This document shows, piece by piece, positions 1 to 64,000 of a stretch of DNA of 64,000 nt. The stretch is from Longimicrobiales bacterium (lineage in GTDB: Bacteria > Gemmatimonadota > Gemmatimonadetes > Longimicrobiales > Gaopeijiaceae). The notes under the pieces were generated by a model that saw nothing but the letters and a program-made list of their open reading frames with translations, did no database searches and was not told the origin of the DNA. Where the stretch lies: the NCBI GenBank assembly GCA_965202805.1, contig OZ241869.1, positions 2,560,001 through 2,624,000 of the forward strand, in the 5' to 3' direction. How positions within the stretch are numbered: position 1 is the stretch's first letter; the number at the start of each line of letters is the position of its first letter. The position numbers and the translations under genes are program-made.

Positions 1-732
1 GATCTCGTAGCCGACGGCCCTAAGGATCCCCGCTTCCTGGGTGTCAGGCTCGGCGCGCGCGATGATGGTGCGCAGGGTGCGCATCACTCCCTCGGGCGCG
101 CGGCGGGTGAAGAAGTCGATGCGGTCGAGGCCGCGCTCGAGCACCGCGTAGGTCTCCTCCAGTTCGGCGCTGCTGGCGGGTTCGGTCGCGCGCCGTCCCC
201 GGGGCAACTCCGCCGGGTCGTGCGCCGCCAGGAAGATCTCGTAGGCCAGGATCAGCACCGCCTGGGCCAGGTTGAGGCTCTTGTACTCGGGCAGGGTCGG
301 AACGATCGCCACCCGGTTGCACAGGTCCAGCGCCTGGTTGGAGAGGCCGCGGTCCTCGCGCCCGAAGAGCACCGCCACCCTGCCCCGGGAAGCGCGCTCG
401 AGCACCTGGGCCGCCAGCTCGCGCGGCCGCCCGTAGTTGCGGTGGGCGGTGCGGGCGCGCGCCGTGGTGCCGAGCACGAAGACGGTGTCGGCCAGGGCGT
501 CGGCCAGGGTGTCGTGGATCTCGGCGCGCTCGACCAGATGGTCGCTGCGGTGGGCGATCCCGGTAATGCGCCAGGCGTCGAACTCGGCGGGACGCACCAG
601 GCGCAGCCGGTCGAGTCCCATGTTCATCATCGCCCGCACCGTACCCGCGATGTTGACCAGGTTCTGCGGCTCGTGCAGCACGACCACAACGTTGGAGAGC
701 GGAGAAGCCTCCGCCGGCACATCTCCCGGCAT
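1..732 (-). CDS. trmJ: TrmH/SpoU-family RNA methyltransferase (TrmJ/LasT type), 3' end outside window
   Basis: Manual translation from ATG at 732: MPGDVPAEASPLSNVVVVLHEPQNLVNIAGTVRAMMNMGLDRLRLVRP..., later LFGREDRGL and SLNLAQAV motifs; frame stays open to base 1. Confidence 0.85.
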   Translation of the reverse strand, partial: MPGDVPAEASPLSNVVVVLHEPQNLVNIAGTVRAMMNMGLDRLRLVRPAEFDAWRITGIAHRSDHLVERAEIHDTLADALADTVFVLGTTARARTAHRNYGRPRELAAQVLERASRGRVAVLFGREDRGLSNQALDLCNRVAIVPTLPEYKSLNLAQAVLILAYEIFLAAHDPAELPRGRRATEPASSAELEETYAVLERGLDRIDFFTRRAPEGVMRTLRTIIARAEPDTQEAGILRAVGYEI

Positions 733-806
733 GGGGCGGGTCAGCGACGCGGTCGGGCGCGGATGCAGCGCCGCTGGAACGCCGGGCGCAGTGCGTGCAC
801 GGACCG

Positions 807-1040
807 TCAGGACTCGGAGGCTACTTCTTCCTCGGGCGCCTCGGGGAACTGGGGCGACTCATCCGCCTGCCCTTCCTTGAGACCGCGCTTGAAGTTCTTG
901 ATGCCCGTGCCCACCCCGCGGGCGAACTCGGGAATCTTGCGGCCTCCGAAGAAGAGGACCAGGAGGCCCAGCGCCAGAAGGATCTCGTTGAATCCCAGCA
1001 GCAGGGGCAGCGCCACAAAGACCGGGTCTGGACCGAACAT
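807..1040 (-). CDS. tatA: Twin-arginine translocase subunit TatA/TatE
   Basis: Single TM followed by FFGGRKIPEFARGVGTGIKNFKRG amphipathic helix and acidic tail. Confidence 0.9.
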   Translation of the reverse strand: MFGPDPVFVALPLLLGFNEILLALGLLVLFFGGRKIPEFARGVGTGIKNFKRGLKEGQADESPQFPEAPEEEVASES

Positions 1041-1107
1041 GTTCTCGCCTCGATGTCGTGGGGTCGACCTGTGGAAGGTAGCAGCCCGCGGGTGACTTCG
1101 CCCGCTG

Positions 1108-2289
1108 TCAGGCTCCGGCCTCTCGCAGCAGGAGCTTCGCGATGGTCTGAAGCTGCATGTTGGTCGTCCCTTCGTAAATGGTGCCTATCTTCGCGTCGCG
1201 GTAGAACTTCTCGACCGGGTACTCGCTGGTGAAGCCGTATCCACCGTGCAGATCCACGCACTCCGACGCCACCCTCTGAGCGGTCTGCGATGCGAAGAGC
1301 TTGGCCATCGCCGCCTGACGAATGTAGGGGTACCCGCCGTCGCGCAGGCGCGCCGCATTGTACACCAGCAGGCGCGCAGCCTCCACGTCGGTGGCCATCT
1401 GCGCGAGCTGGAACTGAACCCCCTGAAACTCGGAGACCGAACGGCCGAACTGTTCCCGCTCCCGCGTATAGCGCAGGGTGTGGTCGAGGGCTCCCTGCGC
1501 CAGCCCCACCATCTGGGCGCCGATTCCGATGCGTCCCTCGTTGAGGGTGGCGATCGCGATCCTGTACCCGAGGCCGACCTCGCCCAGCAGATTCCCGCCG
1601 GGGACCCGGCAGCCGTCCAGCACCACCTCCGTCGTCGACGACGCCCGAATCCCCAGCTTCTGCTCCCTCCTGCCCACGGAGAGGCCCGGCGTATCCCTCT
1701 CGACCAGAAACGCGGTGATGCCGCGGTAGCCCGAATCCGGATCGACGTTGGCGAAGACGATGTAGAGCCCGGCTTCGGCTCCGTTGGTGATCCAGAGCTT
1801 CTGGCCGTTCAGAATCCAGTCGTCGCCCGCGCGCACCGCGGTGCATCGGAGGGCGAAGGCGTCGGACCCGCTTCCCGCCTCCGAAAGCGCGTAGGCGCCG
1901 ACGGTGCCGGAGGCCAGACGCGGCAGATGGCGGCTCTGCTGCTGCCCGGTTCCGTAACGGAGGAGCGCATTGATGACCAGGGTGTTCTGCACGTCCACCA
2001 GCACGGCCACCGCGGGGTCCACGGAGGAGAGTTCCTCGACGACGAGCACGGCCGCGAAGAACGAGCTGCCCGCTCCCCCGAAGCGTTCGGGAATCTCCAC
2101 CCCCATGAGCCCGAACTCGAACAGCTTGCGGATCAGCGCCGGATCCATGGCGTGCTGGGCGTCCATCGCGGACACCCTGGGTGCGATCTCGCTGCGCGCG
2201 AAGTCCCGCACGGCCTGCTGAAAGAAGCGCTCCTCCTCGCCAAGGGAGGTCAGCGCGGCGCGCATTCCGTCCGCGAAGCCTGCCTGCAT
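1108..2289 (-). CDS. Acyl-CoA dehydrogenase (short/branched-chain type)
   Basis: ALSEAGSGSDA, GQKLWITNG, REQFGR, HGGYGF, IYEGTTNMQ motifs; GGAG RBS upstream. Confidence 0.93.
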   Translation of the reverse strand: MQAGFADGMRAALTSLGEEERFFQQAVRDFARSEIAPRVSAMDAQHAMDPALIRKLFEFGLMGVEIPERFGGAGSSFFAAVLVVEELSSVDPAVAVLVDVQNTLVINALLRYGTGQQQSRHLPRLASGTVGAYALSEAGSGSDAFALRCTAVRAGDDWILNGQKLWITNGAEAGLYIVFANVDPDSGYRGITAFLVERDTPGLSVGRREQKLGIRASSTTEVVLDGCRVPGGNLLGEVGLGYRIAIATLNEGRIGIGAQMVGLAQGALDHTLRYTREREQFGRSVSEFQGVQFQLAQMATDVEAARLLVYNAARLRDGGYPYIRQAAMAKLFASQTAQRVASECVDLHGGYGFTSEYPVEKFYRDAKIGTIYEGTTNMQLQTIAKLLLREAGA

Positions 2290-2482
2290 GAAAACTCCGT
2301 TCCTGCGCTGGAAGTCGAGGAAACGACCGATCCATGGACCGCTTCCTCATCCATGGACGGCGGCGCGGGCATCACGCGCGCGCGGCGCGCCGTACAACCC
2401 CCTCGGGGCGCGCGGCGTTCCCCCGTGGAACCCTGAGCTCGAGGCCGATCCGGCTTCGGCGCCAGGGGTGCCGGCATCGGGG

Positions 2483-2512
2483 TTGACGGGGCAGGAACGC
2501 GCTTTCTATAGT
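2483..2512 (+). promoter_or_regulatory. Putative sigma70 promoter of the gcvH-gcvP operon
   Basis: TTGACG-N18-TATAGT about 46 nt before the gcvH ATG. Confidence 0.55.
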
Positions 2513-2558
2513 CCCGAACCGAAATCCACCCTCGATCACTCCTGTGCCCGGAGCACCC

Positions 2559-2948
2559 ATGTCCGACATCCCCGAGCATCTCTACTACACCGAGGAGCAT
2601 GAGTATGTGGGGGAAACCGACGAGGAGAGCGTCTACGTCGTCGGCATCACCGACTACGCGCAGGGGGAACTGGGCGACATCGTGTACGTGGAACTGCCCA
2701 GAACCGGCACGCACTTCGACCGGATGGAGGTGTTCGGGGTCATCGAGGCGGTGAAGGCGGTCAGCGACCTCTACTGCCCGATCGCGGGCGAGGTCGTCGA
2801 GATCAACGAGGCCATCGACCTGGACCCGGCGCTGGTGAACGGCGATCCCTACGGGGACGGCTGGATGATCAAGCTGCGCGCGGAGGACGACGACGCGCTG
2901 GAGGGCCTGATGAGCCCCGAGGACTACGAATCCCACATCGACGGGTGA
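2559..2948 (+). CDS. gcvH: Glycine cleavage system H protein
   Basis: [27 protein letters not shown], lipoyl-Lys motif [18 protein letters not shown]. Confidence 0.96.
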
Positions 2949-2985
2949 GCAGCACCGCATCCGCGCTTCGCGCATCGCCCGACTG

Positions 2986-5859
<2,874 letters not shown>

Positions 5860-5861
5860 CC

Positions 5862-6557
5862 ATGGCCAGCCTGACGTATCACGGACACGCCACCTTCCTG
5901 CTCGAGCTGAACGACGGCACGCGCATCTCGATCGACCCCTGGTATGAGGAGAGCCCCGCCAACGACCTGTCGCTCGCGGATCTGGGGGACGTCGACTACG
6001 TGTTCTGCTCGCACGGGCACTTCGATCACTTCGCGGATGCGATTCCGCTGGCGAACGCGACCGGCGCCACGCTGGTGTCGACCTTCGAGATCGTGGCCTT
6101 CGCCCAGACCCAGGGGGTCGAGAACGCGCACCCGATGCACATCGGCGGGGGATTCAACTTCCCCTTCGGGCGCGTGAAGATGACGCCCGCGCTGCACGGC
6201 GGTCAGGTGCACGGCGACAATACCGGCGCGTACACGACGGTTCCGGGCGGGCTGCTCTTCCACGCCGACGGCACGCGGGTGTATCACGCCGGCGACACCG
6301 CGCTGCTCACGGACATGAAGCTGCTGCGCGGCCAGGTGGACGTGGCCCTGCTGCCGATCGGCGACAACTTCACCATGGGCCCGGACGACGCGGCCATCGC
6401 GGTGGACTTCATCCAGCCGTCGGTGGTGGTGCCGATCCACTACAACACCTTCCCGCCCATCGTTCAGGACCCGGAGGCATTCCGGGCGCTGGTCGGGGAC
6501 GCCGCGCGGGTGGAGGTGATGGGCAGCGGCGACGTGCTGGAGCTGGGCGGAGGCTGA
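5862..6557 (+). CDS. Metallo-beta-lactamase-fold metal-dependent hydrolase (UPF0173-like)
   Basis: ATG 2 nt after the gcvP stop; YHGHATF, SHGHFDH, YHAGDT, LPIGDNFTMG, PIHYNTF. Confidence 0.9.
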   Translation: MASLTYHGHATFLLELNDGTRISIDPWYEESPANDLSLADLGDVDYVFCSHGHFDHFADAIPLANATGATLVSTFEIVAFAQTQGVENAHPMHIGGGFNFPFGRVKMTPALHGGQVHGDNTGAYTTVPGGLLFHADGTRVYHAGDTALLTDMKLLRGQVDVALLPIGDNFTMGPDDAAIAVDFIQPSVVVPIHYNTFPPIVQDPEAFRALVGDAARVEVMGSGDVLELGGG

Positions 6558-6619
6558 GGGAGGCCGAGGGGCGCCTCGGGCTCGCTCGGAGACACGGGCC
6601 GGTATCGTCTCCGAGGACG

Positions 6620-7477
6620 ATGTCCGGCGGAGCGCAGTGGAGCGCGGCCGCCCGAAGGGTGGCGGGTATGGCCGGGTGGCGCGAGACGGTTCGCCGGATG
6701 GCTCGCCTGCGGTGGACCGTCGTCTTCGACCCGCCCCGTGACGGCGCGGCCAACATGGCGGTGGACCATGCCCTCGCGGAAACCGTCGAGCCCGGCGCGG
6801 CGTGGCTGCGGCTGTACCGCTGGGTCCGGCCGACCCTTTCGCTGGGCCGCAACGAGCCGGCCGCGGGCGCCTACGACTTCGAGCGCGCGGAGCGGCTGGG
6901 CATCGACGTGGTGCGTCGTCCCACCGGCGGCCGGGGCGTGCTGCACGACGCCGAGCTGACCTACGCGGTGGTCGCCCCGGTCGCCGCGGCCGGGCGGTTG
7001 CGGGCGGCCTACGCGGCGGTCCATGCCGGCCTGGCCGCCGGACTCCGCTCCCTCGGGGCGGACGCCCGGTTGGCCGCGGGGGTGGCGCCGGGCCCGCCGC
7101 GGGCGGGAGCATGCTTCGACGCGACCGCCGGAGGGGAGGTGGTGGCGGGGGGGCGGAAGCTCGCCGGCAGCGCCCAGGCGCGCATCGGCCGGGCCCTGTT
7201 ACAGCACGGCTCCATCCTGATCGACGGCACCCAGGAACGAGTCGGCGAACTGCGCCGGCAGTCTCCCGACGCGGACACACCACCCGCGTCCACGACCCTC
7301 CGCGAACAGCTCGGCCGCGCACCCTCGTGGCGGGAGGTCGCGACGGCGGTCACGGAAGGGCTCGCCACGGAGCTGGGAACGGAGATCGTGACAGGAGAAC
7401 TCCCGCGAAGGGTGACACGGCTGATCGGGCCGCTGGGGCGCCACTACCGGTCGCGCGAGTGGACGCTACGCCGGTAG
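6620..7477 (+). CDS. Lipoate-protein ligase / octanoyltransferase family protein (LplA/LipM-like)
   Basis: NMAVDHAL, LRLYRW, VVRRPTGGRGVLHD, RKLAGSAQ, LQHGSI; follows gcvH/gcvP. Confidence 0.88.
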   Translation: MSGGAQWSAAARRVAGMAGWRETVRRMARLRWTVVFDPPRDGAANMAVDHALAETVEPGAAWLRLYRWVRPTLSLGRNEPAAGAYDFERAERLGIDVVRRPTGGRGVLHDAELTYAVVAPVAAAGRLRAAYAAVHAGLAAGLRSLGADARLAAGVAPGPPRAGACFDATAGGEVVAGGRKLAGSAQARIGRALLQHGSILIDGTQERVGELRRQSPDADTPPASTTLREQLGRAPSWREVATAVTEGLATELGTEIVTGELPRRVTRLIGPLGRHYRSREWTLRR

Positions 7478-7751
7478 ATCGGGCCGGCGAATGCGCGAGG
7501 CCTTCCGTCGGATCGAGATCGTCCGGGCGGCTGGCCCGGGCGATTCTGCAACGGACAGGGCAGGCATCGGAGGACCGACGCCAGCCTCGATGAGGTACCT
7601 TCCGCGGAGTCGCGAACGCCGGGCTCCATCGGAGGTACTCTCATGTACGGCATCGCGATCGATGGCACCGGCTCAGGTGCCGCCCCGGATGTGCCAGCCA
7701 TTTACGAAGTTACGATCCGGCCTGCTACCTGAGACGAGCGCCGGACAACCC

Positions 7752-7780
7752 TTGACACACCCCGGAGGTGCTTTCATCTT
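7752..7780 (+). promoter_or_regulatory. Putative sigma70 promoter of the exbB/tolQ gene
   Basis: TTGACA-N17-CATCTT. Confidence 0.55.
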
Positions 7781-7865
7781 GCCTGCTCCGGTGCTAGGAT
7801 AAGTTCCGGTGGACCCGGTGGGCTGTCCGATGTGGGCAGTCATTTCGTTGCCTTGAACCCAGCTC

Positions 7866-8585
7866 ATGGAGGGCACTCCCTTGGCCGCACTCAACAACCT
7901 TTATGTTGCGCTCCTGCAGATCCCCGGGATGGAAGCTCCGGATCAGACACTCGGCGAGCAAATGGGATTCATCTGGGATCAGACGGGCTTCATGCGCTAT
8001 CCGCTGGCCGCCTGCATCGTCGTCGGCATCATCGTCATCATCTGGAAGTTCTTCGACCTGATGGCCAAGAGCGGCCGCACCAAGAAGATCCTCTCCGAGG
8101 TCGACGCTCTGCTCGCCGACGCCCAGCTGCAGGAGGCGATCGAGGTCACCCGCGAGTCCAACTCGCCCGCCGCGAACATCCTGTACGCCGGCCTCGAGCG
8201 GCACGAGGAAGGCACCGACCGGGTCATGAAGGCCATCGAGAACCAGGGGCTCATCGAGCTGAGCCGTCTGGAGCGCGGCCTGGTGGTCCTGGCGACCCTC
8301 ACCAACATTGCCCCGCTCCTCGGCTTCCTGGGCACGGTGATCGGGATGATCATCGCGTTCCAGTCCATCGAGCTGGCCGGTGAGGTCGAGGCGACGCTGG
8401 TGGCGGGCGGCATCAAGGTGGCGCTCCTTACGACCGCGGCCGGCCTCACGATCGCGATCCCCGTGAGCATCGCCCACAACTTCTTCGTCTCGCGCATCGA
8501 CTCGCTCGTCATCGACATGGAGGAGTCGGCCCAGAAGATGATCGACGCGCTCCACGCGATGGAGACCGGGAGGGCGTCCATATAG
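7866..8585 (+). CDS. MotA/TolQ/ExbB proton channel family protein
   Basis: APLLGFLGTVIGMIIAF and GIKVALLTTAAGL pore motifs; three TM segments. Confidence 0.92.
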   Translation: MEGTPLAALNNLYVALLQIPGMEAPDQTLGEQMGFIWDQTGFMRYPLAACIVVGIIVIIWKFFDLMAKSGRTKKILSEVDALLADAQLQEAIEVTRESNSPAANILYAGLERHEEGTDRVMKAIENQGLIELSRLERGLVVLATLTNIAPLLGFLGTVIGMIIAFQSIELAGEVEATLVAGGIKVALLTTAAGLTIAIPVSIAHNFFVSRIDSLVIDMEESAQKMIDALHAMETGRASI

Positions 8586-8611
8586 CCGGAACCCGAGGTT
8601 TCGCAGTCGAG

Positions 8612-8644
8612 AGGTCACCCCCTGGGGTGGCCTTTCGTCGTTTT
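8612..8644 (+). terminator. Rho-independent terminator after the exbB/tolQ gene
   Basis: AGGTCACCC-CCTG-GGGTGGCCT stem followed by TTCGTCGTTTT. Confidence 0.6.
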
Positions 8645-8662
8645 CAGGCCAGGGGTTTGAAG

Positions 8663-10984
8663 ATGAAGCCGTCCTCCGTGAAGGTACTGATTCTCGCCAC
8701 TGCGGCGTCCCTGATCATCGCCGCCCCCACCCCGGCCTCGTCCCTGTCCCGGCCGGCGACGACTCCCCAGGCTGCCGCGGCCGGGAGCCGTGACCGGATC
8801 GAACGGCCCTGGCAGACCGCGGTCGCGCTGAGAGAGGCGCTCGCCGCGACCGATTCCCCCCAACCCGCAGCCGTCCTGGAGCTGGCCCGCGCCGAGGCGG
8901 GCTGGCGGAACTGGACGGAGGTGAACGAGTTGCTGGCGGGCGCGGAGTGGCTCGACGAGGTGAATGCCGGAGAAGGATGGTTCCTTCTCGGCCGGGCAGC
9001 CGAGGCGGAAGGAGACTGGGCGGCCGCCGAGCACGCCCTGAGCGCCTATCTGGCCGGCGGAAGCCGCGACGAGGAAGCGGTCCTGCGGCTGATCCGGATT
9101 CGAGCCCGTCTGAACCGTTCCGGTGACGCGCTCGGGACGCTGGAGGCGATCGCCACCGGCCGCACGGACTACTTCAACAGCCGCTTGCGGCTGGAGGTCG
9201 CGGACATTCTCGCCCCGCTGGGCGACACCGCCGGGGTGCGGCTGGCGATCGCGGGCATCACCGACGACGAGGTCCGGGAACGGAGCTGGCTGCTCCGCTC
9301 CGACGCATACCTGACCGTGGCCGACAGCGCCGCCGCCGAGACCTTCCTCGACCAGACCGTCGCCTCGATCTCGAACGACGGACGCCGGGCGCGGGGATGG
9401 GCGATGCTGGGCGAACTGCGACAGGCGCGCGGCGACCGGGAGGGCGGGCTCGCCGCCTTCCGGGCCGTGCTCGACGCCGTCGACCGGGGCAGCGCCGCCA
9501 CCCTCGCTGCCACCGCCCTCGCGGAATCGGGCACCGCCCCGACCGACGACCTGCCGGCCCTGGGGCGCGTCCTCCAGCGGGGAGGCGAAACCGGACGCGC
9601 GCTCGAAGTCTACGACCGCTACCTGGAGGAAACCTCCACCGCTCCGCCTATCACCCTGCGCCTGGCGCGCGCGCGCCTGCTGGCAGGCTCGGGGCGGCTC
9701 TCGGAAGCCAGAGACGAGCTCACCAGCCTCGCCGGGAGCGATGACCCGGAGGTGGGCGCACCCGCCCTCGACAACCTGGCCCGGGTGCAGCGGCGGCTCG
9801 GTGCGGGGGGCGCGGCGGAGACAGCGCAGGAGCAGATGGTGGAGCGCTTCCCGGGCAGCCGTGAAGCGGTCGACTTCGTCTTCTTCCGAGCAGACGCGGA
9901 CCACGACGCGGGCCGGCTCTCCCGGGCCATGGAAGGGTACGGGCAAACCGCGTCGATGGCGCCCACCATGGATCGCGCCGGTCTGGCGCGCATGCGCCTC
10001 GGCCAGCTACACATCGGCGCCGGCGATCATCGGCAGGCGGCCGGGGTTTTTGAAGACTACCTCGCCGACTTTCCGCGGGGGCGGCGCTGGCAGGAAGCGG
10101 CCTACTGGGCTGCGTGGGCCCGCCTTCGGCTGGGCAACCGCGAGCTCGCTGCCGGGCATGTGGCCCTCGTCACCCGCGGTGATCCTCTTTCCTACTACGC
10201 CTTCCTCGGAGCGGAGCTGCTCGGCGAGGACTACGACCCCGAACTGGAGCCCGATCCCCCCTTCGACGAATCCAGCGTCTTCTGGATGTACGAGCCGCTG
10301 CGCGAAGCCGCGCTCCTGAGGCGCGCGGGGATGAACTCGGCCGCCGCGGACATCGCGGCGCGATTGCTGGAACGGGCTGAAAGCTCTCCGGGAGCGCTGC
10401 TCCGGCTGGCCGAGGGCCTGCTCGCCGAGGGCATGTACATCGAGGGCATCCGCGTCGGCGGACGGGGCCAGAGCGCCGGATACCCCCGCTCGCCGCGCCT
10501 CGTGCGCGCGGCCTATCCGCTCCCCTATCGGGACCTCATCTTCGACGAGGCGGCCAGGCACGAAGTGGACCCGTTCCTGATGGCCGCCCTGATGCGCCAG
10601 GAATCCGCCTTCGACGCGGAAATCGTCTCCAGCGCGGGAGCGGTCGGGCTCATGCAGGTGATGCCCGCAACCGGACGCGAGCTCGCGCGCCGGGGAGGAC
10701 CGCAGCCCTTTTCGGCTACGGCCCTGAGGGTCGCCGATGTCAACCTGCACCTCGGCTCGCGCTACCTCGCGCAGATGCTCGGCCGCTACGACGGCCAGCT
10801 GCCGCTGGTGCTGTCGGCCTACAACGCGGGTCCTTCCCGCGCCAACCGCTGGCGCCGCCTGCCGGAAGCCGCGGACCTGCAGCGCTTCACGGAGCGGATC
10901 CCCTTCTTCGAAACGCGCAACTACGTGAAGAGCGTCGAGCGCAACCTGCGGATCTATCGCTGGCTGTACGGCGACGACTCGTGA
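8663..10984 (+). CDS. Soluble lytic murein transglycosylase with TPR-like N-terminal region
   Basis: Signal peptide; C-terminal SLT motifs RQESAF, GAVGLMQVMP, AYNAGP, ETRNYV; start taken at the ATG past the terminator. Confidence 0.9.
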   Translation: MKPSSVKVLILATAASLIIAAPTPASSLSRPATTPQAAAAGSRDRIERPWQTAVALREALAATDSPQPAAVLELARAEAGWRNWTEVNELLAGAEWLDEVNAGEGWFLLGRAAEAEGDWAAAEHALSAYLAGGSRDEEAVLRLIRIRARLNRSGDALGTLEAIATGRTDYFNSRLRLEVADILAPLGDTAGVRLAIAGITDDEVRERSWLLRSDAYLTVADSAAAETFLDQTVASISNDGRRARGWAMLGELRQARGDREGGLAAFRAVLDAVDRGSAATLAATALAESGTAPTDDLPALGRVLQRGGETGRALEVYDRYLEETSTAPPITLRLARARLLAGSGRLSEARDELTSLAGSDDPEVGAPALDNLARVQRRLGAGGAAETAQEQMVERFPGSREAVDFVFFRADADHDAGRLSRAMEGYGQTASMAPTMDRAGLARMRLGQLHIGAGDHRQAAGVFEDYLADFPRGRRWQEAAYWAAWARLRLGNRELAAGHVALVTRGDPLSYYAFLGAELLGEDYDPELEPDPPFDESSVFWMYEPLREAALLRRAGMNSAAADIAARLLERAESSPGALLRLAEGLLAEGMYIEGIRVGGRGQSAGYPRSPRLVRAAYPLPYRDLIFDEAARHEVDPFLMAALMRQESAFDAEIVSSAGAVGLMQVMPATGRELARRGGPQPFSATALRVADVNLHLGSRYLAQMLGRYDGQLPLVLSAYNAGPSRANRWRRLPEAADLQRFTERIPFFETRNYVKSVERNLRIYRWLYGDDS

Positions 10985-11000
10985 ACCGCGGCTACGGGCC

Positions 11001-13769
11001 ATGAACCCGCCTTCCCTCTTCCTGATCGACGCCTACGCGCTCATATATCAGTCGTTCTTCGCCTTCGCCAACCGACCGCTCACCAACTCCAGGGGCGAGA
11101 ACACCTCCGCGGAGTGGGGCTTCCTCAACTACCTGATCCGGATCCGGGAAGAGTTCGCGCCCGACTATCTCGCGGTGGTCTTCGACGCCGGCTCGAGTCA
11201 GCGCAAGAAGCTCTATCCCGCGTACAAGGCGACGCGCGAGAAGATGCCCGAGGATCTGCGCGAGAGCCTGGGCCGCATCCGGTCGCTGCTGGATGCGCTC
11301 CACCACCCCGTGGTCGAAGTCGAGGGATTCGAGGCGGACGACGTGATCGCTTCGCTGGCGCAGCGAGCCCTCGCGCTCGAGGAGGACATCGAGGCCGTCA
11401 TCGTTTCGGGGGACAAGGACTTCTACCAGCTCCTGCGCCCGGGCCTGCGGCTGTTCCGGCCCGCACGCGGGGGACGCGCCGGCACCTCGGCGGAATGGGT
11501 CGACGAGTCGAACGCGAGCAAGCGTTTCGGGGTCCCTCCCGATCGCATCATCGATTACCTGGCGCTGATCGGAGACTCCTCGGACAACGTGCCCGGAGCG
11601 CCGGGCATCGGGCCCAAGACCGCGGTCAAGCTCATCGAGCAGTATGGAGACCTGGACGAGATTCTCGCGCACGCGGAAGATGTGCGCGCCAAGCGTCCCC
11701 GCGAGTCGCTGCTCAACCACGCGGACCAGATCCGGCTGTCGAGGCAGCTGGTGACCATGCTCACCGACGTGGACGTGACCTTCGATCTCGATGGCCTCGC
11801 CGTGCGCGCTCCGGACCGCGAGCGGATGCGCGAGCTGCTGCTGGAGCTCGAGTTTCACACCCTCCTGGAGCGCTTCGCGAGTTCGCCGGGAGCCGGGGGA
11901 CCGGCATCCAGGGAGGAGGACGTCGACTACCAGCTGGTGCTGGACGGGGCCGGAGTCGGCGAGGTGGTCCGGGAAGCGCGCGCGCAGGGTGAAGTCGCGG
12001 TCGCCGTACTCACGGCATCCCTCGATCCGATGCGGGGGCCCATCGCCGGGATCGCCCTCTCGAGCCGGCCGGGCGAGGCCCGCTACCTCCCGCTGGCCCA
12101 CGAAGCCGCGCTCGACCTGGAGATGGGAGCGCTGGCGGAGTCCGCGGCGTCGGCGAACAACCTGCCCGCGCTCGATTCCCGCGACATGGCCCCGCTTCGC
12201 GATCTGCTCGAGGACGCCGGGGTGGCCAAGACCGGACACGATCTGAAACACGGGATGGTCGCGCTGGCCGAGGTCGGCATCGCCCTCGCGGGGGCCTGCT
12301 TCGACACCATGGTGGCCTCGTATCTCCTCGAACCCGAGCTTCGGGGCCACGAACTGGACACCCTGGCGGCAAACAGGCTCGGCCTCGAGACCACCCGGCT
12401 CAAGGAGCTCGTGGGCACGGGGAAGAAGGAGGTGCCGCTGACCCGGCTCGGGCCCGAGCAGGTCCTCCGCTACGCCTGCGAACGCGCCGACTGCGCGGGA
12501 CGGCTTCGTGAACACTTCCGGCCCAGGCTCGAGGGACACGCTCTGGACGGACTGTTTCGGGATGTGGAGATGCGCCTGGTACCGGTGCTGGCGTGCATGG
12601 AGCGAAACGGAGTCCGCATCGATCCCCTCTTCTTCAGCGACATGAGCCGGGAGCTGGAGCGCGAACTCGAGCGGGTGCGGAAGGATATCTTCAGCGAGGC
12701 GGGATCCGAATTCAATCTCAATTCGACGCCCCAGCTGCGAACCGTGCTCTTCGAGGATCTGGGGCTCCCGGTCATCCGCAAGACCAAGACCGGGCCCTCG
12801 ACGGCCGCCTCGGTGCTGGAGGAACTCGAGGCGCTCGGCCATCCGGTGCCGAGCCTGCTGATGAAGTACCGCCGCATGGAGAAGCTGCGCAGCACCTACA
12901 TCGACGCCCTCCCCGGTCTCGTCCATCCGCGCACCGGGCGCATCCACACGCATTTCAACCAGACCGTGGCGGCGACCGGCCGGCTGTCTTCCAGCAACCC
13001 CAACCTGCAGAACATCCCCATCCGCACCCGGATCGGACGGGAGATCCGCAAGGGCTTCGTGGCCGCTCCGGGACACGTGCTGCTGACCGCGGACTACTCC
13101 CAGATCGAGTTGCGCATCCTCGCCCACTTCTCGGGCGATCCCGCCTTCGTGACCGCGTTCCGCGAAGCGAGCGACATCCACCGCCAGACCGCCGCCGTCA
13201 TCTTCGACGTGCCCGTGGACGAGGTGAGCCCGCGAATGCGCGACCAGGCGAAGACCATCAACTTCGCCACCCTGTACGGGCAGGGAGCATTCTCCCTGGG
13301 ACGCCAGCTGGGCATTCCGCAGGATGAGGCGCGGCGCTTCATCGACCAGTACTTCGAGCGCTTCAGCGGCGTGCGCGCCTTCCTCGACGAGCAGGTCTCC
13401 CTGGCCAGGGAGCGCGGCTACGTCGAGACCCTTTCGGGGCGCCGGCGCTACGTGCCCGAGCTGGCCTCGCGCAACTGGAATATCCGCGCGCACGGGGAGC
13501 GGGTCGCGCGCAACACGCCCATCCAGGGCACGGCCGCGGACGTCATCAAGAAGGCGATGATCGAGGTGCAGCAGGGCCTCGAGAAAGCCTCTTCAGGGGC
13601 GATGCTGCTCCTTCAGGTGCACGACGAGCTGGTGCTCGAGACGCCCGCCCGCGAACTGGATGCCGTGCGCGACATGGTCGTGTCGCACATGGAGAACGCG
13701 ACCGTGCTCGACGTGCCGCTGGTGGTGGATACCGGAGCCGGCGAAAGCTGGTTCGAATGCAAGGGTTGA
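11001..13769 (+). CDS. polA: DNA polymerase I
   Basis: 5'-3' exonuclease motifs (EADDVIA, SGDKD, GDSSDNVPG); polymerase motifs TGRLSSSNPNLQNIP, ADYSQIELR, QVHDELV. Confidence 0.97.
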   Translation: MNPPSLFLIDAYALIYQSFFAFANRPLTNSRGENTSAEWGFLNYLIRIREEFAPDYLAVVFDAGSSQRKKLYPAYKATREKMPEDLRESLGRIRSLLDALHHPVVEVEGFEADDVIASLAQRALALEEDIEAVIVSGDKDFYQLLRPGLRLFRPARGGRAGTSAEWVDESNASKRFGVPPDRIIDYLALIGDSSDNVPGAPGIGPKTAVKLIEQYGDLDEILAHAEDVRAKRPRESLLNHADQIRLSRQLVTMLTDVDVTFDLDGLAVRAPDRERMRELLLELEFHTLLERFASSPGAGGPASREEDVDYQLVLDGAGVGEVVREARAQGEVAVAVLTASLDPMRGPIAGIALSSRPGEARYLPLAHEAALDLEMGALAESAASANNLPALDSRDMAPLRDLLEDAGVAKTGHDLKHGMVALAEVGIALAGACFDTMVASYLLEPELRGHELDTLAANRLGLETTRLKELVGTGKKEVPLTRLGPEQVLRYACERADCAGRLREHFRPRLEGHALDGLFRDVEMRLVPVLACMERNGVRIDPLFFSDMSRELERELERVRKDIFSEAGSEFNLNSTPQLRTVLFEDLGLPVIRKTKTGPSTAASVLEELEALGHPVPSLLMKYRRMEKLRSTYIDALPGLVHPRTGRIHTHFNQTVAATGRLSSSNPNLQNIPIRTRIGREIRKGFVAAPGHVLLTADYSQIELRILAHFSGDPAFVTAFREASDIHRQTAAVIFDVPVDEVSPRMRDQAKTINFATLYGQGAFSLGRQLGIPQDEARRFIDQYFERFSGVRAFLDEQVSLARERGYVETLSGRRRYVPELASRNWNIRAHGERVARNTPIQGTAADVIKKAMIEVQQGLEKASSGAMLLLQVHDELVLETPARELDAVRDMVVSHMENATVLDVPLVVDTGAGESWFECKG

Positions 13770-13891
13770 ACCCCGGACCGGACCGGGACCGCGATCGGCT
13801 CATCCTGTCATTCCTTCGCCCGGACTTCCCCGCGAACGTCAGAGACGCGCGGAGGAATCCAGTTTCACAGGCCAAGGAAGGAGAGACGCCG

Positions 13892-14233
13892 ATGAGCCGG
13901 TCGGTCAACAAGATCATCCTGATCGGGAATGTCGGGCGGGATCCGGATGTCCACGAGACCCAGGGGCGCAAGAAGGTGGCGCATTTCTCGCTCGCCACCA
14001 ACCAGCGTATCCGTCGTGGGCCGAACGACGTGGAGGAGCGAACGGACTGGCACCGGATCACGGTGTGGAACAAGACCGCTCAGTTCGTCGAGGATTATGT
14101 GCGGAAGGGAGACCGGGTGTACGTGGAGGGCCGGCTCGAGTACGACTCCTATGAGCGGGACGGCATCACCATTCCGACGGCCGATGTCAACGCACGCGAG
14201 CTGGTGCTGCTCACCTCCCGCAGCGACGGCTAG
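13892..14233 (+). CDS. ssb: Single-stranded DNA-binding protein, short form (113 aa, OB fold only)
   Basis: SVNKIILIGNVGRDP, TDWHRITVW, KGDRVYVEGRL; AAGGAG RBS. Confidence 0.92.
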   Translation: MSRSVNKIILIGNVGRDPDVHETQGRKKVAHFSLATNQRIRRGPNDVEERTDWHRITVWNKTAQFVEDYVRKGDRVYVEGRLEYDSYERDGITIPTADVNARELVLLTSRSDG

Positions 14234-14317
14234 CGGTCCGTGGGATGAAGCGGCTCGAATGCCGGGGGGCGTTCGCCCACGGACGCGCCTGGCGGTCGAG
14301 GAAAGGGCGAGCGCCGG

Positions 14318-15178
14318 TCAGTTTGCGCTCCAGAAACCCGACAGCGAATCCCCGTGCGGGCTGTCGCGCAGCTTCTCGAATGCGCGGTTGCGAATCTGGC
14401 GAATCCGTTCGCGCGTGACCCCCAGAAGCACGCCGATCTCCTCGAGCGTGCGCTCCTCGCCGTCGTCCAGGCCGTAGTAGAGGTAGAGGATCTTGCGTTC
14501 GCGTTCCGTCAGGTACTTCTCGAACATGTCCTCCATGAAGGCCCGGCGGGCCAGCGCCTCCACATCCAGTTCGATGTCCGCGGCCTCCACGCCGGCAAAG
14601 CGTTCGCCGAAGCTGGAGCTGTCCCGGTCCCGGCGGTCGATGGGGGCGTCCAGGCTGAGTTCGGTCGCGGCCACCCGGCGCAGCGCGCGGATGGTCTCGA
14701 CGGGCTCCTGCATCTCCTTGGCGATCTCCTGATCGGTGGGAGAGCGGCCCAGCTCCTGGGTCAGCGCCGTGTCGGTGCGCGCCAGCTTGGCGAGGTTGGA
14801 GTTCTGGTTGAGCGGGATGCGCACGGAACGGGTCTGTTCGGCCAGCGCCTGCAGGACGGTCTGCCGGATCCACCAGACCGCGTAGCTGATGAATTTGACC
14901 CCCTTGTCGGGGTCGAATTTCTTGACCGCCTTCAGCAGCCCCTCGTTGCCGATGCAGACCAGTTCGGCCAGACCGAGCCCGCGACCCTGGTACTTCTTGA
15001 CATAGGAAATCACGAAGCGGAGGTTGGCGGTCACCAGCCGCTCGGCCGCCTCCATGTCCCCGGTCCGGGCGCGCCGAGCCAGCTCGCGCTCTTCTTCGGG
15101 ATCCCGGATGAGCGGGTACTTCTCTACGTCCTGAAGATACTGATCGAAGGAGTCCAGACCACGAGAGGATGAGAACAT
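14318..15178 (-). CDS. RNA polymerase sigma-70 factor, RpoD/SigA-like without region 1.1
   Basis: DQYLQDV, ANLRFVIS, KFISYAVWWIRQ, RTLEEIG, VTRERIRQI. Confidence 0.93.
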   Translation of the reverse strand: MFSSSRGLDSFDQYLQDVEKYPLIRDPEEERELARRARTGDMEAAERLVTANLRFVISYVKKYQGRGLGLAELVCIGNEGLLKAVKKFDPDKGVKFISYAVWWIRQTVLQALAEQTRSVRIPLNQNSNLAKLARTDTALTQELGRSPTDQEIAKEMQEPVETIRALRRVAATELSLDAPIDRRDRDSSSFGERFAGVEAADIELDVEALARRAFMEDMFEKYLTERERKILYLYYGLDDGEERTLEEIGVLLGVTRERIRQIRNRAFEKLRDSPHGDSLSGFWSAN

Positions 15179-15248
15179 CCAGTGCGCGCCTACCGGGGGT
15201 GGGGTTCTACGAAACGGCGATGGCTGGCCCAGGAACAGCAAGTCAGGC

Positions 15249-15300
15249 AATGTAACACCGCCGATCCTGACAGGTCTACCTCTTGATTCTCTGACAGGTC
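15249..15300 (-). promoter_or_regulatory. Putative promoter of the sigma gene, with a 10-bp direct repeat
   Basis: Minus strand TAGACC-N18-TACATT with TG extension; CTGACAGGTC at 15267-15276 and 15291-15300. Confidence 0.45.
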
Positions 15301-15322
15301 AGGACCCGGTTTTGTTGTGTCG

Positions 15323-18300
15323 CTAGTGGAAGAACCGCCCTCTGCCCACGAACGCACCCCGTGAAGTTGCTCCCTGCGTTCCGGCCAGGCCGTCCAGCCA
15401 GTCGTTGAGGGAATCGATGCGGTCGGCAATCACATGGATCACGCCCTGCTCCTTCTCCAGCCGGCCGCGGCAGACCATGAGCCGCGCGGTGAGCAGGGCG
15501 CGGCGGCAACGTTCCTGGACCGAGGGAAACACCACCAGGTTGGCGGTTCCGGTCTCGTCCTCCAGGGTCACGAACACGATCCTGCCCGCCGTGCCCGGCC
15601 GCTGGCGGCACAGCACGATGCCGGCGACGGTGACGCGCGCACCGGCGGGGGCTTCCTCCAGGTGGCTGGCCGGGCGCACGCCCCGGTCGGCCAGCCGCTC
15701 CCTCAGCAGGGCGGCGGGGTGCTGTTTGAGGGACAGCCCGGTGGTGCGGTAGTCAGCCACCACCTGCTCGCCGGCGGAAAGGGCAGGCAGAGCCGGTTCC
15801 GGGCGGGGCGGTTCCGCCTCGCCGGGCGGATCGAAGAGAGGCAGCGGTTCCACCTGGTCCAGGGAGCTGATCGCCCAGGTGGCCTGGCGGCGGTCCAGCC
15901 CGGTGGAGGTGAAGGCGTCCGCCCTGGCCAGGCGCATCAGGACGGCCGGACTGGTCCCTGCCCGACGCTGCAGGTCGGCCGGGGAGCGATACCCTTCCTC
16001 CCGGGCCGTAACGATGCGGGTGGCGTCCTCTTCCCTCAGACCGCGGACCTGACGCAATCCCAGCCGCAGCGCCATGCGCGGTGGCGGGCACGCCGGTTCC
16101 AGGGTGCAGTCCCACTCCGAGTGGTTGACATCCACCGGGCGCACCTCCACCCCGTGCCTGCGCGCATCGCCCACGATCTGGGCGGGCGCGTAGAAGCCCA
16201 TGGGCTGGCTGTTCAGGAGGGCGCAGGCGAAGACCTCCGGGTAGTGGTGCTTCAGCCACGAGGAGATGTAGACCAGGAGCGCGAAACTGGCCGCGTGGCT
16301 CTCCGGAAAACCGTAGTCGCCGAACCCCTCGATCTGCTTGAAGCAGCGCTCGGCGAACTCCGGCTCGTACCCTTTCCCCACCATCCCATCCACGAACTTG
16401 TCGCGGAAGCGGTGGATGGTGCCGTAGTTGCGGAAGCTGGCCATGGCCCGGCGCAGCCGGTCCGCCTCGGCCGGGCTGAAGCCGGCTCCGACGATGGCGA
16501 TCTTCATCGCCTGTTCCTGGAAGAGGGGCACGCCCAGCGTCTTCCCCAGCACCTCGCGCAGATCTTCCGAAGGGTATTGCACCGGCTCCACGCCCCTGCG
16601 CCGGCGCAGGTAGGGGTGGACCATGTCCCCCTGGATCGGTCCGGGCCGCACGATCGCCACCTCGATGACCAGGTCGTAGAAGGTGGCCGGCTTCAGCCGC
16701 GGGAGCATCGCCATCTGCGCCCGGCTCTCGATCTGGAACACGCCGATCGTGTCCGCCCGCTGGATCATCCGATAGACCCCCGGATCCTCAGCGGGCACGT
16801 CCCCCAGAGTGTGGCGGACGCCGTAGTGTGCTTCCAGCAGCTCGAAGGAGCGCCGGATGCAGGAGAGCATGCCGAGCCCCAGCACATCCACCTTGACGAG
16901 CCCCAGCGCCTCGAGATCATCCTTGTTCCACTCGATCACCGTGCGGTCCTCCATGGCGGCGTTCTCGATGGGAACGATCTCGCACAGCGGCCCGCGGGAG
17001 ATGACGAAGCCGCCCGTGTGCTGGGACAGATGGCGGGGAAAGCCCTGGAGTTCGCGGGCCAGCTCCAGGGTCAGGCGCAGGCGCCGGTCCTTCGGGTCGA
17101 ACCCTTCCTCACGGGCGCGCTCCCCGTCCACCGGCTTCGACCAGACCGAAGCCATGGAGAGCAGCCGGTCGACCGTGTCCTTGCTCAGCCCCATGGCCCT
17201 GCCGGTGTCGCGCAGGGCACTGCGGACGCGATAGGTCACCACCGTTGCGGCCAGCCCGGCCCGCTCGCGGCCGTACTTGCGGTAGATGTACTGGATGACC
17301 TCCTCGCGGCGCTCGTGCTCGAAATCCACGTCGATGTCGGGCACTTCGTTTCGCTGGGCGGAAATGAAGCGCTCGAACAGCAGGTCGATGCGGTCCGGAT
17401 CGACCGAGGTGATCTCCAGGCAGTAGCACACCGCCGAGTTGGCGGCCGAGCCGCGTCCCTGGCACAGGATGCCCATGCCGCGGGCGGTCCGGACGATGTC
17501 GGCCACGGTAAGGAAATAAGGGGCGTATTCCAGTTCGCCGATGAGCGTCAGCTCGTGTTCGAGCGTCGCCCGCACTCCGGAGGGGATGCCCTCGGGATAG
17601 CGCCGGGCCGCGCCCTCCCAGGTCAGGGCCTCGAGCTCCTGCTGGGGCGTGCGGCCTTCGCCGACCCCCTCTCCGGGATATTCGTAGCGCAGTTCTCCGA
17701 GGGAGAAGCGGCAGCGCTCGGCGATCTCCACTGCATTGGCCAGGGCACGGGGATGATCGCGGAAGAGGGCGGCCATCTTCAGGGGGGATTTGAGATGGCG
17801 TTCCGCGTTGGCCGCGAGGCGCCAGCCGGCGGTGTCGATGGTGCAGCGCTCGCGGATGCAGGTGAGCAGGTCGTGGAGCCGACGCCGCTCCGGGATGTGC
17901 TGGTGCACGTCGCCGGTCGCGACCAGGGGCACGCGCTCCGCTTCCGAGAGGGAGGCGAGGTCCGCCAGGCGGAGGGCGTCGTTGCCCCGGTGGAGGCAGG
18001 TGGCGGCCATGAAGAGAGGTGCGTCCAGCCGCGCCCGGTACCACGCCAGCCGTTCGGCGAAAACGGGACCGGGCACCTCCGGCGGCAGGGCGATGAAGAC
18101 CTGCTCTCCAGCCGCCTCCACGACGTCCCCGCGGTGGAGCCGACACTCTCCCTTGGGAGCGCGCCTGCGTCCCCGGGTGATGAGGCGGGCCAGGCGGCCG
18201 TAGCCCTTCCTGGAGACGGGCAGGCAGAGCAGGGACGGCCCGTCCTCGAGGTCGAGGCGGGCGCCGGCGATGAAGCGGAGCGCGGTCTCGCGGGCGGCGT

Positions 18301-18529
18301 GGTGGGCGCGCACGACCCCCGCCAGGGTGTTGCGGTCGGTGAGAGCCAGGGCGCGGTAGCCCAGGGCATGCGCCCGCTCCACCAGTTCCTCGGGCCGGGA
18401 GGCACCGCGCAGGAACGAGAAGTTGCTGGTGACCTGGAGTTCCGCGTAGCCGCCCGTCCAGGCCGACGAACCTCCATCCGTGCGGCCGCCGGGGAGGAGC
18501 GCCGCGGGGTCGCGCCCGACCGCGCTCAC
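15323..18529 (-). CDS. dnaE2: Error-prone DNA polymerase III alpha (DnaE2/ImuC)
   Basis: SNFSFLRGAS, QGRGSAANSAVCY, PDIDVDFEHERREE, FPESHAASFA, C-terminal GRFFH (SRDFH-like). Confidence 0.96.
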   Translation of the reverse strand: MSAVGRDPAALLPGGRTDGGSSAWTGGYAELQVTSNFSFLRGASRPEELVERAHALGYRALALTDRNTLAGVVRAHHAARETALRFIAGARLDLEDGPSLLCLPVSRKGYGRLARLITRGRRRAPKGECRLHRGDVVEAAGEQVFIALPPEVPGPVFAERLAWYRARLDAPLFMAATCLHRGNDALRLADLASLSEAERVPLVATGDVHQHIPERRRLHDLLTCIRERCTIDTAGWRLAANAERHLKSPLKMAALFRDHPRALANAVEIAERCRFSLGELRYEYPGEGVGEGRTPQQELEALTWEGAARRYPEGIPSGVRATLEHELTLIGELEYAPYFLTVADIVRTARGMGILCQGRGSAANSAVCYCLEITSVDPDRIDLLFERFISAQRNEVPDIDVDFEHERREEVIQYIYRKYGRERAGLAATVVTYRVRSALRDTGRAMGLSKDTVDRLLSMASVWSKPVDGERAREEGFDPKDRRLRLTLELARELQGFPRHLSQHTGGFVISRGPLCEIVPIENAAMEDRTVIEWNKDDLEALGLVKVDVLGLGMLSCIRRSFELLEAHYGVRHTLGDVPAEDPGVYRMIQRADTIGVFQIESRAQMAMLPRLKPATFYDLVIEVAIVRPGPIQGDMVHPYLRRRRGVEPVQYPSEDLREVLGKTLGVPLFQEQAMKIAIVGAGFSPAEADRLRRAMASFRNYGTIHRFRDKFVDGMVGKGYEPEFAERCFKQIEGFGDYGFPESHAASFALLVYISSWLKHHYPEVFACALLNSQPMGFYAPAQIVGDARRHGVEVRPVDVNHSEWDCTLEPACPPPRMALRLGLRQVRGLREEDATRIVTAREEGYRSPADLQRRAGTSPAVLMRLARADAFTSTGLDRRQATWAISSLDQVEPLPLFDPPGEAEPPRPEPALPALSAGEQVVADYRTTGLSLKQHPAALLRERLADRGVRPASHLEEAPAGARVTVAGIVLCRQRPGTAGRIVFVTLEDETGTANLVVFPSVQERCRRALLTARLMVCRGRLEKEQGVIHVIADRIDSLNDWLDGLAGTQGATSRGAFVGRGRFFH

Positions 18530-20121
18530 GCGAAGAACCCGTGCAGGAACCAGCGCGGCGGGGCGGCGGGGTCGCGGGGTCGCTCGCAGAAGAGCCAGTA
18601 GCGCCGCCCCTCCTCGTCTTCAATCAGGTAGTAGTCGCGGGACGGGGCGTCCTCCAGCCACCATTCGCACTCCAGCCGCTCGGGACCTTCGGCCGCGCGC
18701 ACCCGGTGCCTCCGTCCACGCCAGCGAAAGAACGCCGGCGCGCCCGCAGGCTCCATCCCGCCGGGCTCGCGGGCGACGGCCTCCACCCGCTCCGGGGGAG
18801 ACAGCAGGCGGAGCGGCCGGCGGCGTCCCTCCGGCCAGCCCGGGCCGTGCCTCCGGTGTGCGGCCAGGGGCTCGCGGAGCTCGACCGCGCGCTCGGGCAG
18901 CCAGCTCTGGCGCGGGACCGGGCAGGCGATGTTTCCGAAACCGAAGCGGTTCCCCAGCCGGTCGACGAGGGCGGCCAGTTCTTCGCGGCCCGTCCCACCC
19001 TCTCCTCCGATCCATCCGCCGCTGCCCGCCGCTGCCGTTCCGGCCCGCGCGAACCAGTCCTCCTGCTCCTCTTCGACGACCTCGACCACCTCGGCGGACA
19101 ACACCATCTCCTCGATGCCGAAACCCGGGTCGATCCGCTCCAGCTTCCCCGCGAACAGGTTCATGAGGAGCCTTGCGCGGCGCAGAGGCCGGCTGGTGCC
19201 TGCCACCAGAACGGAACGCGCTCCATCCCCCCGGTGGCAGACGAGCCGCATGCGCCGCACGCCCTCGCCTGCCCGGCTCAGGATCCGGCACAGATCCCCC
19301 AGCAGGGCTTCCACCGCCGCGTGGATGGCGTCCACTGTCGAGACCGGCTCGGCAAAGGCACGGCGGGCCTCGCGCGGAAGCGGAGGCGGAAGAGAGATGA
19401 CCGGCTCCTGAGCGAAGCCGAGGGCCTGCTCCAGGCGGCGGCGCGGGGCGGGGCCGAACCTCTTCGCCAGCGCTCCGGGGTCGAAGGGGTAGAGCGTTCC
19501 GATCCTGTCCAGGCCGAAGGAGACCAGGGCCTCCACGACATCGGCATCGAGCCTGAGGGCGGCGACGGGGAGCCCGGCCAGCACCTCCTTCATCCTGGCC
19601 GGACCCGCAGACGGGGGCACGATGGCCGGAGACCTCTCCCCGTGGCGGGCCAGCGCCCAGGCCGCCCCGGGCGTACCGGCCAGAGCCAGTCGAGAGGTGA
19701 GCCCAAGCCCCCCCAACCCCGCCCCCAGCGCCGCCAGCAGCGCCTCCTCGCCGCCATGGAGATGCGTGCACCCCCCGACATCGAGGAAGAGCCCGTCCGC
19801 GCCGGCCGGCATGACCCGGGGGGTGAAGCCGTCCGCCCACCGGGCCAGCCGCTTCAGCGCATGGGCGTCGGCGGCGGGATCGGCGGGGTGGGCGATCACG
19901 TCGGGCACGATGGCCCGTCCGTCGGCCAGGGGCATGCCCGGCGCCAGCCCAGCCCCCGCCGCGCGCGGGTTGACCGCCTCGATCACCAGCCGCCCCCGCT
20001 GCTCGCCGATGGTCACGAAGGGCCGGGTGCGCGCCTCGGGACAGCGCCAGACCAGCCTCTCCACCGGCCACCAGGGGAACCAGGCGGCAAGGATGCGACG
20101 GGGGGTGGAAAAGACGCCCAT
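18526..20121 (-). CDS. imuB: ImuB, Y-family polymerase-like mutasome scaffold
   Basis: Y-family fold; GPERLECEWW, RDYY, WFLHGFFA C-terminus; 4-bp overlap with dnaE2. Confidence 0.93.
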   Translation of the reverse strand: MGVFSTPRRILAAWFPWWPVERLVWRCPEARTRPFVTIGEQRGRLVIEAVNPRAAGAGLAPGMPLADGRAIVPDVIAHPADPAADAHALKRLARWADGFTPRVMPAGADGLFLDVGGCTHLHGGEEALLAALGAGLGGLGLTSRLALAGTPGAAWALARHGERSPAIVPPSAGPARMKEVLAGLPVAALRLDADVVEALVSFGLDRIGTLYPFDPGALAKRFGPAPRRRLEQALGFAQEPVISLPPPLPREARRAFAEPVSTVDAIHAAVEALLGDLCRILSRAGEGVRRMRLVCHRGDGARSVLVAGTSRPLRRARLLMNLFAGKLERIDPGFGIEEMVLSAEVVEVVEEEQEDWFARAGTAAAGSGGWIGGEGGTGREELAALVDRLGNRFGFGNIACPVPRQSWLPERAVELREPLAAHRRHGPGWPEGRRRPLRLLSPPERVEAVAREPGGMEPAGAPAFFRWRGRRHRVRAAEGPERLECEWWLEDAPSRDYYLIEDEEGRRYWLFCERPRDPAAPPRWFLHGFFA

Positions 20122-20135
20122 GGTTCCGGATCGGG

Positions 20136-20813
20136 TCAGCCGGCGCGGCGCGAAAGGTCACGGGCAGCCATCCCCACCACCCAATACCCCGGTCTCCCCC
20201 CGCGGCAGTGCACCACCTCCACGCGCCACCGGGTCATCCCGGTCCCCGGAACGGCGGTGACCCGCCACCGGCTGTCGGCCGTGGGTACCCTGACCCGCCC
20301 CGCCCCTCCTGTCCCGGCCTCAGGCCACAGTACCAGCCCGGGTACGCCCGAGCCTTCGGCGGCGAGCATCAGGCGCCGGGAGGCCGCCCGGTCAAGGGTG
20401 TCCACCTCCGCCACGACTCCTCTCAGGGCCCGGCAGCGCAGCGCCTCCTCCATGGCCCACAGCATGTCGGCCCGCCGCCGCAGCCCCGAAGCAACCAGCA
20501 GCCGCCCCGGTTCGATCCCGTACCGGACCAGTCCCGGCAGATAGAGGTCATCCCCGCGCGCCAGCCACAGGAGCGGCCCCGGGGCCCTGCCGGCACGCGC
20601 CAGAAGGACGGCGCAGAAACCGGTCGCGGCCTCGTCCCCGGCAATCTCATGGACGCACCCCGCACGCAGCCCGCCTCCGGGCAGGGCGCCATCGATTTCC
20701 GGGATGCCCAGCGACAGGCACGCCGCCCCGGCTTCGCCCGGAACCTCGATCCGGCGGATCTCTTCGCGCAGCGCCTCCAGCGCTCGCCGCTTCGTCTTCG
20801 GCACGTGAGACAT
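20136..20813 (-). CDS. imuA: ImuA, RecA-like mutasome protein
   Basis: LGIPEIDGALPGGGL, LWAMEEALRC, RRLMLAAE; first gene of imuA-imuB-dnaE2. Confidence 0.9.
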   Translation of the reverse strand: MSHVPKTKRRALEALREEIRRIEVPGEAGAACLSLGIPEIDGALPGGGLRAGCVHEIAGDEAATGFCAVLLARAGRAPGPLLWLARGDDLYLPGLVRYGIEPGRLLVASGLRRRADMLWAMEEALRCRALRGVVAEVDTLDRAASRRLMLAAEGSGVPGLVLWPEAGTGGAGRVRVPTADSRWRVTAVPGTGMTRWRVEVVHCRGGRPGYWVVGMAARDLSRRAG

Positions 20814-20821
20814 GGGCCGAC

Positions 20822-20851
20822 AAGATACCGAATAAAAACCGTAAGTGTCAA
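20822..20851 (-). promoter_or_regulatory. imuA promoter with a candidate repressor site in the spacer
   Basis: Minus strand TTGACA-N18-TATCTT, then 8 nt to ATG; spacer contains ACCG-N7-ACCG. Confidence 0.65.
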
Positions 20852-21021
20852 ATGGCCGGGGTCTCCAGGCCGAGGTGGTGCACGCAATCCCTACATGAGC
20901 CCAAAACCGAACCATCCCATCCGGAAAAGGGTAGGATGGACGCGCGGCCGGGTTTCTCTTCGCGTGTCGGACTGTAACGGAGAGGATCGCCGCCAACCTT
21001 GATCTCAGGAGCTTCCGAAAA

Positions 21022-21699
21022 ATGTTTTCAAAGACGAATCGTCAGCCGATATCCTTCAGACTCCTCCTCGTCCTGCTGCTCGTCCCGACCGCCTTCGCGC
21101 TGACAGCCTGCGAAAGCTCTACGGAGCCGGAAGGGGACCGGATGACCCAGAACGAAGCCAACGCCCTCGTGCAGGGGCTGTACGGTGGAAGCCTTCTGGC
21201 GTATGGGGGATTACTTCTCCAGGCGGATCCGGCAATGCTCACAGCCGTTCCGCCTGGAGCGCCTCTTCCCCTGGACGCCGCCACTCCCTGCGCCGAAGGC
21301 GGCGAAGCCGGGTTCTCGGGAAGTGCGATGATCTCCATAGACGAGGCCCGGGGTTCCCTGGAGGTGGAGCTGTCTGGCACCCTGACCCCCAGCGGCTGCA
21401 CGTTCACCGGCGGCGGCGCCACTTTTGTCCTGGACAGCGATCCGGGTCTGGCTCAGACGGGCTCGGTCATCCTTGTACTGGAAGACTTCAGCTTTTCCAT
21501 CAACATCACGTCTTCCGGCTCGTTCAGCTGGACGAGCGGGACCAGATCGGGCAGCTGCGATCTCGACAACACCATCACCTCCGAGATCTCGATGGTCGAT
21601 ACCGCACTCAGCGGCGCCATCCCGACGGCGACCGTGTCGGGCTCCGTATGCGGCCTCAGCGTCAACCGTGACATCGAACTGACCGCCACGACCTCCTGA
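21022..21699 (+). CDS. Hypothetical lipoprotein
   Basis: AGGAG RBS; lipobox LTAC; Ser/Thr/Gly-rich beta-type body with several Cys. Confidence 0.75.
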   Translation: MFSKTNRQPISFRLLLVLLLVPTAFALTACESSTEPEGDRMTQNEANALVQGLYGGSLLAYGGLLLQADPAMLTAVPPGAPLPLDAATPCAEGGEAGFSGSAMISIDEARGSLEVELSGTLTPSGCTFTGGGATFVLDSDPGLAQTGSVILVLEDFSFSINITSSGSFSWTSGTRSGSCDLDNTITSEISMVDTALSGAIPTATVSGSVCGLSVNRDIELTATTS

Positions 21700-21764
21700 C
21701 GCGGACAAACCCGCCGGGCACATCCCGACTGCGGGTGGTCCCGGTGCCCTCGACCTGCCCGGTC

Positions 21765-21839
21765 TTGCATGATGTATCGAACTTCGATATGTTGAGCACG
21801 TGATATATTGCTTGCCGATACATCGGAACACGACATAAT
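21765..21839 (+). promoter_or_regulatory. Tandem promoters with PadR-type palindromic operators
   Basis: TTGCAT-N17-TATGTT containing the perfect palindrome TATCGAA-C-TTCGATA (21775-21789); TTGCCG-N16-CATAAT containing the related ATACATCG-N5-CGACATAA. Confidence 0.65.
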
Positions 21840-21873
21840 GCTCAGGGCGGGCATCTTCCTCAGGGATATCCAC

Positions 21874-22227
21874 ATGACGGACCAGGAATTCGACGCGCAG
21901 GGCTTCGCCCGGGGAATCCACGAACTGCTGGTCCTCGCTGCCCTGCGAGAGAGCCCCAGGCACGGCTACCAGATCGCCCTGGACGTGGAGGCGCACAGCA
22001 ACGGGGTCTTTCGTTTCCGGCACGGCACCCTGTACCCGATCCTGCACCGGATGGAGGGGAACGGGCTCATCCAGGGCCGCTGGTCGAGCGGGGGCGGGCG
22101 GAGAAGGAAGGTGTATTCGCTCACCGACATCGGCCGCAGGCACCTCAGCGGAGAAACGGACCGGGTTCAGGAGATCCTGTCCGGGCTCATGCGCATGCTT
22201 CGCCGTGCGCGGGAGCTCCCGGCGTGA
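21874..22227 (+). CDS. PadR-family transcriptional regulator
   Basis: LLVLAAL, HGYQI, GTLYPILHRME, RRRKVYSLTDIG. Confidence 0.93.
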   Translation: MTDQEFDAQGFARGIHELLVLAALRESPRHGYQIALDVEAHSNGVFRFRHGTLYPILHRMEGNGLIQGRWSSGGGRRRKVYSLTDIGRRHLSGETDRVQEILSGLMRMLRRARELPA

Positions 22228-23039
22228 GCGCGTTCCAGCCGGCGCTGCGCAGGCTCGACCGGGACTTGACGGTCCCCATTCCGGACCGCCTCAGGATCCT
22301 GCGCGAACTCGAATTCGACCTCGAGGCGCTCTCCGGCGAACTCGAAGCCCGGGGTACGCCCCCGGACGAGGCCCGCGCCCGCGCGCTGGACGCCCTCGTG
22401 CCCGACGGGGCGACGCTCCGCGAACTCGACCGCCTCCACGCCTCCCACTACCGCCGGCTCACCCGCCACTTCAGTCCCGGCCGCCTGCGCACCCTCGAGC
22501 GCTCGGCGCTCGCCCTGACCACCGCAGTCGTGCTTTTCGCGGAGACCTTCCTGCTTCTGCGGGCCGACTGGCTCCGTCATGCGTCGCCCTTCCTGTGGCC
22601 GGTTCTCGGGCTGGGTACACTCCTTTTCGCAGCCATCGCCACGCTCTCGTTCAGGCTGTGGGTCAAGCGCGACCACCGGGATCCGGCAGCGAACCTCCGC
22701 GTCATCCTGTTCCTGTCCGGCCTGACGCTCGCCACCGGCATCTTCGGCGCCCTTGCCGACCTCTTACGGCTCGCCGGGGCTCTGGAGGCCGAGCCCGGAC
22801 TGGCCGGATCGCTCCTGCTCGAGTGGTTGGCCGGAACCTGCGTCCTGCTCTCGTTCTCACTGTTGCTGGCCCTCACCGGAGGGCTGGCCTGGTTCATTCC
22901 CGCACACTGGCTCGCGCTCGTCTCCGGTGCGCACGCCGAGCTGCTGGGCAACCCCCTGCCGGACACCCGCCCCGGCGCGCCGCGGATGCCCGATCCCGCG
23001 CCCACACACCAACCCGCATCCCTGGGAGAATCATCATGA
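22224..23039 (+). CDS. PadR-associated membrane protein
   Basis: GTGA overlap with padR; helical N-terminus (ILRELEFDLE...DEARARA) then about four TM segments. Confidence 0.75.
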   Translation: MSAFQPALRRLDRDLTVPIPDRLRILRELEFDLEALSGELEARGTPPDEARARALDALVPDGATLRELDRLHASHYRRLTRHFSPGRLRTLERSALALTTAVVLFAETFLLLRADWLRHASPFLWPVLGLGTLLFAAIATLSFRLWVKRDHRDPAANLRVILFLSGLTLATGIFGALADLLRLAGALEAEPGLAGSLLLEWLAGTCVLLSFSLLLALTGGLAWFIPAHWLALVSGAHAELLGNPLPDTRPGAPRMPDPAPTHQPASLGESS

Positions 23040-23467
23040 CCGCGATGGAAGCCTTCGAAGCCCTCGGCGTCATCCGCTGGCCGCTCACCTTCTCGCTGCT
23101 GGTGGTCGTCGCCCTGGCGCTGTGGTCGCTCGCGCTGGTGTGGCGCAGTGCCATGCCGGGCCGGCACGCCAAGGCCTGGATCGACGCCATCCTGTTCTGG
23201 GGAGGGTTCGCGGCCATCAGCGGCGTGCTGGGCACACTGGTCGGCATAATCATCACCTTCCAGTTCATCGAGTTGGCCGGCGAGGTCGTGGCGACGCTGG
23301 TGGCGGGCGGCATCAAGGTCGCGCTCCTCAGTTCGGCGCTCGGCACCCTGATCCTGGCCGTCGCTTCCCTGCTCTGGTTCGGACTCCAGCTACGCTGGCG
23401 GATCCTGGTGGCGCGGCACGCCGGAGAGACCGTGCAGGACCCCGGAAGCGGCGTATTACCAGTGTAA
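23036..23467 (+). CDS. Miniature MotA/TolQ/ExbB-like protein (143 aa)
   Basis: ATGA overlap, GGAG RBS; LGTLVGIIITFQFIELAGEVVATLVAGGIKVALL; lacks the cytoplasmic domain. Confidence 0.85.
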   Translation: MTAMEAFEALGVIRWPLTFSLLVVVALALWSLALVWRSAMPGRHAKAWIDAILFWGGFAAISGVLGTLVGIIITFQFIELAGEVVATLVAGGIKVALLSSALGTLILAVASLLWFGLQLRWRILVARHAGETVQDPGSGVLPV

Positions 23468-23545
23468 TACAGCGGCTTCGGCGGCTTTCATGCGCGCCGG
23501 GAGATTGCGTCTTGCCCCACGCTGACGCCCGGCCTCGCGCAGGAT

Positions 23546-25861
23546 CTACCGCGAAAACAGGTACGTGACCTTGACGATCAGCTGCCGCTCGCGGAAGGAC
23601 GCGAACTCGTTGTACCTGCCGAAGTCGTCGTAGACGTTCCTGCGCAGTTCGTCGTAGACGATGTAGATGTCGCTCCCCGGCCGGTAGATGTAGTTGAAGC
23701 GCCCCGCAGTGCTCCACTGGTCGGTGAGCGAGTTGTACTGCGTAACGGTGCGCAGCGTCATCGTCGGCGAGAGCGCGTAGTCGATGCGGAACGACGCGAT
23801 GTCGGCGCTGAAGTCGCCCCCGGGCAGGCGGACGTCGTTGCGCGTGAACGCCCCCTCGGCGGCCAGCTGGCTGGTCAGCCTGAAGCCGGCACTGGCGCTG
23901 TAGTCGGTGCGGTCGCCGTCGAAGAAGGTCTGCGGAGAGTAGTAGACGGTCCCGTAGAGCCTGCGCGAAGGGTCGCTGTTGAACGAGAAGCGCCAGTCGC
24001 CGAAGCGGTAGGTCCCCGGCGCCACCACCACGTCCGGCCGCACGCGGAAGGGGTTGTCGAGCACTTCCAGGTTGGCATTGTACCAGATGTTGATGTAGGC
24101 CCCGTTCTGGAGCCTCGTCCCCAGCATGTGGTGGATGCGGCGGGTCACGAGCCGATTGTTCTGGTCGGTCGTGTAGGTGATGTTGACCATCGGGTCGAAG
24201 ACGCGCACTCCGAAGCGCCCCGGCCTGGGATTGCGCTCCAGGTGGAGCTTGCTGATGCGGATCCCGTTGCGCGGCAGGAAGCCCACCTCCGGGTTGAAGT
24301 TCTCCTGGAAGTCCGAGTACTCGCCGTAGACGTTCCAGTTCTCGTCGAGCCAGCCGAGGCGGATGTAGCCGGCCAGCTGGCCGTCGGTGACCCCCGTGGT
24401 CGAGGTCTTGGCGACGAAGCTGTTGACCAGGAAGGCGGGATGGGGGGCCAGCGTCATGTCCGCGGCGAAGGTGCGGTTGACGTAGTGGCCGTCGCCCACA
24501 TGCTTGTTGATGACCAGCGCGCCCACCTTGGAGCGCGCCATGATGTCGCGGCTGTAGCGGGCCACGAAGAAGTTCTCGCCGTCACGGCCGGGCATCCCCC
24601 CGCCAACATCGCCGGGCAGGCCGTCGGTCTGGATGTCCATGATGGCGATGTTGTTGCGACCCACCTTCCCGGTCAGCCGGGCGCCACCCAGGATGGGGAT
24701 GGGGTCGCCCGTCTCGGACAGGCCGATGCGACGGCTGAAGAACAGGTCCGCCACGCGCATGAAGGCGCTGTTGGTGCCGACGTTGAACTGGCCCGAGTTC
24801 TCCAGGAAGAAGTCGCGCTTCTCGGGATAGAAGAGAGCGAAGCGGGTCAGGTTGACCTGCTCGTCGTCGACTTCCGCCTGGGCGAAGTCGGTCCTGTAGG
24901 TGATGTCCAGGTTCAACCCGGCCGAGACCCCGTACTTGATGTCGAAACCGATGTCGCGTTGCCCGTCGTTCTCCACGACGCCCTCGGTGGCCACGCGCGT
25001 GCCGCCACCGGTGACGAACGGCTTGACGCGCAGGTCCATGCCCCGGTTCAGCGACTCGAGACCCGTCAGGCTGCCGGCCAGACTCACGCGCGTGAGGGTA
25101 TACGGCTTCGGAATGCCCGCCCAGAACGCCTGCTCGTTCTTGCGGCGGATGTTGCGCATGAAGTTGATGCCCCACTCCTGGCGCTCCTCGTCGGGGAAGC
25201 GCAGGGTGACCATCGGAATGGCGATCTCCGCAGCCCAGCCGTCGTCGGTTCTGCGCGCGCCGACGTGCCAGACCCCGTCCCAGTCCTTGTTGATGTTGGT
25301 CGCCACCCCGAAACCGCGCCGACTGCCTCCCTCGCCTTCCTCGAAAACCTGCTGCTCCAGCTTCGCCCCCAGCGGCGTGGTGACGAACATGTAGGCGGAA
25401 CGGAAGTCCCTGAAGGTGTCGAGGATGATCTGGAAGTTGTCCTCGTCGAGTATCCGGTCCGAGTCGCGGCGCATCTCGGTGGCGATGACCCCGTCCGGCT
25501 CGGAGTCGAAGGCGCGCACCCCGATGTAGAGGTTCTCCCCGTCGTAGAGGATGCGCGCCTCGGTACGCTCGGACGCCGGAGCGCCCTCGTCGGGCTCCTG
25601 CTGCACGAAGGCGTCGATGGCTTCGGCCGCTCTCCAGACCGGCTCGTCCAGGACTCCGTCCAGGACCGGCGCCTCGTCCACGCGGGAGGCGGCGACGCTG
25701 TGCCCGTTCCGGCCGTTCTGGGCGGATAGGGGCGCGGCCGTCGCGATGGCAACAAGAGCCGCGACCGCCAGGGCATGTACGCCGTGATGCACTCGCCGAA
25801 TGCCGGAACGATCGCGAGCCGTTCGCCGAATCGCTTCCAGGGACAAGAAGGCTGCTCCCAC
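23546..25861 (-). CDS. DUF5916 / CBM9-like domain outer-membrane protein (start uncertain; alternative GTG at 25792)
   Basis: LDGVLDEPVW, FVQQEP, TDFAQAEVD, NLTRFALFYPEKRDFFLE, C-terminal KVTYLF beta-strand. Confidence 0.85.
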   Translation of the reverse strand: MGAAFLSLEAIRRTARDRSGIRRVHHGVHALAVAALVAIATAAPLSAQNGRNGHSVAASRVDEAPVLDGVLDEPVWRAAEAIDAFVQQEPDEGAPASERTEARILYDGENLYIGVRAFDSEPDGVIATEMRRDSDRILDEDNFQIILDTFRDFRSAYMFVTTPLGAKLEQQVFEEGEGGSRRGFGVATNINKDWDGVWHVGARRTDDGWAAEIAIPMVTLRFPDEERQEWGINFMRNIRRKNEQAFWAGIPKPYTLTRVSLAGSLTGLESLNRGMDLRVKPFVTGGGTRVATEGVVENDGQRDIGFDIKYGVSAGLNLDITYRTDFAQAEVDDEQVNLTRFALFYPEKRDFFLENSGQFNVGTNSAFMRVADLFFSRRIGLSETGDPIPILGGARLTGKVGRNNIAIMDIQTDGLPGDVGGGMPGRDGENFFVARYSRDIMARSKVGALVINKHVGDGHYVNRTFAADMTLAPHPAFLVNSFVAKTSTTGVTDGQLAGYIRLGWLDENWNVYGEYSDFQENFNPEVGFLPRNGIRISKLHLERNPRPGRFGVRVFDPMVNITYTTDQNNRLVTRRIHHMLGTRLQNGAYINIWYNANLEVLDNPFRVRPDVVVAPGTYRFGDWRFSFNSDPSRRLYGTVYYSPQTFFDGDRTDYSASAGFRLTSQLAAEGAFTRNDVRLPGGDFSADIASFRIDYALSPTMTLRTVTQYNSLTDQWSTAGRFNYIYRPGSDIYIVYDELRRNVYDDFGRYNEFASFRERQLIVKVTYLFSR

Positions 25862-25882
25862 GAGGAAATCCTGTCTGGTTTG

Positions 25883-25920
25883 AAAGGAAAAAGCGCCGGG
25901 AGAACCTATCTCCCGGCGCT
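25883..25920 (-). terminator. Rho-independent terminator
   Basis: Perfect 12-bp stem AGCGCCGGGAGA/TCTCCCGGCGCT, 5-nt loop, T-rich tail on the minus strand. Confidence 0.8.
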
Positions 25921-25954
25921 CTTCCGGCGCCAGCCCGAGGGGTTCCCGGCTCCG

Positions 25955-27208
25955 CTAGCTGCCGCTGCCTCCACGCGGGCGGGCGGTGCGTCCGGTCGAA
26001 CTGCCGGACCCGCCCCTGTAGCCGCCGGAGGAGGTGCCGACCGACGAACCGCCGCTGCGGGACCCGCCGGACGACCACATGCCTCCGCCGTCGCTGCCCA
26101 CCGCGGTGGATCTGCCGCGGTCGCCGCCGCGAACGTACCCGAGGCCCCTGACCAGCCTGCCGCGCTGATCGGCCGGGCGCTCGCTCACCTGAACCACGAC
26201 CGGCCGGTACCCGATCCCGTAGTAGCCGCCGTACCCCATCCCGTAGCCGCCATAGCTGTACGGAGAGAAGCCGTACCGATAGGGGGAATACCCGTACCCG
26301 TAGAGCCCATATCCGCCATGGTAGCCGAAGCCGAACGGGGAATAGTACCAGGGATCCGTGCGTACCCTGCGGCGGTCCCGGTCGCGTTCGCGGTCCTGCC
26401 TGGCGAGCGCAACACCCCTGCGGTCCTCTTCGCGCAGCCGGAAGCGGTGGGGATTCGCGACCGCGACCACCACATCGATCACGTCCGGATCCACGCCTGC
26501 ATCCGCGATCCGGATGAGCTGCTCGGCGTTCACGTTCAGGTCGGGCTCGCTCTCGACCAGCCAGGCCTGCACCGTCTGGGCGTGCAGTGTCTGGCCCGCC
26601 TCGATGATCGCGGCGATGGTCGGCGACGTGGTGGAGTACATGCGCGCGGCCCGGATGGCCATCTCCTGGTCGTCCCCGAGGCCGGCGTATCCGGCCGCCT
26701 GCGTCGCCATGACGCCCGCCATGCGATAACGCTGCACCCAGGGCGTCACCTCGCCTTCGACCTCCACCGCACTGACGTCCATCCACTCGGTGGGGTTCAG
26801 CATGACCATCATGCCCGAGCCCTTCCGGGTCACCGTCCCGTCGCAGACGTGCTCGGAGCGGTGATACACCCGGTGGCCGTCCTGCGAGAAGCGCCAGGTG
26901 GTGGTGCCCTCGCACCCCTCCTGGGAGGCGTCCACGGGCCGTCCATCGGCGCGCGCCACCTCGCGCGATGCGACCTCGCCGTCGCGCACGGTCACGAACT
27001 CGGCCGAGAACCGGTCTTCTCCGGGCACCACGCACAGGGTCGGCCGCTCCGCGGCATCCTGCTCGAGGGGCGTCCAGCATCCCGTAAAGGCCAGCCAACT
27101 GCCGACTTCGGACTGTCCTTCCACAGGGACGGCGGCGACCACAAACAGCAACGCAACGACCGAACATCGCCGGGCGACGGCCGTCAGGGCTTCGTGATGT
27201 GCTTTCAT
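25955..27208 (-). CDS. Secreted hypothetical protein with Gly/Tyr-rich and Gly/Ser/Arg-rich C-terminus
   Basis: GGAGG RBS, signal peptide, low-complexity GY tract. Confidence 0.78.
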   Translation of the reverse strand: MKAHHEALTAVARRCSVVALLFVVAAVPVEGQSEVGSWLAFTGCWTPLEQDAAERPTLCVVPGEDRFSAEFVTVRDGEVASREVARADGRPVDASQEGCEGTTTWRFSQDGHRVYHRSEHVCDGTVTRKGSGMMVMLNPTEWMDVSAVEVEGEVTPWVQRYRMAGVMATQAAGYAGLGDDQEMAIRAARMYSTTSPTIAAIIEAGQTLHAQTVQAWLVESEPDLNVNAEQLIRIADAGVDPDVIDVVVAVANPHRFRLREEDRRGVALARQDRERDRDRRRVRTDPWYYSPFGFGYHGGYGLYGYGYSPYRYGFSPYSYGGYGMGYGGYYGIGYRPVVVQVSERPADQRGRLVRGLGYVRGGDRGRSTAVGSDGGGMWSSGGSRSGGSSVGTSSGGYRGGSGSSTGRTARPRGGSGS

Positions 27209-27255
27209 GTTGCTTTCCTCCACTGACGACTTGCTTCCATCCGAGGGCATCGCGG

Positions 27256-28011
27256 TCATCCGCTCATGCGGATTCCGATTCCCGCGAGAATCTGGAAGCC
27301 GGAAAGATCGATGTTCTCAAACCCCTCGAACGAACGATCCATGGGGCTGCTGGACCAAGAATAACGCCCTTCGCCCGTCAGCACGAATCGCGGGCCCAGC
27401 GCGTACTCGATGCCACCGAAGACATGCACGAAGGGAGCGGTGCCGTCCGACACCAGCAGGTCGTTGAAGACGTCGAGCGTCTCGATGTCGACGAAGTCCC
27501 CGTCCTGCTCGAACTTGTACACGTTGCCGCCCGCTCCCGCTCCCACATAGGGCACCAGCTGCGACGGCACCCAGGCGAAACGGCTCAGGCTGCGGCCGCG
27601 ATCGCGCAGGAAGTAGCGGGCGCTCACCGTGAAGGGAAGCTTGGAGTGGGTGGTGACCTGCTCGATCGGCTGGCCCCTGTTGTCTTCCCAGTCGCGGAAC
27701 TCGGAGAGCGTCTCGCTCCTGGCGTAGCCCACGCCCGCCACCAGCTCGAGTCTTTCGGTAAGGTGGACACCGATGTCGACCGTGATCGCCGGAGCCGCGA
27801 AGCTGCTCTTCTCCAGCGTCAGCAACTCGCTGGTGTAGCTGAAGATGTCGCTGTTCGCGCGGGGGATGTCGTATCCGGTGCGGAAGTTGAAGGTGGCGCC
27901 GGGACGGCTGAAGAGGAACCCCCTTCCTTCCTGGGCATGCAATGCGGAAGGCGGGAACGTTCCGGCCACAAGGAGCAAGGCGAGAAACGGCGCCGCGGTC
28001 TGTCGATTCAT
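27256..28011 (-). CDS. Outer-membrane beta-barrel protein
   Basis: Signal peptide ending LHA-Q; PYVGAGAG, GGIEY, EGRYSW, GFQILAGIGIR amphipathic strands. Confidence 0.8.
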   Translation of the reverse strand: MNRQTAAPFLALLLVAGTFPPSALHAQEGRGFLFSRPGATFNFRTGYDIPRANSDIFSYTSELLTLEKSSFAAPAITVDIGVHLTERLELVAGVGYARSETLSEFRDWEDNRGQPIEQVTTHSKLPFTVSARYFLRDRGRSLSRFAWVPSQLVPYVGAGAGGNVYKFEQDGDFVDIETLDVFNDLLVSDGTAPFVHVFGGIEYALGPRFVLTGEGRYSWSSSPMDRSFEGFENIDLSGFQILAGIGIRMSG

Positions 28012-28175
28012 GGAGGTCTCCCGGTAAGTTGGAGGCCGGCCCCGGGCACCGCTACTTGCGCATCCGGAACGTTGTTCTACACGATTTCCCGTAACGCGTT
28101 CGCCGCTCGGGCTCATCATGGTTCGCCGCTGGATGGGGAACCACGCTGCAATCATCGTGCCGAAGGAGTCACGCC

Positions 28176-29369
28176 ATGAACCACCCACGCACCTTTTCCT
28201 ACGCGCTGACCTGCGTCGCCGCCGCCGGTATCGTGGCACTCTCTTCCTGTACCATCGAGTCGGCGAGCCAGGCGCCCGACATGTCTGGCGAGGCGCCCAT
28301 CTTCGAGGTGGATCCGCTCTGGCCCAAGCCGCTGCCCAACCACTGGATCCTGGGTTCGACCATCGGCGTCGGGGTCGATTCGCGCGACCACGTCTTCATC
28401 ATCCACCGCCAGACCACCTTCAGCGACGTCAACGAGATCGGGGCCACCCTCGATCCACCCACCAGCGAATGCTGCGTGCCCGCGCCCAACGTGCTCGAGT
28501 TCGATCCCGAGGGGAACCTGGTCAACTCCTGGGGCGGCCCCGGAGAGGGCTACGACTGGCCCACCTCCAACCACGGCCTCAGCGTGGACCACCACGACAA
28601 TATCTGGATCGGGGGCAACGGCGGCCCGGACGGGCAGCTGCTCAAGTTCAGCCGCGACGGCGAGTTCCTGATGCAGGTGGGCGTGGCCGACGCTCAGCCC
28701 AACAGCACCTCCACGGAGCACTTCTCCCGGGTGGCGAAGATCTCCTTCGACGGCACCACCGACGAGGCCTTCGTCGCCGACGGCTACGGCAATCGCCGGG
28801 TGGTGGTGCTCGACTCCAACACCGGGGAATTCAAACGCTACTGGGGCGCCTACGGCAACGAGCCCAGCGACGACCTGGTACCGTCGCACACGCCCGACGG
28901 CCCGCCGCAGCAGCAGTTCCGCACCCCGGTGCACTGCGCCGACCCCTCGGCGGACGGGCTGGTCTACGTATGCGACCGCGCCGGCAACCGCATCCAGGTC
29001 TTCCAGAGCGACGGCACCTTCGTGCGCGAGGCCTTCATCGCCAACGCGACCCTGGGCGGGGGATCGGTGTGGGACATCACCTTCTCGCGCGATGCCGACC
29101 AGCGCTTCGTGTACGTGGCCGACGGGATGAACAAGGTGGTCCATGTGCTGGACCGCGAGAGCCTCGAGGTTCTCACCAGCTTTGGCGGCGGCGGGCGCCA
29201 GCCGGGCCAGTTCTACGGGGTGCACAGCGTCGCGACCGATTCGCAGGGCAACCTCTACACCACCGAGACCTACGAGGGCAAGCGCCTGCAGAAGTTCGTC
29301 TTCATGGGGACCGGACCGGTGACCGCGGAGCATCAGGGGGCTCTGTGGCCGCAGAGCGGAGGTGAGTAG
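28176..29369 (+). CDS. NHL-repeat beta-propeller lipoprotein (PAL-like family)
   Basis: Lipobox LSSC; FEVDPLWPKPLPNHW, VADGYGNRRV, VCDRAGNRIQVF, DSQGNLYT. Confidence 0.88.
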   Translation: MNHPRTFSYALTCVAAAGIVALSSCTIESASQAPDMSGEAPIFEVDPLWPKPLPNHWILGSTIGVGVDSRDHVFIIHRQTTFSDVNEIGATLDPPTSECCVPAPNVLEFDPEGNLVNSWGGPGEGYDWPTSNHGLSVDHHDNIWIGGNGGPDGQLLKFSRDGEFLMQVGVADAQPNSTSTEHFSRVAKISFDGTTDEAFVADGYGNRRVVVLDSNTGEFKRYWGAYGNEPSDDLVPSHTPDGPPQQQFRTPVHCADPSADGLVYVCDRAGNRIQVFQSDGTFVREAFIANATLGGGSVWDITFSRDADQRFVYVADGMNKVVHVLDRESLEVLTSFGGGGRQPGQFYGVHSVATDSQGNLYTTETYEGKRLQKFVFMGTGPVTAEHQGALWPQSGGE

Positions 29370-29468
29370 GCGCGGCGTGCCGGTCATTTTGGACGGAGAA
29401 TTCACGGGCGCGAAGCCCGGACGCTGGATCCGGGGGCCGGTGCATGAGCCGCGGGAGGGTTCCGCGGG

Positions 29469-31721
29469 ATGAACTCGCCGAGGCCCGGGGGCTTCTCCCG
29501 GGCCGTTTGCCTCCCGGTGCTGGCCGCCCTGCTGGCTCCCGTCCCCATCGTCGCCCAGGCCAACGGGCCCGAGGCGCGCGCGACCGCGAACCCCGTGCCC
29601 CGTCCCCCCACCATCGACGGGGTGCTCGACGAGCCCTTCTGGGCGATGATCGAGCCGGTCACCGACTTCCGCCAGCGCGACCCGGTGGACGGCGCGCCCG
29701 CCAGCGAGCCCACCGAGGTGCGCATCGGCTACGACGCCAACGCCCTCTACTTCGGCTTCGTCTTCCACGACTCCGAGCCCGCGCTCATCCGGCGCAGCAT
29801 CCTGCACCGGGGCGGGCGCATCGACAAGGACGACCGCGTCATCGTCGCGCTGGACACGTATCACGACCGCCGCAACGCCTACATCTTCGAGGTCGGCGCG
29901 CTGGGGACGCAGGACGACGCCCTCATCTCCGACGAGAGCATGACCCTGGACGACTGGAACTGGGACGGGGTGTTCACCAGCGAGACCCGGGTTACCGAGG
30001 ATGGCTGGGTGCTCGAGCTCGAGATCCCCTTCACCACCATCCGCTTTCCGGACACCGACGAGCCCACCATGGGCATCGCCTTCATGCGCTCGATCCGGCG
30101 CAAGAACGAGAGCGTGCTCTGGCCGCACATCGGGCAGGAGTACCGCTCGGGCATCTCTCAGGTGTCGCGCTATGCGACGCTGGAGGGGCTGCGCGGGCTC
30201 AGGCGCGGCCGCTACGCGGAGGTCAAGCCGTTCGCGATCGCGGGGACTCAGCGCATGGCGGGGGACGCGAGCTTCGAGGGGCAGACCGACGTGGGGCTCG
30301 ACGTCAAGTACGCCCTGACCTCGAATCTCACCTTCGACCTGACCTGGAACACCGACTTCGCGCAGGTGGAGTCGGACAACGTCCAGATCAACCTCACCCG
30401 CTTCGACCTCTTCTATCCCGAGAAACGGGAGTTCTTCCTGGAGCGAGCCGGCCTCTTCCAGTTCGGGACCCCGCGCCAGACCGAGGTCTTCTTCAGCCGG
30501 CGGGTCGGGCTCCAGGGCGACATCGCGGGAGGAGGGCGGCTCACCGGGCAGGCCGGACCCCTCTCGATCGGTGCCCTGGGGCTGCGCACGCGCGGATACT
30601 CGGATGATGCGCTCGCTCTGCCGGCGGCGTGGAACTCGGTGGTGCGGCTGCGAACCGACTTGCGACCGCGCACGACCCTCGGCGGGATCATCACCAGCCT
30701 CGATCACGAGAACGGCTGGGACCGCACCGCGGGTATGGACTTTTCCAGCCGCTTCTGGAGCAGCAGCGCCTTCAATGTGTGGGCGGCGCGGGTGTGGAAT
30801 CCGGACTTTGCCCCCTCCGCGACGGAGGTTTCGGGATCACCCGGGGGCACGGTATCGCCCGGATCCGCGGAGCCCCGGGACGCGGGCAGCGCCAACGCCG
30901 CGTCCGCCGAGCTGGTGCTCCAGAACGACCTGTACGTCGCGGGCGTTTCGCGCCTGGTCATAGACGATGGCTTTCAGCCGGCGCTGGGGTTCGTGCCCCG
31001 CACCGACCAGGACCGGTGGGAGGGCCGCGCCGGGGTCACACCCCGCTTCGAGTCCAGTAGCTGGGCGCGCCAGCTGATGCTCGACGTGAGCGGCCACCAC
31101 ATCCGGGGCAGAGACGGTGCGAAGCAGACTCACGAACTGGGAGCGAGCGCCGGACTGAACTTCCAGAGCGGGGAGTTCGCCAACATCGGGTTCCGCGAGC
31201 GCTTCGAGCGGCTGGAGACGCCGGCGCGAATCAGCGGACGGCGTCTCGCGGCCGGTGACTATCGCTTCCGGAGTCTCTACGCGCATGTGCGCACCAACGA
31301 CAGCCGCACCTTCTCCGGCGCGATTGCCGGATCCATCGGCGACTTCTGGTCCGGCACGCGGACCGAGATCGGAGGCGGCGCCACCTGGATCACCGGCCCG
31401 CACCTCACCATTGGCGGGAGGTATTCGTGGAACGGCGTCTCGTTGCCGGTGGAGGACGGGGATTTCTCGACCCACCTGGTGAGCGCAAACATCCAGGGCG
31501 CGGTGAGCCGCAAGCTCTTCGCCAACGCGCTCGTGCAGTGGGACAACCACTCGCGGGAGCTGCAGGCCAACATCCGCATCGACTGGATCCACACCCCTGG
31601 CAGCGACCTCTTCGTGGTCATCGATACAGGCTACCTGACCGGCGACCTCCTCGACCCGCGCGAGCCGCGCTGGCAGCGGCGCACGGGCGTGGTGAAGCTG
31701 ACGTATCTGATGGCGTTCTGA
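29469..31721 (+). CDS. DUF5916 / CBM9-like domain outer-membrane protein
   Basis: IDGVLDEPFW, NTDFAQVESD, NLTRFDLFYPEKREFFLE, KLTYLMAF. Confidence 0.87.
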   Translation: MNSPRPGGFSRAVCLPVLAALLAPVPIVAQANGPEARATANPVPRPPTIDGVLDEPFWAMIEPVTDFRQRDPVDGAPASEPTEVRIGYDANALYFGFVFHDSEPALIRRSILHRGGRIDKDDRVIVALDTYHDRRNAYIFEVGALGTQDDALISDESMTLDDWNWDGVFTSETRVTEDGWVLELEIPFTTIRFPDTDEPTMGIAFMRSIRRKNESVLWPHIGQEYRSGISQVSRYATLEGLRGLRRGRYAEVKPFAIAGTQRMAGDASFEGQTDVGLDVKYALTSNLTFDLTWNTDFAQVESDNVQINLTRFDLFYPEKREFFLERAGLFQFGTPRQTEVFFSRRVGLQGDIAGGGRLTGQAGPLSIGALGLRTRGYSDDALALPAAWNSVVRLRTDLRPRTTLGGIITSLDHENGWDRTAGMDFSSRFWSSSAFNVWAARVWNPDFAPSATEVSGSPGGTVSPGSAEPRDAGSANAASAELVLQNDLYVAGVSRLVIDDGFQPALGFVPRTDQDRWEGRAGVTPRFESSSWARQLMLDVSGHHIRGRDGAKQTHELGASAGLNFQSGEFANIGFRERFERLETPARISGRRLAAGDYRFRSLYAHVRTNDSRTFSGAIAGSIGDFWSGTRTEIGGGATWITGPHLTIGGRYSWNGVSLPVEDGDFSTHLVSANIQGAVSRKLFANALVQWDNHSRELQANIRIDWIHTPGSDLFVVIDTGYLTGDLLDPREPRWQRRTGVVKLTYLMAF

Positions 31722-31815
31722 GGGGAGTTCAGGACGAGCGCCCCCGCCGATTTCCATGAGCGTCCGCAGGAGAACGCGGGCCCTGCTTGATCAATCCGTC
31801 ACCGAAGGAGGACCC

Positions 31816-32022
31816 ATGCAGACTCCGTACACGAATGAAGCCGCGCTCGAGCACGCACGCCGACTCGCCGAAGTCGTCGGGCTCGCCGAGAACCAGCTGC
31901 CCACCACCGTCTTCGCCGACGTGCTGAACGGGCTCGCCGAGTGCGAGGCGATCCTGGCCGGGATGCCGCAGCAGGAAACGCCTCCCCCGATCACGAAGCA
32001 CGTGCCGGAGTGGCTGCCATGA
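31816..32022 (+). CDS. Small helical protein, possible GatC/AtzG-like amidase partner
   Basis: GGAGGA RBS; 68 aa; ATGA overlap with the amidase. Confidence 0.65.
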   Translation: MQTPYTNEAALEHARRLAEVVGLAENQLPTTVFADVLNGLAECEAILAGMPQQETPPPITKHVPEWLP

Positions 32023-33554
32023 ACGCCGCCGGGGGTACGGCACTCACGCGCCGAAGCTTCGTGAAGGGCGCGGCGGCGGCCGCGGCCGCGCCGTGGGTGC
32101 CCATGTCGCGGCAGCCGCGTTGGACCATCCCGCCGGTCGAACCGCAGGCGGTCCCGCTCTACGACCTGGAGGTGTGGCAGGCGGCCGATCTGATCCGCCG
32201 GCGAATCGTATCTCCCGTCGAGTTGGCCGAGGTGACCCTCGAACGCATCGCGGAAACCGAGCCGCGGATCGAGACCTTCGTGAACCAGTACCCGGCCGAC
32301 GAGATCATGGCCCAGGCGGAAGCCGCCGAGGACGAGATCGCTGCGGGGCGCTACCTCGGACCTCTGCACGGAATCACCGTGGGGCTGAAGGACATCTACC
32401 TGACGGAGGGCAAGGTCACCGAGGGGAACTCCGGTCTCTACAGGGGCTTCACCCCCTCCTTCGACGCGACCTCCGTGGCAAGGCTCAAGGCCGCGGGAGC
32501 CGTCATCGTGGGCAAGGTGGGCACCAGCGAATTGGCCACTGCGGACCAATGGCCTGCGAAAAACCCCTGGGACTTCGATCGAGTTGCCGGCGGATCCAGC
32601 ACGGGCTCCGCGACCGGTGTCGCGGCGTCCCAGTTCATGGTGGGAATGGGCACCTGCACCGGCGGTTCAATCCGTGGTCCGGCCGCCAACTGCGGCATCA
32701 CGGGGCTCAAGCCCACCTACGGAGCCATCAGCCTGCACGGGGTCCTCCCCCTCGCGTGGTCCATGGACCACCCCGGCCCGATGGTGCACAGCGCCCGGGA
32801 CGCGGCGCTGGTGCTGGACGCGGTGGGTGGTGAAGACCCACTGGACCCGCACTCCCGCAAGGTGGCCCGCTACCGGACCGCCGAGGCGCTCTTCCTGGAG
32901 CCCCGGCCCAACCCCCTCGAGCGGGTGGTGGTGGGCGTCCCCGCCGAAGACGACTTCCTCATGGGCGTGCCCAACGACGAGCAACTGGGCGCCTTCGGGG
33001 AAGCGGTGGAGGTGATGAGATCACTGGGGGCTACGGTCCGCACCGTGCGCACCAACGTGCTCTTCCCGGGACTCACGAGCCTGAGTTCGTTCTACCTGAT
33101 CATCCGAAGCGCGGAGGTGGGAGCGTATCAGCGGCACAACCTGCTGACCCAGCCCGAGAACATGTCCGAGGCCTACCGTTCGCGGGTCGCTTCGGGTGTG
33201 CTGATGCCGGGGCACGCCTACGTACAGGCTCAGCGGGTGCGCCGGCACTGGCGCGATCAGTTCCTCACCGTCTTCGATGAATGCGACGTGCTCATTCACC
33301 CGGCGGACGACATTGCCGGACTGGTCGAGGGTGAGGATCCCCCGCGTCCCCGGGAGTCGACCGGGAGCAAGACCAATCTCTGGAACCTGTCGGGGGCACC
33401 GGCCGTCGCCATCCCCACCGGGTTCTCCGAGGTGGAGGGAATGCCGCTGTCGATGCAGGTGGCGGCCGCTCCCGGGCGCGATGAGATTGCGCTCATCGTC
33501 GCGGACGCCTTCCAGCAGGTGACCGGGCACCACAGGGCGCGGCCGGCGTTGTAG
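32019..33554 (+). CDS. Amidase-signature family enzyme with Tat signal
   Basis: TRRSFVKG twin-arginine motif; GPLHGITVGLKD, GGSSTGS, GTCTGGSIRGPA. Confidence 0.92.
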   Translation: MNAAGGTALTRRSFVKGAAAAAAAPWVPMSRQPRWTIPPVEPQAVPLYDLEVWQAADLIRRRIVSPVELAEVTLERIAETEPRIETFVNQYPADEIMAQAEAAEDEIAAGRYLGPLHGITVGLKDIYLTEGKVTEGNSGLYRGFTPSFDATSVARLKAAGAVIVGKVGTSELATADQWPAKNPWDFDRVAGGSSTGSATGVAASQFMVGMGTCTGGSIRGPAANCGITGLKPTYGAISLHGVLPLAWSMDHPGPMVHSARDAALVLDAVGGEDPLDPHSRKVARYRTAEALFLEPRPNPLERVVVGVPAEDDFLMGVPNDEQLGAFGEAVEVMRSLGATVRTVRTNVLFPGLTSLSSFYLIIRSAEVGAYQRHNLLTQPENMSEAYRSRVASGVLMPGHAYVQAQRVRRHWRDQFLTVFDECDVLIHPADDIAGLVEGEDPPRPRESTGSKTNLWNLSGAPAVAIPTGFSEVEGMPLSMQVAAAPGRDEIALIVADAFQQVTGHHRARPAL

Positions 33555-33631
33555 GAAGGTCCGGGGAGGCAGGGCGGGCCCGGAGCGGGATCGGCGACGC
33601 GCGGCTTCCGCGACGGCTCGGCGCCGCTGCT

Positions 33632-34216
33632 TCAGCCTGGTCTGCCCCAGGGCCGCACAAACGTCTCCGGCTCCACCCCCAGCCCGTCCGCTACCCGCGT
33701 GATGTAGTTGAAGTACCCGATCACCTGGGTCGCGTCGTGGATCGCGCGGTCGTCGAAGCCATGGCCGCGGAGCACTTCCAGATCATCCGCTCCCACTTCC
33801 GCCTGCCTGAGCGTCAGCTTCTCCGCATAGTCGCACAGCGCCTGGTCCGCCTCCGACAATCCCGCCTCGCGCCAGTCGCGCACGATGGCGTGCACGAAGG
33901 CGTCCCGCTCCTCGTCCGTCCCGAACAGCTCCTCGATCTCTTCCCGGAGATCATGCGCGTGCGCCTGCTCTCAGTAGAAGCAGCCGTTCACCTTCGAGGT
34001 GACCACGGCGAGCATCTCACGACGCCAGCGGTTCAGCGGGGAAGGCCCGAACATCAGCGTGCGGTAGAACCGCATGGTGGTCTGCATGACCCGGGGGTTC
34101 AGGCTCATCACGCGCACGATGTTCCAGATCCGGCCGGCCCGGTCCCGCGCCTCGCCGTACAGCTTGCTCAGGAGGCCGGCGGCCTCGGATTCGGAGATCT
34201 CTCTGATGTGGGACAT
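33632..34216 (-). CDS. AhpD/peroxidase-related enzyme, putative selenoprotein (Sec82, in-frame TGA at 33971-33973)
   Basis: One continuous frame: MSHIREI...REMLAVVTSKVNGCFY-TGA-EQAHAHDLRE...YAEKLT...GYFNYITRVADGLG; TGA occupies the second Cys of NxCxYC; SECIS-like hairpin follows. Confidence 0.85.
33935..33952 (-). promoter_or_regulatory. Putative bacterial SECIS element
   Basis: mRNA GAUCUC-CGGGAA-GAGAUC; stem starts 18 nt after UGA; G at loop position 2. Confidence 0.65.
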
Positions 34217-34224
34217 GGGCAGGA

Positions 34225-36177
34225 CTACCTCGAAACCCCTTCGAAGTTGGTGTTCACGCCCGAGCGCCGGCTGCGGACCATCTGCGCGTCGGCGAATCCT
34301 CGCACCAGCCCGATGAAATCGCCAGCACTCGCGCGGAACATGGGCCCGCGCCCCGAGTCCGCGCCAACCGGCCAGGCCAGGTCGATGCGCGTGACGCGGC
34401 TCGAACCCGCCGGGAATGCGAGACGCAACCCGGCGCCGACAGCCCCCTTCCAGCCGGTGTCCGTGCCGAAGGGAACATCGCCTGCCCAGGCCCGTCCGGC
34501 ATCGGCGAAGAAGGTCATCCCCAGGTCGATCGAGGACGGGGCCGGCCACCCCAGATCCACGCGATTCTCGAAGGAAGCCACCACCCGGCGGCCCGCCGGA
34601 AAGTCCTCCTCCTTGTACCCGCGCACCACGTCCCGGCCTCCCAGGGTCAGCTGGAAGGGCGAAATGGTATTCCAGCCGCCGGCTGCGGAGACTCGCGCGA
34701 CCAGCGTCTTCGCGAAGCCCACACCGGGCTGCCAGTAGGCAAGCAGGTCGGCCTCCGAGAAGATGTCCCGCCAGCGCCCCGCCGCCTCGTCCTCGAAACG
34801 CACCCGCCGCGCCTCCGTCTCCGCATTCACCAGCAGCACCGCCGATGCCGAACCCACGCCCCCGAAGAACGAGACGCGGCCCATGAAATCGCTCGCAAGC
34901 GCGGCCGGTGACGCCCGCAATGACTCGTCTTGCCCCGACAGCCACCTTCCCAGCGGCAGACGCGGCCCCAGCGTCAGGGAAAGATCGACGCCCTGCGGTA
35001 CGCTCTGCTCCCCGCTCACCGCGTCCAGCCCGCGCCGGGTCTCGAAACGCACTTTTCGCCTGGCGAGAAGCAGGTTGAAACGGGTGAGATCGTGCCCTCG
35101 CGTCTGGCCCGCGAGACGGGAGCCGATGCCCGGTTCGTCGTCGAGCAGGTTGCCGAAGTCCAGACCCCGAACGAGCGACACGGAGTCCGGATACTCATCG
35201 AAGCGCAGCGTTTCGTGCGTGATGCCGAAACCGAGCAGGGTCAGATTCCCCGGCTCACCGAAGCGGTACGCCTGCGTGGCTTCGATGCGCTCCTCGAGCT
35301 CCGGAAGGAGGGCGTAGCTGTATTCGAATCCGGGATCGAGCACGTAGGGAAAGAGCGACTCGCGCCGGTAGAATCGCAGACGCCCCGCGAAGCGCCCCAC
35401 TTCTCCCACGAACGGGTAGACCAGCATCGCCTCGGCGAATCCGCCCGAGCGAGTTCGGCCCCAGTTGAAGCGCCCGTCCAGCCGTGTGCCGGCGAGGCGC
35501 GTGGAGTGCAGGGTGAGACCGTAGTCCTGTCGCTGCTTGCGCTCCTGGTAGAAGGCGCCGATCAGGTTGCCCGAGCCCAGGAAGTTCTCCTCCACCACGC
35601 TCGCGCCCTCGAACTGCAGCCCGTCATCGACGGTCACGTCGATCTGGATCTTGGTGGTCCACTCGTCGCGCGTCGTCACCCGCACGTGACGGGTGCCGTC
35701 CGGCTGGGGCTCCGCGACGATGTCCGCGGTAGCGATGAAGCCGAGTTCGCGCAGGATCCGTTCGGACTCCTCGAAGAGAAACGGGCCCGGGCAGTCCCCC
35801 TCGCCGAACAGCAGCTCGCCGGCGATGAATCCCTCCCGCGTGTCGACGTGCATGAAGTTGGCGAGCCCGCGCGTCCAGCGCAGAATGCGCGGCTGGGTCG
35901 GCGGTCCCGGGTCGAAGATGGGCTGGCTTTCGATGACGATGCGCGAGACCGGTCCCGCCTCGCAGGCCACGTCGTCACCGGGCGTCTGCGCACGTGCCGG
36001 AGCTGCCGCCAGGAGCCCGAACAGGAGGCAGGCGAGCAGACCGCCGCAGCGGGACGCGAGCGGCTGATTCCGGGAAACGCGGCACCATGAAGGGCTCGGG
36101 ACCCGAGGGCAGCCGGAGGAGCGGACGAAGACGGAAGCCGCGCCCGCAGGCGGAGCCGGAACTGCGAGATGAGGCAA
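34225..36177 (-). CDS. Omp85/BamA-TamA family outer-membrane protein (start uncertain)
   Basis: Signal-like GLLACLLFGLLAAAPARA-Q; POTRA-like ELLFGEGD...ESERILREL; VRGY and FFADAGRAW barrel motifs; nearest in-frame starts are TTG 36177 and ATG 36273. Confidence 0.8.
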   Translation of the reverse strand: MPHLAVPAPPAGAASVFVRSSGCPRVPSPSWCRVSRNQPLASRCGGLLACLLFGLLAAAPARAQTPGDDVACEAGPVSRIVIESQPIFDPGPPTQPRILRWTRGLANFMHVDTREGFIAGELLFGEGDCPGPFLFEESERILRELGFIATADIVAEPQPDGTRHVRVTTRDEWTTKIQIDVTVDDGLQFEGASVVEENFLGSGNLIGAFYQERKQRQDYGLTLHSTRLAGTRLDGRFNWGRTRSGGFAEAMLVYPFVGEVGRFAGRLRFYRRESLFPYVLDPGFEYSYALLPELEERIEATQAYRFGEPGNLTLLGFGITHETLRFDEYPDSVSLVRGLDFGNLLDDEPGIGSRLAGQTRGHDLTRFNLLLARRKVRFETRRGLDAVSGEQSVPQGVDLSLTLGPRLPLGRWLSGQDESLRASPAALASDFMGRVSFFGGVGSASAVLLVNAETEARRVRFEDEAAGRWRDIFSEADLLAYWQPGVGFAKTLVARVSAAGGWNTISPFQLTLGGRDVVRGYKEEDFPAGRRVVASFENRVDLGWPAPSSIDLGMTFFADAGRAWAGDVPFGTDTGWKGAVGAGLRLAFPAGSSRVTRIDLAWPVGADSGRGPMFRASAGDFIGLVRGFADAQMVRSRRSGVNTNFEGVSR

Positions 36178-36319
36178 AGGCGCCGTGGGATGTTGCTCGG
36201 AGGGAAGTTTGACTCGGAACTGGCGGAACCCGGGCCCGAAAACCCGGCAATATGCCCGAAGCCGACGTTCCATGCTATGACACCCGCGGGTCCGATGTTC
36301 CCGGTCGGCTGCGCCCCCG

Positions 36320-36349
36320 TTGACCCTCGCCCGCCCTCGCGAATAAAAT
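36320..36349 (+). promoter_or_regulatory. Putative pckA promoter
   Basis: TTGACC-N18-TAAAAT. Confidence 0.5.
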
Positions 36350-36456
36350 TGAAACCGTTGTCTCCTCCGCGCGGCGTCGGGATTCGAGAGGCCCCGCGGA
36401 GGCTCGTGTTTTGGGCCGCCGACCTCGTCCATCCAGCCCGGAGTCCCCCGGATCCA

Positions 36457-38073
36457 ATGACCCTGCCAGCCCTCGACGTGTCTCCAACCGACTCGCGCGC
36501 GGCCGTCGAACTCGACGCCCACGGCCTGGCCCCCGCGGGGAGTATCCACTGGAATCTCTCCCCCGCGCAGCTCTGCGAGGCCGCCCTTGCCCGGGGCGAG
36601 GGCCATCTGGTGAACATGGGCCCCTTCGCCGCGGTCACCGTTCCGCACACGGGCCGCTCCCCCAACGACCGCTACACCGTCGAGGAGGCCTCCACGGCCG
36701 ACCAGATCGACTGGGGCCCGATCAACCGCCCCATGAGCGAAGCGCACTACCGGGCGCTCCGGGCCGACATCATCGACTATCTGAACCCGCGGGAACTGTT
36801 CGTGCGCGATGCCCACTGCGGAGCCGATCCGGGGCACCGAATCTCGGTTCGCGTGGTGAGCCCCAGCGCCTGGCACACGCTCTTCGTCTACAACATGTTC
36901 CTGCGTCCGTCCGCCGAGGAACTGGCCGCCATCCGCCCCGACTTCGTCGTGCTGCACGCGCCCCTGCTCCAGGCAGATCCCGCGCGCCACGGCACCCGCA
37001 GCGCCACCGCCGTGGTCGTGAATCTGGCCGAGCGGACCGTGCTGGTCGCGGGCACGCGCTACGCGGGCGAGATCAAGAAGTCCATCTTCTCGTCGATGAA
37101 CTTCTTCCTCCCCGGCAAGGGCGCGCTTCCCATGCACTGCTCGGCCAACATCGGCGACGACGGCGACAGCGCGCTCTTCTTCGGGCTCTCGGGAACCGGC
37201 AAGACCACGCTTTCCGCAGACCACGCGCGCCGCCTGATCGGCGACGACGAACACGGCTGGAGCGATGACGGCGTCTTCAACTTCGAGGGCGGCTGCTATG
37301 CGAAGGTGATCCGGCTCTCCCCGGAGAACGAGCCCGAGATCTACCGCACCACGCGCATGTTCGGGACCATCCTCGAGAACGTGATCTTCGACGAAGACAC
37401 GCGCGAGGTGGACCTGGACGACGACACCCTGACCGAGAACACCCGCGCCTCGTATCCCATCCACTACATCCCCGGGGCCGTGCCCGAAGGGCGGGGCGGG
37501 CATCCGAAGAACATCTTCTTCCTGACCGCCGACGCGTTCGGCGTGCTGCCGCCCATCGCACGTCTCACCCCGGAACAGGCGATGTACCACTTCCTGTCGG
37601 GGTACACGGCCAAGGTGGCGGGGACCGAGCGGGGCGTGACCGAGCCGCGCGCTACCTTCAGCGCCTGCTTCGGGGCGCCGTTCCTGCCCATGCACCCGAG
37701 CGTCTACGCCCGCATCCTGGGGGAGAAGTTGCGCCGCCACGGCTCTCAGGTGTGGCTGATCAACACCGGCTGGACGGGCGGAGGGTTCGGCACCGGCAAG
37801 CGCATGGATCTTCCGCACACGCGCGCGATGATCCGCGCGGCGCTCGACGGGTCGCTGGACGGCACGCCGACGCGAACCGATCCCGTCTTCGGGCTGGCGG
37901 TGCCGCTGGACGTCCAGGGCGTGCCCAGGGAGGTTCTGACCCCGCGTTCCACCTGGACCGACCCGGGCGCGTACGACCGTGCCGCCGCGCGGCTGGCGGC
38001 CATGTTCCGGGAGAACTTCTCAAGCTTCGCCGACGCCTCTCCGGAGGAGGTGCGGGCGGCGGGGCCGGAGTAG
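36457..38073 (+). CDS. pckA: Phosphoenolpyruvate carboxykinase (ATP)
   Basis: YAGEIKKS, MHCSAN, FFGLSGTGKTTLS, LIGDDEHGW, NFEGGCYAK. Confidence 0.97.
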   Translation: MTLPALDVSPTDSRAAVELDAHGLAPAGSIHWNLSPAQLCEAALARGEGHLVNMGPFAAVTVPHTGRSPNDRYTVEEASTADQIDWGPINRPMSEAHYRALRADIIDYLNPRELFVRDAHCGADPGHRISVRVVSPSAWHTLFVYNMFLRPSAEELAAIRPDFVVLHAPLLQADPARHGTRSATAVVVNLAERTVLVAGTRYAGEIKKSIFSSMNFFLPGKGALPMHCSANIGDDGDSALFFGLSGTGKTTLSADHARRLIGDDEHGWSDDGVFNFEGGCYAKVIRLSPENEPEIYRTTRMFGTILENVIFDEDTREVDLDDDTLTENTRASYPIHYIPGAVPEGRGGHPKNIFFLTADAFGVLPPIARLTPEQAMYHFLSGYTAKVAGTERGVTEPRATFSACFGAPFLPMHPSVYARILGEKLRRHGSQVWLINTGWTGGGFGTGKRMDLPHTRAMIRAALDGSLDGTPTRTDPVFGLAVPLDVQGVPREVLTPRSTWTDPGAYDRAAARLAAMFRENFSSFADASPEEVRAAGPE

Positions 38074-38149
38074 CGCCGACGTACCGCGGGCCGAGCTCGC
38101 GCCCAATCCGAGAAACCGGCCCGGTACGGCGCCGGGACAGGGAGCCGAA

Positions 38150-38614
38150 ATGGCGAAGAAGCACTGGCTGATGAAGACCGAACCCGGCGTCTACTCGATC
38201 GACGACCTGGAGCGGGACGGCTACACCTGGTGGGAAGGCGTCCGCAACTACGGAGCCCGCAACAACATGCAGGCGATGAGCGTGGGCGACGAGGTGCTCT
38301 TCTACCACAGCATGGCCAAGCCGCCGGGAGTCGCGGGGCTCGCCCGGGTGTGCAAGGAAGCCTATCCGGACCACTTCGCCTTCGATCCCGACGAGCACTA
38401 CTACGACCCGAAGTCCGACCCCGCGAAGCCCCGCTGGTACATGGTCGACGTGGAGTTCGTGGAGAAGTTCCCCGAGGTGGTTTCGCTGAGGGACATCCGG
38501 CAGGTGGCGGGGCTCGGCGAGATGGTGCTGGTGAAGAACTCCCGCCTCTCGGTCCAGCCCGTGCGCGAGGAGGAATTCGAGATCATCCGGGCGATGGGCC
38601 GCGGCGGCGGCTGA
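38150..38614 (+). CDS. EVE domain protein
   Basis: HWLMKTEP, WEGVRNYGARN, FYHS, YYDPKS, SRLSVQPV. Confidence 0.93.
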   Translation: MAKKHWLMKTEPGVYSIDDLERDGYTWWEGVRNYGARNNMQAMSVGDEVLFYHSMAKPPGVAGLARVCKEAYPDHFAFDPDEHYYDPKSDPAKPRWYMVDVEFVEKFPEVVSLRDIRQVAGLGEMVLVKNSRLSVQPVREEEFEIIRAMGRGGG

Positions 38615-38646
38615 CCGCCGTCCCGAGCCGGCGTCCCGTTTCGCCA

Positions 38647-38676
38647 TTGCTCCGCCCGCGCACGCGCCGGTAGACT
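38647..38676 (+). promoter_or_regulatory. Putative leaderless promoter of the HD-domain gene
   Basis: TTGCTC-N18-TAGACT, then 6 nt to ATG; no SD sequence. Confidence 0.5.
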
Positions 38677-38682
38677 CCCTGC

Positions 38683-39996
38683 ATGTCCCCCCGGAACGCG
38701 CCCGCCCTGATTCGCGACCCGATCTGGGGCTCCATCCGGCTGGACGCGACCGCCGTCCGCATCACGGACGCTCCCGCCTTTCAGCGGCTGCGCTACATCC
38801 GCCAGCTCGGGCTGGCCCACCTCGTCTACCCGGGCGCAACCCACACCCGCTTCGCCCACGCGCTCGGCGTGCACCACCTGGTGAGCACCGCCCTGCGCGC
38901 GCTCCGCGAGCGGGAACCCCTCCCCGACCAGGTGTGGCGGGGCGCGCGGCTGGTGCCCTACGCGGGACTCCTGCACGACATCGGCCACTACCCCTTCTCG
39001 CACGCGCTCGACGATCTGCGCGGCGACGATCATCCGGGCGATCACGAGGCGGTCGCGGCGCACTTTCTCGAGTCACCCGGCGTGCGCGAGGCCCTGACCG
39101 GCCTGGGACCGGGGGCCGCCGGGGAGATCGGCGCGCTCATCCGCGGCGAGAGCACCGCCCCGCTGCGGGGCCTGGTGCACGGAAGCCTCGACATGGACAA
39201 GATGGACTACCTCCGGCGGGACGCCCGCTCCTGCGGGGTGCCCTACGGAGAGGTCGATGTCGAGCGCCTTCTGCAGGGCCTCGTCATGCTCGAGGATCCG
39301 GAGACCGGCGCTTTCGAGGTGGGGGTGGGAGAGAAGGCGGTCAGCGCGCTGGAATCCCTCCTGTTCGCCAAGTATCAGATGTTCCGGAACGTGTACTGGC
39401 ACCACGGAGTGCGGGCGGGCACGGTGCTCTGCGCGCGCATCGTCAACGACGCGGTGGCCGCCGGGCTGGTCGGAGGGCGTGAGCTGGCGGGCCCGACGGA
39501 CGACGAACTCCTGCACCTGATCGGTCGCCGTGCACAGGCCCGCGGCGGACCCGTCGCCGACCGCATCCGCCGCCGCTGGCTCCCCGCCCTGCGGGCACGC
39601 CGTCTCCCCAAGCGCGCCGCCGAACTCACCGCCGCCGACCTGGGCGACCGGAGCCTCCCTGCCTGGATCGAGGCCCCGGGTCCGGAACGGCGGCGGCGGG
39701 AGGACCAGCTGGCCGAAGCGCTCTCCCTGGAGCCCGGCGAGGTGGTGATCGACTTTCCCTGCAAGCCGGCGATGTTCCAGGTGGATCTCCTGGTGCGACG
39801 CCGCAACGGGCGTGCCGAGAGGCTCGGCAAGGCCGGAATCCCCGGCGTAATCGATCTTCCCAGGGTGGCCCGCGAGCTCTACCGCACGTCCCGGGTGCTG
39901 CGCGTCTTCACCTTCCAGAAGAGGTCTCTCACGCCCGACGCGGTCCTCCGTCTGATCACGGAAACCAACGGGAACCCCGGCGGCAGTCGGGGTTAG
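38683..39996 (+). CDS. HD-domain phosphohydrolase (dNTP triphosphohydrolase/SAMHD1-like family)
   Basis: IRDPIWG, FQRLRYIRQLG, YPGATHTRFAHALG, LLHDIGHYPFSH, DMDKMDYLRRD, VYWHH. Confidence 0.9.
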   Translation: MSPRNAPALIRDPIWGSIRLDATAVRITDAPAFQRLRYIRQLGLAHLVYPGATHTRFAHALGVHHLVSTALRALREREPLPDQVWRGARLVPYAGLLHDIGHYPFSHALDDLRGDDHPGDHEAVAAHFLESPGVREALTGLGPGAAGEIGALIRGESTAPLRGLVHGSLDMDKMDYLRRDARSCGVPYGEVDVERLLQGLVMLEDPETGAFEVGVGEKAVSALESLLFAKYQMFRNVYWHHGVRAGTVLCARIVNDAVAAGLVGGRELAGPTDDELLHLIGRRAQARGGPVADRIRRRWLPALRARRLPKRAAELTAADLGDRSLPAWIEAPGPERRRREDQLAEALSLEPGEVVIDFPCKPAMFQVDLLVRRRNGRAERLGKAGIPGVIDLPRVARELYRTSRVLRVFTFQKRSLTPDAVLRLITETNGNPGGSRG

Positions 39997-40157
39997 GAAG
40001 CGTGGCACCGTTCTCCGGTGTTCTGGACAATCCCGGAAATCTTATTATGCTTAAGGGCTGCGGACCTTACGCCTTGTGCGTGGGTATGCGGGGCCGACAC
40101 GAACGAAATGCCGGGGCGCCAATCGTCGCCGGAGCCGACAAGGAGACCGTTTTCAGA

Positions 40158-41087
40158 ATGCCCGCTACGCTGCGAAAGAAGGTGGTTCGTAGGAAGAAGG
40201 TGGTTCGTCGCCGAAAGAAGCGCTCGACCAGCCTGCTCGTCGGCTTCGATACCGGCGTCGAGGAGCAGAGTGCGCTCGACCAGTACCTGCGCGACGTCAG
40301 CCGGCACGAACTGATCACCCCGGAGCAGGAGAAGGTGCTGGGGGCGCGGGCTCAGAAGGGCGACGAGGACGCGGTGCAGGAACTGGCGCGCGCCAACCTG
40401 CGGTTCGTCATCAGCGTGGCCAAGAAGTACCAGAATCGGGGCGTATCGCTCACGGATCTCATCCAGGAGGGCAACGTCGGCCTGGTCACGGCGGCCCGGA
40501 AGTTCGATCCTGAGCAGGGGGTCAAGTTCATCAGCTACGCCGTGTGGTGGATCCGCCAGGCCATCCTGGCCTCCCTGGCCAATCAGGGCCGCTCGGTGCG
40601 GGTTCCGCTGAATCGCGCCTCCGACCTCGCGCGCATCTTCCGCGAGAAGGAGCGGCTGCGGCAGGAGCGCGGCCGGGAGCCCTCCCCCGAGGAGCTGTCC
40701 AAGGCGACCCGGCTCACCCCCGAACTGATCGAGTCGCTCCAGACCCTGAACGCCGCCGAAATCCGTCTCGACGCACCCATCGGCGACAGCGAGGACTCCC
40801 AACTGGTGGAGCGGTTCCTCACGGAGGAGGCGACCGAGCCCGAGCTGGGGGTGGAAGCCCGGCTGCTGGCCGAGTCGGTCAACGTGGCGCTCACCACGCT
40901 CGAGGCCCGCGACGCCAAGGTCCTGCGCCTCTATTTCGGGCTGCAGGGCGAGCGGGAGCACACGCTGGAGGAGATCGGCAACATGCTGGGGGTCACGCGC
41001 GAGCGGATCCGCCAGCTGCGCGACCGGGCGCTGCGCCGCCTGCGGGACGGCGAGAAGGGATCCGCGCTGGAATCCTTCGCCGCGTGA
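40158..41087 (+). CDS. RNA polymerase sigma-70 factor, RpoD/SigA-like with a basic N-terminus
   Basis: ANLRFVISVAKKY, DLIQEGNVGL, KFISYAVWWIRQ, VTRERIRQ; AGGAG RBS; TGGACA-N16-TATGCT at 40024-40051. Confidence 0.94.
   Translation: MPATLRKKVVRRKKVVRRRKKRSTSLLVGFDTGVEEQSALDQYLRDVSRHELITPEQEKVLGARAQKGDEDAVQELARANLRFVISVAKKYQNRGVSLTDLIQEGNVGLVTAARKFDPEQGVKFISYAVWWIRQAILASLANQGRSVRVPLNRASDLARIFREKERLRQERGREPSPEELSKATRLTPELIESLQTLNAAEIRLDAPIGDSEDSQLVERFLTEEATEPELGVEARLLAESVNVALTTLEARDAKVLRLYFGLQGEREHTLEEIGNMLGVTRERIRQLRDRALRRLRDGEKGSALESFAA
40176..40208 (+). repeat. Tandem duplication AAGAAGGTGGTTCGT (18-nt period) encoding KKVVRR twice
   Basis: Identical 15-mers at 40176-40190 and 40194-40208. 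Confidence 0.85.
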
Positions 41088-41180
41088 CGTAGGGGTGCGG
41101 CGCCGCCTCGCACCCTTCTTCCCCCGCCGGGGGTCTCCATCCCCCGCGTCACCCGTCCGGGCTCACCGTATCGCCGGCCT

Positions 41181-42080
41181 GTGACCTCCGTCGGTCGGGT
41201 GCATGCAGTCGTCGGGGGCGTCTACCGCGTCGAGCTCGACGACGGCGGTTCGGTCGACTCCTCGCTCCGCGGACGGCTCAAGGCCAGGCCCTGGAAGGGA
41301 GGCCGCGTGGTCATCGGCGATCGCGTCAGGGTGGCGGTCGATGGCGACGACGCCACCATCGAGGAGGTGCTCCCGCGCACGACCACCTTCCTGCGCCGGG
41401 GGGCGCACGGGCGGACGGCGAAGGTGATGGCGGCCAATCTCGAACGGGTCGTCGTGGTGATGTCGGCGCGCAACCCGGATCTCAGCCTGGGTTATCTGGA
41501 CCGCATCCTCGCCGTGTGCGCGGCCAACGCGCTTCCCTGCACGCTGGTGATCAACAAGCAGGACCTTCCGGGAGCTCCCGCGGCCTCGGAGCCGGTGCGC
41601 GACCTGTATCGCGGGATCGGCTACGAAGTCGTCCTTGCCAGCGCCGAATCGGGCCTCGGCCTCGAGCGGCTGCGCTCGGTCGCCGTGCGCGGCATCTGCG
41701 CTCTGATCGGCCCCTCGGGGGCGGGCAAGTCCAGCCTCCTGAACCGGCTGGACCCGTCCCTGGACCTGCGCATCGGCGACCTCAGCCGCAAGACCGGCAC
41801 GGGCCGGCACACCACGGTGACCAGCCGCCTGCTTCGGCTCTCCGACGGTACCCTGGTGGCGGACACGCCGGGTTTCGGAGACGTCGGCCTGTGGGGTGTT
41901 CCGGCGAGGCGACTTGACCGATGTTTCCCCGAGATCGAAACGCTCGCGGACGAATGCCGGTTCCGCGGGTGCAGCCATGTGCATGAACCCGACTGCGCCG
42001 TCGGCGAAAGCGTCCGAACGGGGCGGATCGCACAGAGCCGCTACGCGCACTACCAGGCACTGCTGGAGGAAGCCGATTGA
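41181..42080 (+). CDS. rsgA: Small ribosomal subunit biogenesis GTPase RsgA
   Basis: Circularly permuted NKQD, GPSGAGKSS, GRHTT, DTPG; Zn site CRFRGCSHVHEPDC. Confidence 0.95.
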   Translation: MTSVGRVHAVVGGVYRVELDDGGSVDSSLRGRLKARPWKGGRVVIGDRVRVAVDGDDATIEEVLPRTTTFLRRGAHGRTAKVMAANLERVVVVMSARNPDLSLGYLDRILAVCAANALPCTLVINKQDLPGAPAASEPVRDLYRGIGYEVVLASAESGLGLERLRSVAVRGICALIGPSGAGKSSLLNRLDPSLDLRIGDLSRKTGTGRHTTVTSRLLRLSDGTLVADTPGFGDVGLWGVPARRLDRCFPEIETLADECRFRGCSHVHEPDCAVGESVRTGRIAQSRYAHYQALLEEAD

Positions 42081-42106
42081 ATGCGCCCGGGCGGGGAGGA
42101 TCGGCA

Positions 42107-42628
42107 ATGGAAGCCGGGCGCGGGGCCCCGCGGACGGTCGGGACCGCCTCCGGATTGGACGGAATGGTAGACCAGAATCGGTTTCGGGACGTGATGAGTC
42201 GCCTGGTGACCGGCGTTGCGGTGGTCGCCAGCCGGCTCGACGGCTCGGTGCACGGGCTGACGGTCAACGCCGTCAGCTCGGTGTCGCTGGATCCGCCCCT
42301 GGTCCTGGTGTGTCTCGACCGGGGCGGAAACTCGCACGATCCCGTCATTGCCTCGGGGGCCTTCGCGGTCAGCGTGCTGGCGAGCGACCAGGAAGAACTG
42401 GCCCATCGCTTCGCGCGCGGAACCCACCGCGAGCGATTCGCCGGGGTCGAGTTTCGCGACGGCGCGTCCGGCAGCCCGGTCCTGCCGGACGCACTCGCCT
42501 GGCTGGACTGCGCGATCCGGGCCGTGCATCCCGCGGGCGACCATTCCATCGTGGTGGGTGAGGTGCTGGGGTGCGGGGCCGGGGAAGGCGATCCGCTGGT
42601 GTTCTTCCGAAGCGAGTACGGGCGATGA
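42107..42628 (+). CDS. Flavin reductase family protein
   Basis: FRDVMSRLVTGVAVV, SVSLDPPLVLVC, AGDHSIVVG; GGAGGA RBS. Confidence 0.9.
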   Translation: MEAGRGAPRTVGTASGLDGMVDQNRFRDVMSRLVTGVAVVASRLDGSVHGLTVNAVSSVSLDPPLVLVCLDRGGNSHDPVIASGAFAVSVLASDQEELAHRFARGTHRERFAGVEFRDGASGSPVLPDALAWLDCAIRAVHPAGDHSIVVGEVLGCGAGEGDPLVFFRSEYGR

Positions 42629-43413
42629 CGGGCATGGGCACGACGATCCGCCGGACGCATCTGGCAGCGTTTCTTCTCGGCGGAGTGATGGGCGTGATGG
42701 CCGAGATGGCCGCCGGGCTGATCCTCTACGAGGGATCCGGGCTCCTGCGGGCGACCACCGTCGTCCTCACGACCGAGGCCGCCGCCGCGGGGGCGGGGCT
42801 GCTCTTCGCCACCCGCGTTCCCACGGACGAGATACCCCGGCACCTGCGGCGACACCTGCACCTCACGCTGGTGTCGCTGGGGCTCGCCGGCATCCTGACG
42901 TCGTTGTGGGGCTACTTCGGCGGCCTGTCGGTGGTCCAGGGCGGACAGGCGGCCGCGCTGGCCCTGCTGGCGGCGCTCCCGCTCTACATGGCGGGATCGG
43001 TGCTCGGGCTGGTGTGCCGGGCGGACAGCCGCACTGCACAGGGGGGAACCGTGGCCGGGGGCGGACCCGCGCTGCTGGGCGCCGCGACCGGATTCCTGCT
43101 CTACGGGCTCTTCCTGATTCCGCGTCTCGCGCCCCCGGTGCTGGTGCTGTTGTGCATGGCCGCGGTGTCGGGCGCTGCCCTGCTGGTTGGATCCGCCCTC
43201 ACGCGCGAGAGCGAGGATTCGGGCGACGGGGAGGCAGACCGAACGGATCCTGACGCCGCGGCCGGGGAAGAAGATGCGGCGGGCGCGGCCCGGGTGCTCC
43301 AGATGTCCCTGGAGGACGAAGGGCTTGGCGCACCAGCCGGGCCGGCGACGCTTCGGGACTCGGGGGAGCATCGACCTCAACCATTCGAATCAGCAGGAAA
43401 CCGGGAGTCATGA
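42625..43413 (+). CDS. Multi-pass membrane protein
   Basis: ATGA overlap; about six hydrophobic segments; acidic tail. Confidence 0.72.
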   Translation: MTGMGTTIRRTHLAAFLLGGVMGVMAEMAAGLILYEGSGLLRATTVVLTTEAAAAGAGLLFATRVPTDEIPRHLRRHLHLTLVSLGLAGILTSLWGYFGGLSVVQGGQAAALALLAALPLYMAGSVLGLVCRADSRTAQGGTVAGGGPALLGAATGFLLYGLFLIPRLAPPVLVLLCMAAVSGAALLVGSALTRESEDSGDGEADRTDPDAAAGEEDAAGAARVLQMSLEDEGLGAPAGPATLRDSGEHRPQPFESAGNRES

Positions 43414-44150
43414 CAGAGATGAGGGACAGCAGACACGGCAGGTGCACGGACAATACGCGCGCGGCAGCCTTCGTTTTTCTGGCGGCGATCGGTCTGGCGG
43501 CATGCGCTCCCCAGGGCGGCGGCGGGCGGCTCGAGGTGCGCACGCTCGAAGTCCGAGCCACCAGCGCGGACAGCATGGTCGTCGAGGGCGCCGCCGTCGA
43601 TTCCACCTGGACCATCCCCGGGGACGACGCCCGGCAGCTGACCCGTTCGCTGGTGCTCGAGCCGGGCGACCAGTCGGAGACCCCGAACCCGCTCGTGGAT
43701 GTCGCCCTGCGCGCACTGGTCACGGGCTACCAGTTTCTCCCACCGGGCGAACTCCCGGACGACATCGAGAGCACCGAGGACAGCGCCAATGGGCTCCTGG
43801 AGATATCCCTGCAGCAGGGAATCAATTTCCGGGCGATCGTGGTCACCAACTACAGCCGGGGCGAAGACCTCGCGTGGCGCGGCCAGGCCAGCTTCGGGGA
43901 CCGCATGGTGTGGATCGACAGCCGGGTCTTGCCCGCGGACACCGTCAGGCTCGCTCTGGATGGAGACTACGAGGATGTGCGCGATGTCGCGGGCGGGCAG
44001 CAGGCCGTCCTGCGCGCGCAGGGCACCCTCTCCGTGGCCACGGGCGGCGAATACGCGGTCGAGTTGACGGAGCGCGTCGAGATCATGGAGGTGTCGGCCG
44101 AGGGCGTGGCGCGGATGATGGGCGGCGTGAGGGTTGAGTCGGAGCCGTAG
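43410..44150 (+). CDS. Hypothetical lipoprotein
   Basis: ATGA overlap; lipobox LAAC. Confidence 0.7.
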   Translation: MTEMRDSRHGRCTDNTRAAAFVFLAAIGLAACAPQGGGGRLEVRTLEVRATSADSMVVEGAAVDSTWTIPGDDARQLTRSLVLEPGDQSETPNPLVDVALRALVTGYQFLPPGELPDDIESTEDSANGLLEISLQQGINFRAIVVTNYSRGEDLAWRGQASFGDRMVWIDSRVLPADTVRLALDGDYEDVRDVAGGQQAVLRAQGTLSVATGGEYAVELTERVEIMEVSAEGVARMMGGVRVESEP

Positions 44151-44228
44151 GAGATCCAGCAGTCCGTGGACGAATCCGCGCGCGCACCGAGAGCGGCGAG
44201 GCGCCGGGCCGGCAAGGCGCCTTGAAGG

Positions 44229-45419
44229 TCAGGGCGCGGCTGGTTCGAGCCTGCTGACCACGGCCCGCGGAACGTCCAGTTCGTCCTCGCGGCGCAGCAG
44301 TACGACGTCCCTTCTCGCGTCCAGCAGTTCCTCGTCGGCCGCCAGCGTCACCTGGAACAACGGCGTGAACCGCTCCATGTCCCACACCCGCCAGGTCACG
44401 CTGTCCTGGTCGGTGAAGTGGTAGTCGCGCACCCAGAGCCTCTCGTCGAAGTCGACGAACAGCTCATCGATGGGCGGTGCCAGGTCGTTCACCGGCCAAT
44501 GGTCCATATTGAGGCGCAGCGAGCGTAGGTCGGCTACTTCCTCTTCGGACCAAACCCGGCTCAACATCGTCGCCATTCTCGATGGTTCATCAGCCCTGTA
44601 GTCGCGTACCGCACGCACCTGGTCTCCGGATGGTCGAACGGCAGGGGGCATGGGGATGCGGCCGACTTCGCCTCCATCCCATCCGAACACCCGGATCGCT
44701 TCCTGGTCGGTCTCGGCGATGGTGACGCGATCCGAAGAGGCCGCCATCAGGGTGGAATGCCCGAAGATCACGCTGCCACTGCTGTTCGCCTCGTAGTAGT
44801 ATTCGGAGCCCTTGGCCTGGGCGACGACCTCAACTTCGCCTGCGCTGTTCACCGCCAGGTACTCGATCGCGTCCCATGTACGTCCCCGGTAGCTGCGGAA
44901 ATCCTTGTCGTCCCTGTCACGGAAGACGATACGACCATCCGGATGAACGGCTACCGGCAGTGCGTCCATGACGCCGCCCTTGAACGGGGCGGTGTTGTAG
45001 CGCATGTCGCCCACAAGCTCGCCGCTGTTGTCGAGGAACACGACGCGAACCCGGTAGTTGTCCTGGAGCGCGATGCCCTGCGGGCTACGCAAGACACGCT
45101 GGATGCGGCGGAACTCGAGTGGCCCCCCGCCTTCCCGGCCGAACACTTTGGCTTCCCCGGACGCCATGTCGACGAAGTAGACCTCGGTGCGTTCGACCAG
45201 AACCATTCCGGAATCGGGAAGGAAGAACCCGCCGACGATGACCGACAATGCGTGGGTGAGCTGTGGAAGCTCCGACGAGTCGAACGTCGAAGGACCGGGG
45301 AGGAGGGAGTGGTTCGCCTCCTGTTCCGCGCGAGGCTGGTTCGAGGCATCCCCCATGCCTCCGCATCCCGCGCTCCACATGCCCAGGCAGAGTAGTCCGG
45401 CGATCGGCTTCTTTCGCAT
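44229..45419 (-). CDS. 6-bladed beta-propeller-like lipoprotein
   Basis: Lipobox SAGC; FGREGGGPLEF and VDFDERLWVRDY motifs; C-terminal DELDVP. Confidence 0.78.
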   Translation of the reverse strand: MRKKPIAGLLCLGMWSAGCGGMGDASNQPRAEQEANHSLLPGPSTFDSSELPQLTHALSVIVGGFFLPDSGMVLVERTEVYFVDMASGEAKVFGREGGGPLEFRRIQRVLRSPQGIALQDNYRVRVVFLDNSGELVGDMRYNTAPFKGGVMDALPVAVHPDGRIVFRDRDDKDFRSYRGRTWDAIEYLAVNSAGEVEVVAQAKGSEYYYEANSSGSVIFGHSTLMAASSDRVTIAETDQEAIRVFGWDGGEVGRIPMPPAVRPSGDQVRAVRDYRADEPSRMATMLSRVWSEEEVADLRSLRLNMDHWPVNDLAPPIDELFVDFDERLWVRDYHFTDQDSVTWRVWDMERFTPLFQVTLAADEELLDARRDVVLLRREDELDVPRAVVSRLEPAAP

Positions 45420-45546
45420 GTCTGCTGTCCTAACCGAGACTCGATGGTGCGGCAAGGGGTCACCCCCGCAAGGCGCGCCTGCCGGTCCGCACGAATGCGT
45501 GTCCGCCGGACCAGATCGGATGATGGACTAAGTCCGGTTAGTTGGA

Positions 45547-47556
45547 CTAATCTGCTCTTTGCAGCAGCAGATTCCCCGATTCGTCGACCTGCGCGCGCCA
45601 CCCGGAAGGAATCCAGGTGGTCGAGCTGTACTCCAGGACGAGGCCCGGGCCCGGCAGCGCGTGCCCGGCGCGAAGATCGCGCCGCCACCAGCAGGCGGCG
45701 TCGCGGAGGCGGCCGCCGGCGTGTACCCGGGCGGTGCGGGCGGGCGGCGTGGCCTCGGTTGCGGGCTGGAGCGCGGGCGGGTCCAGGGACAGGCCGGGGG
45801 CCCGGGTCACGACCCGCAGCGTCACCGCCTCTACCCGGGCGTCGTCCTGGCGGTAGCCGTACCGCTGCGCGTGGGCCCGGTGGAATCGCTCCACCCAGCC
45901 GTCCGCGCGCACCGGGAGCTCGTAGCTCTGGCCCAGGTAGCGGGCGTCCACCCAGCGCTCCACGGCGAGCGACGCGCGGCCGTAGCCTTCTTCGGCCATG
46001 CGGGTGGTCGCGGTCTGCTCCAGCTCGGCGAACACCTCGCCGAGCTGGGCGTCGCAGGCGGCGTCATCGTGGGCGACGAGCACCGTGCGCGAGGCCTCCT
46101 TGGTGACCGGGGCGGCCAGCATGCCGTAGGCGGACAGCAGGCCCGGGTCGGGCGGGATCATCGCGCCGGCGGCGCCCAGGCGCTCGCTCAGCTCCGCCAC
46201 GTGGAGGCCCCCCGCCCCCCCGAACGCGACCACCACGAAGCCGGCCGGGTCGTGGCCGCGCTCCACCGAGATGACGCGCAGCGCCCGTTCCATCGAGCTG
46301 TTCACCACGGCCAGGATGCCGGCCGCCGCGTCCTCCATGGTGGAGCCCAGACGGCCGGCCAGCTCGGCCAGGGGCGCCTCCACCGCGCCCCGGTCGAGGG
46401 TCGCGCCACCACCCAGGAAGCCGTCCGCGGGCAGGCGGCCCAACCACACGTGGGCGTCGGTGACGGTCAGCCCCCCACCCCCGCGACCGTAGCAGATCGG
46501 CCCCGGCACCGCGCCCGCGCTCTCGGGACCCACCCGGAGGGCGCCGCCGGGGTCCACCCGGGCGAGGGAGCCGCCGCCGGCCCCCACCGTGTGGATGTCG
46601 ATCACCGGGATGGCGGCGGGCTGCCCTCCGATGGTGAATTCCCGGGTGCGCAACGGCCGTCCCGGGCAGAGCGACACATCGGTGGAGGTGCCGCCCATGT
46701 CGAAGGTGACGATGTCCCGGAAGCCGGCCCGACGCGCCCAGGCGAGCGCCCCCACCACCCCGCCCGCCGGCCCCGACAGGACGGTGTGAACCGGCTCCTC
46801 GCGCGCCCGCGCGACCGGCAGCGCCCCCCCGTTCGACCCCATGATGCGGACCGCCCGCGCCCCCGACCGCTCCTCCAGCCGCCCCAGGTAGCCGGAAACC
46901 ACCGGCGCGATGTAGGCGTTCACGACCGTGGTCGAGGTGCGCTCGTACTCGCGGTACTCGGGGAGGATCTCCGAGGACACCGAGACCGCATGGCCCGCCG
47001 CGCGCAGCCGTTCCGCCACCGCCGCCTCGTGCGCGGGGTCGGCGTAGGCGTGCAGCAGCGCCACCGCCCACACCTCCGCCTCGCGGTCCCCCAGCGCTTC
47101 GACCTCGGCCGGGTCGAGCGGCTCGATCTCCTCCCCCTGCGGCCCCAGCCGCCCGCGGATGCCCACCCGGTCGGCGCGCGCCACCAGCGGCGGCGGCCGG
47201 TGCCCGGCCAGGGCGTAGAGCTGCGGGCGGTTCTGGCGCCCGATCTCGATCACGTCCTCGAAGCCCCGGTTGGTCACCAGCACGACGCGCGCGCCCTTGC
47301 GCTCGAGCAGGGCGTTGGTCCCGACCGTCGAGCCGTGCACCATCAGGAAGGGCCGGTCCTCGTCCATCAGCTGCCGCACCCCCGAGAGCACCGCCTCCGA
47401 GGGATCCGCCGGAGTGGAGGGCAGCTTCAGTGTGGAAACCCGCCCGCCGCGGTAGAGCACGAAGTCGGTGAAGGTCCCCCCCGTGTCCACCGCCAGCACC
47501 GGGACACCGGACACCCGGTCCGGCGCCACCTGCCCGCCCGGGGTGTTGCTAGGCAT
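45547..47556 (-). CDS. Hydantoinase A / 5-oxoprolinase N-terminal subunit
   Basis: VDTGGTFTD, HGSTVGTNALLERKG, SGPAGG, DMGGTSTD, GAGGGS, PGPICYGRGG. Confidence 0.93.
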   Translation of the reverse strand: MPSNTPGGQVAPDRVSGVPVLAVDTGGTFTDFVLYRGGRVSTLKLPSTPADPSEAVLSGVRQLMDEDRPFLMVHGSTVGTNALLERKGARVVLVTNRGFEDVIEIGRQNRPQLYALAGHRPPPLVARADRVGIRGRLGPQGEEIEPLDPAEVEALGDREAEVWAVALLHAYADPAHEAAVAERLRAAGHAVSVSSEILPEYREYERTSTTVVNAYIAPVVSGYLGRLEERSGARAVRIMGSNGGALPVARAREEPVHTVLSGPAGGVVGALAWARRAGFRDIVTFDMGGTSTDVSLCPGRPLRTREFTIGGQPAAIPVIDIHTVGAGGGSLARVDPGGALRVGPESAGAVPGPICYGRGGGGLTVTDAHVWLGRLPADGFLGGGATLDRGAVEAPLAELAGRLGSTMEDAAAGILAVVNSSMERALRVISVERGHDPAGFVVVAFGGAGGLHVAELSERLGAAGAMIPPDPGLLSAYGMLAAPVTKEASRTVLVAHDDAACDAQLGEVFAELEQTATTRMAEEGYGRASLAVERWVDARYLGQSYELPVRADGWVERFHRAHAQRYGYRQDDARVEAVTLRVVTRAPGLSLDPPALQPATEATPPARTARVHAGGRLRDAACWWRRDLRAGHALPGPGLVLEYSSTTWIPSGWRAQVDESGNLLLQRAD

Positions 47557-47581
47557 CGGCGAGCGCGTCAGGTTCGGTCGC

Positions 47582-49090
47582 ATGAATCCTGGCCTCTCCT
47601 TCGAGCGCTTCCGCGACCTTGCCCGCAACAGCCGTCTGGTGCCGGTGTGGACGGAGTTGCTCTTCGATGTGGACACGGCGGTCACCGCCTACGCGCGGAT
47701 TGTGCGCCCGCCCTGGGGCTTCCTGCTGGAGTCGGTGGTGGGAGGCGAGCGCTGGGCGCGCTACAGCTTTCTGGGGACGGATCCGGCGGCGGTCTGGCGC
47801 CTCCACGGCGGCAGCGCCACCTGGTGGACGCGCGACGGCGGCTGGCAGCCGGTCGACGCCGAGGACCCCCTCGCCGACCTCTCGCGGCGGCTGGAGGCGT
47901 ACCGGCCGGCCTCCGTCCCGGAACTCCCCCGCTTCTGGGGAGGCGCCGTCGGGTATCTGGGATACGATGTGGTGCGCCAGCTGGAGCGGTTGCCCGACGC
48001 TCCGCCGGACGACCTCGACATCCCCGACGCGGTGTTCATGTTCACCGATGTCGTGCTCGCCGTCGACAACCTGCTGGGGCGGGCGAACGTCATCGCCGCC
48101 GTTCCGGTCGAGCCCGGGCTCGGGGAGGAGGAGCTGCGCGCCCGCTATGAGCGCGGGCTCAGGAAGGTCGCCGCCGTGATCCACTCCCTGCGCACGGCCC
48201 CGGCGCCCCCTCCCATGGAGCTGCTCCCCGAGCCCGCCTCCGACCCCGGGTTCGAGAGCAGCATGAGCCGGGAGGAGTTCGAGGGCGCCGTCGAGACCAT
48301 CCGCGACTACATCTTCGCCGGCGACGCCTTCCAGGTGGTGCTCAGCCAGCGGCTCCGGATGTCGCTCGCGGGTTCGCCCTTCGAGCTGTACCGGGTGCTC
48401 CGGACGCTCAACCCGTCGCCCTACCTGTACTTCGTCGAGCTGGACGGCGTCACCCTGGTGGGCAGCTCCCCGGAGCTGCTGGTTCGGGTGGAGGATGGCG
48501 TCGTGACCGTGCGCCCCATCGCCGGGACGCGCCCGCGGGGCGCCACCCCCGGGGAGGACGCCCGCCTGGCCGCCGAACTGGCCGCGGACGAGAAGGAGCT
48601 GGCGGAGCACCGCATGCTCGTCGACCTCGGGCGCAACGACGTGGGCCGGGTGGCGCGCTCCGGCACCGTGCGCGTCTCGGAGTTGATGGCGATCGAGCGC
48701 TACTCGCACGTCATGCACATCGTCAGCCGGGTGGAGGGGGAGCTCAGGGAGGGGCTTACGGCGCTGGATGCGCTCCTGGCCGGCTTCCCCGCGGGAACGC
48801 TCTCGGGAGCGCCCAAGGTGCGCGCCATGGAGATCATCGACGAACTGGAACCCGTGCGCCGGGGTCCCTACGCCGGCGCCGTCGGCTATCTGGCCTACGG
48901 GGGCAGGACGATGGACACCGCCATCGCCATCCGCACGCTGCTGGCGACGCGGGGGAAGGCCTACGTGCAGGCGGGGGCCGGGATCGTGGCGGACTCCGAT
49001 CCCGGCGCCGAATACGAGGAGACGCTCAACAAGGCGCGGGCGCTGCTCAGGGCGGGGAAGATGATCTCCGGGGCCGACTCGACGGACTGA
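47582..49090 (+). CDS. trpE: Anthranilate synthase component I
   Basis: LLESV, GGAVGYLGYD, FQVVLSQR, NPSPY, PIAGTRPRG, EHRMLVDLGRND, GTLSGAPK. Confidence 0.93.
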   Translation: MNPGLSFERFRDLARNSRLVPVWTELLFDVDTAVTAYARIVRPPWGFLLESVVGGERWARYSFLGTDPAAVWRLHGGSATWWTRDGGWQPVDAEDPLADLSRRLEAYRPASVPELPRFWGGAVGYLGYDVVRQLERLPDAPPDDLDIPDAVFMFTDVVLAVDNLLGRANVIAAVPVEPGLGEEELRARYERGLRKVAAVIHSLRTAPAPPPMELLPEPASDPGFESSMSREEFEGAVETIRDYIFAGDAFQVVLSQRLRMSLAGSPFELYRVLRTLNPSPYLYFVELDGVTLVGSSPELLVRVEDGVVTVRPIAGTRPRGATPGEDARLAAELAADEKELAEHRMLVDLGRNDVGRVARSGTVRVSELMAIERYSHVMHIVSRVEGELREGLTALDALLAGFPAGTLSGAPKVRAMEIIDELEPVRRGPYAGAVGYLAYGGRTMDTAIAIRTLLATRGKAYVQAGAGIVADSDPGAEYEETLNKARALLRAGKMISGADSTD

Positions 49091-49221
49091 GGCGTTTCCG
49101 ACACCCGTCCGCCGCCACGCATCCAGATCGGATTCGAGCGCGCGCGGCATCGCGCCGCCTGGTCCGCGCCCGTCCGTCGCCACCCCGCAAGTCCGGATTC
49201 GAGGGCGCACGGAGCGTCCGC

Positions 49222-50601
49222 TCAGGAGGCGAAGGCGCCGCTCCCCAGCTCCTCCAGCAGCGCGGCGAGGGCGACGATGCCCTTGTCGAAGTTCTCCAGC
49301 GGAAACCACTCGTCGGGGGCGTGCATGTTGGCCCCGGGGAGCGCGAACCCCAGAAGGAGCACCGGCGCCTCGAGGATGCGCTCGAACTCGCCCACGATGG
49401 GGATCGAGCCCCCCTCGCCGGTGAGCACCGGCGGCCGCCCGAAGGAGCGCGCCAGCGCCCGGCTGGCCGCGTCGATCAGGCCTCCCGACACCTGTCCCCG
49501 CCACGGCATTCCGCCATGCAGCTCCTCGATCTCGACCCGGACCTCCGGGGGCGCCACCCGCGCGACATGGGCCCGCAGCAGCTCCGCCACCCGCGCCGGA
49601 TCCTGGTCGGGAACCAGCCGGAAGCTGACCTTGGCCATGGAGTGCGCCGGGAGCACCGTCTTGGCGCCTTCGCCGGTGTAGCCGGAGAGGAGGCCGTTGA
49701 CCTCGCAGGTGGGACGGATCCAGAGGCGCTCCAGGGTCGAGTACCCGGCCTCGCCCGAGAGCGCGGCCACGCCCACGCCCGCGCGGAACTCCTCGTCGTC
49801 GAAGGGCAGCGCGCGAATCTCCGTGCGGGTCTCCCCGCCCCAGTCCACGACATCGTCGTAGAACCCCTCGATCGCGATGCGCCCGTCGCCGTCGTGCAGC
49901 GTTCCCAGGATGCGGGCGAGCGCCATCGCCGGGTTGACCACCCCGCCCCCGTAGCTGCCCGAGTGCAGATCGCTGGCAGGCCCGTGCACGGTGATCTCGA
50001 AGTAGGCCAGGCCGCGCAGCGAGAAGAGCACCGAGGGCAGGCCGGGCGCGAACATCGCCGAATCGGAGATCACCACCACGTCGCACGCCAGCCGCTCGGC
50101 GTGCGCCTCCACGAACGGGATGAGGTTGGGCGAGCCGATCTCCTCCTCCCCCTCGGCGAGCACGATCAGGTTGACCGGAAGCCGGCCGTCGGCGGCCAGC
50201 AGCGACTCCGCGGCCTTCACGTGCAGGAAGAGCTGTCCCTTGTCGTCGGCGGACCCCCGTGCGTAGATGCGCCCGTCGCGCACGTCCGGCTCGAAGGCCG
50301 GAGCCGTCCACAACTCCAGGGGCTCGGCGGGCTGGACGTCGTAATGGCCGTACACCAGCACGGTGGGGGCGTCCTCCCCCGCTCCGCGCCACTCGCCGAG
50401 CACCACCGGGTGGCGCGGCGTCTCCAGGATCTCGGCCTCCAGGCCGATGTCCTGCATGCGTTCGCGCAGCCAGCCCGCGGCGTCGCGCGTGTCCCCGTTG
50501 TGTTCGGACTTCGCGCTGATGGAGGGAATGCGCAGGAAGTCGAAGAGCTCCGCCAGAAACCGGTCCAGGTTGTCGGCGGTGAATCGCTCCGCAGCCGTCA
50601 C
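49222..50601 (-). CDS. M20-family dipeptidase
   Basis: YGHYDVQP, ARGSADDKGQ, EGEEEIGS, DLHSG, GGSIP, HAPDE; GTGA overlap with the upstream gene. Confidence 0.93.
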   Translation of the reverse strand: MTAAERFTADNLDRFLAELFDFLRIPSISAKSEHNGDTRDAAGWLRERMQDIGLEAEILETPRHPVVLGEWRGAGEDAPTVLVYGHYDVQPAEPLELWTAPAFEPDVRDGRIYARGSADDKGQLFLHVKAAESLLAADGRLPVNLIVLAEGEEEIGSPNLIPFVEAHAERLACDVVVISDSAMFAPGLPSVLFSLRGLAYFEITVHGPASDLHSGSYGGGVVNPAMALARILGTLHDGDGRIAIEGFYDDVVDWGGETRTEIRALPFDDEEFRAGVGVAALSGEAGYSTLERLWIRPTCEVNGLLSGYTGEGAKTVLPAHSMAKVSFRLVPDQDPARVAELLRAHVARVAPPEVRVEIEELHGGMPWRGQVSGGLIDAASRALARSFGRPPVLTGEGGSIPIVGEFERILEAPVLLLGFALPGANMHAPDEWFPLENFDKGIVALAALLEELGSGAFAS

Positions 50602-50876
50602 ATCCACCCCCGAATGCCCCAGCGGTAGGTCCAGGACATGAGCGCGGCCAGCACGACCGCGCCGATCATCCCTCCCGCGCTGAGCGCCACGGGATCGTCG
50701 AATTCGAGGATGCCGACGCCCAGCATGCCCCCGATGACCGCGCCGAAGGCCCCGAACACCGCCAGCAGCCAGGTGTGGCCGGCGGTCTCCTCGGGCCGCT
50801 TCACCACCACCTTCATCATCAGCCCGATGAAGGCGCCGACAACGATCCACACACCGACGCCGATCCAGTTCTCCAT
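50598..50876 (-). CDS. GlsB/YeaQ/YmgE-like small stress-response membrane protein
   Basis: 92 aa, three Gly-rich TMs (WIVVGAFIG, GAFGAVIGG, GAVVL). Confidence 0.75.
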   Translation of the reverse strand: MENWIGVGVWIVVGAFIGLMMKVVVKRPEETAGHTWLLAVFGAFGAVIGGMLGVGILEFDDPVALSAGGMIGAVVLAALMSWTYRWGIRGWM

Positions 50877-51016
50877 GGCGCTATCCCGAAATCCGGTTGA
50901 GGGAGTTGGTCGAGCAGCCCGTGGACGAACTTCCCCCGGCATTCGAACGGATTCATCCACGGACTGCCAGCGGCGAAAATCTACCCGCGCGCGGAGCGGG
51001 AAGCCACCCCGGGGAC

Positions 51017-51649
51017 CTACCCTCTGCCCATCCGCCGCTTCAGCTCCGCGAGGCGCTCCTCCAGGTTCTCCTCCCCGGAGGGCCCGGACTCGAATTCCCG
51101 GTCGAATGCGGCGGCGGCTTCAGCCTCGGACTCGGTGCCGGAGACCTTCTCTCCCATGCGGTCGAAATCGTGGAAGAGGTCGTCGGCCCTGCCGAGGGTC
51201 TCGCGCGCCTCCGTCCGCCCCGCGGTGGCGCCGAGCGCCTCGCTCTTCTGACGGGCGACCTTGATCTGTTCCAGCATCTCGTCCACGTCGCTCCGGCACA
51301 CCGTGAGCTCGCGCAGAATCGCCTCCGCCTTGCCCTCGAGCACCTGCGCGCGCTCTTCGTGCTTCCTGGCGAATTCCTCCGCCACGCGGACCGTTTCCTC
51401 ATCGCCGATGCGCTCGGCCTGCTGCTGGCGCCGGCGGCAGATTTCGGCCTGCTCCGACTCCCGCTGCGCCCGGGCCCGTGCCGCGGCCAGGTCCTTTTCC
51501 AGCTTGCCGACGTAGGCCTTGGCGTCGGTGGCTTCGCGGTACATGCCCGCGAGCAGGCCGTCCACCGTCTCGGGGATCTGGTCGCGATTGAGTTCGGTCT
51601 TGAAGTTCTCGACGGCTTCCCGGAACGCGGCTCGGAGCTTGGCGAACAT
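51017..51649 (-). CDS. PspA/IM30-family coiled-coil protein
   Basis: MFAKLR amphipathic start, long coiled coil, FDRMGEKV, ERLAELKRRMG C-terminus. Confidence 0.8.
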   Translation of the reverse strand: MFAKLRAAFREAVENFKTELNRDQIPETVDGLLAGMYREATDAKAYVGKLEKDLAAARARAQRESEQAEICRRRQQQAERIGDEETVRVAEEFARKHEERAQVLEGKAEAILRELTVCRSDVDEMLEQIKVARQKSEALGATAGRTEARETLGRADDLFHDFDRMGEKVSGTESEAEAAAAFDREFESGPSGEENLEERLAELKRRMGRG

Positions 51650-51704
51650 GTGACGTGGATGTCCTTCCCGGGATGGCCCAGCTGCACGCTGCGGCCAGCG
51701 CCGC

Positions 51705-52331
51705 TCAGTTCAGGTAGGGTTCGATGCGCTGGGCGAAGGAGTTCCGGGCCCGGTGCAGGCGGCTCTTCACGGTGCCAAGGTTCACGCCGGTGATCTCGGC
51801 GATCTCGTCGTAGCTCTTGCCGTCGAGCTCCCGCAGGCGGAAGACCATCCGGTGATGCTCGGGCAGCTGGGCGACCGTGTCCTCGACGAGCCTCTTCAGG
51901 TAGCGCTTGCGGTAGAGCCCGTCCGGGGACATGGAGGAATCCTCGAACTGGAGGGGCCGGGGATCGTCTTCCCAGCGGCTGCGCAGCACCTGGAAGAGTA
52001 CCACGGGGCTGCGGGACCGGTTGCGCAGTTCGTTCTTGGAGAGATTGCTCGCGATCGTGTAGATCCAGGTGGAGAACTTCTTGGTCGTGTCGAAGCGCCG
52101 GAGGTGCCTGGCAACCCGGATGAAGGCCTCCTGGGTCAGATCCTGCGCGCGGTCGGCGTCCCCCGTCTTGCGGACGATGAAGTGGACGAGGCGCTCGCGA
52201 TACCGGTCGAAGAGCTTGGTGAAGGCCCCGCGGCGGTCGTGCAGATGCGAGACCACCAGCTCCTCGTCGCTCATGCAGTCGAGCGGCAGTCCGGAGAGCA
52301 GGTCTGGTTCGCGCACTTTGGACTCCGCCAT
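51705..52331 (-). CDS. ECF-family sigma-70 factor
   Basis: AQDLTQEAF, FSTWIYTIASN, SYDEIAE, GTVKSRLHRAR; AAGGAG RBS. Confidence 0.93.
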   Translation of the reverse strand: MAESKVREPDLLSGLPLDCMSDEELVVSHLHDRRGAFTKLFDRYRERLVHFIVRKTGDADRAQDLTQEAFIRVARHLRRFDTTKKFSTWIYTIASNLSKNELRNRSRSPVVLFQVLRSRWEDDPRPLQFEDSSMSPDGLYRKRYLKRLVEDTVAQLPEHHRMVFRLRELDGKSYDEIAEITGVNLGTVKSRLHRARNSFAQRIEPYLN

Positions 52332-52571
52332 CGGCTTCTCCTTCACACCACCACCGTACACCCCGCACCCCCGGCCATCCCCTCGGGCCGTGCGGACGGA
52401 ATCCGCGTCAGACCTGTGCGCCAGCCTGCGGAGAGCCGGGGTTGCCCACCTCGGAATATGCCCGCTCCCAAGGCGTTACTCAAGTGTGACGGATGCCTGG
52501 CGAGGGTGCGGCGGCCCCGGTGGCACGCTCGTTCGCGCCCGGGGTGCGCGGCGTGCCGCCTGATGCCGGAC

Positions 52572-53687
52572 TCAGACCGGACGCTGCTCCAGCGAAAGCA
52601 GCGTGCCGCCCCGGGAGATGCCCTCGTAGAGCGCCTGTTCGGGCGCGGGCTGCCGGTCGCGGGAGGCGAGCGCTTCGTCGGCCGCGGCCGCGACCTCGTC
52701 GGTGACCAGCTCCTCGATCGCCCGCAACCGGTCCGGATCGACGTCCCGCGCCTCGAGGTACGCTTCGTAGAGGCCGACGGGATCCCGCCGGCCCCAGCGC
52801 TCGAACAGCTCCGGGGGGAAGGTCTCGCGGGCCTCGCGCTCGTCGTGGGTGGCGTGTCCGCCCATGCGGAACGTCGAGGCGACGATGATGGCGGGACCGT
52901 CGCCGGCGCGGCAGGCGTCCGCGGCCATGCGGGTCACCGCGTACACGTCCAGGATGTTGTTGCCGTCGCAACTCCAGCCCTGAACGCCGTACATCGCCGG
53001 CCAGGCCTCCAGGCTGCCGGCGCCGTGCTGTTCGAGCGGAGTGCCGAGCGCCACCTGGTTGTTCTGGATGATGAAGATGGCCGGGAGCCGCTGGACCGCG
53101 GCGAGGTTGAGCCCCTCGTGGCACTCGCCGGTCTTGGTGGCGCCGTCGCCGATCCAGGTGAGGGCGACGCGCTTCTGGCCCAGGTTGCGAAAGGCGAGCG
53201 CCACCCCCGCCATTACCGGCACGTTGGTGCCCATGTGGCTGATGGGCTGGATGACGCCCTTGGCCAGCGCGCCGATGTGCAGGTCGCGTCCGCCGTTGGG
53301 CCCGTCCTCGGTCGCGAGGTAGCCGCGGAAGATGTCGGCCACCGGCATGCCCATCATGTGGCACGCGCCGGCGTTGCGGATCATCGGGCTGACGATGTCG
53401 CGGGTGGGATCGAGCGCGCGCACGCTGCCGACCGTGACCGCTTCCTCGCCGGTGGCGAGCCACGCCTTGGAGATGACCCCCTGGCGCACCCAGCGCTTGA
53501 GCCCGATGTCGTGAAGGCGGGTGGTGAGCAGGTCGCGGTAGAAGGCGAGCAGGTCGTCCTCGGAGAGTTCGGCGATGAGCGCGGCGCGGGAGGGCTCGGC
53601 CAGCGTCTGCTCGAACGCGCGCACCAGTTCCGGGTCGGCTGCCCAGTTGCGGTACTCGGGCGGATCGAAGGCGGGATAGCGTTTCAT
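52572..53687 (-). CDS. TPP-dependent 2-oxoacid dehydrogenase E1 alpha subunit
   Basis: TPP motif IGDGA...QNNQ; DGNN; FRMGGHATHD. Confidence 0.9.
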   Translation of the reverse strand: MKRYPAFDPPEYRNWAADPELVRAFEQTLAEPSRAALIAELSEDDLLAFYRDLLTTRLHDIGLKRWVRQGVISKAWLATGEEAVTVGSVRALDPTRDIVSPMIRNAGACHMMGMPVADIFRGYLATEDGPNGGRDLHIGALAKGVIQPISHMGTNVPVMAGVALAFRNLGQKRVALTWIGDGATKTGECHEGLNLAAVQRLPAIFIIQNNQVALGTPLEQHGAGSLEAWPAMYGVQGWSCDGNNILDVYAVTRMAADACRAGDGPAIIVASTFRMGGHATHDEREARETFPPELFERWGRRDPVGLYEAYLEARDVDPDRLRAIEELVTDEVAAAADEALASRDRQPAPEQALYEGISRGGTLLSLEQRPV

Positions 53688-53754
53688 GGGGCGACAGCCC
53701 CGACCGGAGCAGCGCCCCGGCTCGGGCGCACTGATGCGACCGCGGGACGTCCGA

Positions 53755-54222
53755 TCATCGATCGGCCGTGGCCGCGCGATGAACCCGATACGTGCACATG
53801 TCCTGCACGACCCGGATGCCCCGGGCGCGCGCCGCGGCCGCTTCCTCGTCGGCCCGGATGTCCTCCTGGAGCCACACCACCGGACGCTCCGGACGGGCGG
53901 CGGCCTCCGCCAGGTGGGTTCCCGCCTCCTCGGACGGCCTGAAGACGACGACCATGTCCACGGGCTCCGTGACCTCCGCGAGCGACTTCCTCGCGGGCCT
54001 TCCCAGGATGCGGGTCGCGAACGGGTTGACGGGCAGGATGTCGTACCCCTTGGCCGCCAGGTAGGACGGCACCCGCCGCGCCGCCTTGGTGGGATCCCGG
54101 GACATGCCCACGACCGCGATCGTCCTCACGGAGCGCATGATGTCCAGCAGCTCCGCGGCATCCGGATTGTCCGGATCCGAGGATTCCTGCAGCAGCACAT
54201 CGAGAGCGGTCAGGTTGGTCAT
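53755..54222 (-). CDS. CoA-binding protein (YccU-like)
   Basis: TIAVVGMS, PVNP, VDMVVVFRP, VWLQ, VQDMC. Confidence 0.9.
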   Translation of the reverse strand: MTNLTALDVLLQESSDPDNPDAAELLDIMRSVRTIAVVGMSRDPTKAARRVPSYLAAKGYDILPVNPFATRILGRPARKSLAEVTEPVDMVVVFRPSEEAGTHLAEAAARPERPVVWLQEDIRADEEAAAARARGIRVVQDMCTYRVHRAATADR

Positions 54223-54542
54223 GGCTGGAGCATCGGGAAGTGCGTCGCGCGCCCGGTTGGCATTGGCCGGCGAGCGCGCACCGTCGGCAGTCGGGGTCGT
54301 CAGGATACGGGATGGAGGGGCAGGGAGCAACGGTGCGGCGGGCCGGCTGGCGAGCGGAACTTGCCGTTGCCCCGCACACCGGCGGGGGCGGGGGGCGCGG
54401 GGGTTGCCGAGCCTCCCGATCGGGACGCGAGTACACCGGGCCGAACCGGGCAGCGGTTGCTCGCACTTCGCCGGGTCGCCATCATCCCCGGCGTCTGCGT
54501 TCCGGACATCTTCGGAATGCGGGGCTTCGGAGGGAGACCACC

Positions 54543-55364
54543 ATGGATATGCTCGGATACATTCTGTTCTTCGGCGCGGTCGCGGCCCTGCCCGTGGTTT
54601 GGCGGGTGTCGGGCCAACGGGCGGCGGCGCGGTATCAGCGCGCGCTCGAACGCCTCCACGCGGAGGTACGTTCCGGGAACATCGAGGGGGACGACAATTC
54701 GCTGCCTGCCGGGATCAGGGCGGTCCGCCAACGCCTCGCGAGCGGGTGGATGCCGGTGCGGGGCGCTTCCCCGGAGATCCTCTCCCGCCTCGCGCAGTTC
54801 CTCCAGCTAGCCGTCGTGAAGCCGCTCGTTCAGGCCCTGCACGCCCGCGGCCGTGGGGTGCGGCCGCGCATTCAACAGGCCCTCGACGCCATCGAGGACA
54901 TCGAGTTCTACGCGGAGACGCCGGAGCTGGCACGCGCCTCGGTTGACCTGGTCGACGCGGTGCAAGGCGTGGCTCGTGAATTCCAGAAGGCCTTCAAGGT
55001 CGAAGTGAAGCTGGATCTGCCGGGAGAGCCGGTGCCGTGTCGCGCGGACCTCGCCGCGCTGCAGGATGCCGTCTACATGATTCTGGCGAACGCCGGGCGC
55101 CACGGGGGCGGAGAACCGATCCGGATCTCGCTTCGGAACGCCGCCGGCTCGGCGCGGATTGTGGTGCGCGATGCGGGCGAGGGCTTCCCGGATGAGGCGC
55201 TGGCGCGCGCGACGGAGCCCTTCTTCAGCACGGTGCCGGGCGCGCTGGGACTGGGGCTGACCCACGCCCGCTACGTCGTCCAGACCCACGGCGGGACCCT
55301 GGAGGTGCGGAATCGCGGCGGAGGCGGGGAGGTGGTGGTGGGGTTGCCGGCGGGAGAGGGCTGA
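54543..55364 (+). CDS. Membrane-anchored HATPase_c (histidine-kinase-like) protein
   Basis: N-terminal TM; N box ILANAGRH, G1 DAGEG, F box PFFST, G2 GLGL. Confidence 0.82.
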   Translation: MDMLGYILFFGAVAALPVVWRVSGQRAAARYQRALERLHAEVRSGNIEGDDNSLPAGIRAVRQRLASGWMPVRGASPEILSRLAQFLQLAVVKPLVQALHARGRGVRPRIQQALDAIEDIEFYAETPELARASVDLVDAVQGVAREFQKAFKVEVKLDLPGEPVPCRADLAALQDAVYMILANAGRHGGGEPIRISLRNAAGSARIVVRDAGEGFPDEALARATEPFFSTVPGALGLGLTHARYVVQTHGGTLEVRNRGGGGEVVVGLPAGEG

Positions 55365-55472
55365 GCGTCCCGCGAGGAGAGCCGCTGAGCTTCACCTGCG
55401 AACGCTACCCGGCCTTCACGACTCGGCTCCTGCCTCGCCACCAGCGTGGGATGGCGGCAGGGCTGCGGCTCG

Positions 55473-55997
55473 TCACCACTCGTAGGGCGTAATCGAGGTG
55501 CCAGCCATCTTGAAGGACGCCGATCCGTACAGGTTCGTCGTCTGCTCCAGGGTCAGGGTGCCGTGGATCCAGACGGGATTCCAGAAGGAGACCGGCACGC
55601 GCTGGCTGTTCTCCATCCTGACGTAGACCAATTGGTTCGGGGGCGGGGGCGGGGTGTGCACGCAGGCCCCGACGTACGGGACCAGGAGGAACTCCGAGAC
55701 CTCGCCGGCCCAGTCCTCCAGGGGGACCATGAATCCGGGCACCTTCACTCCTCGCCCCACGACCGACTCGAGTGCCCCGGATACCTCGCCCGTGCGGTAG
55801 TCCAGGGAGGCCAGCAGCTGCCAATCCACCTCGGAGGAGTCCCCCGGGACACTGGCCGCGCGGATCCTCGCTCCACCGTTCGGATCGGCCAGGACGGAGC
55901 GGGGGCCCGACGTGAGCGCAAGCCAGCCGCCCATGAGGGCCAGGGCGAACTGGAGCGGCGTCCAGGTGATCGGGAATCGGCTGCGCGGCTTTGGCAT
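55473..55997 (-). CDS. DUF3299 domain protein
   Basis: VKVPGFMVPLE, EFLLVPYVGACVHTPPPPPNQLVYV. Confidence 0.9.
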   Translation of the reverse strand: MPKPRSRFPITWTPLQFALALMGGWLALTSGPRSVLADPNGGARIRAASVPGDSSEVDWQLLASLDYRTGEVSGALESVVGRGVKVPGFMVPLEDWAGEVSEFLLVPYVGACVHTPPPPPNQLVYVRMENSQRVPVSFWNPVWIHGTLTLEQTTNLYGSASFKMAGTSITPYEW

Positions 55998-56032
55998 GGG
56001 ACGGGATCCTCGCCCCTTCGGGGAACCAGGAG

Positions 56033-56056
56033 ATGATAACGAGAATACAATATCAT
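56033..56056. promoter_or_regulatory. Fur/Zur-like operator between the divergent DUF3299 and DUF2796 genes
   Basis: AT-rich ATGATAACGAGAATACAATATCAT; ATGATA/TATCAT inverted ends; ATGATAACG shared with the 56989 palindrome. Confidence 0.6.
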
Positions 56057-56113
56057 TCAGACGCCTGCACTGTTGTCCCTGTACGCACGCAACCCCCCAC
56101 CGGTTCCTTCACG

Positions 56114-56845
56114 ATGAGCTTCACCACACTCGATCGACCCCAGGTCCGCTCCCGTTTCGTCGGGTGGACGATCCCGTGCCTTCTGCTGTTCGTCGCATGC
56201 GGCGGTTCATCCTCCCCGGATCCTGGTCCCCCCCTGGTCGAGGGCGAACGGCTGGGGACGGCCGGGGCCCACGAACACGGCATCGCCCGACTGGGCCTGG
56301 CCGTGGACGGCACCCGCCTCACCGTCGACCTGGAACTCCCGGCAGAATCGGTGTTCGGCTTCGAGCACGCCCCCCGCTCGGAGCAGGAGCGGGCCACCGT
56401 AGCGGAGGCCCTCGACAGACTCCGAACCGGTGGCGCGCGTCTCATCGCCTTTTCGGACGGGACGGCCTGTACGCTGGATTCGGCGGAGGTGCAGGGGCCC
56501 GAAGGTGCAGAAGACGACCATGCCGGCGAGGACGAGGACGCTCACGAGGAAGAGCACGCTCACGACGAAGACCATGCTCACGAAGAGGAGCATGCTGACG
56601 AGGACGAGCATGCCCACGAGGACGAGCACGCTCACGAGGACGAGCATGCTCATGAGGACGAGGGCACCGTCCACCAGGACGTGCACCTCCTCGCCTCCCT
56701 GACCTGTTCCCGTGAGCCCATCGGACCGGCGAGCCTGCGGTTCGCGGATCTCCTGCCCGACGTGGCGCAGGTGGACCTGACGGTGTTCACCGCGCTGGGG
56801 GAGGCGGCCGGCCGCGTCGCGCCCGACGCCTCGTTCCGGTTCTGA
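56114..56845 (+). CDS. DUF2796 / ZrgA-like His-rich metal-binding lipoprotein
   Basis: Lipobox FVAC; AHEHG, FGFEHAP, His/Asp/Glu tract, HQDV. Confidence 0.88.
   Translation: MSFTTLDRPQVRSRFVGWTIPCLLLFVACGGSSSPDPGPPLVEGERLGTAGAHEHGIARLGLAVDGTRLTVDLELPAESVFGFEHAPRSEQERATVAEALDRLRTGGARLIAFSDGTACTLDSAEVQGPEGAEDDHAGEDEDAHEEEHAHDEDHAHEEEHADEDEHAHEDEHAHEDEHAHEDEGTVHQDVHLLASLTCSREPIGPASLRFADLLPDVAQVDLTVFTALGEAAGRVAPDASFRF
56528..56662 (+). repeat. Coding 18-bp tandem repeat (about 7.5 copies) encoding EDEHAH
   Basis: Units such as GAGGACGAGCACGCTCAC with synonymous and conservative variation. Confidence 0.9.
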
Positions 56846-56980
56846 GCTGACGAGCCGGGAGTTCTTTCCCGCAGGTGTCAAAACCCGTCCCGGCGTGAGC
56901 GGCTCGGGCTCGCCTTCCGCCTGAGCCCGGCGGAGGCGTCTTCATCCTCGCGGTCGTCACCGAAGCAGGGCGTGATCCCC

Positions 56981-57010
56981 TTGCCCGCTAATGATAACGG
57001 GTTATCATTA
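56981..57010 (+). promoter_or_regulatory. Perfect Fur/Zur-like palindrome overlapping a promoter
   Basis: TAATGATAAC-GG-GTTATCATTA at 56989-57010; overlaps TTGCCC-N16-TATCAT. Confidence 0.8.
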
Positions 57011-57101
57011 CGGCCAAGCACTCACGCCCCCTCTCTCTTGTCGGGAGCGAGACACCATCGACCGCGCGCAGCACAGCGGGCGTAAGCAAACGGGAGTCCC
57101 A

Positions 57102-57191
57102 GTGCAGACACGCCTGATGCAAGGCTCGGTCGGGTCGGGCCACGCGGACTTCGTGACGGAACCGCTCCACATCCATGTGCACGAGCACTGA
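57102..57191 (+). other. His-rich small ORF (29 aa) or gene remnant
   Basis: GGGAG RBS + GTG; (M)QTRLMQGSVGSGHADFVTEPLHIHVHEH. Confidence 0.4.
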
Positions 57192-57269
57192 CGACGGCTG
57201 GCTGGGCTCAGCCGGTCCAGGCGGGACGACTCACCACTTACTGACCGCAAGTACTGACTGTAAGAGGAC

Positions 57270-57347
57270 ATGAGCGAAGACACACGGGACTGGAGAGCTC
57301 TCAGCAACTACCTCGGCGGACACGAAACGGTTCGGGTAAGCCGATGA
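57270..57347 (+). other. Small ORF (25 aa) translationally coupled to the oxidoreductase
   Basis: GAGGA immediately upstream; MSEDTRDWRALSNYLGGHETVRVSR; ATGA overlap at 57344-57347. Confidence 0.45.
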
Positions 57348-58471
57348 CGAGGGGAACCCGGACACTCGACGTTGTCATCGTCGGCGCCGGGGCTGCGGGT
57401 CTCGGCTTTGGTGTGACGCTACGCCACCTGGGAATCGACAACTTTGCGATCCTCGACCGCGCCGCCGTCGGTGCCTCGTTCCTGCGTTGGCCCCGGCAAA
57501 CGCGCTTCATCACGCCATCGTTCACCAGCAACCAGTTCGGCCTGCTGGACCTGAACGCCGTCTGTCTGGAGACCTCGCCGGCTTTCTCGATCGGCACCGA
57601 GCACCCCACGGGGGTGGAGTACGCCTCTTATCTGCAGGGGGTGGCGGAGCATTTCGAATTGCCCGTAGCGACCGGGACCGACGTTCTCTCGATCACGAGG
57701 AAGGCGCGGCGCAAGCCGTTTCGGGTAGAGACGAGTCGCGGCGACGTCCACGCGCGGTTCGTGGTATGGGCGGGCGGCGAAATGCAGTATCCGCGGACCC
57801 ACGGCTTCCAGGGCGCCGAGCATTGCCTGCACTACTCCAACGTGGCCTCATGGGACGATCTCGCCAACGGCGAACGATACATCATCGGCGGCGCCGAGAG
57901 CGGCGTCGACGCCGCCGTCGGGCTGGCCGCCGCCGGTCGGCGAGCCGTCGTCTTCGACCGCGAGGAGCCGTGGAACCGAAGAGGCTCGGACCCCAGCCAA
58001 CTCCTGTCACCCTTTACGCGGGCGCGCCTGGACTCGGCCGTTGACTCGGGTCGGGTGACGCTGCGCGGCAGCTGTGTCGTCACCGGCGTTCGCCGCAACC
58101 ACGGCGGCTATCAGTTGGCGCTCGAGGACGGCGACGTCATCGACTGCGCCGAGAAGCCGATCCTGGCCACCGGATTCGTCGGTTCGGCAAGCCACATTCG
58201 CTCGTTGTTCGATTGGCGAGATGAATACTCTCCGTGGCTGACGGAAAACGACGAGTCCACCGTGACGAAGGGGCTCTTCCTGGTCGGTCCGCAGGTGCGC
58301 CAGGACGATATCATCTTCTGTTTCATCTACAAGTTCCGCCAACGCTTCGCCGTGGTAGCCAACCAGATCGCCCGGCGCCTGCGCGTGAGCACGGAACCAC
58401 TGGAGTGGTACCGCCGCCACGGAATGTACCTCGACGATCTGTCGTGCTGCGAAGATGCCTGCGCTTGTTGA
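57344..58471 (+). CDS. NAD(P)/FAD-dependent oxidoreductase with Cys-rich C-terminus
   Basis: VIVGAGAAG, IIGGAESGVD, ILATGF, FCFIYKFRQRF, tail LDDLSCCEDACAC. Confidence 0.9.
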   Translation: MTRGTRTLDVVIVGAGAAGLGFGVTLRHLGIDNFAILDRAAVGASFLRWPRQTRFITPSFTSNQFGLLDLNAVCLETSPAFSIGTEHPTGVEYASYLQGVAEHFELPVATGTDVLSITRKARRKPFRVETSRGDVHARFVVWAGGEMQYPRTHGFQGAEHCLHYSNVASWDDLANGERYIIGGAESGVDAAVGLAAAGRRAVVFDREEPWNRRGSDPSQLLSPFTRARLDSAVDSGRVTLRGSCVVTGVRRNHGGYQLALEDGDVIDCAEKPILATGFVGSASHIRSLFDWRDEYSPWLTENDESTVTKGLFLVGPQVRQDDIIFCFIYKFRQRFAVVANQIARRLRVSTEPLEWYRRHGMYLDDLSCCEDACAC

Positions 58472-59620
58472 ATGGGCCGTGAAACACTCCGAACGCCCAC
58501 TCGCGATCTGACCGTCCGTCCGCGCCCTCTTTTCCTGGAGCGCTCCGCCCTTGGGCCTTTCTGGGCGCTGCTGCTGTTGTTGGCGCCCGTCTGGGTCGCG
58601 GTTGACACCGCCAACCGTATCGCGGATCGAGTCGACCCCTGGGTCCGCGCCCGGACCGAGCCGCTGACCGGGTTGCTGACGAGCTGGCCGCAGCCGTTTG
58701 CGGAGATCCTGGCTGGCGACTACGGCTTTGTCACGATGGGGCCGCTGCTGCTGGTGTGGGCGACTCCGGTGGTCGTGCTCCATGCGCTGCTGATGGGTGC
58801 GTACAAGTCGAGCGGCCTGCTCGACCGCCTGACAACCGCCATGAATCCGTGGCTGCGGCCGTTCGGCATGACCGGCCGGGAGCTGGCGCCGGTCGTCATG
58901 GGTTTCGGCTGCAACGTGCCCGCCGTCATCAGCGCGCGCTCGTCGCCGGCCTGCTCGCGTGGCGCATGCGTTTCGGCCATTGCCTTCGGTTCGGCCTGTT
59001 CGTATCAGCTGGGAGCCACGCTGGCGATCTTCGCCGTGGCGGGACGAACCGAGTTGGTCCTGGCCTACCTGCTGTACCTTGGCGCGACGACTGTCGCCTA
59101 CGCCCGCCTCACCGCGCCGAAAGCGGCTCGTTCTTCCTTCAATGTGCTGTCGACGGAGGGCCGGGTCTTCCTGACCTGGCCGCGCCCGAGAGCCGTCTGG
59201 CGGGAGACGCAGGGCGTGATTCCGGAGTTCTTTCGCAGGGCCGTGCCGATCTTCTTTCTCATCACGGCCGTGGCGTCTCTGCTGCATTGGCTGGGCGCGC
59301 TGCAAGCCGCGTCGACCGTCGTCGAGCCGGCGATGGCCATCTTTCGATTGCCCGCGGAGGCGGCCACGGCGGTGGTCATGGCGAGCGTGCGCAAGGACGG
59401 CATCCTGTTGCTGGCGGAGCCGGGAGTCGCCGCAAGCCTCAGCGCCGTCCAACTGTTGACGGCCGTCTACCTGGCCGGCGTGCTGCTGCCTTGCCTGGTC
59501 ACCTGCTTGACGGTTGCGCGCGAGCAGGGCGGCGCGTTCGCGCTGCGGCTGGTGGGTCGGCAGGCTGTGGCGGCCGCCGCGTTCAGCGCCTTGCTGGCCT
59601 GGGGCGGCGCATGGCTGTGA
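58472..59620 (+). CDS. FeoB-like membrane (Gate) domain protein without GTPase domain
   Basis: FeoB-type MGFGCNVPAV and YLAGVLLPC motifs; multiple TMs; no Walker A motif. Confidence 0.82.
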   Translation: MGRETLRTPTRDLTVRPRPLFLERSALGPFWALLLLLAPVWVAVDTANRIADRVDPWVRARTEPLTGLLTSWPQPFAEILAGDYGFVTMGPLLLVWATPVVVLHALLMGAYKSSGLLDRLTTAMNPWLRPFGMTGRELAPVVMGFGCNVPAVISARSSPACSRGACVSAIAFGSACSYQLGATLAIFAVAGRTELVLAYLLYLGATTVAYARLTAPKAARSSFNVLSTEGRVFLTWPRPRAVWRETQGVIPEFFRRAVPIFFLITAVASLLHWLGALQAASTVVEPAMAIFRLPAEAATAVVMASVRKDGILLLAEPGVAASLSAVQLLTAVYLAGVLLPCLVTCLTVAREQGGAFALRLVGRQAVAAAAFSALLAWGGAWL

Positions 59621-60213
59621 AACCGGTCTCCGGCCCGCGCCGGCGCAAGGGGCAGGAACTGCTACACCAGCAGTGCTGGAACTGGGGCCGAGACATCGTG
59701 GGTCCGGAAGGCAACCTCCTGCTCGAAGCGGGCTTCCTCAAACGACGGCCGCCCGAGGGAGAAGCAGGATCGAGTTGCTACACGCTGGCGCTATCCAACG
59801 GCGACAGCCTCATGTTGTGGGGTTTCGGGCTCCTGTACGGAACGCCGCAGAAAGGTGGCGTCTACCTCAACCGCTACGCGTTTCGACCCGACTGGCTCCC
59901 GTCCGAGACGATGCAGGGGCCGATGTGGAAGCCCGACATGATCCCGGCTGGACAGGCGCCTCCGTCGCTCCGTATACCGGTTGACCTGACCGTCGCCGCC
60001 ATTCGGCGCGTCGCGGACTACGAGGAGTGGGTTCTCGCACGTTGCGGTCTGGAGTATCGCCGGGCCGTCCTGCGCCAATGGAAACAGCCTTCCGGGCGAC
60101 TGCCGCCGCAGACGCTTCCCCACGCCTGGCGCGCTCTCGCCGACGCAATCGACGGCCACCCGCATCCTGAGCCCGTGGACAAATCGGGTCTGGCGACCTG
60201 CGCCTTCCCGTAG
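59611..60213 (+). CDS. Hypothetical protein (start ATG 59611 or GTG 59617)
   Basis: Overlaps the stop of the FeoB-like gene; natural-looking QQCWNWGRDI...EGNLLLEAGF...LWGFGLLYG...YEEWV. Confidence 0.72.
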   Translation: MAVKPVSGPRRRKGQELLHQQCWNWGRDIVGPEGNLLLEAGFLKRRPPEGEAGSSCYTLALSNGDSLMLWGFGLLYGTPQKGGVYLNRYAFRPDWLPSETMQGPMWKPDMIPAGQAPPSLRIPVDLTVAAIRRVADYEEWVLARCGLEYRRAVLRQWKQPSGRLPPQTLPHAWRALADAIDGHPHPEPVDKSGLATCAFP

Positions 60214-60259
60214 TCCCTTATGGAGGCGTGTCCGGGTGATCCTTGGCGCGGAGCCGCCG

Positions 60260-60700
60260 CTACTCCACGTATCCGTACACGTGGTAGAGCATGGCGTAGA
60301 CCAGCAGCCCGGTCACCGACACATAGAGCCAGACGGGGAAGGTCCAGCGGGCGAGCCGGGCGTGCTCCGTGAAGCGCTCGCGGCCGGCAAGGAAGAGCAG
60401 GCGGATGATGAGGGGGACCACCACCACCGCGAGCACCATGTGTGAGAACAGGATGGCCAGGTAAACCACCCGGGCGGTTCCCTCTCCGGCGAAGGTGTGC
60501 GTACCGGTGAGGGAGAAGCGGATGACGTAGAAGACGAGGAAGAGGCCGGACGCGCTCGCCGCCGAGATCATGCACAGGCGATGGCGGGGGATGTTGCGCG
60601 CCCGGATGAAGGCGAATCCGGCCACCAGGAAGCTGGTGCTGAGGAGGTTCAGCGAGGCGTTGACCGGAGCCAGGAAGTTGCCGAGCGCCTCCGCGTCCAT
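60260..60700 (-). CDS. DUF420 family membrane protein
   Basis: NASLN, HRLCM, FLVFY, ILFSHMVLA, HARLARWTFPVWLYVSVTG. Confidence 0.92.
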   Translation of the reverse strand: MDAEALGNFLAPVNASLNLLSTSFLVAGFAFIRARNIPRHRLCMISAASASGLFLVFYVIRFSLTGTHTFAGEGTARVVYLAILFSHMVLAVVVVPLIIRLLFLAGRERFTEHARLARWTFPVWLYVSVTGLLVYAMLYHVYGYVE

Positions 60701-60721
60701 GGAATCCGCCGGCGGCCGGGC

Positions 60722-61714
60722 TTACAGGGCGGGATGCGGATCAGGTTCCTGACCGGCCCGCGCCCTTGTCGAGTCGCGCACATCCGCAGGGCTCCCCGCC
60801 GCGCCGGCCGCGAGCCGCAACTCGGGTTCATACCCGTAGGTCGCGAGCGCCACGGTCAGCGAGAGGAGCAGCGCCGCCAGCAGCGTGTGCAGCGAAACCG
60901 GCGCAACCGCCAGCCCGCTGCTCACCGAGAGGAAGCCCACGGTGACCTGGGCCAGCACGGTGACCAGCGCGCCCACCGCGAGGGCCGGGAGCGGGGCGGC
61001 GGCCTTCCGGCGCAGCACGAAGACGGCCAGCGCGAGGGTCGCCAGCGCCACCAGAATGCCCAGCAGGCGGTGGCCGAAGTGCAGAATCACCAGCGGGTGC
61101 TCGAGGGGAGGCACCACCCGGCCCAGGCAGAGCGGCACGTCCGGGCAGGCCATCCCGGCGTCGGTGTGGCGCACGACCGCGCCCAGCACCGACTGCGCCA
61201 GCACGAGCGCGGCCACCCCTCCCGCCATCCTCCCCAGCGTCGCGCGCGCGGCACCCGCCAGGCGCGCGCCCCGGCCCCATCCCCGCGCCGTTACGACCGT
61301 CATGACCGTGGCCAGCCCCAGGAACAGGAAGGCCAGCGCGAGATGGGAGGACGAGATGGCGTCCGGCAGGCGCATCAGCACGGTGAGCCCGCCCAGCACC
61401 GACTGGACGATCAGCAGCGCGATTCCGGCCAGCCCCGCCCGGTGCAGCCAACGGCGTCCCGGCTGCCGGCGCCAGGCCAGCCAGGCGGCCGCGGCAAAAA
61501 GGAGCACGAGCCCGCCCGCCACCAGCCGGTGCAGATGCTCCCAGAAGACGCCACCGGTCATCTCGGGCATCATGGTGCCGAAGCAGGTCGGCCAGTCCGG
61601 ACAGGCGAGGCTCGATTCGGTCGCGTGCACGATGCTGCCCAGCAGGAGAAGCCCCAGGGTCCATCCCAGGACGACGGCCAGCGCAACGTGGTGAAGACGA
61701 GAGCTCATCGGCAC
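60722..61714 (-). CDS. ctaA: Heme A synthase (COX15/CtaA family)
   Basis: ACPDWPTCFG, EHLHRL, SSHL, ACPDVPLC, HFGHRL, SLHT. Confidence 0.88.
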   Translation of the reverse strand: MPMSSRLHHVALAVVLGWTLGLLLLGSIVHATESSLACPDWPTCFGTMMPEMTGGVFWEHLHRLVAGGLVLLFAAAAWLAWRRQPGRRWLHRAGLAGIALLIVQSVLGGLTVLMRLPDAISSSHLALAFLFLGLATVMTVVTARGWGRGARLAGAARATLGRMAGGVAALVLAQSVLGAVVRHTDAGMACPDVPLCLGRVVPPLEHPLVILHFGHRLLGILVALATLALAVFVLRRKAAAPLPALAVGALVTVLAQVTVGFLSVSSGLAVAPVSLHTLLAALLLSLTVALATYGYEPELRLAAGAAGSPADVRDSTRARAGQEPDPHPAL

Positions 61715-61720
61715 CCTGCG

Positions 61721-63670
61721 CTAACGCGCCGCCACCGCGGCCTCCCAGGCCAGCTTCGCGGTCGAACCGGCGGAGGCGGCGGCCTCGGCCTCTTCCATCG
61801 CCTCCAGGTCGGCCATCGTGACCACGCCCTCCTCCAACCACCCGTAGGTCCCATCCATGGTCCTGGCGGCCACCTTGTAGGTAGCGACGTCGTCGTTGGA
61901 GAACAGAGCGGCGAAGTGCGCCCGGACGCGCCGCCGCGCCTGCCTGCAGAAGAGGTCCGCAAGATCCTCCGGGGAGTAATCTCCGGGGTTCTTGGCGGTC
62001 AGCAGGTCGACCCGCACGGTGACCGCGGTCATCGCGAAGAGTTCGGATCCGATGTCGACGATCCGGCCCAGCACTGCCTGGCGCTTCTCGAGCCCGGGCC
62101 CGAATCGGAGCATGCAGTGGAACAGAGCACGCGCAAGCTTGCGCGAACTCCGCTCGATGAAGCCAACGTGCCCCGCCAGGCGTCCGAATTCCGAGAATCT
62201 GGGCCAGCGGCTCCAGCCTGCCCAGCGCGTGGGATACCACCAGGCATAGTGCCATGCGGCGCGCCCCAGCGCGGCCATCCGCTCCCGGAACGGCGCCTGC
62301 GGATTCACCAGGGCCCCGGCCAGCTTCAGGTGCTGATCCACCGCCTCGCGGGCGATGAACAGGCGCATGATTTCGCTCGAACCCTCGAAGATGCGATTGA
62401 TGCGCAGGTCGCGGAGCAGACGTTCCACGGGAGCAGGCATCTCCTCGCCGCGGGCACGCAGGGAATCGGCGGTCTCGTACCCGCGGCCACTCCGCATCTG
62501 GACCGCGTCGTCGGCCAGGGCCCAGGCAGTCTCGCTGTTCCAGAGCTTGGCCATGGCGGCTTCGATGCGGATGTCGAAGGTCTTCGCGTCGGCCATCACC
62601 GAGGACAGTTCCATGACCGCTTCCATGGCGAAGGCGTTCGCGGCCATCCGGCCCAGCATTTGCGCGACGGCGTCGTGCCTGCCCACCGGGGCGCCCCACT
62701 GGACCCGGTCGCGGCACCAGCGGCGGCACATGTGCAGGGCCGACTTGCCAGCCGCCGCGCACAGGGCCGGGAGCGACAGCCGGCCCGTGTTCAGCGTGAT
62801 GAGCGCGAGCTTGAGACCGAGCCCCTCGCCCCAGAGCAGGTTCTCGCGCGGCACCCGCACGTTGGTGAAGCGCAGGACGCCGTTCGATAGTCCCCTCAGC
62901 CCCATGAAGCGGCTGGTGTGCACCACCTCCACCCCGGGCCAGGCCCTGTCCACGATGAAGGCGGAGATGGGCCGCTTTCCCTTGACGCCCGCGCGCGCCG
63001 GCGTGCACGCCATGACCACCAGGAGCTCCGCGCGCGGTCCGTTCGTACACCAGAGCTTCTCTCCGTTCAGGAGATAGGCGCTGCCGTCCGCCGTCGGCGT
63101 GGCGGTGGTCGACATGTTGGCGGGATCGGAGCCGGCCTCGGGTTCCGTCAACGCGAAGGCGGAGAGCGCCCCGGCGGCCAGCCGGGGGAGGTATGCCCGT
63201 TTCTGCGCCTCGGTGCCGAAGTAGGAGAGAGGCTGGGGCACGCCGATGGACTGGTGCGCGGAGAGGAACGCGGCAGTGGAGATGCAGCGGCTGGCCACGA
63301 TCTCCAGCGCGCGGTTGTACGTGATCTGCGAGAGTCCGAGGCCGCCGTATTCCCGCGGGATCTTGATGCCGAAGGCGCCCAGGGCGCGCAGGCCGTCGAG
63401 CACTTCCTCGGGGACCCAGGCTTCGCGGTCGACGGCGTCCCCGTCGATGTGGTCGCGCGCGAACGCCTCGAGCTCCCTGAGGAAATGACTCGCCCGAAAC
63501 TGCTCCCCGGGGTCCGGCAGCGGATGGGGATGGACCCAGTCCAGATGGAACCGGCCCGAGAACATCGACTTGACGAAACTCCGCTGCTTCCAGCGCTTTT
63601 CCCGCGCGCTCTCCGCTACCTCGCGCGCTTCGCGCTCACTTGCATGGCCCCGGGCCGAGTCTGGCGTCAT
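61721..63670 (-). CDS. Long-form acyl-CoA dehydrogenase (VLCAD/ACAD9-like)
   Basis: AHQSIG, FALTEPEAGSD, GEKLWCTNG, RIFEGSSEI, C-terminal extension. Confidence 0.92.
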   Translation of the reverse strand: MTPDSARGHASEREAREVAESAREKRWKQRSFVKSMFSGRFHLDWVHPHPLPDPGEQFRASHFLRELEAFARDHIDGDAVDREAWVPEEVLDGLRALGAFGIKIPREYGGLGLSQITYNRALEIVASRCISTAAFLSAHQSIGVPQPLSYFGTEAQKRAYLPRLAAGALSAFALTEPEAGSDPANMSTTATPTADGSAYLLNGEKLWCTNGPRAELLVVMACTPARAGVKGKRPISAFIVDRAWPGVEVVHTSRFMGLRGLSNGVLRFTNVRVPRENLLWGEGLGLKLALITLNTGRLSLPALCAAAGKSALHMCRRWCRDRVQWGAPVGRHDAVAQMLGRMAANAFAMEAVMELSSVMADAKTFDIRIEAAMAKLWNSETAWALADDAVQMRSGRGYETADSLRARGEEMPAPVERLLRDLRINRIFEGSSEIMRLFIAREAVDQHLKLAGALVNPQAPFRERMAALGRAAWHYAWWYPTRWAGWSRWPRFSEFGRLAGHVGFIERSSRKLARALFHCMLRFGPGLEKRQAVLGRIVDIGSELFAMTAVTVRVDLLTAKNPGDYSPEDLADLFCRQARRRVRAHFAALFSNDDVATYKVAARTMDGTYGWLEEGVVTMADLEAMEEAEAAASAGSTAKLAWEAAVAAR

Positions 63671-63737
63671 GTGCGGCTCCGGTGAATCGACGCCTTCAAT
63701 TCGCTGGTATGCCTGCGCGATTTCCGTGCCACGGCGG

Positions 63738-64000
63738 CTACCCCGTGCTGCCGAGCAGCGAGCGGCCGATCGAGGCGACGCCCGCCCAGATCAGCGCCAG
63801 CGCGATCAGCGCAGACACTGCGTGGGGGGCGTACGTGCGCTGATCCGCGGGACGGCGCCGCATGACCGAGACCGGAAGCTGCGCGACCGTGGCGGCGATC
63901 ACCATGGTCAGGATGTGCCCCATGAGGGCGGGGTAGAAGCCGCTCGTGAAGATGACCGCCACCCCGAGCAGGATCTGCAGATGAAGCGTTCCCGCGAAGA
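63738..64000 (-). CDS. Membrane protein, 5' end outside window
   Basis: Frame open from the window edge: ...FAGTLHLQILLGVAVIF...GHILTMVIAA...; three TMs visible. Confidence 0.65.
   Translation of the reverse strand, partial: FAGTLHLQILLGVAVIFTSGFYPALMGHILTMVIAATVAQLPVSVMRRRPADQRTYAPHAVSALIALALIWAGVASIGRSLLGSTG

Follow-up and report, generated by a model that had tools for sequence, protein, structure and literature searches.

A predicted AhpD-like selenoprotein gene with an in-frame TGA and a conserved SECIS-like hairpin in a Longimicrobiales genome

Organization of the locus

The locus lies in a window of 64,000 nt (contig OZ241869.1 of a Longimicrobiales bacterium, positions 2,560,001 to 2,624,000), and its features are collected in Table 1. 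On the minus strand, a single reading frame extends from an ATG at 34216 over 81 codons to a TGA (33973-33971) and continues for another 112 codons before it ends at a TGA stop (33634-33632). If the internal TGA is read, the predicted product has 194 aa, with the context ...VNGCFY-U-EQAH.... The initial annotation, which gave no strand, had described two fragments of one frame parted only by this TGA and amounting to 194 aa, and had foreseen that standard annotation would split the gene. The description holds for the minus strand, and mechanical ORF calling indeed yields two pieces, one that ends at 33971 and another of 87 aa at 33895-33632. Codon 83 is GAG and offers no start codon. The plus-strand reading of 33632-34216 is open as well, but its translation is unrelated and it was rejected.

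The AhpD-like gene is likely co-transcribed with the Omp85-domain gene upstream; promoter and terminator scans of 33400-36300 returned nothing. When the neighbourhoods of 109 loci were compared, the Omp85-domain gene was found upstream in 20 and an amidase downstream in 8, each confined to close kin, and no redox partner gene stood beside the AhpD-like gene, so that the neighbourhood was set aside as a guide to function. Immediately beyond the amidase in the downstream direction, positions 23546-31721 of the window carry a pair of DUF5916/CBM9-like outer-membrane-type genes, of which Pfam confirmed one, together with genes for an NHL-repeat protein and for a repeat-rich protein that is presumably YXWGXW-like.

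Table 1. Features of the locus and further candidate selenoprotein genes (window positions, except for the last row, which gives host-genome positions)
Feature	Position	Strand	Remarks
AhpD-like (TIGR01926) gene	33632..34216	minus	194 codons, one in-frame TGA, ordinary TGA stop
In-frame TGA, codon 82, predicted selenocysteine	33971..33973	minus	aligns with second Cys of AhpD CxxC
Cys79, first residue of CxxU	33980..33982	minus	Cys in 108/108 loci
Glu67, proton-relay position	34016..34018	minus	PA0269 Glu36 / M. tuberculosis Glu118 by spacing
His86, proton-relay position	33959..33961	minus	PA0269 His55 / M. tuberculosis His137 by spacing
Predicted bacterial SECIS upper stem-loop	33934..33953	minus	6-bp stem plus U-G, 6-nt loop, G at loop position 2
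Shine-Dalgarno-like GAGG	34228..34231	minus	overlaps end of upstream gene; from sequence, putative function
Upstream co-directional gene, Omp85-superfamily domain, start not fixed	34225..35826	minus	stop TAG 34227-34225, 8 nt before ATG
Six candidate selenoprotein genes	G000:C1:84101(-), 1802767(+), 358187(-), 104147(+), 2635862(+), 1711389(-)		L128-L132

Protein family and predicted active site

The predicted product matches the NCBIfam model TIGR01926 over residues 7-183 with 129.5 bits (cut-off 81.8), and Pfam CMD is likewise above its cut-off, compatible with a putative all-helical CMD fold. Apart from the AhpD core domain TIGR00778, other AhpD-related NCBIfam models fall below their cut-offs, including AhpD proper (TIGR00777, 16.7 bits against a cut-off of 191.95). 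A predicted AhpD/CMD fold and a Sec-capable motif are shared with two (seleno)protein models, the AhpD-related NF041238 and the YciW-related NF053654, but the gene is a member of neither (a weak match of 60.3 of 175 bits and 18 of 310 bits, respectively). Full-length matches to solved structures were obtained for the 'peroxidase-related' entries 6K40, 2OYO, 2PFX, 3C1L and 2PRR (E 4e-28 to 4e-16), all of which share the pattern E-x11-C-x-Y-C-x3-H, with Cys in the column of the TGA of this gene. PDB 6K40 bears the name 'Alkyl hydroperoxide reductase AhpD', and we take it to be DR1765 of Deinococcus radiodurans.

According to the review PMC8945050, a DR_1765 mutant is sensitive to H2O2 and protection needs both cysteines. 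PA0269 of P. aeruginosa was also matched (E 6e-7); its relay is reported to consist of Glu36, Cys48, Tyr50, Cys51 and His55, and this Cys-containing relative is described as only a weak peroxidase (PMC3141380). The spacing of the five-residue proton relay in the predicted protein is identical to that of PA0269 and of M. tuberculosis AhpD (PMC3141380), and the putative active site appears to match the AhpD relay. E67, C79, Y81 and H86 are invariant in 100/100 TGA loci.

No AhpC, the classic AhpD partner, was detected above cut-off in the host genome, and a lipoamide dehydrogenase is present there. A protein search for paralogs matched this gene alone in the host genome, in which three other CMD-domain matches carry no internal stop. 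AhpD is described as being reduced by lipoyl proteins and NADH (PMC8945050).

Conservation of the in-frame TGA

A full-length ortholog was found in 14 of 18 genus relatives, and codon 82 is TGA in all 14. In one of the other four the ortholog is cut by a contig end, and another has no closer homolog than a distant one that bears the TGA; the gene has no match in the last two, which are near-complete single-contig genomes, and is therefore dispensable. Orthologs measure 192-194 aa in 13 of the 14 relatives; one genus ortholog, L020, lacks the usual stop at codon 195 and reads on to 232 aa. Comparison with the 14 genus orthologs gave a dN/dS of 0.146 over codons 2-81 and of 0.097 over codons 97-190: purifying selection acts on both halves, and neither is decaying.

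GTDB was scanned with a pattern from the C-terminal half, away from the TGA, which confirmed 585 relatives. The best 80 of these were kept, and every one of the 80 has TGA at the codon-82 column; they come from Gemmatimonadota, Chloroflexota, Acidobacteriota, Planctomycetota, Actinomycetota, Latescibacterota and other phyla. Altogether 110 loci were examined, 108 of which cover column 82, with TGA in 100 (three of them near-duplicates of genus loci) and TGC in 8. This is the alternation of Cys and TGA that the initial annotation had expected from a homolog alignment, and the orthologs in the genus (14/14) and the best GTDB loci (80/80) run counter to its suggested objection that the TGA might be unique to this assembly. 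Another of its suggested objections, TGC or TGT in sequencing reads, found no counterpart either, since contigs of four public runs span codon 82 with no other letter. Two of these runs are RNA libraries, one is likely DNA and one is of unrecorded kind. The two RNA-library contigs across the TGA differ elsewhere at 25 and 15 positions and come from relatives; they are compatible with expression, although contigs cannot show transcription or strand.

Three records in the locus collection carry titles at odds with their content: the title of L045, a locus of 93% identity, reads Gammaproteobacteria, and L066 and L082 are titled Klebsiella yet carry Chloroflexota-like copies. All three are probably mislabelled bins.

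At column 82, the 120 listed database homologs show W in 62, the start of a fragment at residue 83 in 36, C in 13, G, R or L in 5 (G in 2) and a gap in 4. One W clade was followed to the DNA level in 80 marine metagenome contigs of 30% GC; column 82 is TGA in 80/80, while two true Trp columns of the same contigs are TGG in 80/80, and the database W of the tested clade is thus a miscall. Public gene calls cut these genes at the TGA or insert Trp, which hides a redox active site and needs correction. A sister group (P0015, P0016, P0020-P0025, P0027 and P0029) has Cys at the Sec column; in nine of its proteins the first Cys is replaced by Thr (TxxC), possibly a one-cysteine variant.

The TGA form also co-occurs with selA, which was found in 48/50 genomes carrying it (the first 50 of the best 80) versus 1/14 control genomes. 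Across 41 relatives, selA was present in 19/20 genomes with a verified TGA homolog (a count that includes one partial match at a contig edge and kin that are not independent) versus 1/8 of those with only Cys homologs. A selA match was absent from 2/50 of the TGA-form genomes and from one 78%-complete relative with the TGA form.

The hairpin downstream of the TGA

After an 18-nt spacer, the UGA is followed by GAUCUC (33952-33947), the loop CGGGAA (33946-33941) and GAGAUC (33940-33935), exactly the perfect 6-bp stem that the initial annotation had placed there. One extra U-G pair lies outside this stem, and the loop begins 24 nt after the UGA. The bacterial SECIS model given in PMC13188914 has a loop of 3-9 nt, a stem of 4-16 bp, a G in the first two loop positions, a spacing of 16-37 nt and an energy of at most -7.5 kcal/mol. 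The SECIS prediction proposed in the initial annotation came out in its favour: with a loop of 6, a stem of 6-7, a G at position 2 and a spacing of 24, the hairpin lies within the four published constraints (PMC13188914). Its energy of -16.4 kcal/mol for 55 nt is also within the limit; the upper stem alone has -6.9. The MFE version of the test is passed by 92/100 TGA loci and 3/8 Cys loci. Rfam gave 0 matches in the window and has no family for the hairpin.

In four windows, hairpin stability relative to shuffled sequences is unremarkable (z 0.29, 0.49, -0.37 and -0.17), and a G-loop hairpin of equal stability follows 58/523 (11%) of the ordinary terminal TGAs of the host genome. Folding energy, which is not above shuffles, was accordingly rejected as evidence for a SECIS element, and the genome-wide hairpin test is unspecific.

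Conservation gives a clear pattern. Synonymous divergence among the 14 genus orthologs is 0.018 in codons 83-96 versus 0.238 and 0.288 in the two halves of the gene. Codon fixation was assessed in 77 loci, i.e., the best 80 of 585 less three near-duplicates. Leu90 is CTC in 77/77 (background 33.5%) and Glu93 is GAG in 77/77 (background 56.5%); Arg91 is encoded only by CGT or CGG, and CGC, which accounts for 43.6% elsewhere, never occurs. At the equally conserved control columns Arg66, Glu67 and Leu69, codons vary freely in the same 77 loci. Even in the 80 genes of 30% GC, the SECIS codons CGG, TCG and GAG are each found in 80/80 and CTC in 76/80.

For the stem alignment, the window was combined with 70 of the 77 loci (L050, L055, L057, L082, L090, L101 and L118 were left out). 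In this alignment, 97.8% of the stem cells are paired versus 21-47% for slid controls, and pair 24-37 shows compensatory change (C-G 61, U-A 7, U-G 3). Cells with a double change exceed all 500 shuffles, a type of count that kinship inflates; the count of two covarying pairs does not exceed that of the shuffles (310/500). The hairpin is conserved beyond protein need, at the codon level and across phyla. It is conservation, not energy, that exceeds chance, and we regard the hairpin as a predicted SECIS element.

Selenocysteine machinery and further candidate selenoproteins

The host genome (G000) is a single contig of 4.02 Mb, 98% complete, with 68% GC. The initial annotation had predicted selA, selB, selC and selD elsewhere in the genome, and the machinery proved complete: selA, selB and selD are each above their curated cut-offs, and a 97-nt tRNA-Sec with UCA anticodon was found (74.8 bits), the sole UCA-anticodon tRNA of the genome. 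In SelD, encoded at G000:C1:2228350-2229264(-), the N-terminal motif is written with Cys instead of TGA, and the surrounding open frame spans 810 codons and may represent an Ndh-SelD-type fusion; CxxC-type Ndh-SelD fusions are mentioned in PMC2398784. Of the 14 runs that contain at least half of the words of the locus, seven, which stem from two studies, carry the label sponge metagenome, and the host is likely a sponge-associated member of Gemmatimonadota.

A codon-model and family scan of the host genome, which was not exhaustive and gives a lower bound, identified at least six further candidate selenoprotein genes with TGA at the catalytic Cys position. The six comprise a formate-dehydrogenase-type molybdopterin enzyme, a Prx-like UxxC protein, a Prx/BCP-like protein, two OsmC-like proteins and a member of the UGSC family; by script, a SECIS-like hairpin was found in five of them. 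OsmC-family matches with one TGA occur in 18/18 genus relatives. With these results, a Gemmatimonadota genus that is likely sponge-associated joins the predicted users of Sec; antioxidant-type enzymes dominate its candidate selenoproteome. We found no paper naming Sec use in Gemmatimonadota; BSepDB, which covers 88 lineages, may already list the lineage.

Two observations concern other tRNA genes of the host. A tRNA-like gene of 82 nt at G000:C1:502084-502165(+) has a long variable arm, a weak D-arm, 48.5 bits against the Rfam tRNA family and the anticodon UUA, which would read the ochre stop. It has no close copy in 40 relatives and adjoins a lower-GC stretch with a small ORF, presumably HNH-like by its motif; the gene is likely a decayed tRNA-Leu at the edge of an island. 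In addition, 17 tRNA genes lie on one strand within 3 kb, at G000:C1:2827836-2830698(-).

Interpretation and alternative readings

The gene is very probably intact, with UGA codon 82 decoded as Sec by the SelA/SelB/SelD/tRNA-Sec system of the genome through the predicted SECIS element to give a 194-aa AhpD-like CxxU enzyme, predicted to act as a reductant of peroxides or of oxidised peroxidases. Sec decoding at codon 82, as proposed in the initial annotation, is by itself extremely likely as judged from the genomic evidence: the machinery, the shared TGA and the codon-level conservation of the SECIS element all support it. By analogy with characterised relatives, a role as thiol/selenol oxidoreductase in oxidative-stress defence is likely.

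Mechanistically, there are strong grounds to expect that SelB would recognise the apical loop with its G, 24 nt beyond the UGA, and deliver Sec-tRNA; the terminal TGA is followed by sequence that is not conserved and would end translation. By homology, Glu67, Cys79, Tyr81, Sec82 and His86 would copy the five-residue proton relay of AhpD. In M. tuberculosis AhpD, the second cysteine reacts first. Sec82, which replaces this second cysteine, would on the same homology form a selenenyl-sulfide with Cys79 and then be re-reduced. Electrons might, as for AhpD, be supplied by NADH via lipoamide dehydrogenase and a lipoyl protein.

A pseudogene, a split gene or an assembly error, with the TGA as a genuine stop or an erroneous base, would fit the way ORF calling divides the gene and the 36 of 120 listed homologs that are fragments from residue 83. 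It is nevertheless exceedingly improbable, given that the TGA sits at the same column in many phyla, that the interruption coincides with the catalytic column and parts two halves under purifying selection, that the contigs of four runs hold no other letter and that GAG at codon 83 is not a start. Hardly more credible is an organism-wide alternative code with UGA read as Trp, Gly or Cys, as the W in 62 and the G in 2 of the 120 listed homologs might suggest. TGA is the commonest stop of the host genome (523/863 long coding-like frames) and also ends this gene, so the code is not globally changed; moreover, the only UCA-anticodon tRNA is of the Sec type, and the tested W clade has TGA at this column in 80/80 with TGG at real Trp.

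An alternative that concerns function rather than decoding is that the same selenoprotein serves mainly as a disulfide-reducing adaptor that recycles OsmC-like or peroxiredoxin-like proteins and is not a direct peroxidase. AhpD is reported to act as an adaptor in M. tuberculosis and to regenerate OsmC in C. glutamicum (PMC8945050), and the host genome holds three OsmC-family and 11 AhpC/TSA-family matches above cut-off; on the other hand, no partner gene is adjacent and AhpC proper is missing. We consider this a possible but doubtful account, compatible with the preferred reading of a Sec-containing peroxide or peroxidase reductant up to the last step. A further, speculative and rather unlikely extension is that, without AhpC, the Sec-AhpD-like enzyme would be the lipoyl-fed reductant for Sec-OsmC and Sec-peroxiredoxin in an all-selenium peroxide-defence relay; the SECIS element, nearly sequence-invariant in hosts of 30% to 68% GC, would then be written into the H-D-L-R-x-E motif as a portable element that the SelB proteins of many phyla can read.

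Relation to the known AhpD-like selenoprotein family

The statement of the initial annotation that Sec-containing AhpD-like proteins form a described class is borne out by PMC1088965, PMC2398784 and PMC13188914. AhpD-like CxxU selenoproteins were described in 2005 from the Sargasso Sea metagenome with 27 sequences (PMC1088965), and the GOS survey counted 299 AhpD-like sequences as 'AhpD-like 1' (PMC2398784); few marine selenoprotein families are commoner than AhpD-like CxxU. A 2026 review lists the family with TIGR01926 (PMC13188914), the link between COG2128 and TIGR01926 can be drawn from tables of PMC13188914 and PMC1088965, and the family serves as the browsing example of BSepDB (PMC13326102). 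Family and mechanism are already known, and the gene is an ordinary member. Among the papers listed by a literature search, none showed a biochemically characterised Sec-containing AhpD-like enzyme, and the gene, with its well-defined predicted SECIS element, offers a convenient test case. With the known family it shares TIGR01926, the CxxU motif, a SECIS-like stem-loop after the UGA and Cys homologs, and nothing defining differs; compared with that family, the present subgroup has an insertion of about eight residues after the SECIS-encoded helix.
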